This document shows positions 1 to 64,000 of a DNA stretch of 64,000 bases, in pieces. Both the position numbers and the translations under genes were made by a program. How positions within the stretch are numbered: position 1 is the first letter of the stretch; each line of letters starts with the position of its first letter. This DNA is from a virus, in the IMG/VR virus record IMGVR_UViG_3300008116_003012, positions 1 through 64,000 of that record; one strand, written 5' to 3'. Below the pieces are notes generated by a model. It saw only the letters and a list, made by a program, of their open reading frames with translations. It was not told the DNA's origin and ran no database searches.

Positions 1-882
1 GTCATTAGTCCTTCTTTTAAGTTTGATATTTATTTTAGTCATGACAATGAATATGATCGTAAAATGAATCATGTATTTCTTAACGGGGATCATTATGATG
101 GTATTATGTTAATGAGTAAGCATCGACCAGTTAGTGAAAGAGAATTTAATAGTAGATTCTTGATTACCCGCAAAGAATGGAACATACAAGCAAGCACCCC
201 AAAATCTAAAATTTATGATATTGTCTTTATAAGCTATAACGAACCTAATGCAGACAGTAATTTCCAAGCACTAAAAGATAAACAACCTACTGCTAAAAGA
301 GTACACGGAGTTAAAGGTATTCATAATGCTCATATAAAAGCAGCTGAAATATCTGATACTCCGTTATTCTGGGTAGTTGACGGTGATGCTTTAATATTAG
401 ACAGTTTCAACTTTGACTATCACGTACCTACATGGGACGCTGAAACAGTTCATGTATGGAGAAGTAAAAATCCTATTAATAATTTAGAATACGGATATGG
501 AGGAGTTAAACTCTTACCTAGACAACTAACACTAGGTATGGACACTAGTTCAACTGATATGACAACTAGTATCAGTAACAATTTTAAAATAATGGATAAC
601 GCCAGCAACATTACAGCGTTTAATACAGATCCTTTTAACACATGGAAAAGTGCATTTAGAGAATGTGTTAAATTAGCCAGCAAATCTATTAATAGACAAG
701 TAACGGAAGAAACAGAACAGCGCCTTGATACATGGTGTACACAAGGCGCTGATAAATTGTTTGGGGAATATGCTATTGCAGGAGCAGTAGCAGGTAAACT
801 ATTTGCCGAAACACAACCAACCGAAACTCATAGGATTAATGATTTCGATTGGTTGTATAAAACATTTAAATTAAATTTCTAA
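1..882 (+). CDS. Glycosyltransferase-like (GT-A-type) phage protein, 5'-truncated by the window edge
   Basis: Frame is open from base 1 (VISPSFKFD...). It has YDIVFISYNE, a GIHNAH motif and FWVVDGD (DxD). Confidence 0.6.
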   Translation, partial: VISPSFKFDIYFSHDNEYDRKMNHVFLNGDHYDGIMLMSKHRPVSEREFNSRFLITRKEWNIQASTPKSKIYDIVFISYNEPNADSNFQALKDKQPTAKRVHGVKGIHNAHIKAAEISDTPLFWVVDGDALILDSFNFDYHVPTWDAETVHVWRSKNPINNLEYGYGGVKLLPRQLTLGMDTSSTDMTTSISNNFKIMDNASNITAFNTDPFNTWKSAFRECVKLASKSINRQVTEETEQRLDTWCTQGADKLFGEYAIAGAVAGKLFAETQPTETHRINDFDWLYKTFKLNF

Positions 883-1545
883 AGGAAATACTTCGGAAAT
901 AATCTTAGCACATGCTTGAGCAATCTCCATGTGCTCTTTTTGCGTTCCGTTTTCCTTACGCAAGTTAATGTAATGAATCCAACTACGGATAGTTCCGTTC
1001 ATATACATGCGACTTACTGTAAGTCCTTCAGGAAGAACGGCTCGAGCTTGTTCTTTAGCAATGCCATTTGCAATAGCCCATTTGTATTCTTTTTCTACTG
1101 CAAATAGCACACGCTTTTGAGCACGTTCCCATTCAATAGCCAGTAAACGTTGGCTTTCGTCGTTCATATCAAACTCAACACTGTTCTGTCTATTCTTTGT
1201 GTCCTGAAAACGTGCTTCACGGACTACAAACGCTTCTCCTAATTCTGCTGTAGGATCAGCATAGCGTTGACTAAACTCTTGAAAACTAAATGAACGATGA
1301 CGTAGAATTTGTCGAGCAATATCTCTAGTAGTTTCAATTTCAATACAAGCTGAAACCATTTCGAGAGGTGACCAATGTTGATGTTTGATCAAATACTTAA
1401 TTAGTTTTTCACTAGTTTCTGTATTGAACTGATTAGCAGGATTACTTACACGAGCACAGTATGCAACAAGATCAAGAGCATCTTCAATGTCTTGATTTTG
1501 AAATTCCTCTGTGGGCTTGCTATAAGATACTAATTTAACTTTCAT
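871..1545 (-). CDS. thyX: Flavin-dependent thymidylate synthase
   Basis: HWSPLE, RQILRHRSFSFQEFSQRY (ThyX RHRx7S motif), EQARAVLP. Confidence 0.97.
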   Translation of the reverse strand: MKVKLVSYSKPTEEFQNQDIEDALDLVAYCARVSNPANQFNTETSEKLIKYLIKHQHWSPLEMVSACIEIETTRDIARQILRHRSFSFQEFSQRYADPTAELGEAFVVREARFQDTKNRQNSVEFDMNDESQRLLAIEWERAQKRVLFAVEKEYKWAIANGIAKEQARAVLPEGLTVSRMYMNGTIRSWIHYINLRKENGTQKEHMEIAQACAKIISEVFPLEI

Positions 1546-1862
1546 TTTAGCTTTCTATTGTTTAAGAATTTTTTAGTGTGTTTGATCATGTCTTTTTTAA
1601 TACGATCTGTGTCTAACTTGAAATCAATTTTATCAATGTCATCTTCGTATTGGCGAATAATTTCTTTGATTTCTTTTTCAAAGACATCCCAGCTCTGAGC
1701 CTTTAAGTTTTTTTTAAAATCTATTTCCCAAACTTTGGTGTTTTTAAATGTAATTTCAATAGTGTGTACATAAACAAGGGGAACTACATTTAATGTAACT
1801 TCCCCGAATATCTCAGGCCATAAATCTACTACATCTTTGGGAAGAGTCTTCCCATTATTCAC
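1542..1862 (-). CDS. Hypothetical protein
   Basis: 106-aa ORF overlapping both neighbours. Confidence 0.7.
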   Translation of the reverse strand: MNNGKTLPKDVVDLWPEIFGEVTLNVVPLVYVHTIEITFKNTKVWEIDFKKNLKAQSWDVFEKEIKEIIRQYEDDIDKIDFKLDTDRIKKDMIKHTKKFLNNRKLK

Positions 1863-2499
1863 TTACTGCTTCTTTTTTCTTTTTAGTAGTTGGAACTAGT
1901 GCTTCTGCCTGGCGTCTTAGTTCTGCCGCTTCTTTGCTTAGACGATCTGCATCACTGCGGAATTTCTTAGCTTGATCTTCAACAGACAATGGAGCAGAAA
2001 CAACAGGCTGTACATCTTCATTAACAGATCCTGAGGTTGTTTTACCTGCATTACTAATGTCTTTTACAGTGGCAACTTCTTGAACTTCTACGTTCGGAGG
2101 CACAGCATTTGGATCCTTGACTGAAAGGTCATCAACGGCTGTTCCTCTTTGTTCAGCGATCAATTGATTAAGCTCTGCCAAAGAAATCGATGCTTGAAAG
2201 TTAGGAGTCATTTCTACTTTATCAGTGCCTACTTTAATTAGCTTTCCTTGAACATGTAGTGTAGGAAGCATAGTACTACCATCTGGAAACTTTGCTCTTG
2301 CAAGTACTTCGTGAAACTCAAATGCTTGCTGAGCCGCAGGACTTTCAACAAGTTGAATAAGAGAATTATGTTGGTCGTCTAGTAGATTCTCTGTAGGAAC
2401 TACTAAACAATTATACGCATCACCTGGAAGTGTTCTAAATGCTACTAGTACTTTTTTTCCTGTAGCTTTAATTTTTCCTACATGTTTTAGATCTGCCAT
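1855..2499 (-). CDS. Hypothetical phage protein with C-terminal coiled coil
   Basis: 214-aa ORF with GGAG RBS. Confidence 0.75.
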   Translation of the reverse strand: MADLKHVGKIKATGKKVLVAFRTLPGDAYNCLVVPTENLLDDQHNSLIQLVESPAAQQAFEFHEVLARAKFPDGSTMLPTLHVQGKLIKVGTDKVEMTPNFQASISLAELNQLIAEQRGTAVDDLSVKDPNAVPPNVEVQEVATVKDISNAGKTTSGSVNEDVQPVVSAPLSVEDQAKKFRSDADRLSKEAAELRRQAEALVPTTKKKKEAVSE

Positions 2500-2500
2500 G

Positions 2501-2728
2501 TTATTCTCCTTGTGGTGCTTGTGTTGACTGTGCTTTTGCAGCCTCTAAGAATGCATTGACCTTGTCGAATAGCACTCCAACGGATGATAATTCGTTAGCT
2601 TTAAAGGCACCCCTCTGAGTTACTACTTCGATTAAATTTCGAATAGCAGCCAAATCATTTAAGTTAAGTTCAGGTTTCGGTGCATCTGTTACTTGTTCTT
2701 GAGTAACTTCGTTTACTTGTTCAGTCAT
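2501..2728 (-). CDS. Small helical protein, paralog of 2725-2934
   Basis: LNDLAAIRNLIEVVTQRGAFKANEL. Confidence 0.75.
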   Translation of the reverse strand: MTEQVNEVTQEQVTDAPKPELNLNDLAAIRNLIEVVTQRGAFKANELSSVGVLFDKVNAFLEAAKAQSTQAPQGE

Positions 2729-2934
2729 TTAGACTCTCCTTGTTGTTTTACTGATTCTAAAAATGCCATCAGCTTATTATAAGTCTGTCCTACAACCATC
2801 ATTTCAGTTGGTTTAAACGCACCTCTTTGACTAGCAATATCGATAATGCTTTTTATAGCTACTAAGTCATTGATCGTTAGTTGAGTCTGATCTTGTGCAG
2901 TTTCTTGTGATTGGGTATTTTCATTTTCACTCAT
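2725..2934 (-). CDS. Small helical protein, paralog of 2501-2728
   Basis: INDLVAIKSIIDIASQRGAFKPTEM; AGGAG RBS. Confidence 0.75.
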   Translation of the reverse strand: MSENENTQSQETAQDQTQLTINDLVAIKSIIDIASQRGAFKPTEMMVVGQTYNKLMAFLESVKQQGESK

Positions 2935-2975
2935 GTGAGTACTCCTTTCTATTATATATGCTTATAATTTATCTA

Positions 2976-3254
2976 TCAGATAAGATCTGGACAAGCAAGT
3001 TTGAAAAAACTAAGTTCTTTCTCTTGTTCAAATCCAATCCGAGTAGTGAACACAATAGTATTGTCAATAATACCTATATACTGACCTATGTAATATCTAC
3101 CGTTTAAATTTTGACTAATCCAATTGTCTAGTTTATTAACAAACGAAGGATTAAATTTTGGAATTTCTGTATAGACAAAATGATGTGCTGGGAATTCCAC
3201 TTTACGGATACCCAGCACATTTAGCGGATTTACTTTACCGTTTTTAAGAGCCAT
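2976..3254 (-). CDS. Hypothetical protein
   Basis: 92-aa ORF abutting the upstream gene. Confidence 0.7.
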   Translation of the reverse strand: MALKNGKVNPLNVLGIRKVEFPAHHFVYTEIPKFNPSFVNKLDNWISQNLNGRYYIGQYIGIIDNTIVFTTRIGFEQEKELSFFKLACPDLI

Positions 3255-4466
3255 TTAACTTCTTGCTTCTTCTTGATAATATGCATAAGTACCGAAAGGA
3301 GGTACAATAGTATTATTGCCGTGAATGATGAATACTGTATCACAGTAGTTCTCATCACCCCAAGATCCCCAAGGATATCCGTCTGTGAACATGATAAACT
3401 TTTTAGGGTTGATATCATTGTGCTTCATGTATTCCCAGTTGGCGTCAAATTCAGTACCACCGCCGCCCATAGGCTCGTATTCGGTAATGTCGTTGCCGCC
3501 ATAACCATCAAAGTCTTGTTCATTATAAACCTTAGTGTCAAAGCACCAGATTTTGATGTTATAGTCTTTGTATTCGTCCATGATGCCTTTGATTTCTGTT
3601 AAGAAGTCTTTGGCCTGTTCATCGCTGATAGAACCTGACATGTCAATACTAATACAAATATCAATAGTCTCATCAAAGTTCATGCCAGGCAAAATAGCAC
3701 CAGTATGCCAACCTTTGCGGCTAGGACGAGCAAAAGTATAGTCGTTGCGGATAGTACTTTGGATTTGCTGACGCAAAATCTGACGCCAGTTCATTTTAGG
3801 CTCAGTCAATTCACGGATCAAACGTTGAATTTCTGCCGGAGTGTTACCTGCACCAGCAGCCTGCGCCGCCGCAATGCTGGCTTCGCGAATCTCGTCACGG
3901 ATTTGTTTTAACTCTTCTTTAGTGTACTGCGGCTTGCCTCCTTGTCCAGGTTGCTTGCCCTGTCCGTTGCCTTGTCCATCGCCTTCCCAATCAATGTGCT
4001 GATCCAGCAATTGGCCTAATGCATCTAAATCTTTGCCGTCTTCTTCTTCATAGATTTCGTCATACACTTGTTCTGCACTCTTGCCGTAGTGCTTTGGATC
4101 GTGATAGATTTTAATGTCTTTAAAATTGCCATCACCGATTTTATCACGAACTAACTGACCGTTTACACAATAGTCGATAGCGGCGTTCCAAATTTTCTTA
4201 TTACGATTTTCGGTACGTGCAATATGATCGAATACGTTGTGTAGAATTTCATGAGCTACAACAAACTCTACCTGTTTAGCTGTGAGCTTCTCAAAAAACG
4301 GACGGCTATAAAACAAATGGCGTCCGTCAGTTGCCGCAGTAGTACACCAATCACTGGCATCTACAATTTTCAAACGGGTTGCCATGTTACCAAAGAATGG
4401 ATGGCGCAGTAGCAGGCCAATACGAGCTACAATAATCTTATCTACAACAGGGTCTAAATGTGTCAT
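3255..4466 (-). CDS. Metallopeptidase-like plus VWA domain protein (DUF2201-like), MoxR partner
   Basis: TAATDG, HEILH (HExxH), MIDAS DMSGS, GGGGT, MFTDG. Confidence 0.9.
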   Translation of the reverse strand: MTHLDPVVDKIIVARIGLLLRHPFFGNMATRLKIVDASDWCTTAATDGRHLFYSRPFFEKLTAKQVEFVVAHEILHNVFDHIARTENRNKKIWNAAIDYCVNGQLVRDKIGDGNFKDIKIYHDPKHYGKSAEQVYDEIYEEEDGKDLDALGQLLDQHIDWEGDGQGNGQGKQPGQGGKPQYTKEELKQIRDEIREASIAAAQAAGAGNTPAEIQRLIRELTEPKMNWRQILRQQIQSTIRNDYTFARPSRKGWHTGAILPGMNFDETIDICISIDMSGSISDEQAKDFLTEIKGIMDEYKDYNIKIWCFDTKVYNEQDFDGYGGNDITEYEPMGGGGTEFDANWEYMKHNDINPKKFIMFTDGYPWGSWGDENYCDTVFIIHGNNTIVPPFGTYAYYQEEARS

Positions 4467-4496
4467 TAATTGCTCCGAATAATACTGTATGTATAT

Positions 4497-4525
4497 ATTA
4501 TAACAGGACCCGTAGGTCCTGTCAA
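4497..4525 (-). promoter_or_regulatory. sigma70-type promoter with a hairpin in its spacer
   Basis: TTGACA-N17-TATAAT with extended TG. The inverted repeat ACAGGACC-TACG-GGTCCTGT fills the spacer. Confidence 0.85.
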
Positions 4526-4542
4526 TTGATTTTGGCTAGCGA

Positions 4543-5634
4543 TCAACGCTTTTCTGTAGCTGCCGCAATATACTTGCCAAATTTGGAGTGGAAATCATCG
4601 AAACATTTGATTTCGTCTGGATCCAAAGGCAGTTGATATTGTGTCAATGCCAGTTTAGTACCCATAACAACCAATTCGGTTTCGAAATTGTCCATCATAA
4701 ATTGGAAGAAGTTACTGGCCTGATCGTTCCAATCTTTGGCTTTCTTTTCGCAAGCATCTTTGAGCTCATAACACAGGCTAACAGTCAACGAATACATAGC
4801 GGAGATTTCCTTAGTATCCATTTTCTTAACCTTACCAGAAAGGATGTCTGTAGGGTTAGGCAGCTTAGATGCCACTTTACGGTGTGCCATAAACTTGATA
4901 GCAAGACCTTCGCCTACTGCACCGCTAGCCAAATCAGTCAATGTGCTTTCGTCCTCGTCTTCATCAAACAACAGTTCGGATACAAAACTCCAGCTACGAG
5001 GAGTAGCGAATGCTTTGGAGCCACTCTTTGGATCAAAGTCATACAAATCCTTCTTGCTAAAAGTCAAGAAGCCAACAACGTCCTTATGGATACGGTTGTC
5101 AGTAGCCCAAGAGAACCAGTCATCCCAATCAACGCTCATTTCCAAGTGAACGAAGCGGTTAGCCAACGGAGCAGGCATACGATAAGTAACACCTTTATCT
5201 GCTTCACGGTTACCAGCCGCCACAATAAACACATTATCGGGCAGTGTATAAGTACCAACCTTACGGTTCAGTACCAATTGGTATGCCGCAGCCTGTACAG
5301 CAGGAGCAGCCGAGTTCATTTCATCCATAAACAGAATGATCTGATCATGCTTTGCAGCCATTTCTGCATCTGGAAGTTCAATAGGAGGAGCCCAATTCAT
5401 GCGACCTGCATTGGCATCAAAGTAAGGGATACCTTTAATGTCGGTAGGTTCCCAAAGGCTCAAACGGATATCAATAACATGAGCATCCAATTCAGCACCA
5501 ATTTGTTTGATGATATCGGACTTACCAATTCCTGGAGGACCCCACAGGAAGATTGGACGCTGTGCCTTAAATGCACGACGAATTGCTTTTTTGCCAGTTT
5601 TCGGGCCAACGGTGCGTGAAATAATCTCGCTCAT
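4543..5634 (-). CDS. MoxR-like AAA+ ATPase
   Basis: Walker A GPPGIGKS, Walker B LFMDE, AAGN, LANRF, TPRSW. Confidence 0.92.
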   Translation of the reverse strand: MSEIISRTVGPKTGKKAIRRAFKAQRPIFLWGPPGIGKSDIIKQIGAELDAHVIDIRLSLWEPTDIKGIPYFDANAGRMNWAPPIELPDAEMAAKHDQIILFMDEMNSAAPAVQAAAYQLVLNRKVGTYTLPDNVFIVAAGNREADKGVTYRMPAPLANRFVHLEMSVDWDDWFSWATDNRIHKDVVGFLTFSKKDLYDFDPKSGSKAFATPRSWSFVSELLFDEDEDESTLTDLASGAVGEGLAIKFMAHRKVASKLPNPTDILSGKVKKMDTKEISAMYSLTVSLCYELKDACEKKAKDWNDQASNFFQFMMDNFETELVVMGTKLALTQYQLPLDPDEIKCFDDFHSKFGKYIAAATEKR

Positions 5635-5683
5635 AAATACTCCAGGGTTAAAAAATTGTTAAGAACTAACTGTCTATGTATCT

Positions 5684-5712
5684 ATTATAACGCCATAAGC
5701 AGTCTACGTCAA
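5684..5712 (-). promoter_or_regulatory. sigma70-type early promoter
   Basis: TTGACG-N17-TATAAT followed by AGATACATA, compared with ATATACATA after the 4497 promoter. Confidence 0.8.
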
Positions 5713-5728
5713 CAATTTTTTAGGAGTT

Positions 5729-6127
5729 TTAGTCCGTTTGGCTGTCTTTATTTCGGGCGTTCATTGCTTTGACTAGCCCATATTTTCGAATATCGTCCGA
5801 AAACATGTGTAGCTCAAAGGCTTTTTTTTCGCTAAAAACGGTTAAACTTTGAAAAGTTAAGTAATAAGGACAGTCCAAATATCTATCAAAAAATATAATA
5901 ACCTGCGGACTAATTTCTATCTTATCAGTAAATGGAATTTCGTGTTCTTGTAGAGAAAGATCTTTTACTAAAAACTCATATCCTTCATCGCTCAACCTTA
6001 AGCCGCCATCTTTTTTAGTTCGATGATTTTGCCACCACTTTTGCAGATGAAGTTTGACATTGGCTTCATCTGTGCTTTTACCTAGTTCATTTAAGAAAAT
6101 TTTGGTATATGTCTCTTTTGAGATCAT
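5729..6127 (-). CDS. Hypothetical protein
   Basis: 132-aa ORF with ATGA overlap. Confidence 0.75.
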   Translation of the reverse strand: MISKETYTKIFLNELGKSTDEANVKLHLQKWWQNHRTKKDGGLRLSDEGYEFLVKDLSLQEHEIPFTDKIEISPQVIIFFDRYLDCPYYLTFQSLTVFSEKKAFELHMFSDDIRKYGLVKAMNARNKDSQTD

Positions 6128-6408
6128 TTTAATGTTTCACCCGAAGTTAATCTAACTACTTGAAAGTCTTCGCAATTAAATGTTTTATTCAATTTTTTAG
6201 CCAAATTAACAGCGTGTCCGGGATTACTAAATGAAACTTTTTTGTATTTAGGACCAGGATAACTAGTTAAACTATTAAAACTCTTAAGGTTAAAGGGCTG
6301 ATTCTTATAGAATACAGCCCATATTGCGTCAGATTCTAAAATCTGTTCACTCTTATAGTTTTTCTTATTAGTATATTCCAATAACACTTTAGGTTTTGGT
6401 CTACTCAT
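6124..6408 (-). CDS. Hypothetical basic protein
   Basis: 94 aa (MSRPKP...), preceded by TAAATA and an RBS hairpin. Confidence 0.75.
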   Translation of the reverse strand: MSRPKPKVLLEYTNKKNYKSEQILESDAIWAVFYKNQPFNLKSFNSLTSYPGPKYKKVSFSNPGHAVNLAKKLNKTFNCEDFQVVRLTSGETLK

Positions 6409-6435
6409 GTATGCGTCCTTTTTAATGTACGCATA

Positions 6436-6441
6436 TATTTA
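6436..6441 (-). promoter_or_regulatory. T4-like late promoter core TAAATA (representative copy)
   Basis: The same motif lies just upstream of gene starts on the minus strand at 19674, 25363, 27498, 29708, 35203, 37902, 42518, 45097, 48617, 54099, 55526 and 63843, and on the plus strand at 63873. Confidence 0.7.
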
Positions 6442-6443
6442 TC

Positions 6444-6689
6444 TTAATTATTAGAAAAGCCGCCGCCATCCATTTGTACAGAAACTGTGCCAGTTCCTTG
6501 TGCTTCTTTAAGTTCCATAAGAAGTTTGTCATAGTCCATAAGAAGTTTAGAACTAACTTCACCTAAACAAAAAGCAAGATTTTTTGCAGATTTTATATCT
6601 ATCTTAACTTCTTTTTGTTGGCTTAATTCAGCAGCCTTTACTTGTTGTAAAAACTGCTGGATAGGAATAGTATTAATCGGATTTGGCAT
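6444..6689 (-). CDS. Hypothetical protein
   Basis: 81-aa ORF. Confidence 0.7.
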   Translation of the reverse strand: MPNPINTIPIQQFLQQVKAAELSQQKEVKIDIKSAKNLAFCLGEVSSKLLMDYDKLLMELKEAQGTGTVSVQMDGGGFSNN

Positions 6690-7152
6690 TTGATAGAACC
6701 TGCTTCATTTCTAATTCTGTTTTGAACGGTCCTTTACTTTCATAACGTTCAATAGTAATTAGCTTAGGACAAAGGCTTTTAACCCATCCTTTATCGAATT
6801 TAATGATGTAATAGCCAGCACAATAGATGCTTTTACTTTCTGGACTCTTTGTAAACAATGGCAATCGCTTCTGTACATTAAACATAGGATTGTGCGGATA
6901 ACAACTAGTTGGATATCCATGAACATCTCTAACTTCTTGATGACTAATAGTTGTTTTGATCTTGCTACCAAAGAAATTTTTACCAAATGCCTTTGTAAGT
7001 TCTTCTTTTTTGTTAAACCAACTCTCACCAGTTTTAGAACTTAGAATAAATTTGTTGTTTTCTTTCTTATGTAGCGTTCCGACTTTTTCGCCGTCTTGTT
7101 CTACAATCCAAAATTTACCATCAACAATAGGTTTTGCGTGAATTTCTGTCAT
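6673..7152 (-). CDS. Hypothetical protein
   Basis: 159-aa ORF coupled to rnh by TAATG. Confidence 0.75.
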   Translation of the reverse strand: MTEIHAKPIVDGKFWIVEQDGEKVGTLHKKENNKFILSSKTGESWFNKKEELTKAFGKNFFGSKIKTTISHQEVRDVHGYPTSCYPHNPMFNVQKRLPLFTKSPESKSIYCAGYYIIKFDKGWVKSLCPKLITIERYESKGPFKTELEMKQVLSNAKSD

Positions 7153-8171
7153 TAGTTAGTCTCTGTTAGTTTGCGCCAAGTTACATCTCGTTCAGGAAAT
7201 TTAGCTTGGAAAGGTTCTGCGTATTGTTGGATACTATCCATGATACGTTTCATGTCATACAATTGACAAAATTTTAATAGTCTAATACCGACTTGAGTTA
7301 CTTCTTTAGGAACAGCACCTGCATCAATTGTTTCTTTAATAAGAGTTTTAATCTCAGGGGGTTGTGCTGTAAGGTCAATGAGTACACGATTACGATTGTA
7401 GTCATCTATTACACGATGTTCTTGACCTTCGTGATCTACCCAACGTTGCAACATGAGATTGTTCCACGAAAATCCTTTACTGTTACGATCTTCAAATGCT
7501 TCAGTTAATCCCACTTTGTTCTTACTGCCTTTAGTACGCACACCGGGATATGCTGAAAAGACGTTGTCGCTAGTATCACCTCGAACACACTTTTCAAATA
7601 ACAACCATTCGGGATTAGGAACAGCTTTAGGTTCGCCTGTCTTTTTATCTTTAACTGGCTTGCCTTTTTTATCAAAGATGCCTTCTAGTGTATATGTTTC
7701 TTCTGCAACACCATTGTATTGTTTGACGTTAGAAGCCAGCAACTGGTGAAAGTCACTGTCTGTCGAAATGATAACATGATCACTGTTAGGATGAGCTTGG
7801 ATGAAGCCTGCAATTAAATCATCTGCTTCTAGTTGCGGATGACGTAGTACAGTACAATTAGTCTTCTCTCCTACAAAATCTTTAAACGCATCAAAAGTTT
7901 CCCAGAACAATTTATCTTCTTCTTGTTCTTTAACAGTCATTGCGGCACGAGTTTCGGCACGATTTGCTTTGTAGGGTTTATAAAAGTCTTTGCGCCAGCT
8001 ACGACCTTCGAGGCAGAATACAACATGAGCTCCGTTAAAATCTTGCCATGCCTTTTTAACACTATTAAGCATAATGTGTAGAGCCATGCCTACTTTAATG
8101 TCAGCATCTCCGCGGACAGTATGTCTAGCTCGAAAGAATGTGTTAGCAGTGTCAACTAAAATATATGTCAT
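7152..8171 (-). CDS. rnh: T4 RNase H-like 5'-3' exonuclease / flap endonuclease
   Basis: ILVD, SWRK..YKANR, EADDLI, STDSDFHQL, GDTSDNV. Confidence 0.92.
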   Translation of the reverse strand: MTYILVDTANTFFRARHTVRGDADIKVGMALHIMLNSVKKAWQDFNGAHVVFCLEGRSWRKDFYKPYKANRAETRAAMTVKEQEEDKLFWETFDAFKDFVGEKTNCTVLRHPQLEADDLIAGFIQAHPNSDHVIISTDSDFHQLLASNVKQYNGVAEETYTLEGIFDKKGKPVKDKKTGEPKAVPNPEWLLFEKCVRGDTSDNVFSAYPGVRTKGSKNKVGLTEAFEDRNSKGFSWNNLMLQRWVDHEGQEHRVIDDYNRNRVLIDLTAQPPEIKTLIKETIDAGAVPKEVTQVGIRLLKFCQLYDMKRIMDSIQQYAEPFQAKFPERDVTWRKLTETN

Positions 8172-8653
8172 GAAACCTCTGATTTACCTTTAGTAATTGG
8201 AACAACATTGATATAACCAGCACCGCGTGTAGTATCCATGCCTTCTTCGGCTAGCATGCCTCTTACAATATCGCGAAACCAACGATCAACAATTTCTTCT
8301 TCTGGATCACCATCAAACCCGTATCCAGTTTGTTTCAATTGTAACACAAACTCTGCATTCCAGTCAAGCTCAAAAAAGCCGTTTCTAATATTATCTTTAT
8401 TGACGTGCGTATCTAAAACAGCTACATAAGGAATCCCTTGGGCAGAGGCACGTTCTTTTGGGCTAAGTTTCGCAGCCTCCTCTTGTTTTTTTGCTTGTTC
8501 AATTTCAGCATTTGCGGCAGCAATGGCCGCATCTGATTCAGCTTTAGCCATTGCCGCTGCCTTAACTGCTTCAACTGCTGCCGCGTCTGCTTCTTTTTTC
8601 AAGTCTTCAATTGCTTGAATACCTGTGATCTTTTTAAATAATTGTTTAATCAT
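8168..8653 (-). CDS. Hypothetical protein with Ala-rich coiled coil
   Basis: ORF; probable start MIKQLF is coupled to the queE stop. Confidence 0.7.
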   Translation of the reverse strand: MIKQLFKKITGIQAIEDLKKEADAAAVEAVKAAAMAKAESDAAIAAANAEIEQAKKQEEAAKLSPKERASAQGIPYVAVLDTHVNKDNIRNGFFELDWNAEFVLQLKQTGYGFDGDPEEEIVDRWFRDIVRGMLAEEGMDTTRGAGYINVVPITKGKSEVS

Positions 8654-9516
8654 TAGGTTCCCCACTCATTTTTAAATAACGGCACTTGTAATCTATCACT
8701 ATATCGCAATCCGTGTTTCATAGCTAAGTCTGCTACTGTGCGATTGTTTAGTGCATAAACACTTTCAACACCGCCTACTGGCATTAGATAAACATGTCCT
8801 TTAAAGCCTGCTTTACGGAATTCGAGTGTAGCAGTTACTGCGTCATCAAAATCATCTTCGGTAGCAATAACAAACTTCAAGTATGCTGTGCCAACTTGTT
8901 CATATTCACAAACTACTTCTGGACAGATAGCATCTTCCCACTTTTCGCCTGAACATGGAAGTTTGGCACTTACTGAGAATGTAATTTCTTTTACTGGCCC
9001 GCCGTTATGCCAATTTCTTATTTGCCATTGTTTTAAATACTTTTTAAATTCTGGCGATAACTGTTGAGTACCATTTGTTTCAAATGTAATCTCTGTTAAG
9101 CCTGCCATATTAGGGTGATCTAACAAATCAGGATATGCCCGTTGCCAACCTAGTAATGGTTCGCCACCTGTGATAACTAGATGCTCGTCTTTCCACTCAT
9201 TGAAGGGCAGTATCTCCATGATTCTGTCTGCAATGGCATCACTTTCCAACATTGGACTTAGATCTTTAAAACGAGGATCCCAACTTGCGTAACTATCACA
9301 ACCAGTTGACACAAGCGGGAGCTCTTTATAATCTTTAAATTCTGTAATACGTGCCGCAATAGCTTCGACTTCTTGGCTTGCTTCTCCTCGAGGCATACCA
9401 AATCCTTGACATTTAAAGTTACAACCAAATGTGCGTAGAAACACAGAAGGTACACCCATATAGCGTCCTTCACCCTGTATGCTGTAAAACAGCTCTGCAA
9501 TTTTAATTTTACTCAT
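8653..9516 (-). CDS. queE: 7-carboxy-7-deazaguanine synthase (radical SAM)
   Basis: ELFYSIQGEG, FLRTFGCNFKC...CDS (third Cys follows an insertion), ITGGEPLL, ETNGT, SVSAK. Confidence 0.9.
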   Translation of the reverse strand: MSKIKIAELFYSIQGEGRYMGVPSVFLRTFGCNFKCQGFGMPRGEASQEVEAIAARITEFKDYKELPLVSTGCDSYASWDPRFKDLSPMLESDAIADRIMEILPFNEWKDEHLVITGGEPLLGWQRAYPDLLDHPNMAGLTEITFETNGTQQLSPEFKKYLKQWQIRNWHNGGPVKEITFSVSAKLPCSGEKWEDAICPEVVCEYEQVGTAYLKFVIATEDDFDDAVTATLEFRKAGFKGHVYLMPVGGVESVYALNNRTVADLAMKHGLRYSDRLQVPLFKNEWGT

Positions 9517-9824
9517 TGTTTAAACATCTCTAAATTGATAATCTTTGCTACACGTTCGCCAATGTCTTCACCGGTAGGAATAACATAAGTTTGATGATCG
9601 TGACGATCTCTGCGTTCATCATAATGCCGCACATTAAGAATCTTGCCACCTACTGCTGTGCTTAACTCAAAAGTAATTCGACCTTCACCTTCAGGTCGGC
9701 CACGTTCTACTGCTATCGTTCCCATACCTATTGCCATTTGTTTAGCTCCAATTATTTCATCTCTATCTTTGTTTTCCCACGCTTGCTTGCATTTTTTAGC
9801 AACCCATTTGTCAAACCAGTTCAT
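9513..9824 (-). CDS. Hypothetical protein
   Basis: 103-aa ORF with ATGA overlaps. Confidence 0.7.
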   Translation of the reverse strand: MNWFDKWVAKKCKQAWENKDRDEIIGAKQMAIGMGTIAVERGRPEGEGRITFELSTAVGGKILNVRHYDERRDRHDHQTYVIPTGEDIGERVAKIINLEMFKQ

Positions 9825-10057
9825 TCTTTTGCCTTTCGAGTACGTTTAGGTTTTGTTTCCGATGCAGGAATCGTACTTTCTGCTTTTAGTATAGCAGCTC
9901 TAACTTCACTTAGCAAGGCTTCGTCATCCCAAAGTAGTTCTGTTTTTCCGTCAGGATGTGTAATAACTGTTAGATGTGAACCAACTACTACAGTAGGTTC
10001 ATCTTTTTCTTTTAATTCTGCAATCTGTTTTTTACGTGCCATAGCATTATTCTCCAA
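9821..10057 (-). CDS. Hypothetical protein
   Basis: 78-aa ORF. Confidence 0.65.
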   Translation of the reverse strand: MENNAMARKKQIAELKEKDEPTVVVGSHLTVITHPDGKTELLWDDEALLSEVRAAILKAESTIPASETKPKRTRKAKE

Positions 10058-10250
10058 AATAAGAGTTCATTATTTCTAACTTGTCCTGATACTCTGCCAT
10101 GAGTGCTACTTCTTTTTCGATAGCACTCATTAGGTCTGTGTGATCATGAATGGCTGTAGGATTACTAAGCATAATATCTACATTCATTTTATGCTTGAGA
10201 ATGTGTGCTTCAAAGTGTTGTTTTAATACGCTAATAATTTCTTGTCTCAT
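10047..10250 (-). CDS. Hypothetical protein
   Basis: 67-aa ORF. Confidence 0.65.
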   Translation of the reverse strand: MRQEIISVLKQHFEAHILKHKMNVDIMLSNPTAIHDHTDLMSAIEKEVALMAEYQDKLEIMNSYFGE

Positions 10251-10251
10251 T

Positions 10252-10785
10252 TTATTCGTCCTCAGGTTTAGGGTTATCTACGCTCCAGGGCCAGCTTGTC
10301 TTTGGATCTGAGCGAGACTGTAGTTTAACATTTTCTTCAATAACTGTGCCATCGTCTTCGCATAGGCTAACCTGATACGGAGCATCAATAACTAAATATT
10401 CATCTTCTAATTGCCAATAGTGTTCAGCATCGAATAACCAAGCGGCACCACTACGTTCCCATTCTTCGTTACCATCGCCTTCTAAGTAGCAACGTTTAAT
10501 TTCTTCTTGTTCTTCTTCGCTGATATCATCACTAAAATCAAACCAACAAGCATGTTGGTCATCTAGTTCAGCGCCCCAGCCGCAGTCTGTTTTAGCATGG
10601 GCCTGTTCGTCACCTTCGTAGGGTAAATTGCAGTCAAGGTCTTCTTCAACAAAACCTTGTCCCCAACGATAGTGATCATCAATATTGAACCAACTGATAC
10701 TACCGTCCGCATTTTCGCGGAACATTTCAATGTGCCAGCAAATGCTTTTCTTATGTAACGGTTTAATTAAGTATACTTTACTCAT
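10252..10785 (-). CDS. Highly acidic hypothetical protein
   Basis: 177 aa, rich in D/E and W. Confidence 0.75.
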   Translation of the reverse strand: MSKVYLIKPLHKKSICWHIEMFRENADGSISWFNIDDHYRWGQGFVEEDLDCNLPYEGDEQAHAKTDCGWGAELDDQHACWFDFSDDISEEEQEEIKRCYLEGDGNEEWERSGAAWLFDAEHYWQLEDEYLVIDAPYQVSLCEDDGTVIEENVKLQSRSDPKTSWPWSVDNPKPEDE

Positions 10786-11288
10786 TAGTCTTCCTCAAAA
10801 TCACTTACATTGCCATCTTCGTCTGCAATGATAATACGAGTATTAGTTTCGTCGTCTTCGTTAGTAACTTCAATTGGACCCCAGATATAAACTTCAGTAT
10901 CTTCCAAGTACCAATCGCCTTCATCTTCTAACGCATAGGCACCGTTTTCGTCAATGAACTCTTGTAACTCTTCAACTTCGTTGTCATCTTCAATGCCTTC
11001 AATTTCTGTATCACCCCAGCAACCTCCATCAAACATATCGATCATTTCTGAACTGATAATGTTGTTAGCTTCGCATGAATACATATCTAAGCTGTCAGTT
11101 TTACCATCACCGCCAGGTACTTGAACAAACTCAAACTCTGGAAAATTATCGTCGTCAGTTTCTACCCTGAATGTACAAAAACGATATCCATCTTTAACTG
11201 TGATTCGTCCTGTGCCGTTGCGTTGAACATAGTGTTCATGCTGTTCGCATGATTTTTTATAGTGTGTTTTAACAATCCAAAATGCCAT
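10785..11288 (-). CDS. Highly acidic hypothetical protein (start corrected to MAFWIVK)
   Basis: The longer called ORF overlaps folE. The ATG at 11288 has a GAGG RBS. Confidence 0.75.
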   Translation of the reverse strand: MAFWIVKTHYKKSCEQHEHYVQRNGTGRITVKDGYRFCTFRVETDDDNFPEFEFVQVPGGDGKTDSLDMYSCEANNIISSEMIDMFDGGCWGDTEIEGIEDDNEVEELQEFIDENGAYALEDEGDWYLEDTEVYIWGPIEVTNEDDETNTRIIIADEDGNVSDFEED

Positions 11289-11292
11289 AATA

Positions 11293-11991
11293 TTACCTCG
11301 GTGCAAACTCTTGTTGCAGTTTAATGTTATCAAAGAATTCTTTCTTTGTATGAGGATCATCTTTGAACGTACCTTTGAGCACTGTAGTCTGTGTAAGACT
11401 AGAGTGTGCCATAATGCCACGATTCTCACAGCAGCCATGCACTGCTTGAACGTAGACTGCTACGTTCTCTGACTCTGTTGCTTTTGAGATTTCCCTAGCA
11501 ATGTCATTACAAAGTTCCTCCTGGAGAGTACCTCTACGGGCACACCACTGAGCGATCCTCGTATACTTGCTAAGTCCGATGAGTTTCTGAGCCGCAATAA
11601 TACCAATATAAGCAACGCCACTAACGGGTTGATGATGATGGCTACACATACTGCGAAGCTCGCTACGAACAACAAGCATACCTTCGTAACGGTCCGCTGA
11701 ATCATTTGGAAACGCTGTTGCATCCGGTGCTGGTTCATATCTTCCTGCCATTATTTCGTTGAAGTACATTTTTGCAAGACGTCTCGCTGTACCATGCGAG
11801 TTGGGATCAGTCTCACGATCAATAAGCAAAGAATCTAGCACTTGCTCAAATGCTTCTGTTGCTTCGTCGATTAATTCTGGCAATACATTATCGTCAACAT
11901 AGTCGCTAATATTGTCTCCTGCCCAGAAACGTTTGTTGTCGCTACGCATTCTATTACGAATTACTTGCGACAGGTTTTTACTTGTATCCAT
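11293..11991 (-). CDS. folE: GTP cyclohydrolase I
   Basis: TARRLAKMY, SMCSHHHQP, GLSKYTR, LQEEL, HGCCENRG. Confidence 0.96.
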   Translation of the reverse strand: MDTSKNLSQVIRNRMRSDNKRFWAGDNISDYVDDNVLPELIDEATEAFEQVLDSLLIDRETDPNSHGTARRLAKMYFNEIMAGRYEPAPDATAFPNDSADRYEGMLVVRSELRSMCSHHHQPVSGVAYIGIIAAQKLIGLSKYTRIAQWCARRGTLQEELCNDIAREISKATESENVAVYVQAVHGCCENRGIMAHSSLTQTTVLKGTFKDDPHTKKEFFDNIKLQQEFAPR

Positions 11992-12031
11992 TATAATTTC
12001 TCCGAGTTATTGTCGTGGATGACTGTTGTAC

Positions 12032-12060
12032 ATTGTACTATATTATTTAGGTTTTTGCAA
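12032..12060 (-). promoter_or_regulatory. sigma70-type promoter for folE
   Basis: TTGCAA-N17-TACAAT. Confidence 0.55.
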
Positions 12061-12852
12061 CCTAAGTAGCGTATTTTTCTTAACTGCTTCTTTCAAAACA
12101 TTTAAGTGAATGTCTATTGTGTTTGCGTAATACAATAAGGCACTAGTATCTTTTGGAAAACACATGCCTCCAAATCCATATTGGCCATCCGGCCCTGGTA
12201 CTTGTGTATGACTGATGCCAATTCTATTGTCCATAGAAATCATTCGACGTACCTTATTCCAATTATATCCGTTATGCTCTGCAATAGCTGCCAACTCATT
12301 CATAAACACTACTTTAGTAGATAAGAAACTATTAATAGCATATTTTACCAAACTGGCTTCTCCGATAGAACAGTGAACAATATCAGCTTGAGCTTTAGTA
12401 TATCGAATGATACGTTCAGCTTCATGCTGATATGCTAATACATTACCGCCTATAATAGCCCAGTTTTCTTTTGCATAATCTGCACTGGCATTGGCAGCAG
12501 TTAAAAACTCCGGAATGTGTACTAAGTTAGGATACTGATTACCTAATCGTTCATATACGTCGGGTGTTGCAGTTACTTTACTGATAATAACCCCTTTGTA
12601 GTCTTTAAGATTAGCTAATACACTTTCTAGGATATCTGTGTTACAAGATCCATCAAGACTTTGCGGACTAGGAACGCAGACAAAGATGCCCTCAGCATCC
12701 ATTATTTCTTTGTAAGTTCCGATATATCCTTTTGACGGATCATTGTCGATACATATTCTTTCAAATCCAGCGTAGTGTTCTCGAATAGCTTCGCCTACAA
12801 ATCCTAAGCCTATAAATCCAAGTTTAGGCATATCAATATCTAATGTCATCAT
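12043..12852 (-). CDS. UDP-glucose/GDP-mannose 6-dehydrogenase family protein (lacks the C-terminal domain)
   Basis: GFIGLGFVG Rossmann motif, FVCVPSP, PEFL, KYAINSFL, GFGGMCFPKD. Confidence 0.9.
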   Translation of the reverse strand: MMTLDIDMPKLGFIGLGFVGEAIREHYAGFERICIDNDPSKGYIGTYKEIMDAEGIFVCVPSPQSLDGSCNTDILESVLANLKDYKGVIISKVTATPDVYERLGNQYPNLVHIPEFLTAANASADYAKENWAIIGGNVLAYQHEAERIIRYTKAQADIVHCSIGEASLVKYAINSFLSTKVVFMNELAAIAEHNGYNWNKVRRMISMDNRIGISHTQVPGPDGQYGFGGMCFPKDTSALLYYANTIDIHLNVLKEAVKKNTLLRLQKPK

Positions 12853-13037
12853 ACAGTTATAATATCTTTCTTATGTTGCATTCTCTGTTTTCTGCATTCC
12901 TCTTTTACTTTAGGAGGAATATCAGGATGCCACTCAGCCATTCCACAATCGTAGATTCTACCCTCAGGAAAAGGAATAAGAAAAAGCAACAGTACCCAAA
13001 TTACTGTTGCCGCAAATGCGCCCAGTGCATATTTCAT
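12849..13037 (-). CDS. Small membrane protein
   Basis: N-terminal TM; YDC..AEWHPD.P..VKEECR. Confidence 0.65.
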   Translation of the reverse strand: MKYALGAFAATVIWVLLLFLIPFPEGRIYDCGMAEWHPDIPPKVKEECRKQRMQHKKDIITV

Positions 13038-13282
13038 TGCAATGTTCTTTTTCCTTGACCGTTAATATTGTCTAAGCCAGTTATTAATTTTTCAGCAAAT
13101 TCTGGGTCTTCTTCAGTTAACTCGTCAAGATCAAGAGCTTTAGCGTTTTCAAATAATTCTCCAGATTCTGCCATTCTCTGAATTTCAGACATAAGTTCAT
13201 TAAGTTCTTCTTGAGTGCCTTCAAAACTATCGAAACAGCCAGGTGCAAAGATAATTTCAGGAGTTTTCTTTTCGTCAGTCAT
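13034..13282 (-). CDS. Acidic hypothetical protein
   Basis: 82-aa ORF. Confidence 0.7.
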   Translation of the reverse strand: MTDEKKTPEIIFAPGCFDSFEGTQEELNELMSEIQRMAESGELFENAKALDLDELTEEDPEFAEKLITGLDNINGQGKRTLQ

Positions 13283-13643
13283 AAGTGCCTTTTACACGTT
13301 CAAACGTTTTATATTTTTCCAAAGCATTGATATAATCATCAAACTTTTTCTTTAAGCTAGGATACTTAGCTTCTAGTGTAACATCTCTTTCTGGAATTGC
13401 CAAGACTTTTTCAATTGTTTTTAGCCGTTCTTCTAAGTCTTGTCCGTTAAGCACCATTTTACCTTTAACTTCTAGCGTAGCAGGGTCCCCGCTTACCTTC
13501 ATTATTCCGTCGCCTATGGTATAGTTAGGTGACGTAGCCCAAGTAGTGCCGTTTGATCCGCTCGTTAAAAATTGTCCAGCTGTACCACTGGTAGTATATG
13601 TATAATTAGTTGATGGGTTTACGACTTTGTAGGTATTGGTCAT
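13275..13643 (-). CDS. Hypothetical protein with Thr/Ser-rich N-terminus and helical C-terminus
   Basis: 122-aa ORF. Confidence 0.7.
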   Translation of the reverse strand: MTNTYKVVNPSTNYTYTTSGTAGQFLTSGSNGTTWATSPNYTIGDGIMKVSGDPATLEVKGKMVLNGQDLEERLKTIEKVLAIPERDVTLEAKYPSLKKKFDDYINALEKYKTFERVKGTYD

Positions 13644-14091
13644 TGTGTATCCATTTATTCTTTACGAGAAATCCCCACTCTCGTTTTTGAGGACCTGGCA
13701 TAAACAGTGTCCAACATTCTACGTTAGGATCTAACTCAATCCTGTGATAACTATTAGCACTACAAATACGAAAATGACCAGGAGCTCTCCACACTGCAAT
13801 CTCGCCAATTTTTTCGCTTTTGTTGTTAAATTGAGGAAGCCATTCATAATATCCGCCTTTTAGTATTAGAGTAGCGTAAGGCCATGGATGATCATGCACA
13901 TCATCGGGATCTGATTTAAGGAACTTGTGCAAAAAGATATTAAAGGGGAAGTGCTTTCTATCTTTAAGAAACAGGTAATAACGTTCGAGGTAAGGCTCAT
14001 TTGATTCTCTATCTAATACAATTCGTTTTCTGCCTAGTCTTTCCATTAACTGAAAAAACTTATTTTTCATCTTTTGGATTATCATAATCAT
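13606..14091 (-). CDS. Cupin-fold protein
   Basis: HKFLKSDPDDVHDHPW, ILKGGYYE, YHRIEL, WTLF. Confidence 0.75.
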   Translation of the reverse strand: MIMIIQKMKNKFFQLMERLGRKRIVLDRESNEPYLERYYLFLKDRKHFPFNIFLHKFLKSDPDDVHDHPWPYATLILKGGYYEWLPQFNNKSEKIGEIAVWRAPGHFRICSANSYHRIELDPNVECWTLFMPGPQKREWGFLVKNKWIHNDQYLQSRKPIN

Positions 14092-14470
14092 CCTTTACAA
14101 GTGTATATACAGTTTGAAAGTTACGCAGTGCAATTTCTAATCCGGGATATTTTTTACACATGTCCTGCACACGTTGCCAATCTGGAAACGAATCAATCCA
14201 TTCTTCTGCATCACCCCAGTTAAACTGATAATCAGTGTTAAGCGTAATAGTATCGTTTATTGAATAAGATGATCCTACAGCACCACCGCTTGTCAGTGTT
14301 ATAGTATTCATACTATTCATACTATTCATCGATGATGCTGTAGTATACGATCCTATTCCACTGTATGTAGGAATAGTAATATCTCCTACTACAACATCAT
14401 CTGATAATATTATAGTAACATCATTAAACAAATCGTTTGATGAGGTTGGTTGCTGAGAAGAATTGCTCAT
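14060..14470 (-). CDS. Hypothetical protein with Ser/Thr-rich N-terminus
   Basis: 136 aa; contains a 9-bp tandem repeat (SMN x3) at about 14305-14329. Confidence 0.65.
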   Translation of the reverse strand: MSNSSQQPTSSNDLFNDVTIILSDDVVVGDITIPTYSGIGSYTTASSMNSMNSMNTITLTSGGAVGSSYSINDTITLNTDYQFNWGDAEEWIDSFPDWQRVQDMCKKYPGLEIALRNFQTVYTLVKDDYDNPKDEK

Positions 14471-15479
14471 GTAATGATTCCACTTGTTTTTGTATTTGCG
14501 GCAATCTAGTATTGTAGTAATCCATATGTGTCATAATAGCACGACAAATGTCAGGACGATATACTGTATATGCATCATAACTTTCAGTCCATTTACTTGG
14601 ATATTTGAATGTGTCAAATGCCATTTCACTGTAGCTGAGTCTATCAGGCACCATAGGAATAGCATCTACAATAGCACCTTCATACCAGCTAATACCTAAT
14701 GTTTCTTGCAAGTTAGCACTAAACACCATTTTAGCTTCACCTAACAGTGTATGATACTCATGCTTAGTAAGTTGTTTATCTTGACAAACAACAAACTCGT
14801 ATTGTGGCAGATGTTTAGCTAAGTCTCTAAAAATTTCAACTTGCTTCTCTGGAGCAATACGGTGCGGAAACAAGATCATGTCTCGTTTCTTCATGCCTTT
14901 ATAAGGTGCAAGAGTATCTTGCATATATTCCATAGGCCAGCCTGTACGCACAACTTTGTTGCCAAAATATGCTAAGTTCTCGTCACTAAACAAGTTCTTA
15001 AAGAACATGTCAATGTGAAAATCTGTAGCAAAGTAGTTATGATCAAACGCATGATAAAAACTCTTCTCAGCGTGTCTAACCCAAGGCTTGTCTCCTACTA
15101 GTCGTCCTAAAAAGTCTTGAGGATCATAACTGCCAGCATGCCATAAGCCGTGTGTAACGACTGGAATGCCCAGCAGTTCGCTCATGTACTTGAGATTGAT
15201 GATGCCAGGATGCCAAGCATCAGTAAATATGAAGTGATCATTGGCGCAAATGCTTCCGTTGCAAAATAAGCGACCGATCTGCTCCACCTGTGCTGACTTA
15301 TATATGTTGGTACCACCAAAATTAAGGAAAGCGCCAGGAGTAGTGGCAGAAGGAATATCTTCAGGGCCAGAAATAACTTGAACATTGTGTCCTGCTTTCT
15401 TAAGTAGATCAGGTACATGAATCTTCCATTGACCCGTGTACCTTGATTCCACCGCCTCTAAGTCGACGATGTAGATCAT
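14424..15479 (-). CDS. GT-B (GT4-like) glycosyltransferase (start corrected to MIYIVDLE)
   Basis: FPHRIAPEKQ, ETLGISWYE (Ex7E), PDRLSYSEM. Confidence 0.82.
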   Translation of the reverse strand: MIYIVDLEAVESRYTGQWKIHVPDLLKKAGHNVQVISGPEDIPSATTPGAFLNFGGTNIYKSAQVEQIGRLFCNGSICANDHFIFTDAWHPGIINLKYMSELLGIPVVTHGLWHAGSYDPQDFLGRLVGDKPWVRHAEKSFYHAFDHNYFATDFHIDMFFKNLFSDENLAYFGNKVVRTGWPMEYMQDTLAPYKGMKKRDMILFPHRIAPEKQVEIFRDLAKHLPQYEFVVCQDKQLTKHEYHTLLGEAKMVFSANLQETLGISWYEGAIVDAIPMVPDRLSYSEMAFDTFKYPSKWTESYDAYTVYRPDICRAIMTHMDYYNTRLPQIQKQVESLHEQFFSATNLIKRFV

Positions 15480-15480
15480 A

Positions 15481-15747
15481 TTAACGCTGATAGTTTCGAT
15501 TTTGTCCGTTGCCGCTGCGATTGTATTCGCCTCTTGGCTTGCGATCACCATTCCATGGACGCTTTGGACGATTGGCGTGATAGAAGTTGTTCCAAACTTG
15601 GCTGTCTCTGTTGTAGAGATTGGCCTCGTTAAACTCGCAAAGTTCAAAGCGACAGAAGTCTTTAAACTTTTCCAAATCGTCAAAGATCTTAACGATGTCG
15701 GGACGATTTTCAAAGTAGTTAACGTCTTTGTAATTATTCTTAGCCAT
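15481..15747 (-). CDS. Hypothetical protein (start corrected to MAKNNY)
   Basis: AGGA RBS; basic, N/R-rich tail. Confidence 0.7.
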   Translation of the reverse strand: MAKNNYKDVNYFENRPDIVKIFDDLEKFKDFCRFELCEFNEANLYNRDSQVWNNFYHANRPKRPWNGDRKPRGEYNRSGNGQNRNYQR

Positions 15748-15760
15748 TATAGCTTTCCTT

Positions 15761-16156
15761 TTAATACTTAATAAATGAACCATTTTCTCCGTCTTCGGAG
15801 ACCTCAATCCAAACCTCACGGTCTGGATACCTTGCTGAGATTTGAGCGTGTAAGTCATCACTCATCATCTCGCAACTTTTATAATCTAACGACAATACAC
15901 CTTGGTCGCTAGAATACAATTTTTCAAGCCACCGCTTGAATTGAATGAACTCCACGTCTCTGTCGTTATGCGTAACAGATAGCCACACCCTAAAGTGAAA
16001 GATATGGCGATGGGGAGTAGCCAAAAACGAAACGTCATATTCATCTCCTGTTGCTAAATTGGGATCAGTTGCCGCTGCCGGATATTTGTGAATGCCTTCT
16101 TTACGAAAGGTCACCCAGATCATTTTATTAGGTCGAATATCTTGTTTGATAATCAT
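15761..16156 (-). CDS. QueD-like T-fold protein, probable DpdL-type CDG decarboxylase
   Basis: EGIH, LATPHRHIF (LxxxHRHxF in place of QueD CxxxHGH), DVEFI, SCE, VSEDGENG. Confidence 0.72.
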   Translation of the reverse strand: MIIKQDIRPNKMIWVTFRKEGIHKYPAAATDPNLATGDEYDVSFLATPHRHIFHFRVWLSVTHNDRDVEFIQFKRWLEKLYSSDQGVLSLDYKSCEMMSDDLHAQISARYPDREVWIEVSEDGENGSFIKY

Positions 16157-16356
16157 TTAAGTAAGCCTTCGCATAATACTGCAATTTCTTTATCAGTCAT
16201 AAAAAACTGATAGGTTGAAGTTAAGTCTGCTTCCCCATCTTTGTTTTTAGATTCTTGAATAAATTCAATAGCGTTCAAGTCTGCTGGAGTTTTACATTTC
16301 CAGCTTTTTACTTTTAGTTTAAATCCGGCATTATCTTTAACAACAAATTCTTTCAT
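16153..16356 (-). CDS. Hypothetical protein
   Basis: 67 aa with ATGA overlaps. Confidence 0.65.
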   Translation of the reverse strand: MKEFVVKDNAGFKLKVKSWKCKTPADLNAIEFIQESKNKDGEADLTSTYQFFMTDKEIAVLCEGLLK

Positions 16357-16865
16357 TTGATAATCTCATCATTCTTATATTGTGACCAGTCTGTGAACTT
16401 ACTACGATCCATTAGTGTATGTAGACTGTGGGACCACACACCGGGATTAGTTGCCTTAAAATCTTTATCATCGATTTTAAGCATTGTATTATAATTCCAT
16501 AATTTTACATAAGGAATTGGCACTCTTATTTGCGGAATAAAATTATCGTGTTCGCAAAGACCGCTTTCATGAAATTCTTCTACTTGATTGATAGGAATAT
16601 CTAATGAACAGAGATAATCTTTGTCTAAGAAGAAACGTATCATTTCTTCCCAAGCCTTGTGCTCTTCATAAGTTTGCGGATTGTAACTGTGATTAGCACC
16701 AAAAAAGATATGTTCACATCCTTGCAAATTTAATGCAATGTGTTCAACAGGTTGTACACCTGTAACAAAGAGAGTTTTCTTCCCGTATGCAGGAGTGTGC
16801 TCAATTTCAATGCCAGTGAAAAAGATAATATTGTCGGCTCGGCCTGTGCCGTAATCACGCTTCAT
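16353..16865 (-). CDS. Hypothetical enzyme-like protein within the deazaguanine cluster
   Basis: FTGIEIEHTPAYGKKTLFV, HIFFGANHS, KIDDKDF..TNPGVW. Confidence 0.75.
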   Translation of the reverse strand: MKRDYGTGRADNIIFFTGIEIEHTPAYGKKTLFVTGVQPVEHIALNLQGCEHIFFGANHSYNPQTYEEHKAWEEMIRFFLDKDYLCSLDIPINQVEEFHESGLCEHDNFIPQIRVPIPYVKLWNYNTMLKIDDKDFKATNPGVWSHSLHTLMDRSKFTDWSQYKNDEIIK

Positions 16866-17112
16866 TCTTCTTACCTTCTTCGTATTGTTTAATTAAACGA
16901 ATTACTGGTTCCATACGTTCTTGAAATACATCAGGAGCAGCTTCAGAAACTCTAGTCATATCCCAAGTACTAGGAAAATGACGTAGAATACTGTGAGCTT
17001 CCCCTCGTACTGCTTTAGAAATACGAGGGTAAGCTTTTTTATCATAGGCAATAGATTCTAAGAATCTCTTAGCCCACATCACAGCACGATATCTTTCGTC
17101 AGGTAGCGTCAT
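16855..17112 (-). CDS. Hypothetical protein
   Basis: MTLPDERYRAV...LRHFP, a small phage protein. Confidence 0.7.
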   Translation of the reverse strand: MTLPDERYRAVMWAKRFLESIAYDKKAYPRISKAVRGEAHSILRHFPSTWDMTRVSEAAPDVFQERMEPVIRLIKQYEEGKKNEA

Positions 17113-18724
17113 TCTTTACAGCTTCTTCAAGTTCGTCAAGTTTGGATTCTTCTGCTTCAGTAAATTCTTCAGCATGTTCTAATTGTACAGGATCTTGTTC
17201 TACTATGTCAAACAGATTGGTAAAATTGGCAGATGCATTAGTCATCTTTTTACCAGTGTTTCCTCTTGTGCCAATAATAGTATCAAAATATCTACGATAG
17301 TCTTCTACAATAGCCAATGCCGAACCTTTGTCGTTGGCAGCAAAAATACTGTCAACAACATCCTTAAAGTAGATTCGACTGAACTTTTCTTGAACTAACA
17401 TGCTAGGAATAATGCCGGCATCGTATTGACGATTGGCTTCTTGCACAGCATTGATGTGACTCCAAACATTGTGACCCATTTGAATAGCATAGCTAAATGA
17501 ATCCCAACTTGTTCGGTTACTGACCTTGCCCAATTTGTTAACATCGGGCATCACAATCCAATCTGCAGGATTGTAAGGATCAGGATTCGTAACACCTGGC
17601 TTGACAGTGCCTGCACCGTAGATGCAAACGTCTTTCATCAGTACACCGTCCATTAAAGGACTTGTTTCAAAGTTTTTAAAGATACCGTCTTGTACTACTG
17701 CGTCTTGGAATAGTCTTGTGTCTGAGGCGTATTTTTTGTCATCAGCAGACGGCACCATTCGGTAGACCCATTTTTTACGATCTTCTGTTTCTGTTTGGAT
17801 GTAGATCTGTCCGTTTGCTGTTGCCAAAAACGGTGAGGCGCAGTCAAAAGATATGGTAAAGTTTTCATTATGGTACTTTCTTACAGCTCGTTGAATATCA
17901 GTTAATAAAGTTGCCCACTCTAACTTAGAGGTGCCCAGGAAGTGCATCCAATCTTGATGACCTTTTTCTAATAGGCCATCATATCGTAATTCCACAAGGC
18001 GTCTAAGCACCAAGTGTACATCGCACATATTTTGTCCGCCCATTGACCAGCCATTGAAAGCACGGTCTCCGTAGATTTTAGTATCACAGTATTTTTTCAT
18101 ACGGTCATACCAATCATCGGCATCGGGATGATTCTCACCTTGCAGAACGTTTAAGAACTTGCAGTTGCCATTGCGATTGTTAATGAACCAATCGTTATTG
18201 ATGTAAGTTCCTTGCACTGCTTCTGCGTAAGTAGTAATGCCGGTTGCTGCACGACCTGCCGGACTACGAGCAACCCATGCTGGAATATCCAACACCATGC
18301 CGTAGTCCATTAGTGTGTCCATCCAAGTAAGAACTTGTTCACGTTTCTTTTGTGCTTTAGGGCAATTAGGATCTTTCCAATCAGCAGGCCAAACACCTTT
18401 ACCAATTTGGAAACCTCCTGAGTCACCTAATACCCAACTTGTTGAACGATCACGATTACGGAACATGTCTTCGCTATCGTCTTGTTTAGTAAGATCTAAG
18501 TTAGCATGTCCTGCTGAATACAAACAATGATCGTAATAAAACGCACCCTTGTCTGGTTCTAAATAGTTTAACGATTCTACGCCACTTTTAAAGCTTGCCG
18601 GTATACGTGCAGGATCTACATAATTACCATATCGTTGTTTTCCGATAAAGGTACTGTAGAAACCTGACGTTGCTGGCAAGAAGTATGCGTAGTCGTTCTG
18701 TGCCGCTGTTAAATTACGATTCAA
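17099..18724 (-). CDS. dpdA: TGT-fold guanine transglycosylase, DpdA-like (inserts 7-deazaguanine into DNA)
   Basis: DSGGFQ, MVLDIP, NVLQG, GWSMGG, HFLGTS, SFDCASP. It lacks the CxCxxC Zn site of tRNA TGT and clusters with folE/queE. Confidence 0.8.
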   Translation of the reverse strand: MNRNLTAAQNDYAYFLPATSGFYSTFIGKQRYGNYVDPARIPASFKSGVESLNYLEPDKGAFYYDHCLYSAGHANLDLTKQDDSEDMFRNRDRSTSWVLGDSGGFQIGKGVWPADWKDPNCPKAQKKREQVLTWMDTLMDYGMVLDIPAWVARSPAGRAATGITTYAEAVQGTYINNDWFINNRNGNCKFLNVLQGENHPDADDWYDRMKKYCDTKIYGDRAFNGWSMGGQNMCDVHLVLRRLVELRYDGLLEKGHQDWMHFLGTSKLEWATLLTDIQRAVRKYHNENFTISFDCASPFLATANGQIYIQTETEDRKKWVYRMVPSADDKKYASDTRLFQDAVVQDGIFKNFETSPLMDGVLMKDVCIYGAGTVKPGVTNPDPYNPADWIVMPDVNKLGKVSNRTSWDSFSYAIQMGHNVWSHINAVQEANRQYDAGIIPSMLVQEKFSRIYFKDVVDSIFAANDKGSALAIVEDYRRYFDTIIGTRGNTGKKMTNASANFTNLFDIVEQDPVQLEHAEEFTEAEESKLDELEEAVKNDAT

Positions 18725-18920
18725 TTCGACCCCACTTTATTTTTAACCAAATTCTTTCGTGTATGTAATAATCAATACTCAAAAGGACATGCAATGCAGT
18801 GGCAAATCCAGTAGCACTGCTGATATCACCAGTGAACATATATGTCCAAAGAATAGTAAACAGCCAGGCAGTAATCCTGTACGTTACCATTCTTGTTATT
18901 GTTCTCTTTTTAGTTTCCAT
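18714..18920 (-). CDS. DUF2061-like small membrane protein
   Basis: METKKRT...TYRI...YYIHERIW.KIKWG. Confidence 0.75.
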   Translation of the reverse strand: METKKRTITRMVTYRITAWLFTILWTYMFTGDISSATGFATALHVLLSIDYYIHERIWLKIKWGRIES

Positions 18921-19651
18921 TACTTGCTCTGTGCTGGAAGAATGTAGTTGTATTCAGCAAGGCCAGAATCAACTGTAATTTGCATAGCGCCTGCATCAGC
19001 AATACGCATAGTCTTGTCACCGTCAAGATTTAAAATACTCATAACAGTAACAACAGGCCATGCCCAAGTTTGTTTTAATTTTCCAGTAATGCCAGCTTGG
19101 AATGTAAAGCTACCTGCGTGTGTACTTGCATCTCCAAAGAAAAATACCAAGTTACCGTTTTCAACTTTGACTTGGAATACGTTTTCTTCACTGTGTGCTT
19201 GAGCTTGTAGTTTCAAACGCCCGATACTTGCAATGTTAGGTGAAAATTCGATATCCCAAGTAGCACCTTTGAACTTAACGCTTTTAAGCTTTTCGTTAAT
19301 GATATCACTGTTCATAAAGCGATAATCGTTGACGAAGTCTTTTGCTGCATTTTCAAAGTGTAGACTAACAGGAATATCAACTCCGTTACGTTGTGCAATA
19401 ACAACTTCAATTTTAGCATTTTCTTTGTACTCGGGATTCTTTAAATGCAAATTTAATTTATCCAAGTTAGGCATACCGAAAACACCTTGAAACTCTGCAA
19501 CAGGAGTTTTTGTTTTGGCATTAAGAATAACGCTACGATCTTCGGCCATAGACTCGATAGAGGTAGTTCCGTTTTCGCCTGTAACTTTGACTAAAGGCAA
19601 AATACCTAAGTTGTGTGTATGTGCTACGATGTCTGTAAGAATATCTTTCAT
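18920..19651 (-). CDS. Probable DNA polymerase sliding clamp (gp45-like), start corrected to MKDIL
   Basis: About 243 aa with an alternating beta pattern, next to the DNA polymerase; C-terminus YNYILPA. Confidence 0.6.
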   Translation of the reverse strand: MKDILTDIVAHTHNLGILPLVKVTGENGTTSIESMAEDRSVILNAKTKTPVAEFQGVFGMPNLDKLNLHLKNPEYKENAKIEVVIAQRNGVDIPVSLHFENAAKDFVNDYRFMNSDIINEKLKSVKFKGATWDIEFSPNIASIGRLKLQAQAHSEENVFQVKVENGNLVFFFGDASTHAGSFTFQAGITGKLKQTWAWPVVTVMSILNLDGDKTMRIADAGAMQITVDSGLAEYNYILPAQSK

Positions 19652-19669
19652 TTTAATTTCCTTTAAGTG

Positions 19670-19698
19670 ATTATATTTAGATTTAGTATAAAAGTCAA
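19670..19698 (-). promoter_or_regulatory. sigma70-type promoter overlapping a TAAATA late motif
   Basis: TTGACT-N17-TATAAT. Confidence 0.7.
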
Positions 19699-19710
19699 CA
19701 ATTTTTATTG

Positions 19711-22258
19711 TCAAAAGTCAAATAAATTATTGAATGTGTTTTTAGTTTCTGTACTGCGGATGTCCCAACTTAGTACACCGATAAGGTTGTCTAACTTGTT
19801 GTCAATGATGGCGCTTTCCATTTCGTCGTGATTGAACGGTAAGTCTTTAAACCATTGAGGTAATCGCAACTCATCAACAGGATATGCTACTGATGTAAAG
19901 CCCAATGGGTTGTCTTTGACTTTACAAACAATAACTTTCATGCCGTCAACAATACCCATTGAATATTTGTCGCCCATCATGCGTTTGAGTGTATTCCAAT
20001 TAATACTTGCACGAACGTGTCCGGGCATATTGGCTTTACCAGCCTTTTCTTCTTTGCGTTGATATTCCGCAATGTTGTTGGCACGTTTAGGTGATCCTTT
20101 TTCCCATCCGGGACGAGCTTTGAATTGGCTTCGGAACACAGTAATCATGTCAAGTACTTCTTGTTCTTCTGCACCAGTTAATACCTTTTCAAGTACTTTG
20201 CTTAAGAAGTCTTGCATAAACTCTGGAGTATCACTACGCTTAAGGTCAAGACCCATAGCTTTGATATCACCTGGCTTGCCATCTACGTCTTTACGCTTGC
20301 CTTCTTTGTCATAAACAAGTACAGCATAACGCTTCTTGGTAATAAACAAGCTCTTTGAGCCAACAACTTCACGACCGGCTTTGATAACTTCGCCACGTGA
20401 CTTTGGACAGTGGAATGCTTGTTCCATAAAACCTACAAACGTACTGTTAACTTCTTCTGCAATTTGATCATAAAGTTGAACAACAGTTTCTTTTGTCCAA
20501 GGAATAAGTCCTTTGTCAATGTCTTTTTGTAAGGTTTTGTAAGCAGAAAAGTAACAACTGTCAGTATCGCCATAGATAATGGATTTGCCTACGTGATTGT
20601 ATTCGCCTGTGACAATTTCATTTACCTTTGCAGCCATGTGCTTGGCAATCTGACGACCAGTTAATGTAGTTGACTGTCCAAGACGCTTGTCAAAGAATCT
20701 GCATCCGCTTTGTAACAACGCACCATACAAACTGTTCAAGTTAATCTTTTTAACTAATTGTCGCTTGTCCCAATAATCTTCTTCAATCTTGTTACCTGCT
20801 TTAATAGCTTCTTTAAGTTTGGCCTGCATTTCTTTACGTTCACTGTACCAACGTTTTAGCAAGCCTGGAATAACAGCTTCTTTCTCATAACTAAAGATAG
20901 TACCGTTAGCACTAAGCATAAAAGGATTGTTACTTTCAAAAATTAGCCTGTAAACTTCGGCAGCACTAAGAACACTGCTGTCTCCGCCTTCCCAGTCAAT
21001 AGTGATTTCTGTACCAATCTCTTGTTTCATTACAGCTTCGTACTCTAATGATCCAAACATACCTTCCCATGCAGCCGCAAAGCTTTTACCTTTGGCCATA
21101 AGTCCTTGAATATAAGCATCTGTCTTTGTTTGACGTAATTGTCCAACAATACTTTCTGGACCCATGTTCAGAGCACGAATGACGGAAGGATACAAACTGT
21201 TAATATCCAAAGAGCCAATCCAGTCGTGTACACCTTCTTTAGGATAAGCAACATACGCACCTGCGGCCTGTGTATCTTCGCTGTCATCACGAGCCTTACG
21301 ATTAGGAATTTGGAATCCTCTACGATGAGCTTCGTTAATAATAGCCTGCTCAGTAACTGCAACAGCACCCAAACTCTTTAAAGTCATTGTTGTATAACTG
21401 GTCAAGTGTGCCTTCGTATTGAACTTTAGTTTCGCCTACTTCAAGTTCACCGATAGCGTCCAGTCGATAAGTGTGTCGTTCTTCATAGTTGTATTTGCGG
21501 TACAGCTCGAGACTGTCCAAATGAACACGACCAACCAAGTCATAAGTAGTAGCTGCTTTTCCAAACTTTTCGTACTCCCGCTTTTTAGGAAACTGATTCC
21601 ATAAACATAATCTGCGTGTGTCTTCTTTGCTTAGTGTTTTAATAATGCGGTTAACAGTATAAGGCATATCGAAACCTTCACTGTTCCATCCACTTAGAAC
21701 ATCTGCATCTTGTATTAAGTTTAAGAACGTGTCCAACATGTCTGCTTCACTATCAAACAGATAAGTGTTGGGAAAGTCTTTAATTGCTTCTTGTGCCTGC
21801 TCCATAGTCATAGTCTTTGGAGGAATAGCAAGACAGATCAGTGTGTCAATCCATTGTAGGTGAACAGCGATGGCAGTAATGGGCATAAATGCGTCTTCAG
21901 GCGAAGCATAGCCGCGTTCTGGATCAAAGTCCACCTCAATGTCCCAAAAAGCTACATTAAGCTTGGGAGGTTCAGCATTGAGATAATTTTCACTAAGCGT
22001 AACGAATGTAGGTTTAAAATCCGATTCGTATAACTTCTTGTTGCTGTTGATTGCAAGTTCCTTACGGAAATCTTTTGAATTCTTACAAACAATTTTTTGA
22101 AGGGTTTCACCATGTGTACTGGTATACTTGCCTCGGGGATCGGGTACGTAAAATGTGTATTTTACCGGAAAGTCTCTAAACACCCTTTTTCCGTCTTTAG
22201 CTCTCTCAACGACTTTGACAATGTCATTGTCGCGATCAAACATCGCATCGACATACAT
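19711..22258 (-). pseudogene. Family B DNA polymerase (gp43-like), interrupted at about 21372 by an apparent deletion plus frameshift (may be an assembly artefact)
   Basis: Exo I DIEVD, Exo II GWNSEGFD, motif A DINSLYPS, motif B KINLNSLYG, motif C YGDTDS. Exo III (YNxxD) is missing at the frame switch. Confidence 0.85.
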
Positions 22259-22329
22259 ATATTTTTCTCCTTGAGATTTTCGGCTCTCAAATACCAACAA
22301 GATCATTTATAGCTGATCAAACTTTACTC

Positions 22330-22617
22330 TTACATATTTAGTAGTCTAACGTAGCCAATGACATCAATAGTGACCAACAGTAGATAGTTAGCCACCATGC
22401 CTGTGCTCTTTCGAGTCCAAGATGCCCATGCAAATATTGCACATTGCAAAATGAATATTGGATACAGATAGAAAAACAACGGATCAGTTGCGCCAGCTGC
22501 TAATGTTAGAGAGCAGCCCAGGCTCATAAGCCATGCTGTAATCTCTAATGAAAACCGGGTAGGCCACTCCCGGTAATCAGTCCTTGCCCAAACGTAAATG
22601 CCTTTTAGAAAGTTCAT
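22330..22617 (-). CDS. Small 3-TM membrane protein (start corrected to MNFLKG)
   Basis: Hydrophobic segments; TAATG coupling. Confidence 0.7.
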   Translation of the reverse strand: MNFLKGIYVWARTDYREWPTRFSLEITAWLMSLGCSLTLAAGATDPLFFYLYPIFILQCAIFAWASWTRKSTGMVANYLLLVTIDVIGYVRLLNM

Positions 22618-22883
22618 TAGTCTTTCGGCAAACGTCCAGTAACACCAAGAATCATTTCTACATCTTCCCAAGCTGATTCGTGTTCTTTCCAATTGTCTTT
22701 GTGTGCAATAGTAATTGCTTTATTAATAACGCTTGGTTTAATTTCCAATTCTTCTGCTACTGCTTTAACAGTTTCTTTCAAACCTTCTTTTAAATCTTCA
22801 ATTTCTCGCAAAACGGTTGAGCCTTCGTTAATAAGACGTTCCAATTTGGCTTTTTCTTCTGGCCCATACATACGTGTTGACAT
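22617..22883 (-). CDS. T4 DsbA/GapR-like dsDNA-binding protein
   Basis: 88-aa helical pattern IEDLKEGLKETVKAVAEELEIKPSVINKAI. Confidence 0.6.
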   Translation of the reverse strand: MSTRMYGPEEKAKLERLINEGSTVLREIEDLKEGLKETVKAVAEELEIKPSVINKAITIAHKDNWKEHESAWEDVEMILGVTGRLPKD

Positions 22884-22902
22884 AACTACTCCTTAAAATA
22901 CT

Positions 22903-22931
22903 AGTATACATTAGTTATCATTAGAAGTCAA
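22903..22931 (-). promoter_or_regulatory. sigma70-type promoter (leftward member of a divergent pair)
   Basis: TTGACT-N17-TATACT. Confidence 0.7.
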
Positions 22932-22943
22932 TAGCCAAATGAT

Positions 22944-22972
22944 TTGCTAAAAAGCTCAAACGATGTTATAAT
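22944..22972 (+). promoter_or_regulatory. sigma70-type promoter, probably producing a leaderless mRNA
   Basis: TTGCTA-N17-TATAAT with extended TG; ATG begins 7 nt after the -10; no SD. Confidence 0.65.
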
Positions 22973-22978
22973 TAATTT

Positions 22979-23272
22979 ATGAAAACACTAGCTTTTATCA
23001 CTTTATTGGCATTCGCAGGATCTACAGTAGCTCAAACATATGATGCTACAAAGAACCTACGTAAATCTGTAACCATTACCTGGGAGGTAGTTGATGATGT
23101 AAATAAAGCCTGCGCCGCAGAGTACGCCAAGTATGGACACAAGCTTCCTTACAAAATGGATGCATGTGCCGTATGGCAAGGTAAGACCTGCAGAATCATT
23201 ACTAAGAAACGTCCAACCGAAGCTGATGTTGGACACGAAGTAATGCACTGTTTCCAAGAACACTTTCATTAA
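22979..23272 (+). CDS. Secreted mini-zincin-like protein
   Basis: Signal peptide; GHEVMHCF (HExxH); 4 Cys. Confidence 0.7.
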   Translation: MKTLAFITLLAFAGSTVAQTYDATKNLRKSVTITWEVVDDVNKACAAEYAKYGHKLPYKMDACAVWQGKTCRIITKKRPTEADVGHEVMHCFQEHFH

Positions 23273-23295
23273 AAAAGCGCCCTAGGGCGCTTTTT
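23272..23295. terminator. Bidirectional intrinsic terminator
   Basis: Perfect palindrome AAAAAGCGCCCTAGGGCGCTTTTT between convergent genes. Confidence 0.9.
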
Positions 23296-23312
23296 ATTTG
23301 GTTTAAAACTTT

Positions 23313-24452
23313 TTAAACACCTGCGTCTTTTAGATCTGCACTTGCGGCAATCTCACCTTGTGTACGCTTGTCGTCGGCTGCACGATTATTGATAGCATTG
23401 ATAATACCGTTGTATTGTTTCATCAACTCAATATCTATAGGATCTTGACTATCTTGTAATTCATTAGCCATTGCATTTAATGCTTCTACATCTTTAGGAT
23501 CTGGTGCCGCGTTTGCTTCTGGCTTACCACTAACCGGAGGAGGTGTAGTAGTAGCTGTATTCGGACCTGGTACAGGAGGTGTTGGTTTCTTCTGCATAGC
23601 TGACATACCTGCTACGCCTGCTGCCGCACCAGCCGCTGCCATTGCAGGTTTACTTCCTAACGCTGATCCTGTTTTTGCGCCTGCTGAAGCTGTTTTATTT
23701 ACTACTTGTCCTTTATTTGCACCAGTAGTTGCCTTTCCTGCTACTTGGGCAAATTTAGGATTTTTAAAACCAGCAGCTACATTTTTTCCAAAAGTAGCAA
23801 GAGCACCTAATGGATTTTCGTTAATTTGAGGATTATCAATTTGTTCTAAACGGGCTCTTAAAGCTGCGATTTTTTCTGATTCTGACATAATTTTTCCTTT
23901 GGGATTATTTATTTTGCTTGAAAGCTGAACATCTGGAAACTGTTTCATGGCCGCTGTAGTTGCTGGTCCCATTTTTCCATCTGCTTTAATTTTTGCACCT
24001 TTAGCAATCAACTGTTGTTGTAATGCAAATACTTTAGGATCTCCACCTGGAGGAACTTGTACTTTTGGCTGTGCAGGTGCTGCCGGTGTCGCTGCTGCTT
24101 GAGCAGGTTGATCTTTAGCTGCGGCTGCTGCAACTTGCTCGTCGTCTGGTAACCAACTTCCAGTACGCATCTTATCTCTAACGGCTTGGATGCCTGTTCC
24201 AAGAAGGGCTGCACCAGTTCCTATTCCCGGAATCATACTTGCAGCTCCTGTCATACCCGCAATGGCAGCACCTGTCTTATCACCAGCTTTTAATCTGTTA
24301 TTTGCATCATATGCACCTAGTGCTGCACCTGCGCCTGGTATAACTTTTCCTAGTAATTTACCGCCCGCTTTGGCAGCAACCGGTGCCGCCGTAGCGGTAG
24401 GCGATTCGATCAATCGAATTTTATTTAACGAATCGCTTATACCGTTGTTCAT
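23313..24452 (-). CDS. Ala/Gly-rich putative internal virion protein with glycine-zipper and peptidoglycan-binding-like segments
   Basis: GAGAALGA.../GIGTGAALLG; DPKVFALQQQLIAKG..IKADGKMGPATTAAMKQF. Confidence 0.65.
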   Translation of the reverse strand: MNNGISDSLNKIRLIESPTATAAPVAAKAGGKLLGKVIPGAGAALGAYDANNRLKAGDKTGAAIAGMTGAASMIPGIGTGAALLGTGIQAVRDKMRTGSWLPDDEQVAAAAAKDQPAQAAATPAAPAQPKVQVPPGGDPKVFALQQQLIAKGAKIKADGKMGPATTAAMKQFPDVQLSSKINNPKGKIMSESEKIAALRARLEQIDNPQINENPLGALATFGKNVAAGFKNPKFAQVAGKATTGANKGQVVNKTASAGAKTGSALGSKPAMAAAGAAAGVAGMSAMQKKPTPPVPGPNTATTTPPPVSGKPEANAAPDPKDVEALNAMANELQDSQDPIDIELMKQYNGIINAINNRAADDKRTQGEIAASADLKDAGV

Positions 24453-25339
24453 TGTCCTGCAACACCTTGTTTAGCCATGTTAGGATTTCCTACTGCTGCG
24501 CCACCGCCTGTATTAGCAAACCCTGCTGGTTTACCGCCTACTGGAGGTTTAGGAGCAGGAGCAATGTGTTTAACCTTTGCAGGAGCAGCTGGTGTTGCTG
24601 CCGCACCTGTTACTCCGCCAGTCTTAGCTAACTTATCCATTAATGCCTTAAACTTTTCACGTGTAGCTGCCACTGCCGGATCAACTGCTGCTGGTGCTGT
24701 TGGTTTAGCTGTGCCATCCGCTGCCGCTTGTGCAGCCGCTTCTTCACCTGGATTACCTACGCCAGTTGCGGCACTTGTTGAATTGCCGCCAGCGGCCATA
24801 GCTCTTCCGGCTGCGCCCATTTCTGCATCATCTCTATCTGCTTGATTAGGATCCATTGTTTGTGTTGCCGGTGCTGCCGGCTTTGCAACTGCCTTACCTT
24901 TGTTAGGAGCACGAGCAAGAATAAATTGATCGTTAATGTCAGGAACGCCTCCTCCTTTAGTCAACCATGCTTGATCTGCTGGACTCATTGCTGCAAACTT
25001 TTCAGCATCTGCACCTTGGTAAGGATTAGCAACAGGTGCTTCTTCTAAGTTAAATTCTCTTAGTAATTCCTGTGCAATAGAGCTTCTAAAAACAATGCCT
25101 TCGTTCTTCTTTTTCTTCTCAGCTTTCTTTTGATCAGAATCTTTGCCGCCATCGTCAAATGTACTTGATTTACGAGTATACTGTGTAACACCTGGCTTGA
25201 TTTCTTTTTTGTCAAACTTACCAGTTGTTTTTTCCTTATCAGCACGAGCCTTGGCATCTGCTACAGTTGGAAAACCTTCATTAAGAAGTTGCTTGCTTTC
25301 GATTTGATCCATCTTGGCAATGAGTGCTTTTAAGTCCAT
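24449..25339 (-). CDS. Low-complexity putative internal head protein
   Basis: MDLKALIAKMDQIE N-terminus, LNE/LEE sites, upstream TAAATA. Confidence 0.65.
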   Translation of the reverse strand: MDLKALIAKMDQIESKQLLNEGFPTVADAKARADKEKTTGKFDKKEIKPGVTQYTRKSSTFDDGGKDSDQKKAEKKKKNEGIVFRSSIAQELLREFNLEEAPVANPYQGADAEKFAAMSPADQAWLTKGGGVPDINDQFILARAPNKGKAVAKPAAPATQTMDPNQADRDDAEMGAAGRAMAAGGNSTSAATGVGNPGEEAAAQAAADGTAKPTAPAAVDPAVAATREKFKALMDKLAKTGGVTGAAATPAAPAKVKHIAPAPKPPVGGKPAGFANTGGGAAVGNPNMAKQGVAGQ

Positions 25340-25374
25340 TTTATAATCCTATATCTATAATATATTTATTATTT

Positions 25375-25465
25375 GTGCTCACTTTAAAGTCCACGGTAGC
25401 GAATCGCTTTCCTTGCCCAGCAGCCGGGCCACACTTATATAACGCAAAGGTCCTAAGGTAGTGTG
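25375..25465 (-). ncRNA. Candidate structured RNA of unknown family
   Basis: GC-rich intergenic segment with stems CACACT/AGTGTG, GCCCGG/CTGGGC and AGCG/CGCT. Confidence 0.45.
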
Positions 25466-26185
25466 TTATTTTGGCACACAGTTAGGAACTGTGCGACCGC
25501 CTTTCTTTTTAGTTCCTACTGGTTTATAACCTTTCCAGCAGGGATTATCTGTACGTAAGCTTTCATCAACATTTCCGGACACAATGGCATCATAATGACT
25601 CATGTCAATTACATCTACTTTTTTACTTAGTTCAATAAGTCTTTGTGTAACATCATGTAGAGCCATATCGTCTTGTGCATCTTCTTTAGAGTATTCCATT
25701 ATTCTTAACAACAGAGGAATATCTAAAGTAACAGTATCTACAGGATCAGTTTCTTCATTTTTATATCTACGGTTGTTATCGACTCTTGCACCTTTTTTTG
25801 CCATTTGAATAATGTTTTCAGGAGGAGTCTGAGATTGTGAAATATGCTTTTTAAATGTTGATTGATGTCCAAAATTTCCAACTTTGTTTGACACCCGCTC
25901 TGCAAGTTGCTTAACTTTTTCAGTTTTAGCATTTTGACTTTCAGCAAATTCTTGCTCAGCCTGTTTAAAGTATTTGTCTATTAAACTTGGCTTGCTTTTT
26001 GTTTCTTCAGATGGAGTTTTGTATTCAGTGTAATGATTAACAGCAATGCTTTCCGCCGCTGTTAATCGATTTAATTTGCCGGCACCTTCTGCAATAATGG
26101 ATACAAATCGTGCCATGTCTCCTACTTCGGCTTGAGGCTTTGTAGTCTGTCCATCAATAGCCTGCAATATTTTCTTCATATCCAT
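25466..26185 (-). CDS. Modular putative internal head protein
   Basis: MDMKKIL N-terminus, DTVTLDIPLLLRIMEY module, C-terminal CWKGYKPVGTKKKGGRTVPNCVP module. Confidence 0.7.
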   Translation of the reverse strand: MDMKKILQAIDGQTTKPQAEVGDMARFVSIIAEGAGKLNRLTAAESIAVNHYTEYKTPSEETKSKPSLIDKYFKQAEQEFAESQNAKTEKVKQLAERVSNKVGNFGHQSTFKKHISQSQTPPENIIQMAKKGARVDNNRRYKNEETDPVDTVTLDIPLLLRIMEYSKEDAQDDMALHDVTQRLIELSKKVDVIDMSHYDAIVSGNVDESLRTDNPCWKGYKPVGTKKKGGRTVPNCVPK

Positions 26186-26337
26186 TAGTTAAGTCCTTTA
26201 AACTCTTCTATACGACGACAGTCTTCACATTCACATTCTGTGCAGTAGTCACAACTTAAACAACTGTGACCGCAATGTGGTAAACAGTGACAAGGGCAGT
26301 TAGCCCTTAGTCTCTTATACGTGTCGTCTTGTTCCAT
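26185..26337 (-). CDS. Metallothionein-like Cys/His-rich 50-aa protein (absent from the ORF track)
   Basis: MEQDDTYKRLRANCPCHCLPHCGHSCLSCDYCTECECEDCRRIEEFKGLN; TAATG overlaps at both ends. Confidence 0.75.
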   Translation of the reverse strand: MEQDDTYKRLRANCPCHCLPHCGHSCLSCDYCTECECEDCRRIEEFKGLN

Positions 26338-27488
26338 TACTTTTTAGCAAACGGATTTTTCTTTTTATCAGCAACTGCCTTTTTCATTGGTTCTTTTTTG
26401 TTGCCATCTTTATCCATGTCTAAGAAGTCCGGCTTTGATGCTTCTTTTAAACGACCATCTTTTTCTGCTGAACGTAACATAGCTGCACGATCTGCATAGC
26501 TACCACGCTTGACATCTTTAGCAGCATCTTTTTCACCCTTAGTAGGATTCTTAACATGCTTTAGTGGATCGAATTTTTCAGATTTGGCTTCTTTAACATC
26601 TTTGCCAGCACGTAGTTTAGCAAAGTCGCTCTTTTCTAGTTTGCCGTCTTTATCAACATCTAACTTTCTTTGACCGCCTTTTAATGCTTCGGTAGTCTTC
26701 TTGTCAGCAACTGCCTTTTTCATTGGCTCTTTTTTGTTGCCATCTTTGTCCATGTCTAAGAAATCTGGCTTGCTACCTTCTTTAACTGGTTTAGTTGCTC
26801 CTGGTTTAGGTGGAACACCTTCTGGATCGCTAACTGCTGTAGTTGTTTTAGCAGGAGTCTTGATGCCCTTCATTTTGTTATAGGCATTAGGATCTTTACT
26901 CTTCATTAAAGCGGCACCTTGTGCAGGCGTTAACGGAGCATTTTCATTTGCTTTGATTTTCTTTTTAGCTTTCTTTGTATCACTGTCATCACCACCGTCT
27001 GTAAATGTACTTGATTTACGAGTATACTGTGTACCAGTGCTAGTTTTCTTTACATCAAACTTGCCAGTGCCTTTTTCGCTAGCAGCTTTTTTATTTGCTG
27101 CCATCATGTCTTCCCAGCCTTCGTCAAGATCCTTTTGATTCTTTTCTTTAAGTTTTTCTAGCTTGACTTTTGCTTCAGTTAATTTGCGTTTGAATTCACG
27201 TTTGACTGATTCACTATACATGTCTGCTGTTTCTAATCTTTCTCCGTATTCACTAAACTTCATTTCATATTCCATGAAGTGATATACTGATGCAATGTAA
27301 TCAGCAGATTTAGTAATTTTAGCCTGTACCCAACCTTCTAGTTGATCACCATCTTGGATCATTTTAAATAGTTTTGTACTGTAATTGGCCAACTTGTACA
27401 AGTCAGCGCGAGCCATTGCGGCTTCTCTATCATCCGGGTTTGGACGGGGTGTGTTCATCATATTCATGTCTGGCATGGTTAACTCCAA
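26337..27488 (-). CDS. Lys-rich modular putative internal head protein with DxDxDG repeats
   Basis: LEGWVQAKITKSADY module, two copies of KPDFLDMDKDGNKKEPMKKAVADKK, LDVDKDGKLEKSDF. Confidence 0.7.
   Translation of the reverse strand: MELTMPDMNMMNTPRPNPDDREAAMARADLYKLANYSTKLFKMIQDGDQLEGWVQAKITKSADYIASVYHFMEYEMKFSEYGERLETADMYSESVKREFKRKLTEAKVKLEKLKEKNQKDLDEGWEDMMAANKKAASEKGTGKFDVKKTSTGTQYTRKSSTFTDGGDDSDTKKAKKKIKANENAPLTPAQGAALMKSKDPNAYNKMKGIKTPAKTTTAVSDPEGVPPKPGATKPVKEGSKPDFLDMDKDGNKKEPMKKAVADKKTTEALKGGQRKLDVDKDGKLEKSDFAKLRAGKDVKEAKSEKFDPLKHVKNPTKGEKDAAKDVKRGSYADRAAMLRSAEKDGRLKEASKPDFLDMDKDGNKKEPMKKAVADKKKNPFAKK
26368..26771. repeat. 68-bp direct repeat (26368-26435 and 26704-26771), 4 mismatches
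   Basis: Direct comparison of the two copies. Confidence 0.9.
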
Positions 27489-27500
27489 TGTTTAGTATAT

Positions 27501-27770
27501 TTATCGTTTTGCTACTGGGCCGCCGAAAAGACTAGCACCTTTAATATCATGTGCAGATTTAGCAGTTCCGTCTGAGTTTTTAGGCTGTACTACTTTAGGC
27601 TGCGGAGGTGCTTTAGTACCGCTTTTTCCGCCCCAAGGATCGCCTAAATAGCTTTTTTTACCACGTGCTTTACCTGGGCTAATATGCGGATTTACTACAG
27701 TACCTATATTAGCTGTACTTGTAGCACCTGCTGTGGCGCTTTCTGCCATTGTTATTTCTCGTATTCTCAT
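27501..27770 (-). CDS. Small basic putative internal protein
   Basis: MRIREITMAE-SATAGATS. Confidence 0.7.
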   Translation of the reverse strand: MRIREITMAESATAGATSTANIGTVVNPHISPGKARGKKSYLGDPWGGKSGTKAPPQPKVVQPKNSDGTAKSAHDIKGASLFGGPVAKR

Positions 27771-27961
27771 TTTTTCTTAGCCCTTCCTGCCTTCATATTT
27801 GCTAACCAGTGTGCAAGTTGACCTTTGCGTCCTCCCTGTTTAGCAGTCTTACGTAAACTGCTTACACTTGCCTTGGTATTAATACCGTGACGCTTGCTAT
27901 CGCCCTTATCTTGAGGGTTTCGACCATCAGCAAAGTTTTCTAAAATTTCACTTACTTTCAT
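27767..27961 (-). CDS. Small basic putative internal protein
   Basis: MKVSEILE-NFADG. Confidence 0.7.
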   Translation of the reverse strand: MKVSEILENFADGRNPQDKGDSKRHGINTKASVSSLRKTAKQGGRKGQLAHWLANMKAGRAKKK

Positions 27962-28253
27962 GGGATTTCTCTCCAGTCATGTAAGGAAGGCTGAACCACA
28001 GTTTAAACCATTCAGGGTCTCCGGCACGAATATTATTCTTACGCATAATTTTGGCTTTTTCTTGACCTGATTGTCCAAACGTTTCTCCGTAGCTTGTTTG
28101 ACTTGCTCTATATTCATGTAATCTAGCAACGCCCCCTAATCCGCCTAGTCCCGCTAATGCTTTTATCTCGTGAATAGGATCATCAGGGGACAAATAGGCA
28201 TCGTCTGGACTGTCTTGATTTAAATCTGCTGCGGTGATTTTATATTGTTTCAT
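27948..28253 (-). CDS. Hypothetical protein
   Basis: 101 aa, IRAGDPEWFKLWFS. Confidence 0.7.
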   Translation of the reverse strand: MKQYKITAADLNQDSPDDAYLSPDDPIHEIKALAGLGGLGGVARLHEYRASQTSYGETFGQSGQEKAKIMRKNNIRAGDPEWFKLWFSLPYMTGEKSHESK

Positions 28254-29320
28254 TTAGACTTCTTTGTGTCGTTAGCAAACTGTTTGTTAGTAGCTTTTAC
28301 AATACCACTGAATCTTTTATCACCGCGTTTAAAGTCACCTGATGCATCTGCTTTCTTAGCATCTGCTCCTGCTGCTTTTTTATACTTTCCTAACATATCA
28401 TTAGATAGTTCTTGCAGACTTGTTTTTAAATCAATATCTTCCGCTACACCTTGGCCTTCTGCCTGTTTAATTATTGCATCTAACTCAGACATCATTTGCT
28501 GAATCTTAGGAAGTTGTGATTGGAATGCTGCTATTATTTTCTGAAATGTCTTTTGAACATCAACTTCTTGATTTGGTGCAAGCACCATCATCTTTTTAAC
28601 TGCTTCGGGATTAGGAGCTTCTGATCCGTATTCTGCTGCTAAACTATAAATGCCTTTGACGAACTCAGTTGTAGGAATAGTTTCGTCTGCGGCTGCAACT
28701 TCTGTTACTTCAGGTTGCTTTTTCTTAGCAACTTTTTTTGGCTTTTCTGGATTCGCGCCTACCGCAGCAACTACAGTGTCAAAATAAGTTTGACCGTTAA
28801 CTGTTAACTTAGGATCTGTTCCGCTGGCTGCATAAAAAGCAGCTTCGTCATTAGCTCGAGCTGCGGTTCGAAGTGCAGTTGCTGAACTTACACGAGGGCT
28901 TTCTACGTGCTTGATTGCTCTAAATTTATAGTAACCGTGAGGACCTTCTTTACCGTTGTAGTCATTTAACAGCTTGCCAGCCCATGCCCAATCGTTACCG
29001 TCTGTTACATAGGCAATAGTTTTGTCATCGCCTAAGAGTTCATATAGTTTACTTGCTAATGTAACAACACTTTGCTCCGGAAGAATGTGTCCTTTAATAG
29101 GAGGATATATAGCCTGCATCCATGCCGACTTTTCTTTAAACGTTAATGGGTCGTTAGGTCCATGTGTACTGGGATTTGTTCCAATGAACCATTTGTTACC
29201 CGCTGCTTGTACAGCTTTGTATACTTCTATGTGTCCTTGATGAGCAGGGTTGAATCGACCGAATGCAAATGCTGCATCAGCACTTGGCATTTTTACTTCA
29301 AACAAATTTCTAAGTAACAT
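28250..29320 (-). CDS. HIGH-superfamily cytidylyltransferase-like protein with appended C-terminal modules
   Basis: FGRFNPAHQGH, NDPLTF.EK, SSATALR. Confidence 0.8.
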   Translation of the reverse strand: MLLRNLFEVKMPSADAAFAFGRFNPAHQGHIEVYKAVQAAGNKWFIGTNPSTHGPNDPLTFKEKSAWMQAIYPPIKGHILPEQSVVTLASKLYELLGDDKTIAYVTDGNDWAWAGKLLNDYNGKEGPHGYYKFRAIKHVESPRVSSATALRTAARANDEAAFYAASGTDPKLTVNGQTYFDTVVAAVGANPEKPKKVAKKKQPEVTEVAAADETIPTTEFVKGIYSLAAEYGSEAPNPEAVKKMMVLAPNQEVDVQKTFQKIIAAFQSQLPKIQQMMSELDAIIKQAEGQGVAEDIDLKTSLQELSNDMLGKYKKAAGADAKKADASGDFKRGDKRFSGIVKATNKQFANDTKKSK

Positions 29321-29321
29321 G

Positions 29322-29669
29322 TCAATCCTCTAAATCGTATGCGCCATCTTCGCAATTTTTAATTTCGCGTTTGTGAATTTCTTCGCAGATTTCTTTGCAC
29401 ATGTCATCTTTTAAGGTTTTTTCTAGTCCTTCTACAGGAAACTTGTTTTGATAGATAGCATAAGCTTCTCTAACCAATCGTTCAAATCCTTTTGGAGAAA
29501 TGTTTTTTCCTTCTTTGCAATACTCGTCAAATTTAAGCATTGCAGGAAAATAGCGTTTTCGATAAAATTCTGGATCGTTATTCATAAAAAAGATCACATC
29601 ATCTTTAAGATCATATCCTAAATCTTTTTTCTTATCATCCTCGTTTCCGAATAATTCATTAACATTCAT
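29322..29669 (-). CDS. Hypothetical late protein
   Basis: MNVNELF; follows the hairpin-enclosed TAAATA. Confidence 0.7.
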   Translation of the reverse strand: MNVNELFGNEDDKKKDLGYDLKDDVIFFMNNDPEFYRKRYFPAMLKFDEYCKEGKNISPKGFERLVREAYAIYQNKFPVEGLEKTLKDDMCKEICEEIHKREIKNCEDGAYDLED

Positions 29670-29690
29670 AATTTAAGTCCTGTCGTAAGA

Positions 29691-29728
29691 AATCCCTTAC
29701 TTCGTTATATTTATCGAAATAAGGGATT
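29691..29728. promoter_or_regulatory. Inverted repeat with the late motif TAAATA in its loop
   Basis: AATCCCTTAcTTCG-ttatatttat-CGAAaTAAGGGATT. Confidence 0.65.
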
Positions 29729-29733
29729 CGTTA

Positions 29734-30363
29734 TTAAGCTTTGATTACAGTTTCTATCCTACTAATAACACTACCTAAAAACATACGTACCATTGTAAGT
29801 GTTTTATCGTCTTTAACATAGAAATAACCGCCGCCCCAACTAAATCCCTTACCTAAGTCTTTTTTAATACGTTTAGTTAATCTTAACTTGTCATTACCAT
29901 CACTCCAATTTAAAAAGCTTTGATAATCTTGTCTAGTAGCGCCTATATGTATTTTGTACTTATAGTCTAGTGTTTTAACAATAACATTGTCTTTTTCTAG
30001 AACAGGACTAGTTCTATTAGGCAAACATATAAACTTGACTCTTTGATCATCTAATGATGCTAATTTTTCAATGGTTGTGCTGTCATTTGTATAAAGATTG
30101 ATTCTAGGACTTTCGATACGCAGTTCGTAATCTCCTAGAGTAGACATTAAATCTCTAAGTTTAAAACAATATTCTAAATCTTCTTTTGTTTTTATCTTAA
30201 CCCAAGAAGGAAAATGTCCTTCATTGAGTTTTTCTAAAACATAATCTAACTTATTGCCTCTAAACCAACCAGCAATAGGACAAACAAGTACAATTTTATA
30301 CTTGTACTTGTTTGCAAACAGACTTACTGTTTCTTTAATCAGAACTGATTTCGGTAGTTTCAT
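29734..30363 (-). CDS. Hypothetical protein
   Basis: 209-aa ORF overlapping the clpA end. Confidence 0.75.
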   Translation of the reverse strand: MKLPKSVLIKETVSLFANKYKYKIVLVCPIAGWFRGNKLDYVLEKLNEGHFPSWVKIKTKEDLEYCFKLRDLMSTLGDYELRIESPRINLYTNDSTTIEKLASLDDQRVKFICLPNRTSPVLEKDNVIVKTLDYKYKIHIGATRQDYQSFLNWSDGNDKLRLTKRIKKDLGKGFSWGGGYFYVKDDKTLTMVRMFLGSVISRIETVIKA

Positions 30364-32599
30364 TCTGTACTATTGGTTTTGTAGCTTTAGTAACAGCAAC
30401 AATCATCAACTGATCTTTATCTAGTGTAATGTTAGCAGTGCCGCCATTCTTTAACTCACCAAACAACATCATTTTAGCAAGACTGCGTTTAATGTCTTTG
30501 TCAATAACACGTTGTAACGGACGAGCACCCATTTTAGGATCAAAGCCTTTGTCAATCAAGTAGTTAAGAGCTTCTTTGTTGATCTTGATCTTAACGCCTT
30601 TTTCTTTAACTTGGGCACGTAACTCATCAATAAACTTATCAACAACCTTAGTCATTGTTTCTTTAGTCAACTTGCTGAATGTAACAACAGCATCTAGTCG
30701 ATTACGGAACTCAGGAGCAAAGAATTTCTTTAATGCTGTGTCACTATAAGTAACTTCTTGTGTACCAAAACCGATCTTGTTCTTTTCAGCATCACTTGCA
30801 CCAGCATTGGTAGTAATGATTAAGATAATGTTACGGCAATCTGCTTGCTTTCCGTTTGAACCAGTGATAAAACCATTGTCCATCATTTGCAACAAGATAG
30901 TTGAAACGTCAGGATGGCTCTTTTCAATCTCGTCTAACAGCAATACACAATTCGGATGCTCTTGAATCTTAGTAATCAGTAAGCCTGCATTTTCTTCAAA
31001 GCCTACATAACCAGGAGGGCTACCGATTAGCTTGCTAACACTATGCTTCTCTTGATACTCACTCATATCAAAGCGCACAAGTTTAACACCCAAGTTCTTT
31101 GCCAAGCTCTTGGCAGTTTCAGTTTTACCTGTACCTGTTGGACCCATGAACACAAACGCACCAACTGGACGATTGTCAGGTTTCAATCCAGCACGGCTAA
31201 CAAGGATTTTGTCAACTACTTCTGTAATGGCAGCTTCTTGTCCATAAACTTCTGCCTTTAGCTGTGATTCAAGATTGTTTAATGTAGAACTTTCTTGTTC
31301 AGCAATAGTTTCTGCAGGCATGTTAACAACTTTAGCCAATTCATATTGAATCTCGCTTTCGCCTACTGTACGAGTTTCTACAATCTTTAAATTGAATCGA
31401 CTGCAAGCCAAGTCAATTAAGTCAATTGCTTTGTCAGGAAGCTTTTTATCGTTCTGATACTTAACGCTCAAGTCAATAGCTGCCTTAATAGCTTCGTCTT
31501 TAATCTTAACCTTATGATGTTCTTCGTAGTATTTCTTAATACCTTTAAGGATCTGGAAGCTCATTTCTTTGCTAGGCTCGTCAACAGTAATGCGTTGGAA
31601 CCTACGCATCAATGCACGATCTTTTTCAAAGTGTTTGCGATATTCTTCCCAGGTAGTTGAAGCAACTACTTTAATGTTGCCTTTGCTCAATGCAGGCTTC
31701 ATCATGTTAGCAAGGTCGTTAGCATTATTGTTAGCTGAACCAGCACCGCTAATCATATGTGCTTCGTCAATGAACAAGATAGTCTTACCTTTCTTGCCTA
31801 ATGCTTTCAACACCAACTTAAAACGTTCTTCGAAATCGCCGCGGTACTTAGATCCTGCAAGCATTGCACTAATGTCCAAGTTGAATACAGTGTAGTCTTT
31901 AAGGAAGTCCGGAACTGCACCTTGCACAATATTGTAAGCCAGACCTTCTGCAATTGCAGTCTTACCTACACCTGGATCACCTACAAGAATAACGTTGCTC
32001 TTGCTACGACGGCCCATTGCCAATGCTACATTCTCAAGTTCTTCTACACGACCGATAACTGGATCAATCTTGTTTTTCTTAACAGCTTCGTTAAGGTTAG
32101 TTGTAAAACTCTTTAGAGCACGATCACTTTGATTGTCACGCGGCTCTTCTTCTTGTTCTACAGTAGAGTCCATCTCGTTGTTGAGATAGTCTGCAAATTT
32201 GTCTTTATCAATGTTAGCTTGCTGAATGTAGTAAGCTGCAAAGCTACGTTTCTCACTCATCATAGCAAGGAATACATCAGTACTTTCAATACGTTGACGG
32301 CCATTAAACAGAACCTGTGTAAACGCACGATTGAGTACACGTTCTACAGTTTGTGTTTTACGAGGTTTAGCATCAGACTCACTAATAATATCGTCACATT
32401 TATTTTTTAAATAATGTTCTAGATTTTTCTTAATAAATTCCGGATCACTTCCGTACCCTTGAACGCATTTGGTAAAAGTTTCTTCGCATAGCATAGCAAA
32501 AAGCAAATGCTCCAAAGTCAAGTATTCGTGTTTAAGTTTCTTAGCAACATCGATTGCTTTTTCAAATACTAGTTGCAGTTCGTTACTTGGTTCTACCAT
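30335..32599 (-). CDS. clpA: ATP-dependent Clp protease ATP-binding subunit
   Basis: Clp N-domain (HEYLTLEHLL); two AAA modules GDPGVGKT and GPTGTGKT; IGF loop (ClpP docking); MGARPL; no ClpB M-domain. Confidence 0.93.
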   Translation of the reverse strand: MVEPSNELQLVFEKAIDVAKKLKHEYLTLEHLLFAMLCEETFTKCVQGYGSDPEFIKKNLEHYLKNKCDDIISESDAKPRKTQTVERVLNRAFTQVLFNGRQRIESTDVFLAMMSEKRSFAAYYIQQANIDKDKFADYLNNEMDSTVEQEEEPRDNQSDRALKSFTTNLNEAVKKNKIDPVIGRVEELENVALAMGRRSKSNVILVGDPGVGKTAIAEGLAYNIVQGAVPDFLKDYTVFNLDISAMLAGSKYRGDFEERFKLVLKALGKKGKTILFIDEAHMISGAGSANNNANDLANMMKPALSKGNIKVVASTTWEEYRKHFEKDRALMRRFQRITVDEPSKEMSFQILKGIKKYYEEHHKVKIKDEAIKAAIDLSVKYQNDKKLPDKAIDLIDLACSRFNLKIVETRTVGESEIQYELAKVVNMPAETIAEQESSTLNNLESQLKAEVYGQEAAITEVVDKILVSRAGLKPDNRPVGAFVFMGPTGTGKTETAKSLAKNLGVKLVRFDMSEYQEKHSVSKLIGSPPGYVGFEENAGLLITKIQEHPNCVLLLDEIEKSHPDVSTILLQMMDNGFITGSNGKQADCRNIILIITTNAGASDAEKNKIGFGTQEVTYSDTALKKFFAPEFRNRLDAVVTFSKLTKETMTKVVDKFIDELRAQVKEKGVKIKINKEALNYLIDKGFDPKMGARPLQRVIDKDIKRSLAKMMLFGELKNGGTANITLDKDQLMIVAVTKATKPIVQNETTEISSD

Positions 32600-32623
32600 A
32601 AATTTCCTCGTTGTAATTAATTT

Positions 32624-32651
32624 ATTATACAGTATTATTTTGATTTGTCAA
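32624..32651 (-). promoter_or_regulatory. sigma70-type promoter for clpA
   Basis: TTGACA-N16-TATAAT. Confidence 0.65.
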
Positions 32652-33474
32652 TTAGTTCGGCGTAGAGTTCTTCAAATTTAATTTTAAGATCTGGATCAGT
32701 TAAAACAGGAATATCAATACCCACTATAATAATAAGATTTCCAGACTGTCCTCTTAGGTTAGTAAATCCTAAATTGCTACTGACATATTCGGTACCATGT
32801 TGAACACCGGGCCGAATATTAAATCTAATCCCAGTGCCATTTAAATGATTAACAATTTTAGTACATCCAGTCATTGCTTCAATTGGATTAATAACACAAT
32901 AGGCAATTAAATCATTTCCTCTACGGTCAAACTCTTGACTACGTTGTACCATAACAGTTACATTAAGATCTCCCCGCGGCAAATTAGGTGAACTGTCGTC
33001 CCCCATGCCTTGATATCTAATAACTTGTCCTGATTCTACTCCTGCAGGAACTTGTATTATAACTGTTTGTTTTTTACCATTAGGCAATTGATAGCTTGCT
33101 TCTAAATCCGCTCCGAGATAACTTTGTTTAAAGTTAACGTTTACTCTAATGTTTAGATCTCTATTTTTTCTTCTGTTAGGTTGTTGTGTTTGCCTAAAGA
33201 ATTGTTCAAACGGATTTCCGCCGAACATAGAACTTACATCATGCCATCCTTGTCCGCTACCTTGTGTAAATGGATCAAAGCTGTGTTGCGGAGAATCGTA
33301 TTGTGCTCTTTTAACAGGATCACTTAGTGTGTCATATGCCTGTGCAATGGACTGAAAAGTTGCAGTATCTCCTCCTTTGTCAGGATGATGCTTTGTTGCT
33401 AACTTTCTATAGGCCTTTTTGATTTCGTCCTGACTTGCAGTTTTTGAAACACCTAACGTTTGATAATGATCCAT
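32635..33474 (-). CDS. dnaJ: DnaJ/CbpA-type co-chaperone without the Zn finger
   Basis: J-domain with HPD, G/F-rich linker, C-terminal domain GDLNV. Confidence 0.9.
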
Positions 33475-33480
33475 ATTGAT

Positions 33481-33526
33481 AAAAAAAGGTATAGTGTATT
33501 ATACTATACCTTCTTATATATGTCAA
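33481..33526 (-). terminator. Intrinsic terminator fused with a sigma70 promoter
   Basis: AAGGTATAGT-loop-ACTATACCTT followed by a U-tract; TTGACA-N17-TATAAT with the -10 in the loop. Confidence 0.8.
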
Positions 33527-33538
33527 GTAAAAAAATGT

Positions 33539-33769
33539 TTATTTTTTCTTGGCGTCTTCGACTTTAGTACCTTCAAACTTTTTGTGAACTTTAACAGTTT
33601 TACAATCTTGTTTTGGTTGTTTAGTTTTTGGATCGATAACTGGCTTGCCGTCTTTGCCCTGAATATCAACACAAACTTTTTTAGTTTCTGGTGCTGCTTT
33701 ATCATCGGCTGCATAAGCAGAACCTGCTGCTAAAAATCCTGCTACGAATAATGTTGTTAAAAATTTCAT
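33539..33769 (-). CDS. Small secreted Lys-rich protein with 2 Cys
   Basis: Signal peptide ending AYA; KKVC...QDCK. Confidence 0.75.
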   Translation of the reverse strand: MKFLTTLFVAGFLAAGSAYAADDKAAPETKKVCVDIQGKDGKPVIDPKTKQPKQDCKTVKVHKKFEGTKVEDAKKK

Positions 33770-33780
33770 TTTATATTCCT

Positions 33781-34311
33781 TTATAGTTCTGGGAAATTTG
33801 GTTGTTGTGGGCCAATCTTTCCGCTTCTTGATGTGAGTATGGTTGCTGGAGGTACTGCGCCGTAGCCTGGGTGACTTGTGCCAAATGAGCCTCCATTGTT
33901 AAATCCGCTTCCCATTGATTGGAGTTGTTCGAATGATTGTGTAAAGGTCGTTGCCATTGGTGTACCAATGTTGCCGCCGGGTTGCTGTCCAACTGTCGCC
34001 GGAGGTGTATATGTTGTATTGACATTTGATGGTAGGGCGGGTCCGCCATTGTTTGCTCCTCCTAGTTTCTCTTGTGTTCGACCATATGCAGCAACTCCTA
34101 GTACTGCACCCATTGCAATATGGTACAAACCTGCGCCTTGTAGTGTAATAGGTTGCCATTGTATAGTAACGCTTCCCTTATCTAAAGCCTGCAACAGACT
34201 CCACAATATTGGAAAAATAACAAAGTCTGCAATACAAGTTAACATGTAACTCCAACCCATAGCTGGACGCCATTTAGAATTCATCCAATCTTCTTTACTA
34301 TGGGCTTTCAT
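33781..34311 (-). CDS. Holin-like protein (GTA 3TM holin family-like) with low-complexity tail
   Basis: KWRPAMGW, TM segments, GVAAYGRTQEK; sits in the lysis cluster. Confidence 0.7.
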   Translation of the reverse strand: MKAHSKEDWMNSKWRPAMGWSYMLTCIADFVIFPILWSLLQALDKGSVTIQWQPITLQGAGLYHIAMGAVLGVAAYGRTQEKLGGANNGGPALPSNVNTTYTPPATVGQQPGGNIGTPMATTFTQSFEQLQSMGSGFNNGGSFGTSHPGYGAVPPATILTSRSGKIGPQQPNFPEL

Positions 34312-34317
34312 AATATA

Positions 34318-34902
34318 TTACAGTTCGGGATGATCTGGTTGCATCGGCATTGGTTTACCTGTGCTAGACATCATTGGCGCACTTGGAGGATTGAAGCTTT
34401 GCGCTGGCGCTGCTCCAAATCCAATAGGTGCTCCGAAGCCTGTTGATACATTATTTCCAAAACTGCTAGTTGGTGTAGCACCAAACGCAGGTCCTGCTCC
34501 AAATCCCGATGACATAGATCCAAAGCCACCGTTGTTTGTTGAAGAAATAGTCTGAGCACCGAATGGTCCACTAATTGTTGTTGATGAGCTTTTTGGTCCT
34601 CTATCCCATCCAGAATTTGCCGCCTTTAATGCTTCTTTCTGTGCTTCTTTGTCACCTGGACTAGCTAACATGATACCACTTAGTGTACCAGTTAAGAATG
34701 TAGCAATAGGAATGATCAGTTCAAAGAACTTTTGATCAATTGGGCTAATAGCGTTCAGCGGTTGTGTAACAAATATCAATGAATATAGCACAACAAATAC
34801 AATACCGAACAATGTCAATGATAGGCAAATTCCGATGAAAAATTTCAATCGGGCCATTAATTCTTCTTCAGTATAAATGTGTTCAGGTTGATTATTTTCC
34901 AC
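34318..34902 (-). CDS. 2-TM membrane protein with FG-repeat tail (GTG start)
   Basis: AAGGAG RBS before the GTG at 34902; two TMs; seven FG dipeptides in the tail. Confidence 0.7.
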   Translation of the reverse strand: MENNQPEHIYTEEELMARLKFFIGICLSLTLFGIVFVVLYSLIFVTQPLNAISPIDQKFFELIIPIATFLTGTLSGIMLASPGDKEAQKEALKAANSGWDRGPKSSSTTISGPFGAQTISSTNNGGFGSMSSGFGAGPAFGATPTSSFGNNVSTGFGAPIGFGAAPAQSFNPPSAPMMSSTGKPMPMQPDHPEL

Positions 34903-35179
34903 AACTGACTCCTTGTGTGTTAGGCGCCATAGCCGGCGCAGAAATTGTTTTAGCTGGTTCATCTTTTGGAGGTCCTAATCTTGGGTCACGTTGACCTTTA
35001 AAAATATGCTCGGGACATGTGCGAGTTACATCACATGTTGGCAACTTGCATATTTGTTTATCCCAGTTATCTGGATTTTGGCAAGGGTAACGAAAACTGT
35101 CACCGTTACTAAAATATGCTAACGCAAGAGGTGCTAATAGTAATACAAACACCCACTTGAGTAATTTTTTATCTTGCAT
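34892..35179 (-). CDS. Membrane-anchored Cys-rich periplasmic protein
   Basis: N-terminal TM; FRYPCQ.P.NW...C..P.C....TCP. Confidence 0.7.
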   Translation of the reverse strand: MQDKKLLKWVFVLLLAPLALAYFSNGDSFRYPCQNPDNWDKQICKLPTCDVTRTCPEHIFKGQRDPRLGPPKDEPAKTISAPAMAPNTQGVSCGK

Positions 35180-35201
35180 TACTCAGCTCCTTTATATACT
35201 A

Positions 35202-35468
35202 TTATTTAACAGTTTCAAACTGTTTTTTCTGCTTGTCGTACCACTCATTCCATCCATCTACTTTGTTAGCACATTCATAGTATAAGCCGTAATTTTTAAC
35301 TACAGTTTTTAACAAATCTGTTATTGGTACGTTTGTACCTTCAATAGTGTTTAATGTTGGACATTTTTCTTGTAGAGTAGGTACTGCATCTGGAAAGTTT
35401 CTTTTAACTGGAGTAGGTGTGCTACATCCTGCTAATAACACAACAACGCCTAAAATAATTGCTTTCAT
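35202..35468 (-). CDS. o-spanin (Rz1-like lipoprotein)
   Basis: Lipobox LLAGC, Pro-rich, overlaps the i-spanin end. Confidence 0.8.
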   Translation of the reverse strand: MKAIILGVVVLLAGCSTPTPVKRNFPDAVPTLQEKCPTLNTIEGTNVPITDLLKTVVKNYGLYYECANKVDGWNEWYDKQKKQFETVK

Positions 35469-35959
35469 TTCTTAGGCCCCTCCGCTGCTTTGTTCATAAC
35501 TGCCGCTGCATTATGTGCATCAATAATAGGTTGAGGTACAGGACAACGTTCTACATACTTGATAACTTCTTCTTTTTTAACAACTTCTTTATCTATGTAT
35601 TGAGTAATGTATTCAGTTTTGCCTTTGATAAACTCTTTTTGTTTTACAATTTTTTCTTGTATAACAACATTTTCTTTCTTAGACTCAGCTTCTGCCGCCG
35701 CTACTTTAGCTTCTAACTCTTTAACTCGATCACGCCACATCATTTCTGTAGTGTAACCACCTTTGAAATAGATTCCCGCAGTTAATAGTACAGCACTACC
35801 AATTTGAATTACTGTTACATATTTTGATAGGCCGGGAATTTTGTTTAAGATTTTGTGAAGTACAAAAAATGCTAGAATGAAACTGACCACTCCTGCAATC
35901 AACACTATGTTGACTATGTACATTAACAAAGTGTCAGGTAAGAATGACAGTAACCACAT
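35465..35959 (-). CDS. i-spanin (Rz-like)
   Basis: TM helices plus coiled coil plus C-terminal CPVP; lies between endolysin and lipoprotein. Confidence 0.75.
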   Translation of the reverse strand: MWLLSFLPDTLLMYIVNIVLIAGVVSFILAFFVLHKILNKIPGLSKYVTVIQIGSAVLLTAGIYFKGGYTTEMMWRDRVKELEAKVAAAEAESKKENVVIQEKIVKQKEFIKGKTEYITQYIDKEVVKKEEVIKYVERCPVPQPIIDAHNAAAVMNKAAEGPKK

Positions 35960-35960
35960 A

Positions 35961-36593
35961 TTAATGTACTCCGAGAACGTGCAGAGCGTGATTGTAGTGT
36001 TTAATACGATCTTCTAAGCCAATAGTACCACCGTTAATACGCTTGGTTAGTGTAAGGATATCACCTGCATCTGCCCATTGATTTAGATTATTTTGTTCCC
36101 AGAAGAAACATGCACTTTGTACGGCACCTTCGAATGTTCCTAAGTACTCTACACATTCTTCCATGTTTTCAATACCTACACTGGCTGCAAAGAATGTATA
36201 ATTATTCTTACCAGTTAATTGAATTAGTCCACGTCCTAGGTAGCGATATCCGTCACCTGACGCTTCGTCACCGTTGCCCATACGATTGGCATAGACCTTG
36301 TTGGCAATCATTTGAGGATTTTTAGCATAAGGCTGTGCAGACTCTAGTGTAGGAAAGTATTTCTTAAAAGTTTTAGTTAAACTTTCTGCTTTGTAATTTA
36401 AATTCTCTTGTAGGAATTTAAAATTGCCACTTTCGTGAGCGCACTGAGCAATAAACGCTGCTACTCTTTCAGGAGTATTAATTTTATACTCTGGAAGAAT
36501 TTGATTCAATGCATCGTACCAATAGTCTAGATAAGGGTTCTTACCTATCATTTCCGCTAAATGTGCTTTTTTAAATTCAAATGTAAAACTCAT
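35961..36593 (-). CDS. GH19 endolysin
   Basis: AAFIAQCAHES, ENLNY, YLGRGLIQLTGKNNY, TKRINGG. Confidence 0.93.
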   Translation of the reverse strand: MSFTFEFKKAHLAEMIGKNPYLDYWYDALNQILPEYKINTPERVAAFIAQCAHESGNFKFLQENLNYKAESLTKTFKKYFPTLESAQPYAKNPQMIANKVYANRMGNGDEASGDGYRYLGRGLIQLTGKNNYTFFAASVGIENMEECVEYLGTFEGAVQSACFFWEQNNLNQWADAGDILTLTKRINGGTIGLEDRIKHYNHALHVLGVH

Positions 36594-37309
36594 AGTTTCT
36601 CCAATGCTACGGCATAACCGCTGTTTTCAAATACATACACTCCGTTTACTTTAGTAATATTATAGTTACCGAGATATTTACTTAAAAATAGAACTTCTGC
36701 CATGTCTTTACTTTCTAGCATGATTCTTCCCGGCAAACTTTCATATACTGCCTGTGTTGTTCCAAATCCTTTTATACGCATTCTTAACGGATCAGAATAC
36801 ATTTTTTGAAAAATTAAATCTTCGTTGTCTGCACTAACTGCTTCAATAAAACTACGATTAAAAAAATTACTAAAGTTGTTTAGTGAATTTTCTTTAATTG
36901 TTACTTCGTAATCTTGTTTGCTAGTAGGAATATTCTCTGAAAGAGTTTCTTCACTAACTGGTATACTAGTAAAACTCTTATAGTATCGAAATTTAAAATC
37001 GTCAATACCAGTTAGTCTTTGTACACCGCTTAAAATCTCCATGATTTGTTCAGGTACATGCTTGTTACGTTCCATTTCAACAAACACTTTATAACGGCCA
37101 TCCTTTAATTCACCCGGAGTTGAATCAGCGTCAAGTACAAATTCATATCCTCTTTCGATAAAGTTAACAAGATCAGTTGCTGGTTCGTGATCTTCTACAG
37201 TAAAGCTCAATACAACAACATCGTTATCAGAGCCCATCTTACTAGCATAACTGTCTATTTCAAAAATATTACTAACAAGATGTACTAGATCATTTGAATG
37301 TAACGCCAT
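36590..37309 (-). CDS. Conserved-looking hypothetical phage protein
   Basis: 239 aa, EIDSYASKMG. Confidence 0.75.
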   Translation of the reverse strand: MALHSNDLVHLVSNIFEIDSYASKMGSDNDVVVLSFTVEDHEPATDLVNFIERGYEFVLDADSTPGELKDGRYKVFVEMERNKHVPEQIMEILSGVQRLTGIDDFKFRYYKSFTSIPVSEETLSENIPTSKQDYEVTIKENSLNNFSNFFNRSFIEAVSADNEDLIFQKMYSDPLRMRIKGFGTTQAVYESLPGRIMLESKDMAEVLFLSKYLGNYNITKVNGVYVFENSGYAVALEKL

Positions 37310-37310
37310 G

Positions 37311-37889
37311 TTATGCTGCTCCTGGTGTTACAGCAGGTGCTGCTGCTGGTGCAGCCGCTGTTGGTGCTGCTGGTGCGGCAGCAGCCGCAGTATCAGCTGG
37401 CTCGCTTGGTGCTGCTTGTGTTCCTTCAGTACGGCCAATACCCATATTTTCTTTCATCTTTGACATATAACCATTATAAATGTCAGCCGCTAGCTTCTTA
37501 GGCATATTAATTTCTACAACCCATACTGGTTTTCTATCCAGTTTTCCTTTTTGTGTGTTTGGTCTCAAATCGTCATGTGTTTCTACTTTTCGAGGTTCTA
37601 CTAAAAAGGTCTTTTCATATTTGACTTTACATCCGTAATCTAATAGGCGTTTACCTCCCATCGGATTCGGCATTTTATCTTGGGGCCACATGAAACTAGC
37701 CTTGATCCAATGACGATCTATATGAGGACCACTACATAGTTCCCCATCTTCCCAGTTTTCGTAGACATACATATCCATCTCGTCCAACACTCTTTCAAAG
37801 TCTTTTAACACTGAAAGATTGCTGTTTGTGTTGTATATTGACTCTACGTTTTTGATAACTTCTAAAATATCTAGCATAATGACTTCCAC
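37311..37889 (-). CDS. Hypothetical late protein with Ala/Pro tail
   Basis: LKDFERVLDE.D.YVY.NW; TAAATA upstream. Confidence 0.75.
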   Translation of the reverse strand: MEVIMLDILEVIKNVESIYNTNSNLSVLKDFERVLDEMDMYVYENWEDGELCSGPHIDRHWIKASFMWPQDKMPNPMGGKRLLDYGCKVKYEKTFLVEPRKVETHDDLRPNTQKGKLDRKPVWVVEINMPKKLAADIYNGYMSKMKENMGIGRTEGTQAAPSEPADTAAAAAPAAPTAAAPAAAPAVTPGAA

Positions 37890-37965
37890 AATTGTTACAG
37901 TTATTTATCTAGCCTAAAATGATATCTTATGTTATTACTTTAGCCCAAAAGAACTAAGTAATAGT

Positions 37966-38008
37966 GTAGGACCTCTGTAGTTACTGGGCGGTCACTACAT
38001 TGTCCTAC
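37966..38008 (+). promoter_or_regulatory. Long stem-loop in the phoH 5' leader
   Basis: Nested stems GTAGGAC/GTCCTAC and TGTAGT/ACTACA. Confidence 0.5.
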
Positions 38009-38035
38009 TTTACTTTTAAAAAGTGGGAGAACTGA

Positions 38036-38755
38036 ATGAGTAAAAACCGCGTAAAAAAACGTTTTACTTCAAATGTCAATGTAATTGACTTTCAAAACTA
38101 TGCACCTCAAAAGAAGCATAAAGTAACACTATTGCCTCGCAATAAAAACCAAGAAACTTACCTACAAAAACTACAAGATGATAAAAAAAGCATTGTCTTT
38201 GCTATCGGCCCTGCTGGTACGGGTAAAACAATCATGGCTGTTATGCATGGCATTAAATTACTTCAAGAAGGCATTATTGAAAAAATTATAGTGACAAGAC
38301 CCGCCGTTTCCGTTGATGAAGATTTAGGATTCTTGCCAGGTACGCTTAATGAAAAGATGGCACCTTGGACAAGACCTATTTTTGATGTTTTAGGAGAATA
38401 CTATCAAACTAAAGAGATAGCAGCCATGCTAGAAGATGGAATTATCGAAATAAGCCCACTTGCATATATGCGCGGCCGTACGTTTAAAAATGCGTACATT
38501 ATTGCAGACGAAATGCAAAACGCCACGCAGAATCAAATGAAAATGTTATTAACCCGTCTTGGAGAAAATTCTAAGATGGTAGTTACAGGAGATTTAGCTC
38601 AAGCAGATAGATTAAAAGACAATGGTTTGATTGATTTTATTACTCGAGTCGAAGACAGGAGATATCAACATATTGATGTTGCTAGATTTGATCATAAAGA
38701 TATTGAACGACACAAAGCAGTTGCCGAAGTTTTAAAAATTTACGGCGATGAATAA
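38036..38755 (+). CDS. phoH: PhoH-family ATPase
   Basis: GPAGTGKT, LGFLPG, LAYMRGRTF, DEMQN, TGDLAQ. Confidence 0.96.
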   Translation: MSKNRVKKRFTSNVNVIDFQNYAPQKKHKVTLLPRNKNQETYLQKLQDDKKSIVFAIGPAGTGKTIMAVMHGIKLLQEGIIEKIIVTRPAVSVDEDLGFLPGTLNEKMAPWTRPIFDVLGEYYQTKEIAAMLEDGIIEISPLAYMRGRTFKNAYIIADEMQNATQNQMKMLLTRLGENSKMVVTGDLAQADRLKDNGLIDFITRVEDRRYQHIDVARFDHKDIERHKAVAEVLKIYGDE

Positions 38756-38762
38756 GAGATAA

Positions 38763-38787
38763 AAAAGGGCGCTTTATGCGCCCTTTT
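38763..38787. terminator. Bidirectional intrinsic terminator
   Basis: AAAAGGGCGC-tttat-GCGCCCTTTT between convergent genes. Confidence 0.85.
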
Positions 38788-39292
38788 GTATTTGTGTAAC
38801 TGTGATTCCTGATTTTTCTAGGAACTCTATTCCTGCGGTGTCTCTATAACTATTTCTATAATATACGCTAGATATGCCGCTTTGATATATAAGTTTGGCG
38901 CAATCCAAACAAGGAGCATGAGTAATAAAAATATCAGCATTACTGCCGCTTTGGCTTGAGCGGGCTAGCTTGGCAATGGCATTAGATTCGGCATGTAATA
39001 CCTCAGGTTTCGTTTTTAATCCGTAACGAACATTTCGTTGAGCACCTTCGTGCCATCCTTCGTAAGGATACTTAGCCTCAATCTCTTCAGGATCTAGCCA
39101 GCCACCTGCACCGTTATCCCATACCTTGTCTTCGCAAGTGTTGTCCCATCCAGCAGGCATACCATTGTAGCCGTAGCTAATAACTGAATCGTCTTTAACA
39201 ATCACAGCACCGACTTGTAGTCTAACGGCATGACTGAGATCTGATGCACGACTCGCCCAGTCCATATATAAATCTATATATTTTTGTTTCAT
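38774..39292 (-). CDS. dCMP deaminase
   Basis: VGAVIV, GYNG, HAESNA, PCLDC. Confidence 0.93.
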   Translation of the reverse strand: MKQKYIDLYMDWASRASDLSHAVRLQVGAVIVKDDSVISYGYNGMPAGWDNTCEDKVWDNGAGGWLDPEEIEAKYPYEGWHEGAQRNVRYGLKTKPEVLHAESNAIAKLARSSQSGSNADIFITHAPCLDCAKLIYQSGISSVYYRNSYRDTAGIEFLEKSGITVTQIQKGA

Positions 39293-40203
39293 ACGTTAGC
39301 AAGACGAATTAATGTAGCAGCCAAGTTAATTTCAGGATCAATAACCAATGTATGATCAACAAGACCTTGTTTAATAATCAACACAGCTTTGTCTTGGCTT
39401 GCTTCATCACCGAAGATTTCAATGTTATCATATAACCAACGATAAATTTCATCCATCTCTTCAGGGCGAGCCTGTCCGCAAACAAGTTTACGAGCCTCTT
39501 GAATCTTGCCCTTCTTAAACAGTTCAACCATTTCAATCTTATAGTCAGCACCGCCGCTGTCTCCTTTTTCAGGAGTATGAAGGGCACCTTCCATACTGTT
39601 CATCTGTACCATATTAATACACTTACGAAGATCTGGGTAAGTTGCTTTGACAAAGGTATCTAGAGTGTCAAGATCAAACTGTACGTTTTCTTCCATAAGG
39701 ATAGTTGCCATACGAGCAGTGAACTCTGTTTGATCAACTTTTGCAATGTGAAAGCCTTGGCAGCGACTGTGAATAGCTGGAATGATCTTGTTAGGATAGT
39801 TGCAAGTTAGGATGAACCTTGCAGTAGTATGATACTCCTCCATCACACCACGAAGTGCTGCCTGTGCGTTTGGACTCAAATAGTCTGCTTCGTCTAGAAG
39901 TACAACCTTGAAGTCTCCGAATGGAATCATCTGTACAAAGTTAACAATCTTATCACGAACATCATCAACTGAGTTAGTACGACTTGCGTTAATCTCTAAG
40001 ATGTCAAACTCTTGAACTTTGAGTTCGTTAAACAAAATCTTAGCAAGTGTAGTTTTGCCGATACCAGCATTACCGCTTAACAGCAAGTGAGGAATACTTC
40101 CGTCTTTAATCCATTGTTGGATCTGTGCTTTTTGATGTTCATCTCTAAATACATATCCTTCGACAGTTTTAGGACGATACTTTTCTACCCATAATTCTTT
40201 CAT
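39289..40203 (-). CDS. Clamp loader AAA+ subunit (gp44/RFC-like)
   Basis: LWVEKYRP, GNAGIGKT, LDEAD, SRC. Confidence 0.93.
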   Translation of the reverse strand: MKELWVEKYRPKTVEGYVFRDEHQKAQIQQWIKDGSIPHLLLSGNAGIGKTTLAKILFNELKVQEFDILEINASRTNSVDDVRDKIVNFVQMIPFGDFKVVLLDEADYLSPNAQAALRGVMEEYHTTARFILTCNYPNKIIPAIHSRCQGFHIAKVDQTEFTARMATILMEENVQFDLDTLDTFVKATYPDLRKCINMVQMNSMEGALHTPEKGDSGGADYKIEMVELFKKGKIQEARKLVCGQARPEEMDEIYRWLYDNIEIFGDEASQDKAVLIIKQGLVDHTLVIDPEINLAATLIRLANV

Positions 40204-40331
40204 TTTCATTTACCTTATAAAGTTCGTGTGTCTGCATAAATCCGACCCTATACACGCTGTATGTCACAGCTTCATGTAAGGTTAGAAATGTTTTACTTAC
40301 CAGTGTTCCGCCAGTTAAAAAATATCTAAGC

Positions 40332-40583
40332 TTATACAATTTCTTCAACAATGCCTAATATTTCTGCCATAATAAGGCAAACGCCTGCCATTAGAATATT
40401 GCCTGTAATTAAGCAACCTCCTGCAACAATTCGAATACCGCTTTTTACAAGGCTCACATAAAAGTGACCTTTACTTGTGTCTTTTGGTTGTATATTAATC
40501 ATAGGTGGATGGTGAGGACAACGTCCTTGGTTATAATCACAGTTTGCGCTGTATTGTTTATTGCAAGTTTTACAATGGTCCAT
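40332..40583 (-). CDS. Small Cys-containing membrane protein
   Basis: CxxC..C..CPH followed by a hydrophobic hairpin. Confidence 0.6.
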   Translation of the reverse strand: MDHCKTCNKQYSANCDYNQGRCPHHPPMINIQPKDTSKGHFYVSLVKSGIRIVAGGCLITGNILMAGVCLIMAEILGIVEEIV

Positions 40584-41016
40584 TATGAGCTTTCATCATT
40601 TTATTTGCTTCTGCTTCTACTACTCGGTGTCTTAATTCAGTTGTAGAAAAGCTGTGTTCTCGAGTGTTGAAATAAAACTTAATACCATGCTGTATGCATT
40701 CTGCCCTACCGGTAAAGTCTCTATCTTCATACTCTCCTCCTAGTATTCTAACATCAATAGGATAACTAAGCAAGATGTCAACTAGCTCTTTTTCGGTTGC
40801 ATATACTACAATTTCGTCAATATACTTACATGCTTGTAGTTGTGCAAAGCGTTCAAACACTGATTGTACAGGTTTGTTTTTTTCTTTTCTATCAATAGTC
40901 GGGTCAGTTTGCAATCCAACAATAAGATAATCACATTGAGTTTTTGCTTCTTTCAACATGATAACGTGTCCTGCATGAAACAAGTCAAAGGTTGAACAGG
41001 TAAAACCTACTGTCAT
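40570..41016 (-). CDS. TagD-like (glycerol-3-phosphate-type) cytidylyltransferase
   Basis: FDLFHAGH, LIVGLQTD, ER, R.HSFSTT. Confidence 0.88.
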   Translation of the reverse strand: MTVGFTCSTFDLFHAGHVIMLKEAKTQCDYLIVGLQTDPTIDRKEKNKPVQSVFERFAQLQACKYIDEIVVYATEKELVDILLSYPIDVRILGGEYEDRDFTGRAECIQHGIKFYFNTREHSFSTTELRHRVVEAEANKMMKAHNGPL

Positions 41017-41156
41017 TTGTTTAATTCTTTCTTCATTCTATCTCGCCACATTATTGCATCTTCTTCGTAATCAAAGTGAGGGCTTAACTCTAAGTCTTCG
41101 TTATGGTCTTCAACCCAGACCCAACAGTCGTTATACTCATCGTTAATTAATCTCAT
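41013..41156 (-). CDS. 47-aa hypothetical protein (absent from the ORF track)
   Basis: MRLINDEYNDCWVWVEDHNEDLELSPHFDYEEDAIMWRDRMKKELNK; TAATG and ATGA overlaps. Confidence 0.65.
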   Translation of the reverse strand: MRLINDEYNDCWVWVEDHNEDLELSPHFDYEEDAIMWRDRMKKELNK

Positions 41157-41404
41157 TAGTTGTCCTCTGGTAACATCTCATCAACAATAACATTCTCTCC
41201 AGGAAACGTTGTTAGGTGATATTCTGTTTGACCTATCATGTAGTACTCTGTAAAACTGTGCTGATTGTTAGTAGCCTTAAACGGTTCTGTCATTGCTAGC
41301 AGTAATAGAATATCATCTCGTTCTTTACCTTCTAACGTTTTAATAGGAGGACCCATAACTTTACGTATAAAGGCACGAGCTTCTTCTTTGGTCATTTCCT
41401 TCAT
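41156..41404 (-). CDS. Hypothetical protein, probably leaderless
   Basis: ATG lies immediately downstream of the -10 box. Confidence 0.65.
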   Translation of the reverse strand: MKEMTKEEARAFIRKVMGPPIKTLEGKERDDILLLLAMTEPFKATNNQHSFTEYYMIGQTEYHLTTFPGENVIVDEMLPEDN

Positions 41405-41409
41405 ATCTT

Positions 41410-41446
41410 ATTATAAAGGTAAAAAAAGGGTCTGTCAAGACCCTTT
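41410..41446 (-). terminator. Intrinsic terminator with the sigma70 -35 box in its loop
   Basis: AAAGGGTC-TTGACA-GACCCTTT followed by a U-tract; N17 to TATAAT. Confidence 0.8.
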
Positions 41447-41450
41447 GGCA

Positions 41451-41885
41451 TTACTTAGTACCAGTACTGCCCATACCACCACTGCCCCGGGCAGTATCAG
41501 ATAGTTCATCTGCTAGAATGAGTTGAACTTGAGGAACTGGAACGATCATTGCTTGTGCAATGCGCTCGCCTGCGGAAACATGCACAGCTGACGATCCGTC
41601 GTTGTGCATCTTAACCATTACTTCGCCGCGATAGTCACTGTCAATGACTCCAGTACCATTGGCTAAACGAATACCATTTTTAAAGCCGTGTCCACTTCGG
41701 CTGTAAACCATCATTACATAGCCTTCTGGGATTTCAAAAGCTAATCCTGTTCGAAGAGCAACGTGCTCGCGTCCAGGAGTGATTGTTACATCATTAACAC
41801 ACACTAGATCAAAACAGGCCGCGCCTGCGGTTGCGTACTGCGGCAATACCGCATTATCATTTAATTTCTTAACTCTAACTTGCAT
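41451..41885 (-). CDS. dut: Trimeric dUTPase
   Basis: AACFDL, SRSG, GVIDSDYRGEV, RIAQ, RGSGGMGSTG. Confidence 0.96.
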   Translation of the reverse strand: MQVRVKKLNDNAVLPQYATAGAACFDLVCVNDVTITPGREHVALRTGLAFEIPEGYVMMVYSRSGHGFKNGIRLANGTGVIDSDYRGEVMVKMHNDGSSAVHVSAGERIAQAMIVPVPQVQLILADELSDTARGSGGMGSTGTK

Positions 41886-42268
41886 TACATGAAGTCCTCT
41901 GGTCTGGATGTTATTGGTTTACTAGTGTCGTGTTCTTGTCCAATGTAAAAATCATTAGGCCTTTCGGCTGCGGTACACATGACGCTAATATTTTCTACTC
42001 GACGGATAAGAATTTCTTTACCATCTTCTCTCACAGTAACACCTCTAGTCCATCGACCGTGTTCTACAAGAATCCATTCGCCTACTTTAACATCTTTTTG
42101 TGTAGGGCCAACAGCCCAAACACGGCACCAACGAGGTTTAACTCCGTGTGCCTTGCCATCATCACTTTGAACAATGATTCCTGAAGCAGTCTTCATTTCA
42201 TCAAAGCTCATGTCAGTAACTAAGATATTATCGTTTAAAGGCCTAATTTTTCCTTCAACTATATTCAT
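41885..42268 (-). CDS. groES: GroES-like co-chaperonin
   Basis: IRPLNDNILV, TASGII, VWAVGP, VKVGEWIL. Confidence 0.85.
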   Translation of the reverse strand: MNIVEGKIRPLNDNILVTDMSFDEMKTASGIIVQSDDGKAHGVKPRWCRVWAVGPTQKDVKVGEWILVEHGRWTRGVTVREDGKEILIRRVENISVMCTAAERPNDFYIGQEHDTSKPITSRPEDFM

Positions 42269-42277
42269 TTATTCCTC

Positions 42278-42493
42278 TTATTGGTTTTCTTGACGACCAG
42301 TATAGTACTCAGAAACAATGTCTTCACGCTTTTTGACAATCTTGCCACCTGGGCCTAGTTCATCACCTCTAGCGTTCATACGAACATTTCCTACTGCTAA
42401 GGTCATTTCATTTTTTTGACGTAGTTGATCAATGTCAATTTCTCGTCCTTGCATACTTTTATGTACGACTTTTGCTTGCGGTTTCATTGCCAT
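42278..42493 (-). CDS. Hypothetical late protein
   Basis: 71 aa; AAGGAG RBS; TAAATA upstream. Confidence 0.7.
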   Translation of the reverse strand: MAMKPQAKVVHKSMQGREIDIDQLRQKNEMTLAVGNVRMNARGDELGPGGKIVKKREDIVSEYYTGRQENQ

Positions 42494-42520
42494 GATAGCA
42501 TCTCCTTTATGTGCGTATAT

Positions 42521-43024
42521 TTATCTTAAAAATTCCTGCCAATCTAAGTTATATTTTATGCTATCTATTTTATGAACACCTAGTAAAAATAAAACATAAC
42601 TGGCAACACTACTTCCTCTGCCGACACCCCAGACAATATTATTTTGTCTTAATGTGTCTACCAAATATTTAAGAGATTGTAGTAACGGCAACATATTTCT
42701 TGCTCGAAACTCTTGTAACTCATCTATAAGACGTTGATAATTTTCTTTAGGGCATTCATTTACAAGAAACCCTTCAATATCCATATTTTTATACTCGTCA
42801 GGAACTAACCAATCTGACTGCATTGCAGAATCAAAATCTTTGATCGAAATGTCATAAATGGTAGGATCGAGCTTTTTTAAAGTTGTGTTTGTAGAATCCT
42901 CAAACTTTTTAATGTCATCTGAAGGTTCTACAAATATATTGTTGAAATCTAATTGACCCTTGTAGAAAAGATCAAGCAAATCTTTAGATTGATAAATTAC
43001 ATTGCCAAATTTGTCGTAGATCAT
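42521..43024 (-). CDS. DNA polymerase III alpha (DnaE)-like fragment
   Basis: RL..EL..F, WGVGRGSSVASYVLFLLGVH.ID.IKY.L...FL; ends before the catalytic PDxD. Confidence 0.8.
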   Translation of the reverse strand: MIYDKFGNVIYQSKDLLDLFYKGQLDFNNIFVEPSDDIKKFEDSTNTTLKKLDPTIYDISIKDFDSAMQSDWLVPDEYKNMDIEGFLVNECPKENYQRLIDELQEFRARNMLPLLQSLKYLVDTLRQNNIVWGVGRGSSVASYVLFLLGVHKIDSIKYNLDWQEFLR

Positions 43025-43033
43025 TCATTGATT

Positions 43034-43267
43034 TTAACTGACTTTAATAAGTTTGTCAAGATCTTTATCACGCTTTTGGTACTGTTGCTCAATTGCTTTT
43101 GCCCTACGAGCAGATAACTCAGTTCGATATATATCGATAAAAATAGCTATCTGCTGTTTAACGGCAGGATTATGAGTTTGAAAATATTTTTTGCTGAGGT
43201 CTTGAAGTCTAGTTTCAATCTCAGCGTCTTTAAGTTTGCTGTAATCCTCAGCTAAAGGGTGCATCAT
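43034..43267 (-). CDS. Hypothetical coiled-coil protein
   Basis: 77-aa ORF. Confidence 0.7.
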   Translation of the reverse strand: MMHPLAEDYSKLKDAEIETRLQDLSKKYFQTHNPAVKQQIAIFIDIYRTELSARRAKAIEQQYQKRDKDLDKLIKVS

Positions 43268-45063
43268 GCGAAGGTTGCTCCGTTGTTACCAATGCAGTAC
43301 CATTTGCTGTTTATGTAATGCAAAGTACACGCTTGTCCAATTGTATCAAATGTAACAGTTCCGGAACCGCTAGCTTTCCATCCAGCATTAGCTACAGTAA
43401 TAACCATATCGCCGTTGTCAGCTGCCATAGCAAATACTTTAACTTGTCCTGGTGAACCTGCAGCAAGCGTTGCAGTTTCAGCAGCACCTGTTGAAAAATA
43501 AGATGTACTTAATATAGCACTTGCTTCTGCTGCATTTGCTAAGTCTTCACTACCAGTATAGAAACCGTCCTTAATAACTGCAATAGGAACATTTTGACCT
43601 AGAGGGAACGGTCCAGCACCTTCAGTTCCTGGTCCTCCGTATATGTATAACGGAGTAGGTGTATCTTTAGTTATTTCAATTTCAATATAACTTCCCACAG
43701 TACCTTCAGTTCCTGATGTTCTAACATTAGTAGTATAAGGTTGTGTTCCAGCAGCGTCAGTTGAAAACTTTAATGTAGACTGTGCATTTAGCGGATTATC
43801 TAAATTAAATCTGTATATATTGCCTACATGGAAGGTTAGTAACCCTTCTTCAATGACAGTGCCATCTATTTCATATCCGTCATTTCCGTCAAAGTTAGGA
43901 GGTAAGTCAACAGCATAAACATAGATGTTAGGATCGGACTCATTCCTCCAAGCTTGAGAAATAGGATTATATCTTACAACATCTCCTACCGCAGGTGTTG
44001 CAATAGAAACATTTTTTAATTCGCCTAATTCTAATTTGATATTAACCCAGTTAGTTCCATCGTATTTTAATACTTGAGCAGTATTAAGTGTATTAAGTGG
44101 ATCACCGCCGATAACTACATCACTTAAATCATTTATTGGAAGTGCTCCTGAAATCCAGTTAGTTCCGTCATACTTTAACAAATTACCAGTAACAGCTAAA
44201 CTAACATTAACATTAGGAATATCGTCAAGAGCAGAAATAGTAGGATCGTTTGCAAATGACCATTTAGTTCCATTCCATTTTAGAATATCACCGTTAGTTA
44301 AACTGCCAGCAGTATAATCAGTGACATCGCCTACATTTTCTAAACTGGCAATTGCACCTACAGTAACAGTTCCGTTAACCCATTTAGTTCCGTCGTATTT
44401 TAATACTTGGTTAGTTGTTAGTGATGTAAGTGTAACATCTGACAAAGTATCTAAGTCTAGTGATGTATCAAAACCGCCAACAGATCCAACAAAGAAATTT
44501 TGTCCGTCAGTTGTCCATACTTCAACAACAGTACTTAAAGTAGGATTGTTTCCGATATTAATTGCAGGATTTTCTCCTACTTGAGTAAATCCCACAGTTC
44601 CGATTACTGAACCTCCGTTACCTGATATAAAACTTACAATATATCCTATAGATGGAACTCCTACGTTAGGTTTAAGTTCAATTCTAATTTTTGAATATTT
44701 TCCGTCAGTTGGATTTCCAGCAGGGAATTCTAATAGTCTTAGAGAATGATTTCCGCCTACAATAAATTTTTGGTATTCTCCATTTTCGTATACTACAGAT
44801 GTAACACCTGTAGTCGGACTTGTGCTTGAATAAACTGTACCGTAAAGTCTATTAGTTTGTGCGTTATCAATTAATGTGCCGTTAAAGTTGTTTGCAACAT
44901 TTAATCTTGCAGAATTGGTTTGAAGATCAGTAACTTCACTAGTTGCTGTAGCTAGTGCTGTTTTAATAATTGCAAAATTATCTCTGAATCCTTGGCTGTC
45001 ATTATCTTGCCCAGCAACTGGAAAATTTTCGTCGATGGTCGTTGATACAATTTGGCTTGTCAT
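43264..45063 (-). CDS. Tail/baseplate fibre-like structural protein with LxxLxDV...LKYDGTxW repeats
   Basis: N-terminal FPVAGQDNDSQGFRDNF; about five 35-40-aa repeats. Confidence 0.7.
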   Translation of the reverse strand: MTSQIVSTTIDENFPVAGQDNDSQGFRDNFAIIKTALATATSEVTDLQTNSARLNVANNFNGTLIDNAQTNRLYGTVYSSTSPTTGVTSVVYENGEYQKFIVGGNHSLRLLEFPAGNPTDGKYSKIRIELKPNVGVPSIGYIVSFISGNGGSVIGTVGFTQVGENPAINIGNNPTLSTVVEVWTTDGQNFFVGSVGGFDTSLDLDTLSDVTLTSLTTNQVLKYDGTKWVNGTVTVGAIASLENVGDVTDYTAGSLTNGDILKWNGTKWSFANDPTISALDDIPNVNVSLAVTGNLLKYDGTNWISGALPINDLSDVVIGGDPLNTLNTAQVLKYDGTNWVNIKLELGELKNVSIATPAVGDVVRYNPISQAWRNESDPNIYVYAVDLPPNFDGNDGYEIDGTVIEEGLLTFHVGNIYRFNLDNPLNAQSTLKFSTDAAGTQPYTTNVRTSGTEGTVGSYIEIEITKDTPTPLYIYGGPGTEGAGPFPLGQNVPIAVIKDGFYTGSEDLANAAEASAILSTSYFSTGAAETATLAAGSPGQVKVFAMAADNGDMVITVANAGWKASGSGTVTFDTIGQACTLHYINSKWYCIGNNGATFA

Positions 45064-48000
45064 ACTATAGTTGTCCTATCATTTCTAAATACGAGATATT
45101 TATCCTCGTAATAACCGTCTACAGAATCTATTATGTAGCGATCTATGGTGTAATCTAGCAGTTTAAAATCAAAACTGCTGTTTTTAATATTTAAAATAAT
45201 CTCGTCTGCGCTGCCGGGTTTGCAGAAACAAATTGGAATTGCAGGTACCCAGTCTAATTCAGTGTAGCTGTTTTCTTGTATACTACGCATCCAAAGAGGC
45301 AAATAGTTTCTTTCTCTTCGAGCAGTTTCTATTCCTCGTAATCTTTTCCTCCAGATACTAATACTTGATGGAAATTTAACTCCTGTACCAGGATCTCCAG
45401 CAATAACATCAGTTCTGTCCACAGTAGAATTAAAAGGAATTGGTCTGTTCCAGAAAGGGTTGTCTAAGCTAAAGTTAGGTCCTTCATAGAACTGATTATT
45501 ATTATCAGCAGTTACATTTAATCTAGTAGGAGTGTGTATTACTTTAAATGGTAGATATTCCTTGCCTTTTTCTAAAGGATCTATCAAATCAACATACACT
45601 ACTTCGTAAAGAACATTATTTGTACCTGGTTCTTTTGCCACTGCTTTTTTAACTTGCCCTAATTTAAATCTTTTTGGCTTATGATTTAGACCCATTGCGC
45701 TGACATATTCTACAGCTCTTTTTGTTTCTATTCCTGCATAAACTAAAGTAGTTAAATTTCTTTGAACTCCAAAGTTAGAATCTCCTAATCTATAGATATA
45801 TCTAGGATCGAATACATCGTTGTTATCTATAAACTCTTTCCAATGCTGTCGCTGACTTTGTTTCATAAACGGTCTAGCTGTTATATTGCTATAGTAAGTG
45901 TTACTTGGAATATTGATTCTTAAATTAAATGTTTTAGTAACAGCACTATAACCTATTTGATCTCTAGCTTTTACAGTAAAAGTATAAACTTTGTCTATTG
46001 TAGTATCGTCACCGTCTATAAGAGTTGTGTTTTTATCTAATACAGCGAGTGACTCGTCTGTTTCTGGAAAGGTATATTCTCTCCAATTATCATCTGTAAA
46101 CTCAATATCACTTATATGATCAGCGGTAGCAATGTAGAATATAGGACTTCCTATTAAAGATCCTGATGCAGCTTTCATACTTACCGTAGGTTTTGCAATA
46201 GGATAATCGAAAGAGTTTGTAGGAGTTAGTTGAGTTTGTCCTTCAACTACCCCAGCGTTTGTAAGAACACTAATTAGTCCTGTTCCAAATGTTCCAGGAA
46301 TCTGAGGGAACGTCAACGTAATAGTATTGGATGTTGAATTAGTTGCAAAAAATCTTCCGTTGAATTTAGAATTTGAATTCCCGTTAATTCTATAATAAAA
46401 TTCTAATCCGCTTGAAGTTATAAATGTTAAATCGTTAACTCCGTCAACACCTCCCAAATTACTTCCTGAGATGGTAATTCTATCACCAGGTAGATATCCT
46501 GTTCCAGGATCTATTAACACAATAGAAGTAACACCTACATAGGTAGCAGGAAATCCTGTACCGTTAAATCCTTTAACAACTTTAAATCTAGCACCTGTTC
46601 CATTACCTGATGTACTTTTAACTCCTACGTTAATATATGTAGCATCGCTTGTAGAAACTGCTGCGCCTTCTATTAATGTGAAAACAGGAGCCAATGGAGC
46701 CGTCTTTTGATTAGGTATTGAAAACTTAACTCTATAAGGTCCTGATCCTTCTACTTCTAATACGCTATTAAGCTTAAGATTATTAATTTTTATTTCAATA
46801 CCGTTGTAAAAATTAAAGTCTAGTGCTGTTGAATTTATTTTAACAATATCGTTATTTTTAAAATTATGATCTGATTGAGTAACAACAGTTGCAATATTTC
46901 TTCTTCTTATAACAGACTTCACTTGATTAACTACATCAGTTTTAATAATGTCTTTAACTTTATAATCTGTTACAGGTTTCCAATAACTTCTATATCTATT
47001 TTGATCTCTAAATTGATTTACTTTACCAATTATTTCTCCGTCTAGATTTAAATCTAAGCCAGGAGGTAAACTTCCTTCTTCAATTGTATAAAGTATAGAC
47101 GCATTTTGAAAAGTTGAGTTAGCTGACACAAAGTAGGTACTAGGAAATCCTACGTCAATAGTTCCGAGGTCACTAGGACTAATCCAAGTCATTACACTAT
47201 CTACTTCTCCAAGTATGTCAACAGTGAACACTCTCCTACTAATAGAAGTTTCGCTTCCTTGACCTACTCTAGTTGCTTTAATTGTAAAACTGTAGGATTT
47301 TGTAATAGCAGGTTGGTAGGGCACAGTACCAAATATTTCTCCTGTAGTAGAATCAAATAACATTCCAGGAGGAAGAACACTGTCTGTACCTAGGTAAACT
47401 ACTTGATCTAAAGGAACATTAACATCTAAAGTATTGTTTAGGGTTAATCTATAAGAGTCTCCTCCTAGTACATCAATATCTTCTACAGTGTAAATTGTTC
47501 CAGTTGCTCCTAAAAATTCATTATTAAAAGTTAACTTCTGTCCTACTTCTGGAACTGCGGTAGTTTTTTCTAATCTAAGTTTATTAGATCCTATTCTGTT
47601 GTCTGAAGACAATTCTTTTTTAGCTATGCCATTTACTATTGCGTTAACTGTGCTTAGTTCGTAAACTACTCCGCCAAGTTCACTTGCACCTTCGTAGATA
47701 TCAATCTTAAATGTTTGATAATTATTGGCTCTTCTTAATCCTAAATATTTAGGTGTTGTAAAGATAGGAGCTCTAACATAAGTTACATCAGCAGTATATG
47801 CTCCAGTTCCTGCTTGCATAATAACATTATCAGAACGGAAGAAATCATCACCTACTACAAATATTCTAAACTTACGCTTAGTAACAGTATCACCATCAGT
47901 AATAGTTGCAATAAATTCGTAGTTCCTATTTAATTTTCTAGGCTTTAATGTTCCTACACTAAAATCATAAGTAAAAAGATCATAAACAAATGTATCATAC

Positions 48001-48599
48001 CCGTTTGTAGGTCTGTATCCAAAATCATATGATACGCTATCATATAATCCGCTGTCATAAAATCCTTGATCTTGATTTTTAGGAACAGCTAGTAAGGGTT
48101 GAACAAACCCAGTTATTCTTCCATTTGGTAACAATACTAGTCCTGGAGGAAGCTCTCCTTCTTGACTAGCTATAAAAAAGTTTAGTTTTTGGCCGGCAGC
48201 AGTATCTATATCACTAGCTGCTAATTGAAAATCTATAAAACTACTGTCAATTATAAAGTAAGCATCGTTTGCACCTACAGGAAGAAGACCAGCAGGAGTA
48301 AGCCAATTAGGCTCATCACTTCCTTCTATAGTCATTAAGAAAGTTCTATCTGAAATTTGTCCGTTTGCACTGGCTCTTATAACAAATTTATATTCAGTTG
48401 TTCTAGTAACTTCAAAAGGAGTACCTAGAATAGTTGAACTTATAAGTTTTAGGCCAGGAGGTAATGTACCAGAAATCACTTTGTAACTAACTACAACACC
48501 AGGAGGTGGGGTTACTGGCAGTTGTAAAGTTACTGTATTTCTTTCATTAAAAAATCCTAGATGATATCCGGATGCTAAATTCCATACTGATAACGCCAT
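45060..48599 (-). CDS. Large baseplate wedge-like structural protein with Ig-like (LPPGL) domains
   Basis: Repeated GxLPPGLxL...G.I.G...Y.F.I.A units; C-terminal YLPLWMRS..DRY. Confidence 0.7.
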   Translation of the reverse strand: MALSVWNLASGYHLGFFNERNTVTLQLPVTPPPGVVVSYKVISGTLPPGLKLISSTILGTPFEVTRTTEYKFVIRASANGQISDRTFLMTIEGSDEPNWLTPAGLLPVGANDAYFIIDSSFIDFQLAASDIDTAAGQKLNFFIASQEGELPPGLVLLPNGRITGFVQPLLAVPKNQDQGFYDSGLYDSVSYDFGYRPTNGYDTFVYDLFTYDFSVGTLKPRKLNRNYEFIATITDGDTVTKRKFRIFVVGDDFFRSDNVIMQAGTGAYTADVTYVRAPIFTTPKYLGLRRANNYQTFKIDIYEGASELGGVVYELSTVNAIVNGIAKKELSSDNRIGSNKLRLEKTTAVPEVGQKLTFNNEFLGATGTIYTVEDIDVLGGDSYRLTLNNTLDVNVPLDQVVYLGTDSVLPPGMLFDSTTGEIFGTVPYQPAITKSYSFTIKATRVGQGSETSISRRVFTVDILGEVDSVMTWISPSDLGTIDVGFPSTYFVSANSTFQNASILYTIEEGSLPPGLDLNLDGEIIGKVNQFRDQNRYRSYWKPVTDYKVKDIIKTDVVNQVKSVIRRRNIATVVTQSDHNFKNNDIVKINSTALDFNFYNGIEIKINNLKLNSVLEVEGSGPYRVKFSIPNQKTAPLAPVFTLIEGAAVSTSDATYINVGVKSTSGNGTGARFKVVKGFNGTGFPATYVGVTSIVLIDPGTGYLPGDRITISGSNLGGVDGVNDLTFITSSGLEFYYRINGNSNSKFNGRFFATNSTSNTITLTFPQIPGTFGTGLISVLTNAGVVEGQTQLTPTNSFDYPIAKPTVSMKAASGSLIGSPIFYIATADHISDIEFTDDNWREYTFPETDESLAVLDKNTTLIDGDDTTIDKVYTFTVKARDQIGYSAVTKTFNLRINIPSNTYYSNITARPFMKQSQRQHWKEFIDNNDVFDPRYIYRLGDSNFGVQRNLTTLVYAGIETKRAVEYVSAMGLNHKPKRFKLGQVKKAVAKEPGTNNVLYEVVYVDLIDPLEKGKEYLPFKVIHTPTRLNVTADNNNQFYEGPNFSLDNPFWNRPIPFNSTVDRTDVIAGDPGTGVKFPSSISIWRKRLRGIETARRERNYLPLWMRSIQENSYTELDWVPAIPICFCKPGSADEIILNIKNSSFDFKLLDYTIDRYIIDSVDGYYEDKYLVFRNDRTTIV

Positions 48600-48638
48600 T
48601 GTATCTCCATTTACAGTATTTACCGTAAATAGCCTAAG

Positions 48639-50285
48639 TTATCTTCTACCAAAAGTTCTTTTTCTTGGCCATAGAATACCTGAACTAGGCCTAGTTTTAT
48701 AGTTTAATTTTGGATATACACTACCTTGACTTCTTCTTTCTTGATTGTAATAAAGAAATAAATTAGGAGCTCCCTGCAAACTAGTAATATCATCATACGT
48801 TCCGTTTGTATCTGTAATTTGATTTACTTTAGCATATTTTGTAACATATTCTAACGCTTCTGCAGGAGTCATGTCAGGATAAATTTCTAATATACACGCA
48901 AGAACTCCGCAGACTTGCGGGCTTGCCATACTAGTTCCGCTGTATTTGTTTAAAAATCCAACGCCTCTAGGGTCGTTAATTCCGCCACTATTAGTTGAAC
49001 TAATAATATCTGTACCGGGCGCCCATATATCTATTCTAGGACCAGTATTGCTGTAGTCTGCTTTTAAATCTGTAGATTGAGAATCTATACTTCCTACACA
49101 AATGCTTCCTATTGCGTTACCTGGGCTGCTTCCTCTATGGTAATAGTCGATGTAGGGGGCTCCTGAAAAAATTATTGTAAAAGTATTATCATAATCTAAT
49201 CCGCCTGGTACATCTACTTTTGTAAAATCATTTGCAGCAGCAGAAACCATTATAATACCATCAGCAATAGCATCCTCTGCATCTGCATTTAGTGCAGGAT
49301 AATCTGCCGGCATATAAACCGTAGTATTAACAGCATCTATGCCATAGCTTTTTAATTCAGCATTTGTAAAAGGTCCATTAATAGTTGCACCCCTATAATT
49401 TATACTTGTTATAGGAAGTGATGTTTGATCAAGCGTGTATCCATATCCCCAACTGTGATTCATAATAGTTGGGTTACGTCTTCCTGTAGCTAAGTTTATA
49501 GGTTTAGAAGCATGAAATGCTCTAATGTAATCAAATAGAACTAACTCATCGAGTCCGTTAGGATTATTACTATAAGGGTTAATATTATAAATGTTTGCTT
49601 TTCTAGCCCATCCTTGGGTAATACCTGCAACAGTTCCTGCAACATGGCATCCGTGATTATTGTTGTTACCATCATAGGGGCTATAAACATATGATGTTGT
49701 TAACAATTGAGCAACGTCGTCATCAATTCCGGCAACAGTCGGTGTAAGAGTATGCCAATCTAATTGTATTACTCTGCTGCCTCCAGTTCCGTCAGGATTA
49801 ACTGCAAACTCAGAATGGTCTGGATTTATATGACCGTCAACAATTATTACATCAACATTTCGTCCTTCTTCGTTTACTGTAATAGTTGCTGTTTGATTTA
49901 CAACGTTATCGCTACCCCAATTTTCGATTTGCTGCCCTTCTAATACTCTAAGCAGTCCCCAGTTGATGTGTGTAGCACTAGTAACACTAGATTTATTCCA
50001 TTCTGCACTAGTTTGGGTCCAGTAAGGTCGGACTGTTAATCCTAATTCTTTAGGAAGTAAAGACACTGCTACGATTCTAGGATCTTTTCTTAATGATTCA
50101 GCTTCTTCTGCAGTCAACAAGTAATGAGTATTTCTACTTAAAGGTCTTCGCAGTTGACAATCAACTGCACGTTCTGGCATGCAGTTATAAAGAGTAGAAC
50201 GCAGAGTTTCCATATCTTTATAAAATTCAGATAGATCATCTCTATTTTTTAGAGTTATAATATACTCTTTTAGCTGATCATCCAT
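48639..50285 (-). CDS. Subtilisin-like serine protease (S8)
   Basis: Triad VIIVDG, HGCHVAG, GTSMASP; oxyanion AAN; N-terminal prodomain. Confidence 0.92.
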   Translation of the reverse strand: MDDQLKEYIITLKNRDDLSEFYKDMETLRSTLYNCMPERAVDCQLRRPLSRNTHYLLTAEEAESLRKDPRIVAVSLLPKELGLTVRPYWTQTSAEWNKSSVTSATHINWGLLRVLEGQQIENWGSDNVVNQTATITVNEEGRNVDVIIVDGHINPDHSEFAVNPDGTGGSRVIQLDWHTLTPTVAGIDDDVAQLLTTSYVYSPYDGNNNNHGCHVAGTVAGITQGWARKANIYNINPYSNNPNGLDELVLFDYIRAFHASKPINLATGRRNPTIMNHSWGYGYTLDQTSLPITSINYRGATINGPFTNAELKSYGIDAVNTTVYMPADYPALNADAEDAIADGIIMVSAAANDFTKVDVPGGLDYDNTFTIIFSGAPYIDYYHRGSSPGNAIGSICVGSIDSQSTDLKADYSNTGPRIDIWAPGTDIISSTNSGGINDPRGVGFLNKYSGTSMASPQVCGVLACILEIYPDMTPAEALEYVTKYAKVNQITDTNGTYDDITSLQGAPNLFLYYNQERRSQGSVYPKLNYKTRPSSGILWPRKRTFGRR

Positions 50286-50286
50286 A

Positions 50287-52995
50287 TTATTTCTTTTTAA
50301 TCAGTGGACGAGGATACATTAAGCCAGAATCTGGTCTAATATAACGAACATTTTTCGGAATTAACACTCCGTTATCTGGTCTCTCTTTTCTATAGTAAGC
50401 AAATCTGTTGGCACTTCCTTGCAAGCTAGTGTTATCATCGTAACTTCCTCCAGTGTCAAGTAAGTTTGATCTTGCAAATTTAGTTACAAATGCTTTTGCT
50501 TCAGCTGGTGTCATATTAGGATAAGCTTCTAACGCTAGGGCAAGTATTCCTGTAACTTGAGCACAGGCCATACTAGTACCACTACGTTTTTGATATAAGT
50601 ATCCTTTATGGATTTCTCCAGTTACTGAAGTTGTTGTTACATCAGTACCAGTTTGTGCATAGCTGAACGTTGTTTGATCTACTACAGTAACCTGTACATT
50701 GCTAACATTAAATTGTGTAATTACATTAAATTCCGTAGTAACAATATCGCCAGTTGTTAAATTATGATCTGCAGATGTTACTATTGTAACAACACCGCTA
50801 GATCTAGCAGCAGATTGAGCAGTAGTTATCAATGCATCCCCAACAATGTCAGCAGCTATTCCAGTATTATCATATACTGCTGAAGTAATATTTCTTCCAG
50901 GAGCATAGATATCTACTCTAGGACCAGTATTACTAGTTTGCGCTTTAGTTTCAGTGCTGGCACTGTCTATTGAACCTACACAAATTGCATCAGGATGACT
51001 CGCTGCTGGACTACTACCTCTTTGGTAATAAAGAGGCAATCCATTATCAATAACATAATTGTCGTAATCTAACCCGCCTTGGTTATCAATTTTAAGACCT
51101 GCATTACCTGCACTACCTACAAATATAACTCCTGCATCTATGGTATCTGAAATGTCAGCATCTATAGCAGTGCTTCTAATAGGACTAGGTCCTAATTCGT
51201 TTATACTTAATCCTCTACTGAGAATTTCAAAATCTGTAAACTCTCCTCTGTAGTTAGCATTTGATACAATTTGTAATTCAAAAGTATTAGGAGTAGCTTC
51301 AAAGAATTTCATTTCCCAAACGGTTGTAGGAGTAGTTTCGTAGGTAGTGCTGTAAGCACCTTCGTATCCTTCCCAACGTACTATAAATGTTCTACTACCT
51401 GTAGTACCAAAAGTTCCAGTCCATAAATTTTCGCAACTTCTATCGCCTGTAGAAACAAATATTTTTCTAATAGCAGGATTAGTAGCACCAAACGAAAGTG
51501 CATTACTTGGGCCGCCGAATGTAATGTGACTGTTAGAACTTACATAAACTGATCCAGTATTATATGTCTGGGTGCAGTAACTAATACCGAACGGTATTGA
51601 AAGTTGCCAGTATGCTTCATCATTTTCACTAACACTAACTCCGGAATTAACAAATGTAGGGGCAACTTGTGTAAGGCCAGTTCTTCCATTAGGAGAATAA
51701 GTAGTAGTTGTTACAGTTCCAGTTTCAATACCCGTTGTCTGGATCGTACAAGCTGTACCAGGTGCAACACTAGACAATCCGGCAATTAATGCATTTGATG
51801 TAAAAATTCCACTAATGCCTGTATCTACAGGACTAGTTGTAGGAGTAATGTCAGCTCCTCTGTAATTAATTTTTGGAAAATCGTAACTGGATGTTCCTGT
51901 ATAGGGATTTCTCCTAGTGTATAAAGTTATACCTAAGCCCCAACTGTTATTAACAATTGTTGGATTTTTTCTTCCAGTCTCTGGATTGATCGATTTGTTA
52001 TTATGAAATTCTTTTATATAGTTAAAAATTAAATCATTAGGTATAGACGTTTCTGCATCTACTCCTATTGCATTATGTTTTAAGTTATATATGTTTGCAT
52101 CTCTAGCCCAACCTTGTGTGTTGCCCGCAGCAATAGCTGCTACGTGAGTTGCGTGATTATTTTCTTGAGTGAACTCAGTGTATTGGTAAACACCTCTCCA
52201 AAATCCTTCTCCGGTAGTTCTTGTTACGTTACCTGAAGTGACACTGATATAACTTATGGTGTTGACAGTAAGACCGTCTCCGCCGTTTCCTATTGATGTT
52301 ACTCCAACCGCAGTAACAGTTACACCTGTTGCTGTAAATGAGCTGTCTGTTGTGCATACAACATTGATAACAGCGCCAGGATTTATATTGTGTGCAGTTT
52401 GAGTTGTTATAGTTGCTGTAGTTCCTGATCTTGAAATGTGCGTTATCACACAGCCAGTTCCTCTTACAGCAGCATCATGCTGACCAAACCAATCATACTG
52501 TACAAATCTTTCTCCAAATTCTGCATGATCTGGCCAAACAGTATCGTCAACTATAATTATGTCAACATTTTTACCAGTTGCATCTAAGGTTATATCTCTA
52601 GTTATAGTGCTGTTAAGAATTACATCAGAACCCCATTGAGCTTCGTTTTCAGTTACAAGGCTGCGATACAATCCCCAGTTTTTATTTCCTACTGAAATAT
52701 TGTCGCCCCTACTCCAATCACCAGTTTGGGTTGCATGTGGTTCTATTTTAATTGATGGGTCTTTTAATCTTAGTTCAACTGATTGAACTCTTTCGTCTTT
52801 AATTAATTCTCTAGCTTCATGCCTTGTGAGCAAATAATGCGTATTTCTACTTACAGGTCGCCTGTCAACACAAGGAATTGCCGCAGAAGGAATGAACGAT
52901 TTTGTTGTTCCTTCTGTTTCCATGTCTAGATAAAAATTTTCTAATTCATTGTAATTTTTTAATGTTACAATAAATTCTTGACGAAAGTCTGACAT
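50287..52995 (-). CDS. Subtilisin-like serine protease (S8) with inserted beta-rich domains
   Basis: IIIVDD, HATHVAA, SAGN, GTSMACA. Confidence 0.9.
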   Translation of the reverse strand: MSDFRQEFIVTLKNYNELENFYLDMETEGTTKSFIPSAAIPCVDRRPVSRNTHYLLTRHEARELIKDERVQSVELRLKDPSIKIEPHATQTGDWSRGDNISVGNKNWGLYRSLVTENEAQWGSDVILNSTITRDITLDATGKNVDIIIVDDTVWPDHAEFGERFVQYDWFGQHDAAVRGTGCVITHISRSGTTATITTQTAHNINPGAVINVVCTTDSSFTATGVTVTAVGVTSIGNGGDGLTVNTISYISVTSGNVTRTTGEGFWRGVYQYTEFTQENNHATHVAAIAAGNTQGWARDANIYNLKHNAIGVDAETSIPNDLIFNYIKEFHNNKSINPETGRKNPTIVNNSWGLGITLYTRRNPYTGTSSYDFPKINYRGADITPTTSPVDTGISGIFTSNALIAGLSSVAPGTACTIQTTGIETGTVTTTTYSPNGRTGLTQVAPTFVNSGVSVSENDEAYWQLSIPFGISYCTQTYNTGSVYVSSNSHITFGGPSNALSFGATNPAIRKIFVSTGDRSCENLWTGTFGTTGSRTFIVRWEGYEGAYSTTYETTPTTVWEMKFFEATPNTFELQIVSNANYRGEFTDFEILSRGLSINELGPSPIRSTAIDADISDTIDAGVIFVGSAGNAGLKIDNQGGLDYDNYVIDNGLPLYYQRGSSPAASHPDAICVGSIDSASTETKAQTSNTGPRVDIYAPGRNITSAVYDNTGIAADIVGDALITTAQSAARSSGVVTIVTSADHNLTTGDIVTTEFNVITQFNVSNVQVTVVDQTTFSYAQTGTDVTTTSVTGEIHKGYLYQKRSGTSMACAQVTGILALALEAYPNMTPAEAKAFVTKFARSNLLDTGGSYDDNTSLQGSANRFAYYRKERPDNGVLIPKNVRYIRPDSGLMYPRPLIKKK

Positions 52996-52998
52996 AAA

Positions 52999-54078
52999 TT
53001 AAGCCTCTAGTTGAATTGCAGTGAGTGTAACAGTAATTGATGCAGTAGCACCGCTTTTGTTTGTTACTCTTACAGGTATATTAGTTGTTACAGGGCTTTC
53101 GTTATTAAATCCAATTGTTGCTGGACTAATTAAAACTGTTTCTGCTCCAGTAGTAATAACTTCAGCAATAACTCCACTTCCTGGTGTTGGATCAACACCT
53201 TCAAGTCTGCTAGCGTCAGCAATTCTTGCTGCTTCACTAACATAAATTCTTACCCATGCTGCTGCACTAGTTTCTAATTTAAGTAAAGTATAAGACTTAT
53301 ATCCTACTATATTAATAGGGCCAGTTGCAGCATCTGCTAAAGAACTAGTAGATCCTGATACCGTTTGTCTAGTAAAAATAGTAGAAGAAAGATCTTGTCC
53401 GTTAACCCAAGAACTAGTTCCGCTATCATATTTTAATACTTGCCCGTCAGTCGGTGTACCAGTAATAACAACATCACTTAGTTCGTCTAGTGCAGCAGCA
53501 CCACCGCCAGTACCAACAGCATCAGTTCCGTTAACCCAATTAGTACCATCAAACTTTATAACTTGACCAGTAGTTGGTGTGCCAGTAATGACAACATCGC
53601 TTAGTCCATCTAACGTAGTTGCACCACTAGTAGCAGTTGATGCAATAGTAATTGTATCAGCGTCAGTTCTAGTAATAGTTACGTTAGATCCTGCTGCTAG
53701 TTTAACACTGTCTGTAGAACTATCACTACCTGTTAGTGTTAAATTAGCACCTCCTGATACAGTTTCTGCACTAATAGCATATGTTGCACCAGTACCACCG
53801 CCGCCTGTTGCGTCAGCAGCAGGTGCCCAGGCAGTACCGTTCCACTTTAGTACCTGCCCAGTAGAAGGTGCAGTACCTGCAACATCTAATAAATCTTGTA
53901 ATCTTAGACTTTCGGGGCCTGCAACATACGCAGTAATAGAATTCCAAGCTGTAGTTCCATCACCAATTTTAAACTTTTTAGTATCTGTTTCGAACCCTAA
54001 TTCGCCTGCGCCCAATGTAGGATTAGCACTTGTCCAGTCTGCTGCTAGTCCTCTTCTTAATAAAATCTGCACGGCCAT
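52999..54078 (-). CDS. Tail fibre-like protein (Mtd-N/hyaluronidase-type N-terminus)
   Basis: QILLRRG...W...NP.L..GE.GFETDT.KFKIGDG...W; three LxDV..GQVLK repeats. Confidence 0.78.
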   Translation of the reverse strand: MAVQILLRRGLAADWTSANPTLGAGELGFETDTKKFKIGDGTTAWNSITAYVAGPESLRLQDLLDVAGTAPSTGQVLKWNGTAWAPAADATGGGGTGATYAISAETVSGGANLTLTGSDSSTDSVKLAAGSNVTITRTDADTITIASTATSGATTLDGLSDVVITGTPTTGQVIKFDGTNWVNGTDAVGTGGGAAALDELSDVVITGTPTDGQVLKYDSGTSSWVNGQDLSSTIFTRQTVSGSTSSLADAATGPINIVGYKSYTLLKLETSAAAWVRIYVSEAARIADASRLEGVDPTPGSGVIAEVITTGAETVLISPATIGFNNESPVTTNIPVRVTNKSGATASITVTLTAIQLEA

Positions 54079-54110
54079 AAAAAACTCCTTTGATAATATA
54101 TTTATTTGTT

Positions 54111-55505
54111 TTAAGTAACTATTCCGCCGTCATAAACTTCAGTAGGACTGCTAGAAGGGTTACCACCTTCTAAACTTTCTAAGAACACTGTTCCAGGTGC
54201 ACCACCGTCTGTAATAGTAGCAGTAAATTCTGGGCCGCCACCTTCTACAATCACTGTAACAGCAGAACCAGGACCTTCTCCGTCTACAGTTACCGTCATA
54301 GTAGAACTAGGTGTACCCCCGTCTATACTTGCATCAATTAATGGATTACTTGGATTTAAAATTGTAACTGATACCGAAACAACAGGTACTATTCCATCTA
54401 AAGTCAATACAAATGTTTCAGTTTCAATAAATTCATCTAATGTTGCAGTAAATGTAAAACTTGCAAATCCGTTGTTTACAACAAATGTTCCGTTTAAATT
54501 TGCTTCGTTAATATCATCTGAGCTAACGCCTGTGATAGTGTACGGAATAGAAGTGCCATTTGCAACATTGATTGTTGTTAACGATATAGTAAATGTATTT
54601 CCTTCAACTACACTAGATGTTGACGCTTCTAAAGCATAAAGCGATGCATTAGCATCTATAGATCCTAAATCAAGTTTAATAGAAGTTCCGTCGTATATAG
54701 GACCAAAGTCTACGTTAGTAAACTGCATTACTAGGTCAAACGGATCTCTTACTCCAGATAATAGTCCAAAGTCGTAGTTAGTTATTGTAAATCCACTACT
54801 CCCAGTAGCATTAATAGTAACTTCGCCTGTTCCATTTTCTGGCGTTATTGTTACATTATTGCCTGCAATAATCTTAGTAACACCGTTGGTTGCTATAATA
54901 TTTCCAGGAGCCCAAGAATTGCCAGTCCATATTAGTGCTTGACCGTTACTAGGAATACTTGCAGTGACATCTGCTAAATCTGATAAAGTATGATTGCTTA
55001 TATCACTTACTTGACCAATCACATTTCCAGTTAGATTACCAATAACGTTTCCAGTTAAGTTACCAGTAATATTTCCTGAGATATCTCCGCTAAAGTTTCC
55101 TTCAAAAGTTCCTGTGATTATATTAGCAGTGATATCACCGTTAATAACAATATCTCCAACACCTTCAATATTGTAACCATTTAAAGTTAAATCGCCGCCA
55201 AGCCTAGGATTAGGATCTTCTATTAAACTGTTGATAGAATCTTGTACATTAAAAGTTACACTGTTAGAATCATAACTTAGAGACAGATTGTTGTTAGCAC
55301 TTGCTATACTTCTAAATCTTAGAGTATTAAGAACTTTATCAAGAAAAATAGGGCTGCCGTTGCCTAAATTTTCTGCATATAAAACAACATTGTTTTTTAT
55401 ATTTTGAAAATTTTGATTTGATTTTTCAAAAGCAGTTCGTAAGTCATCACCCGTGCCGTCATTAGGGTAACTGCCTAAATCAACTAGATTAATCTGCAGC
55501 GTCAT
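54111..55505 (-). CDS. Baseplate/fibre protein with T4 gp9/gp10-like N-terminus
   Basis: NDGTGDDLRTAFEK.N.NF, GNLTG repeats, C-terminal DGGxP repeats. Confidence 0.72.
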   Translation of the reverse strand: MTLQINLVDLGSYPNDGTGDDLRTAFEKSNQNFQNIKNNVVLYAENLGNGSPIFLDKVLNTLRFRSIASANNNLSLSYDSNSVTFNVQDSINSLIEDPNPRLGGDLTLNGYNIEGVGDIVINGDITANIITGTFEGNFSGDISGNITGNLTGNVIGNLTGNVIGQVSDISNHTLSDLADVTASIPSNGQALIWTGNSWAPGNIIATNGVTKIIAGNNVTITPENGTGEVTINATGSSGFTITNYDFGLLSGVRDPFDLVMQFTNVDFGPIYDGTSIKLDLGSIDANASLYALEASTSSVVEGNTFTISLTTINVANGTSIPYTITGVSSDDINEANLNGTFVVNNGFASFTFTATLDEFIETETFVLTLDGIVPVVSVSVTILNPSNPLIDASIDGGTPSSTMTVTVDGEGPGSAVTVIVEGGGPEFTATITDGGAPGTVFLESLEGGNPSSSPTEVYDGGIVT

Positions 55506-55552
55506 ATGTTTCCTTAGTTGTACTATATTTATGCACCATTTTTAAATATCCT

Positions 55553-58500
55553 TTAAGCGAATGTAGCATTTAGAGTGTACCATTTGCCGCTTTGAACACC
55601 AGGAATAGAGTCTCTAGTGCAAACAAATTCTAGTGAAGTTTGACTGCTTAGTCTAAATCCAATATTTTCTCCTAGAGTGTTAATTTCATATCCGTCATTA
55701 GGATAAACACTTACATTTAAAAGACTATCATTTCTAACGATAATTCTATACCCCTTTGGAGCACCGTTAGGTAAAATTACTCCTGGAGCAGGATTTCCCG
55801 GAGCAGGAGCACTTACATTAGTAATTACACTAACACTCTTTGTTAGTTGATAGGCTCCTGCTTGAGTAGCTCCTGATGCTGTAATATTGTCTTCTACACT
55901 GTATGTTATTAATCCAGAGACTTCTAATTCTCCTAGAATTCCTACACTAGTTAAGCTAGAATTTAGTACATTAGCAGCTAATGTATTACCGGTTAGAGTG
56001 TTTGCGGCTGCGGTAAATGTTCCTGAGCCGCCTAGCGTTATAACTTGGCCGTTAACTGTAATACTACTGTTAGCCAGCATTGTGTTAGTCACTGTGCCAG
56101 TGTCAGTTGTATAAACACCGTTTGTAACAGTTGCAGCATTTCCTGTTAAGTTACCGTTAAAAATATTTGCAAATATTTTATTAAATCTAGTTCCGCCTGT
56201 GCCTAAGTTACTTTCAATGTCAGTCTTAACAATAGTATTAGGTTGAGCAGTTATACTAGTTTTTTGTAGGCCAACAGAGACATTGTTATCTATGTTGTTG
56301 CCTGTTGTTTGAATAGTGAATTTAATGTCATTAGTTGGACTAACTCCGCTGGCTCCAAGCTGAGTTCCGTAAACTATTAACTGATCTCCTTCAGTGTATC
56401 CATTGCCGCCATTAACTACTACGACTCCCGTGTACCTAGGAACGTTAGGACCGCCGCTGAACAACGGAACATCTGTGTAAGACACATTAACTACAGCACC
56501 GTAACCATTTCCTGTTACTGTAGTAACAGCAGCTTGAACCGTTCCAACACCAGCAACTGGAACACCGCTGTCTATTGTAAATGTAGTTGATAATTTTAAA
56601 GCATTTTGTCTTCTTGAAAGAACAGTTGCGCCATCTTCAAAATCTTCAAATAATTGATTGACACCTGCTAGCTATTTGTGCCGGTGCCGCTGCACCTGTT
56701 CCTAAATTACCTACAAAACTGTTAGCATTGATGTTTTGAATTTCTGCTAGAGATACACCTGCATTTTTAATGCCTACCCAACCGTCAGTAACTTCAAAGT
56801 TTGCACTGTCAAAACTTGCTAGGCCACTTAATGCTTGTTTTTGTGCTGCTGTACCTGTAGGAGCAGCGCCAGCAGTTGCAGACAGTTGCATTGAAAGTTT
56901 GGATTGAACTATTCCTGCTGTTGCACTAATGTCATCATTGACAATGCTGTTATTGGCTATTTGGAAATCAATATAAGAATTGTTTAGACTTTCAACAGTT
57001 GCACCAGTAGAATGTACAGCGCCAGCAGTTTCAAATTTAGCTCTTGTAACATTATCAAATCTATTAGCAACAGTAGTAATAGCTCCATAAGAAAATATTT
57101 CATTTCCTATTCTTAAGAATCCATTGTTAGGGAATCCTGTAACATCGTCTACTACAATACCTCCGCTTACACTAGATTGAGTAGTTCCTATTATTCCAGA
57201 ATCTATAACAGGCAATACTGTAATACCTCCTACAAGTAAAGCTGTTACAGTAGTGTCAACAGTTGCACTAAGCACACCTCCGACTGTGCTACTAATAATT
57301 GCAGGACCAGCTCCAGTAAACACTGGTAACTGACCTTTGTTAGTAGATATTACAGCAACATCTTTTAATTCTGCAAAAGTATCAGACTGTTCAACTAAAT
57401 TGTCAACATATCCTTTTGTTGCAGCATCGGTGTCTGATGAAGGTAATGCTAGGTTAATAATTCTATGAGGAGTAGGAGGATCACCGCCTCCCATATTTAG
57501 ATCCCCGCCCATTGGTAAAGTACCTTGTAGATCTAAGAATCCGCTACCAGCAGGTATTCTTTGACTGTCAGTAACAACACCTCCGTTGTGTGTAATACCT
57601 AAACGTCGATCAATATAACCCCTAACTGCACTTTCTGTTGGAACAGTATCTTCAGCATTGTCAGTCATAGTGACATCTGTAGAGAATTCTTTTACAGTAG
57701 TACCTCTCTTAAATCCAATACCGTCTAAGTTACTTAGAGCAATACTTGCAGCAAAAGTAACAGTGCCTGTTCCTTGGTCTACGCTAAAGAATCGTCCTAC
57801 ACGGAATATACCGTCTTGGTCTGTACTTACATAGAATACGCGACCTTGTGTTTCTTCTCTAACTTCTTGTGTAGGTTCCGGAGGTGAAGCAGGAGAACCA
57901 AACACGTTGTTAGGATAGTTACTACTGTTGTAACCGCCAGTACCAATATCTAAAAAGTCATGTCCTGTTGCACGGCAAGTACTAATATTAACAGTAATTT
58001 CTGCAGGAGATTCTGCTTTTACACCTGCTCTTAAAACAGTTGATTGTACTGTTGGCAAACTTTGATAGAGGCCGGTGCCAGTAACAACACTTCCGGATCC
58101 GTATGCTATATCTTCTAAATCAACATATGCAGACTCTGCTCCGCTTTCGTCAGTGTAACCTGTAATTCTAAATGTTTTTCCAGCATGTGCTAAAATAAGA
58201 TTTCCTGAATTTAATCTTCCTTTGGTAAAATCGCTCTGTATAGTTTTTATAGCAATTCTAGTATCGCCTACTTTTGAGCCCATAGTTTTTAAACCACCGT
58301 CTACATAGTCAACGTCGTTTAATTTTAATTCATTAGATTGTAATATGGCATAATTATAACTTGTATCAAAAGTTAATATTGCTGTGTCACCGTAAGAAAC
58401 AGTACCTGTTCCTGGAGTTGCAGCAAGAACATTATCACCGGGATTGTTGTATGTAAAACTGTTAGGAGTCGGAACAGAAATAATAGTTATAGAAACATCA

Positions 58501-61500
58501 TTAAACGTATCATCTGTTGTACATCTAACTTCGTCAATAGAATCTCCAGGATTTAATCCATGGGGTTCTGAAACTGTTACTGTTGCAGTATTACTAGCAC
58601 GTGAAACAGTTGAAATTGCCTTTTGGATTAATAAATTTCCTTCAATTGGGCTATTTCTAGTATAAGCAAGTGTTCTATATACTGTTCCTTCTTCAGCAGG
58701 GTCAGTAAATTCTAATGCTGTCGAAGGTCGTGTAGGTCTAATTACATTTATTCCGGTAAATTTAAAATTCTGTAAACTTCTTATAATTACCAATTGTCCG
58801 TCAGTTAATGGAGCACTTATTCCGCCTGTTACCGCATCAGCATTTAAATTTAATTTAAGCACAGGTCTAGTACCTAATACACCACCTGTGTCAACACCTT
58901 CTCCTACAGAAGTAGTAAGTTCAACATTACTTACTTCATATCTAACAATGTCGCCTAAGTATGTTATGTCAAACGTTGCACCAGTTCCGGTTCCGCCATC
59001 GGAAAGAGTAGTTACTGTTCCTTTGACAGTCGGGTATCCACCAACGGGATTTATGCTGTAATCTCCAACTTCAATAATTTCAAATCTAGTAATTATACCG
59101 TCGCTAGGTCCTGTAGGTGCTAGTTTTACAGGATCATTATCAATTTCTATTACCCTGATTCTAGTAGTTTTTCCATTAGGATATAATGTGCCGCCTACTA
59201 CATCTATAAATTCTTCCTTAGAATATCCTAAACCTCCGCTAACAATAGTTACATTGTTTGGATTAGTTGGAGTATTAACAACTGCACCTGATCTAGTATT
59301 TGAAGTATCTATTTCAATTTCAGATACATTCTGAGGTGCAAAACTATAATTGTCAACATATATACTAATTTCTCCTGCTACGTTTTTAGCAGCAAAACTT
59401 CCTCTTCTATATATCTTAGCAACTTGTTGAGTGTCATTGGCTAATGCTACTGGATCAGGAACCTCATTAGGATCACGTCCTGCTGCCCTCATTCCGTACT
59501 TACCGTATGAGCTATTACCTGCAACACTTCGAATTTGAGAACCGTTTAATGCATAGTAACTAGTCCAGTTATAGTAGGTAAACACAGATACAAGTTCTGC
59601 AATACCGTTGTTGGTACAAATTACTCCGTAGCCTAAATCGTTAACCTGTGTATAGTCGTTAGCCAACATACTTCTGTTTCCAGGAGTTTCGATAATTATA
59701 TCAATTCCTTTTATATCAAAAGTAATAGAACCTGTTGTTGTATGAGCTTTGTCTAGTGTAATAAAATCTTCTGTAACAGAAACAATTTTTGCTCCGGCTG
59801 CAAGAACACCTGTTCCGCTAACTTTAGTTAATCGCATTCCTTTAACTAGCCCAAGCGTACTGTCCATAGGAATGGTAAATTGACCAACAGTAATGTTTGC
59901 ATTAGATGTTAAATTAGTTGCATCTGGAGTTATTTCAGAACCTAAATAATCTATAAATGGAGTTGAATCATCTAAGATTACTTCAGCAGTAGCAGTGCCA
60001 GGATCGTAAGTAGATACGTTAATCTGATATCTTTCTCCATTTATGTAAAATGCATTAGGAACTTGAATCTCTCTAACATTAAGTCCGCCTATAGTTAGAT
60101 TGTATTGATCAGTAGTTGACAATACTTTGGCAGGAAGATTTCCACTGAATCCGTCAATAAACATTCCTCCCCTAAAGCTTTGTTCGTTAACGCTTCCGCT
60201 CAAGCTGGTTGCAGTTTGGCAGTATGGAGATTTAGTTTGAATTTGACCTTCTGGATCAAGAACCATCATAAAGCCGCCGTGACCTTGGCAAGTAATGTTA
60301 CGCAGGATAGTTCCGTCGTTCATTAAGAACACATCCATGTCTTTATTTTCTTTAGGAGGATTGTTAACTCCTATAATAATGTTCTGTATACCTGCAATTA
60401 AATCTGCTACAATAGCTGCAACTGTAGGGCTAGCAGAAAGCAATGGTTGTACCAAAGTATTGATGCGTCCGATGCCTGCAAGAGTTTCTGTTAGTTGAGC
60501 TGTTATTGCAATTCTAGAACTGGCGTTTCTCTTGTAGGAATAACCTGCTCCTAAAGATCGTTCAATACCTCCATCGGTTATATCGTCAGCTAATGCTTCT
60601 ACAATATAGCCTACATCTCTTGCACACAACACACTGTCATAATCTAAATCTGGATAAGTTGCGTTTATATAAGACACAACTTGATTGGAAATATTTGTTT
60701 TAGCAGCCAATAAGATTCCTGCCTCAACAGTATGGCCGCCAGTTTTTGCAATAGTATCATCGAAAATACCGCTGAGTCCAGTTGGGTCAGATAGATAGTG
60801 ATATCCAAATTTGTTGTCTTTTGGAGCTAGACCTGAACTGTTTAAACCTCTTATAGTTGCCCCAACTAATTTAGTTTGCGGAACTTTATCAATTTCAAAA
60901 CTAGTATCATCTCTAAATCTAGTCACTCTGGTTAAATTCTGGAATCGGCCTGTGCCTGACATTACTCTTAAGTACATGCCAACGGTTAACTTGTTTACTG
61001 TTCCAGTAGACAATGTTATTACATTTCCTTTAATTGTGCCAGGGGACGTTTGAGCATCAATCGCTTCACAACTAAAGCTGACAGAACTTGTTGTTCCAGT
61101 TATTACAGTGTATGTACCGTTGTATGCAGATGGCACTGCACCGCTAACGGTTATAGTAGTACCGTCCGGGAATGGAATACTAGCTTGCGGAGCAAATGAC
61201 AAAGTTGCAATGCTACCAGTACCAGTTGCACCTGTACTAACTAATTCGTTTGAAGATGCTGCTGCTGTTTGAGATAAGAATGTTCTTGACAAGCCGTCAA
61301 ACTCGTCATCTCTATAGAAGTAGATATTAGCCCATGGACTTAAACTTTGTCCTGCAGCCGGTCTAATAATTACACGTCTAAATTCATCGCCCTTGATAGA
61401 TACGTTAGTAGCTATTCTAATTGGCAATTGTTCGTAATACACTCCACTTTCTATTCTAATTGTCACTTGTTGTTCAGGAACAGGCTGACCGTACTCTAAT

Positions 61501-63806
61501 TCTTCGCCTGGAATAAATTCTAAAGGAGTTCCAGGTTGCGCTGTTCCGTTAGCTACAATGTCGCTTATCGATGCAAAAAATTTAGTTATTAAAGGTAATG
61601 TTCCTTCTTCTGCTTCGTTTCCAGCTGTAGATTGGCTAATAGTTCCCCTCTTTCCAAATGCTCCGGCAGTTGTAGTTGAACTGATTGTATTATTCACTAA
61701 TATTTGTTGCATTAACAATTTTATGTAATTAATACCATCTAATGTTTGAGAAAGTTGCTCTGTAGGTAATGCAGAAGCTGCGCCTCTTCTATAAGCTTTT
61801 GCAGCTTTGATAACATTTGAATTTCCGCCGTAAAGCACATCTTTTTTAACTGCTTCTACAATATAGCCTACATCTCTTGCACACTTAACTTGATCGTAAT
61901 CAACTGTAGTAAGTTTAGAATCTATGTACAAAACAACTTCGTTTTTTATAAATTCTAAATTACTTTCTAATTTTGAAGCAGCATCTATGTAGCCAGTTTG
62001 AAAATAAACTATATCTTTAGTATCATGTAGTAATTCTACAATATATTGATCGTTAACACCACTGACTCCTACATAGTTTATTACTTTACCTGTAGCTCCG
62101 CTTCCTAATCCTTTAATGATACTGCCTTCTCTTAAATCTCGGTTTTCAACATTTATACTTTGATCAACACCTTGACCGTCAGTAAACACGTTCAATGTTC
62201 TAATTGATCCAATACCTGAAGTTAAAGAATTAATATAAGCTTTATATGCGTTGCTTCCGTATGTTAGGGGTTGTCTATAAGGACCTGGTTCAGTCTCACT
62301 TATTCTTATCATTTCTTCTGCTTTTTCGCAAGCCTTGCTTAGGCTAGCATAAGCAGAAGAAAATGCTCTTCCTTGTCTTTCTTCTGGAATGTTTAGTTGT
62401 TCATCACTTCCTGTTGTAGAAACAAAAAGATTGTTAGGACTTACATAGCTTGAACTATCAACATAAAGTTTAGTTGCTGCTTGAAGGTCATCTAAGCCAA
62501 AAGGTGTTCCTACTCCTGAAAAACTTCCTGGGTGATCAAATAAAATTAAATCACCTTCCATGTTATCACCTTGTCGACGAACAGTGCTCTTACGAGGCAA
62601 GGATTCATCGCTTATCCAGTTTCCAGAAAGTGTAGGATCGTATGCAGCATCTACAAGTTGTTCATCTCCTCTAAATTGAGAAACTAAACTAAATGTTAGG
62701 TCTTGTCCTGGACTTACGCCGCCTAGACTTGTTCCAAGTATTTTAAGATCATCACCTTGAACATATTCATCATCCCCAAAATCAACAAAAGTAATAATAA
62801 TATTATTTTCAGAGTATATAGGATTGTTATTAGTTTTTTCTACTCGTACTGTTGCTCCAGATCCGATGCCAGTAACAGTTGTTACGTTTAATTCTTCATA
62901 GATAAACGGAACAGATAGCCCTGTTCCAGAAATACTAGTAGGATCAACATTGTATACAGTTTGACTAATCTCAGGATCAATGTTAACAACTATGCGAGTG
63001 TTGTTAAAATTAACATCATCAATGGCTTGCTCTCTAGAAGGATATACTGCTAATCTATCATCATCGTAATATCGAAGATAGTAAGTGTCTTCGGTGATTA
63101 GTCCAGTTGCCGGAGTGTTTCCTGTATTTACATAAACAAATGCTGCACCGTTAATTGAAGTATTAAATCCATGTCCAGGTATAACGGCATACCCGTCTTG
63201 ATCCCAATTATCAACTGTTAAAGAATATTCAGATACATCTTCAGGTTCAGAACGAACTCTGATGCGTCCACCTATACCTGTAAAACCTCCTGTTTGCACA
63301 TATCTACGATCAGCATATCCTCTAGTTATTACTAGGTCATCTTCACCTATAGATGTATTGTGTAACGTATTGAATAAGTTTCTAGCTTCTGCACTAGGGT
63401 TTGCAATATTGCCTATAGCAAATTGATTACCATTTAGGTGATTTCCTAAAACTGGTTCGTCGTCATTAACTAATCTTCCGCCGGTTGTAGTAATGACAAT
63501 TTCATTTTCGTCAGCATGATTAACCAGTATTCCTTCTCCGCCTACTAATTTCTTAGCAACTAATGCATCGGCAAATTCACTTGAAACAATAACTTTATCA
63601 GCATCAGAACCGAGGTCTCCTCTTGGTACTCCATTAGGGAATCCGTCCGGTGTATCATCCAAATCTCCGAAAGATATCGTATCGCCTGATCCAAATATTG
63701 CAAAAAGTTGTGTAAAATTATCGTTTACTTTTCGAAAAGATTCACGAATACTATCACCAGTTCCGTCGTTACCCTGTGTACCAATGTCGATAGTTTGTCT
63801 TGCCAT
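55553..63806 (-). CDS. Giant virion structural (baseplate/fibre) protein, frameshifted at about 56670 (ORFs 56646-63806 and 55553-56485 appear to be one gene)
   Basis: gp9-like NDGTGDSIRESFRKVNDNF start. The +1 frame is open from about 56671 and runs into the 310-aa ORF. Confidence 0.75.
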
Positions 63807-63882
63807 GTATTACTCCGTTAGAAGATTTTCATCTCTTTTCAATATTTACCAAATTTTTTTGTAAACTTAATGTAAATAAACG

Positions 63883-64000
63883 ATGTATCTTAAAGAAGAA
63901 ATAGAAACTGTCTCGTATACTAGAAAAAGTAAATTAGGAATAGAACATGCGTATGTTCGATCTAAGAAAATATGTATTTTTCGTTGCGACAATTGCGGAT
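63883..64000 (+). CDS. Hypothetical Zn-ribbon protein, truncated by the window edge
   Basis: MYLKEE...FRCDNCG; TAAATA just upstream. Confidence 0.6.
   Translation, partial: MYLKEEIETVSYTRKSKLGIEHAYVRSKKICIFRCDNCG

What the first reader, a model, noticed from the sequence alone, without database searches (positions are those of the whole stretch)
33781..34902. Two lysis-cassette membrane proteins with FG-rich disordered tails ending in the same motif (SxGKxxxQPxxPEL-like)
Seen: the 2-TM protein tail has seven FG dipeptides in Gly/Ser-rich spacers (GGFGSMSSGFGAGPAFGATPTSSFGNNVSTGFGAPIGFG) and ends SSTGKPMPMQPDHPEL. The adjacent holin-like protein has an unrelated TM core, but its tail is G/S/T/P-rich and ends SRSGKIGPQQPNFPEL. 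Inference: a shared C-terminal docking or degron motif, plus nucleoporin-like FG tails that could cluster or phase-separate to time lysis or gate a pore. The phage's own dnaJ and clpA lie immediately downstream and could read such a tag.
Basis: partly seen in the sequence, partly recalled or inferred. Interest (0 to 1): 0.7.

Follow-up and report, generated by a model that had tools for sequence, protein, structure and literature searches.

The report
Shared docking tail on phage holins
Two unrelated membrane proteins in the cell-bursting gene set of an uncultured large phage carry the same floppy tail ending in a strictly conserved 13-residue peptide, probably a docking tag for a still unknown partner that controls when the cell is burst.

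Summary
Two adjacent minus-strand genes in an endolysin/spanin cassette, A (34318-34902) and B (33781-34311), have unrelated two-helix membrane cores. Both end in a low-complexity tail closed by G-K-x8-9-P-E-[L/I]. Profile comparison aligns only the tails. In 160 related viral loci the tip occurs in 150 of 177 A/B-family ORFs and in none of 10,855 other ORFs. Codons vary synonymously at the conserved positions. A tail profile run against 1.84 billion proteins returned 42 hits, all at the extreme C-terminus. Ten had an A or B core; most others were short fragments, and eight had unrelated N-terminal stretches I could not resolve.

FG repeats are significant in A but not in this B, and 22 of 126 distinct loci nearly lack them. 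The tip is the constant element. Charge distribution puts both tails in the cytoplasm.

Best reading: a swappable tether-plus-docking-peptide module on holin-type proteins, partner unknown. First readers noted the same feature in other genomes of this scan. I found no description in print.

The parts
34591..34902 (-). Protein A membrane core (residues 1-104 of the 194-aa form): two TM helices plus a juxtamembrane helix. Family of unknown function (phrog_25359).
   Evidence: core nearly invariant in 66 sequences. AF2 helices 12-46, 55-78 and 85-97. GTG start with AAGGAG.
34360..34590 (-). Protein A disordered linker: uncharged, Gly/Ser/Ala/Pro/Phe-rich, 7 FG.
   Evidence: composition and FG shuffle test. 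(block-mean pLDDT 40-48 for residues 101-170).
34321..34359 (-). Protein A C-terminal tip, GKPMPMQPDHPEL (stop codon 34318-34320).
   Evidence: Block-mean pLDDT about 70.
34063..34311 (-). Protein B membrane core (residues 1-83): TeaA/GTA-type holin fold, last two TM helices of PF11351.
   Evidence: PF11351, E=1.3e-5, 26.2 bits against cut-off 24.8, profile positions 61-122 of 123. (phrog_3427 holin, 3.2e-7). (helices 4-43 and 56-83).
33823..34062 (-). Protein B disordered linker: Gly/Thr/Pro/Asn/Ser-rich, 2 charged residues in 78, 1 FG.
   Evidence: (pLDDT <50 at residues 108-145).
33784..33822 (-). Protein B C-terminal tip, GKIGPQQPNFPEL (stop codon 33781-33783).
   Evidence: Block-mean pLDDT 68.
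34892..35179 (-). s95: exported or signal-anchored Cys-rich 95-aa protein, directly upstream of A and overlapping its start.
   Evidence: In one search, s95 sits directly upstream of A in every architecture except two single-locus ones ('A B s76 DnaJ ClpA' and 'A s76').
33539..33769 (-). s76: secreted Lys-rich 2-Cys 76-aa protein directly downstream of B.
   Evidence: Present in 124 of 148 loci with flank.
35961..36593 (-). GH19-type endolysin.
   Evidence: phrog_181 endolysin, E=1e-74. (Glyco_hydro_19, below cut-off).
35465..35959 (-). i-spanin-like protein (N-terminal TM plus coiled periplasmic part).
   Evidence: sequence. Conserved position. No family above threshold, and only phrog_4952 'signal peptide motif' (E=0.0017).
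35202..35468 (-). o-spanin lipoprotein (LLAGC lipobox).
   Evidence: phrog_456 Rz-like spanin, 1.7e-6. (LysC, E=0.0039, below cut-off).
32635..33474 (-). Phage J-domain protein (J domain plus DnaJ_C; no zinc-finger hit).
30335..32599 (-). Phage ClpA-type AAA+ unfoldase.
   Evidence: 39-45% identity to annotated phage ClpA. Sequence.

Best explanation
The tails are a modular cytoplasmic appendage of the phage's holin-type proteins. Each has an intrinsically disordered, almost uncharged linker of variable length (24-115 residues, often with [G/S]FG repeats). Each ends in a 13-residue proline-rich tip, G-K-x8-9-P-E-[L/I/K/R]-COOH, whose spacing from the free C-terminus is fixed.

The module works like the 'flexible linker plus C-terminal docking tip' of bacterial SSB or FtsZ (recalled analogy). 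The linker tethers the tip, and the tip docks onto one common partner in the cytoplasm. That partner is not core-specific and is not the phage's own ClpA or DnaJ. It is more likely a conserved host factor, or a phage protein found in all these phages. Docking controls when or where the holin assembles, that is, lysis timing.

Shown here: the module exists, is homologous on two unrelated cores, is swapped between cores, is selected at the protein level, and is restricted to these lysis proteins.

Inferred: cytoplasmic location (positive-inside rule), disorder (composition and AF2 confidence), the docking function, and the effect on timing. The partner is unidentified.
For: 1. Same module on unrelated cores: hhalign aligns only the tails. 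The same tip subtype (…MMSSTGKPMPMQPDQPEL) occurs on A cores and B cores.

2. Specificity: the tip regex hits 150/177 A/B ORFs and 0/10,855 other ORFs in 160 loci. Most of the 27 misses are one-residue indel variants. All 60 tail-search hits have an A core (50) or B core (10). The 42 hits of the tail profile in 1.84 billion representatives all match at the extreme C-terminus.

3. Protein-level selection: Gly, Lys, Pro, Glu and Leu/Ile codons vary synonymously at conserved positions. The tip codons do not hold the next gene's Shine-Dalgarno sequence.

4. The tip is constant while the linker varies: length 24-115 residues, FG count 0-9, and 22/126 loci are nearly FG-free.

5. Disorder: linker pLDDT is below 50 while the tip reaches 68-73 in both models.

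6. Topology: mean K+R for N-flank/loop/C-flank is 4.55/0.55/2.00 for B (n=73) and 2.05/1.00/2.25 for A (n=65). B-core relatives also exist with an N-terminal hydrophilic extension of about 190 residues that shows no N-terminal hydrophobic stretch. Both fit N-in/C-in.

7. Holin context: the order endolysin, spanins, [s95-A], [B], s76 is conserved. B belongs to PF11351, the family of the experimentally shown ICP1 holin TeaA (passages read in PMC7182436). Phages carry A only, B only or both (81, 96 and 18 loci). Complete A-only genomes have no B core.
Against: - No partner was found.
- Within genomes that hold both proteins, the two tips are not significantly more alike than in shuffled pairings (12 pairs, P=0.18). 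So there is no co-evolution signal.
- The terminal residue switches between Leu/Ile and Lys/Arg. Of the 104 tips among the 120 closest B-core clusters, 50 end PEK and 30 end PER. That is unusual for a single hydrophobic pocket.
- Topology is inferred only; for A the charge bias is modest.
- Holin activity of A and B is not shown. The PA5oct B-core homologue is annotated as a virion protein from mass spectrometry.
Confidence: 0.5

Rival explanations
1. The tip is a C-terminal degron. A cytoplasmic or membrane AAA+ protease engages the free end and pulls the holin out through the disordered tail, keeping holin levels low until late in infection. The protease could be the phage ClpA with host ClpP, or host ClpXP, Lon or FtsH.
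For: - A long unstructured cytoplasmic tail with a conserved free end is what processive proteases need (general knowledge, recalled).
- ClpA with an IGF-type loop (…KIGFG…) and DnaJ follow the cassette in 104/148 loci.
Against: - G001, G002 and G003, estimated 98-100% complete, keep the tip without a phage ClpA or J-protein.
- ClpA-bearing cultured relatives lack the tail.
- The ending P-E-[L/I/K/R] does not resemble the nonpolar LAA-type tags (recalled).
- The invariant Gly-Lys 12 residues upstream and the PxxP spacing suggest a defined binding surface rather than a pore-loop tag.
Confidence: 0.15
2. The tails act on their own as cohesive, FG-nucleoporin-like domains. At high density in the membrane the uncharged [G/S]FG linkers stick together and drive the switch-like two-dimensional clustering of holins. 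The tip would then be a self-association or capping element rather than a tag for another protein.
For: - A has 7 FG in an uncharged 72-residue linker (0/10,000 shuffles reach 7).
- Family-wide, 55-67% of Phe are followed by Gly, although Gly makes up only 13-20% of the linkers.
- The charged fraction of B linkers is 0.9%.
- Where both genes are present, A keeps the FG-rich tail and B's is short (median 137 aa, 0 FG).
Against: - 22 of 126 distinct loci have at most 1 aromatic-Gly dipeptide in any tail yet keep the tip, including the near-complete genome G002.
- This window's B has 1 FG.
- The most conserved element is the tip, not the repeats.
Confidence: 0.12
3. The tails are periplasmic. The tip binds an exported neighbour (s76 or s95), a PDZ-type protease or the cell wall, as in T4-type lysis inhibition through periplasmic antiholins.
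For: - Exported s95 always accompanies A, and s76 follows the tip-bearing gene in 124/148 loci.
- PDZ domains read free C-termini (recalled).
Against: - The positive-inside counts place both tails in the cytoplasm.
- B-core forms with a long N-terminal hydrophilic extension that shows no N-terminal hydrophobic stretch imply N-in and therefore C-in.
- 24 of 148 loci lack s76.
Confidence: 0.1
4. The tip acts as a nascent peptide inside the ribosome exit tunnel. It slows termination at the stop codon, so the ribosome stays tethered to the inserted holin through the long linker and occludes the closely following start codon.
For: - The peptide is proline-rich at the extreme end, with fixed spacing to the stop codon.
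- It needs no phage partner.
- The next start lies 6 nt (A to B) and 11 nt (B to s76) after the stop.
- It shows limited likeness to the …PHPRL end of apidaecin, which binds the tunnel in nascent-chain orientation (passages in PMC11347161). 16 of 137 tips end HPxX.
Against: - The residues reported as critical in apidaecin (R17, R12) are not matched. Position -2 is Glu in 86/137 tips and Arg in 1/137.
- The last residue, and thus the P-site tRNA, varies.
- The stop is TAA in 123/133, as expected for AT-rich DNA.
- Tight gene spacing is ordinary in phages.
Confidence: 0.06

Closest known systems
ICP1 holin TeaA / GTA_holin_3TM family (PF11351), with its neighbouring TM antiholin ArrA
   Same: B's core scores above Pfam's cut-off for PF11351. 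TeaA of this family has shown holin activity, and a second TM protein next to it tunes timing (passages read in PMC7182436). Here too there are two neighbouring TM proteins in the lysis cassette.
   Different: - B matches only the last two of the three helices.
- A has no detectable similarity to anything named.
- The disordered tail with conserved tip was not mentioned in the passages I read.
- The tail is absent from the cultured B-core homologues checked.
SSB and FtsZ 'disordered linker plus conserved C-terminal tip' architecture (recalled)
   Same: A functional core, a low-complexity linker of variable length and composition, and a short conserved peptide at the very C-terminus. In SSB and FtsZ that peptide docks several partners.
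   Different: There is no sequence relation. The tip here is proline-rich and near neutral (net charge -1 to +1 in 124/137), not acidic. It sits on membrane proteins, and its partner is unknown.
Cytoplasmic C-terminal regulatory tails of classical holins such as lambda S (recalled)
   Same: A cytoplasmic C-terminal extension after the last TM helix of a holin, thought to tune timing.
   Different: Classical tails are short and highly charged. These are 60-110 residues, almost uncharged, and end in a conserved peptide shared by unrelated cores.
Cohesive FG domains of nucleoporins (recalled)
   Same: Uncharged Gly/Ser/Thr/Asn-rich spacers with repeated [G/S]FG. This holds statistically for A.
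   Different: There is no homology. The repeats are few (0-9) and dispensable in 22/126 loci, and there is no transport-receptor context.
Type II proline-rich antimicrobial peptides (apidaecin)
   Same: A proline-rich peptide whose free C-terminus and spacing matter. Some tips end …PPHPE[L/I] (4/137), compared with the …PPHPRL end printed in PMC11347161.
   Different: The critical Arg residues are absent. The tip is not cationic and is not a free secreted peptide.

Membership tests
PF11351 GTA_holin_3TM / TeaA-type holin (protein B) | Pfam model match above the gathering score | tested here: met
   26.2 bits against cut-off 24.8, E=1.3e-5. phrog_3427 'holin', 3.2e-7.
PF11351 GTA_holin_3TM / TeaA-type holin (protein B) | Three transmembrane helices | tested here: not met
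   The match covers profile positions 61-122 of 123 only. AF2 gives two long helices.
PF11351 GTA_holin_3TM / TeaA-type holin (protein B) | Encoded with endolysin and spanins | tested here: met
   with conserved synteny. Exceptions: alternate-tip relatives sit among structural genes, and cultured homologues lie outside a lysis cassette.
PF11351 GTA_holin_3TM / TeaA-type holin (protein B) | Collapses proton motive force / lethal hole formation | not testable with these tools
   Needs expression assays such as those described for TeaA.
FG-nucleoporin-like cohesive domain | Many FG dipeptides in uncharged spacers | tested here: inconclusive
   Met for A (7 FG, 0 charged of 72). Not met for this window's B (1 FG). 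22/126 loci have at most 1 aromatic-Gly dipeptide.
FG-nucleoporin-like cohesive domain | Self-cohesion / phase separation | not testable with these tools
   Needs in vitro assays.
ssrA-like C-terminal Clp degron | Nonpolar C-terminal tag (LAA-type; recalled) | tested here: not met
   Tips end P-E-[L/I/K/R].
ssrA-like C-terminal Clp degron | Co-occurrence with the phage ClpA proposed as its reader | tested here: not met
   0 of 3 tip-bearing genomes estimated 98-100% complete have ClpA or a J-domain; controls were positive.
Type II PrAMP (apidaecin-like) | Penultimate Arg and C-terminal Leu; Pro11/Arg12 equivalents | tested here: not met
   Position -2 is Arg in 1/137 and Glu in 86/137. Critical residues are as stated in PMC11347161.
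Linker-plus-tip docking architecture (SSB/FtsZ-like; a way of working, not a homologous family) | Variable disordered linker ending in a conserved extreme-C-terminal peptide | tested here: met
Linker-plus-tip docking architecture (SSB/FtsZ-like; a way of working, not a homologous family) | A defined binding partner for the tip | tested here: inconclusive
   No partner was identified. See Tried and rejected for the single complex job.

The most novel reading that the evidence does not exclude
The tip is a universal docking peptide for a conserved cytoplasmic host factor that licenses holin triggering. This would be a new kind of lysis checkpoint, carried as a swappable linker-plus-tip cassette. 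In it the cohesive FG linker supplies the cooperative clustering that makes lysis switch-like. It would be the first FG-type cohesive domain with a function in a bacterial virus.
Probability: 0.15. Interest if true: 0.8.

Novelty: new variant of a known kind. Interest (0 to 1): 0.55.

Why it matters
Holin timing sets phage burst size and fitness. Known regulation relies on dual starts, membrane antiholins or periplasmic and cytoplasmic antiholin domains.

In this group, two unrelated holin-type cores carry one portable disordered tail with an invariant end peptide. That points to a shared, unrecognised interaction that could be read from sequence.

The tip gives a concrete handle, a 13-residue peptide with a free C-terminus, to fish for the partner and to test whether disordered FG-type tails contribute to the all-or-none triggering of holins.

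Tried and rejected
- **Complex prediction.** One job with the phage DnaJ (alignment A4) and the 36-residue tail (alignment A3) gave 'no answer' (score 0.00, mark 0.32). This is neither for nor against binding. ClpA, the endolysin and other neighbours were not tried because the cap is one job.
- **Shine-Dalgarno overlap as the cause of PE[L/I] conservation.** Rejected. A's last codons are CCC GAA CTG TAA with no SD, and B's SD (AGGA) lies after its stop. Codons vary synonymously.
- **Host mimicry.** The tail profile found no convincing non-A/B protein. Eight short hits with unrelated N-terminal stretches could be chimeric or misframed calls; I could not resolve them. A 13-residue motif is near the detection limit of such a search.
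- **Co-evolution of the two tips within a genome.** Not significant (P=0.18, 12 pairs).
- **Longer fused forms of the B core, searched for a localisation clue.** Five hits. One is an RCC1-repeat fusion of doubtful reality; four have a long N-terminal disordered extension.
- **Literature.** Searches for 'holin + intrinsically disordered + C-terminal tail + phage', 'holin + FG repeat', 'holin/glycine-rich/cytoplasmic C-terminal/lysis timing' and 'PF11351' found no description of this tail. For 'jumbo phage/freshwater/ClpA/DnaJ', I read passages of the top hit, PMC12619734. It concerns another lineage and has no occurrence of 'holin' or 'lysis'.
- **Whole-genome comparison to list candidate phage partners.** Not attempted, as I judged it low-yield.

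Full report
**What is there.**
The finding lies in a minus-strand late block. Reading downstream, the genes are:
- two virion proteins (37889-36590; phrog_12928 and phrog_13138);
- a GH19-type endolysin (36593-35961; phrog_181, E=1e-74);
- an i-spanin-like protein (35959-35465);
- an o-spanin lipoprotein (35468-35202; phrog_456, 1.7e-6);
- an exported Cys-rich 95-aa protein, s95 (35179-34892);
- protein A (34902-34318);
- protein B (34311-33781);
- a secreted Lys-rich 76-aa protein, s76 (33769-33539);
- a J-domain protein (33474-32635);
- a ClpA-type unfoldase (32599-30335).

The record is a 119,006-base virus contig. Its nearest cultured relatives by ClpA and by the B core are PA5oct-, Atu_ph07-, Phosso- and RaK2-type jumbo phages.

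**The observation.**
A most likely starts at GTG 34902, six bases after AAGGAG. Public gene calls give the same 194-aa product (P0004).

A's linker has 7 FG among 8 Phe, with no charged residue in 72. None of 10,000 shuffles reaches 7. B's linker has one FG, which is not more than chance.

Only these two of 852 stop-to-stop segments in the window carry the tip pattern. Only these two of 1,580 in the whole record end PE[L/I].

The cores are unrelated. Profile-profile comparison of the two family alignments aligns the tails alone (probability 97.1%, E=5e-11).

**Conservation.**
I kept the best 80 loci of each.

By membrane core, these loci hold 81 A-type and 97 B-type ORFs, giving 65 and 72 unique complete proteins. 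Counted from the C-terminus:

| Position | A family | B family |
|---|---|---|
| Gly -13 | 62/65 | 57/72 |
| Lys -12 | 62/65 | 64/72 |
| Pro or Val -9 | 63/65 | 67/72 |
| Pro -3 | 61/65 | 67/72 |
| Glu -2 | 53/65 | 33/72 |
| Leu/Ile -1 | 59/65 | 54/72 |
| Arg -1 | – | 14/72 |

- A strict pattern hits 150 of 177 A/B ORFs and 0 of the other 10,855 ORFs in the same loci.
- Most of the 27 misses are one-residue indel variants. Three unique proteins instead end …DPPxRNTRND, an alternative end found on both cores and in other gene contexts.
- Conserved positions use several synonymous codons each, for example GGC/GGT/GGA, AAA/AAG and CCA/CCT/CCG. The tip codons do not carry the next gene's ribosome-binding site. 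Selection is therefore on the peptide.
- In the 120 closest B-core clusters of the large protein collection, 104 carry a tip. Of these, 50 end PEK and 30 end PER. The last residue is therefore aliphatic or basic.

**Specificity and modularity.**
A word-based search with A's tail found 60 proteins, 50 with A cores and 10 with B cores. The same tip subtype appears on both cores.

An HMM of 119 tails, run against 1.84 billion representatives, gave 42 hits at E of 0.001 or better, and every match ended at the protein's last residue. Of the 42:
- ten had a recognisable A or B core;
- six of the coreless hits began with A's post-membrane segment;
- most of the remainder were short fragments;
- eight short entries had unrelated N-terminal stretches that I could not resolve, and these are possibly chimeric calls.

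Cultured B-core homologues (Phosso, Atu_ph07, PA5oct) lack the tail.

**Gene context.**
The order Lys, spanins, [s95-A], [B], s76 is conserved.
- Loci hold A only, B only or both: 81 with A, 96 with B, 18 with both.
- Where both occur, B is short and FG-poor (median 137 aa and 0 FG, against 180 aa and 3 FG when B is alone).
- Complete A-only genomes have no B core. There A, with s95, is the only tail-bearing membrane protein of the cassette and is probably itself the holin.

**Disorder and topology.**
AF2 with family alignments gives a helical hairpin in each protein, linker confidence mostly below 50, and 68-73 for the tip.

Lys+Arg counts for N-flank, loop and C-flank are 4.55/0.55/2.00 for B (n=73) and 2.05/1.00/2.25 for A (n=65). 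By the positive-inside rule both are N-in/C-in, which places the tails in the cytoplasm. B-core relatives with a hydrophilic N-terminal extension of about 190 residues, showing no N-terminal hydrophobic stretch, agree with this. This is inference, not proof.

**The ClpA/DnaJ idea.**
- DnaJ and ClpA follow the cassette in 104 of 148 loci with enough flank.
- Three tip-bearing relatives estimated 98-100% complete have neither, although two control records matched strongly in the same searches.
- ClpA-bearing cultured relatives lack the tail.

The phage's own ClpA/DnaJ cannot be the obligatory reader. Host homologues remain possible.

**Mechanism.**
I commit to a tether-plus-docking-peptide reading at confidence 0.5. 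It rests on a variable, dispensable-in-detail linker, an invariant end peptide at fixed distance from the free carboxylate, portability between unrelated cores, and restriction to the holin-type genes.

The rivals are a degron, autonomous FG cohesion, a periplasmic interaction and a nascent-chain effect at termination. Each is listed with its tests.

The likeness to apidaecin's end is superficial, because the residues reported as critical there are not matched.

**Novelty.**
The four literature searches aimed at this tail found no description of it. The PF11351 family has one characterised holin, ICP1 TeaA (passages read).

First readers of this scan noted the same feature in other genomes; none of those notes had been followed up.

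I class it as a new variant of a known kind: a holin with a regulatory cytoplasmic tail, here in the form of a portable disordered linker with a conserved tip.

Noticed in passing
window 34892-34962: The long ATG-initiated form of A (214 aa) overlaps the end of s95 by 71 bases. The GTG at 34902 has a strong AAGGAG 6 nt upstream. The extra 20 residues would add five basic residues, reminiscent of dual-start holin/antiholin pairs (recalled). Family consensus is conserved over this stretch too, but that may reflect s95's reading frame.
   Followed up: partly
window 34892-35179 and 33539-33769: s95 (exported, six Cys) accompanies A in all but two single-locus architectures. s76 (secreted, Lys-rich, two Cys) follows the tip-bearing gene in 124/148 loci. 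Both are candidate periplasmic lysis regulators of unknown function.
   Followed up: partly
L078:2920-3420, L127:5968-6519, L149:2715-3221: An alternative conserved end, …DPPxRNTRND, replaces the PE[L/I] tip on one A-core and two B-core proteins. The B-core loci lie among structural-type genes, not next to an endolysin.
   Followed up: partly
proteins P0227-P0230: B-core relatives of 314-326 aa have an N-terminal extension of about 190 residues (acidic, then Gly-Met-rich) and a tail ending …GFH. This is another disordered-appendage variant of the same holin core.
   Followed up: no
window 32635-33474: The phage J-protein has a J domain, a Gly/Phe-containing stretch and DnaJ_C, but no zinc-finger hit. 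It therefore looks like a class B (CbpA/Sis1-like, recalled) J-protein.
   Followed up: no
L163:3956-4282 (PA5oct): The PA5oct B-core homologue is annotated 'structural protein, ESI-MS/MS' and lies among adhesin and structural genes, not in a lysis cassette. This raises the question whether the core is always a holin.
   Followed up: no
protein P0226: A 590-aa database protein joins the B core to RCC1-type repeats. It may be a true fusion or an assembly or frameshift artefact.
   Followed up: no
window 37311-37889: The virion protein upstream of the cassette ends in a 35-residue Ala/Pro-rich low-complexity tail.
   Followed up: no
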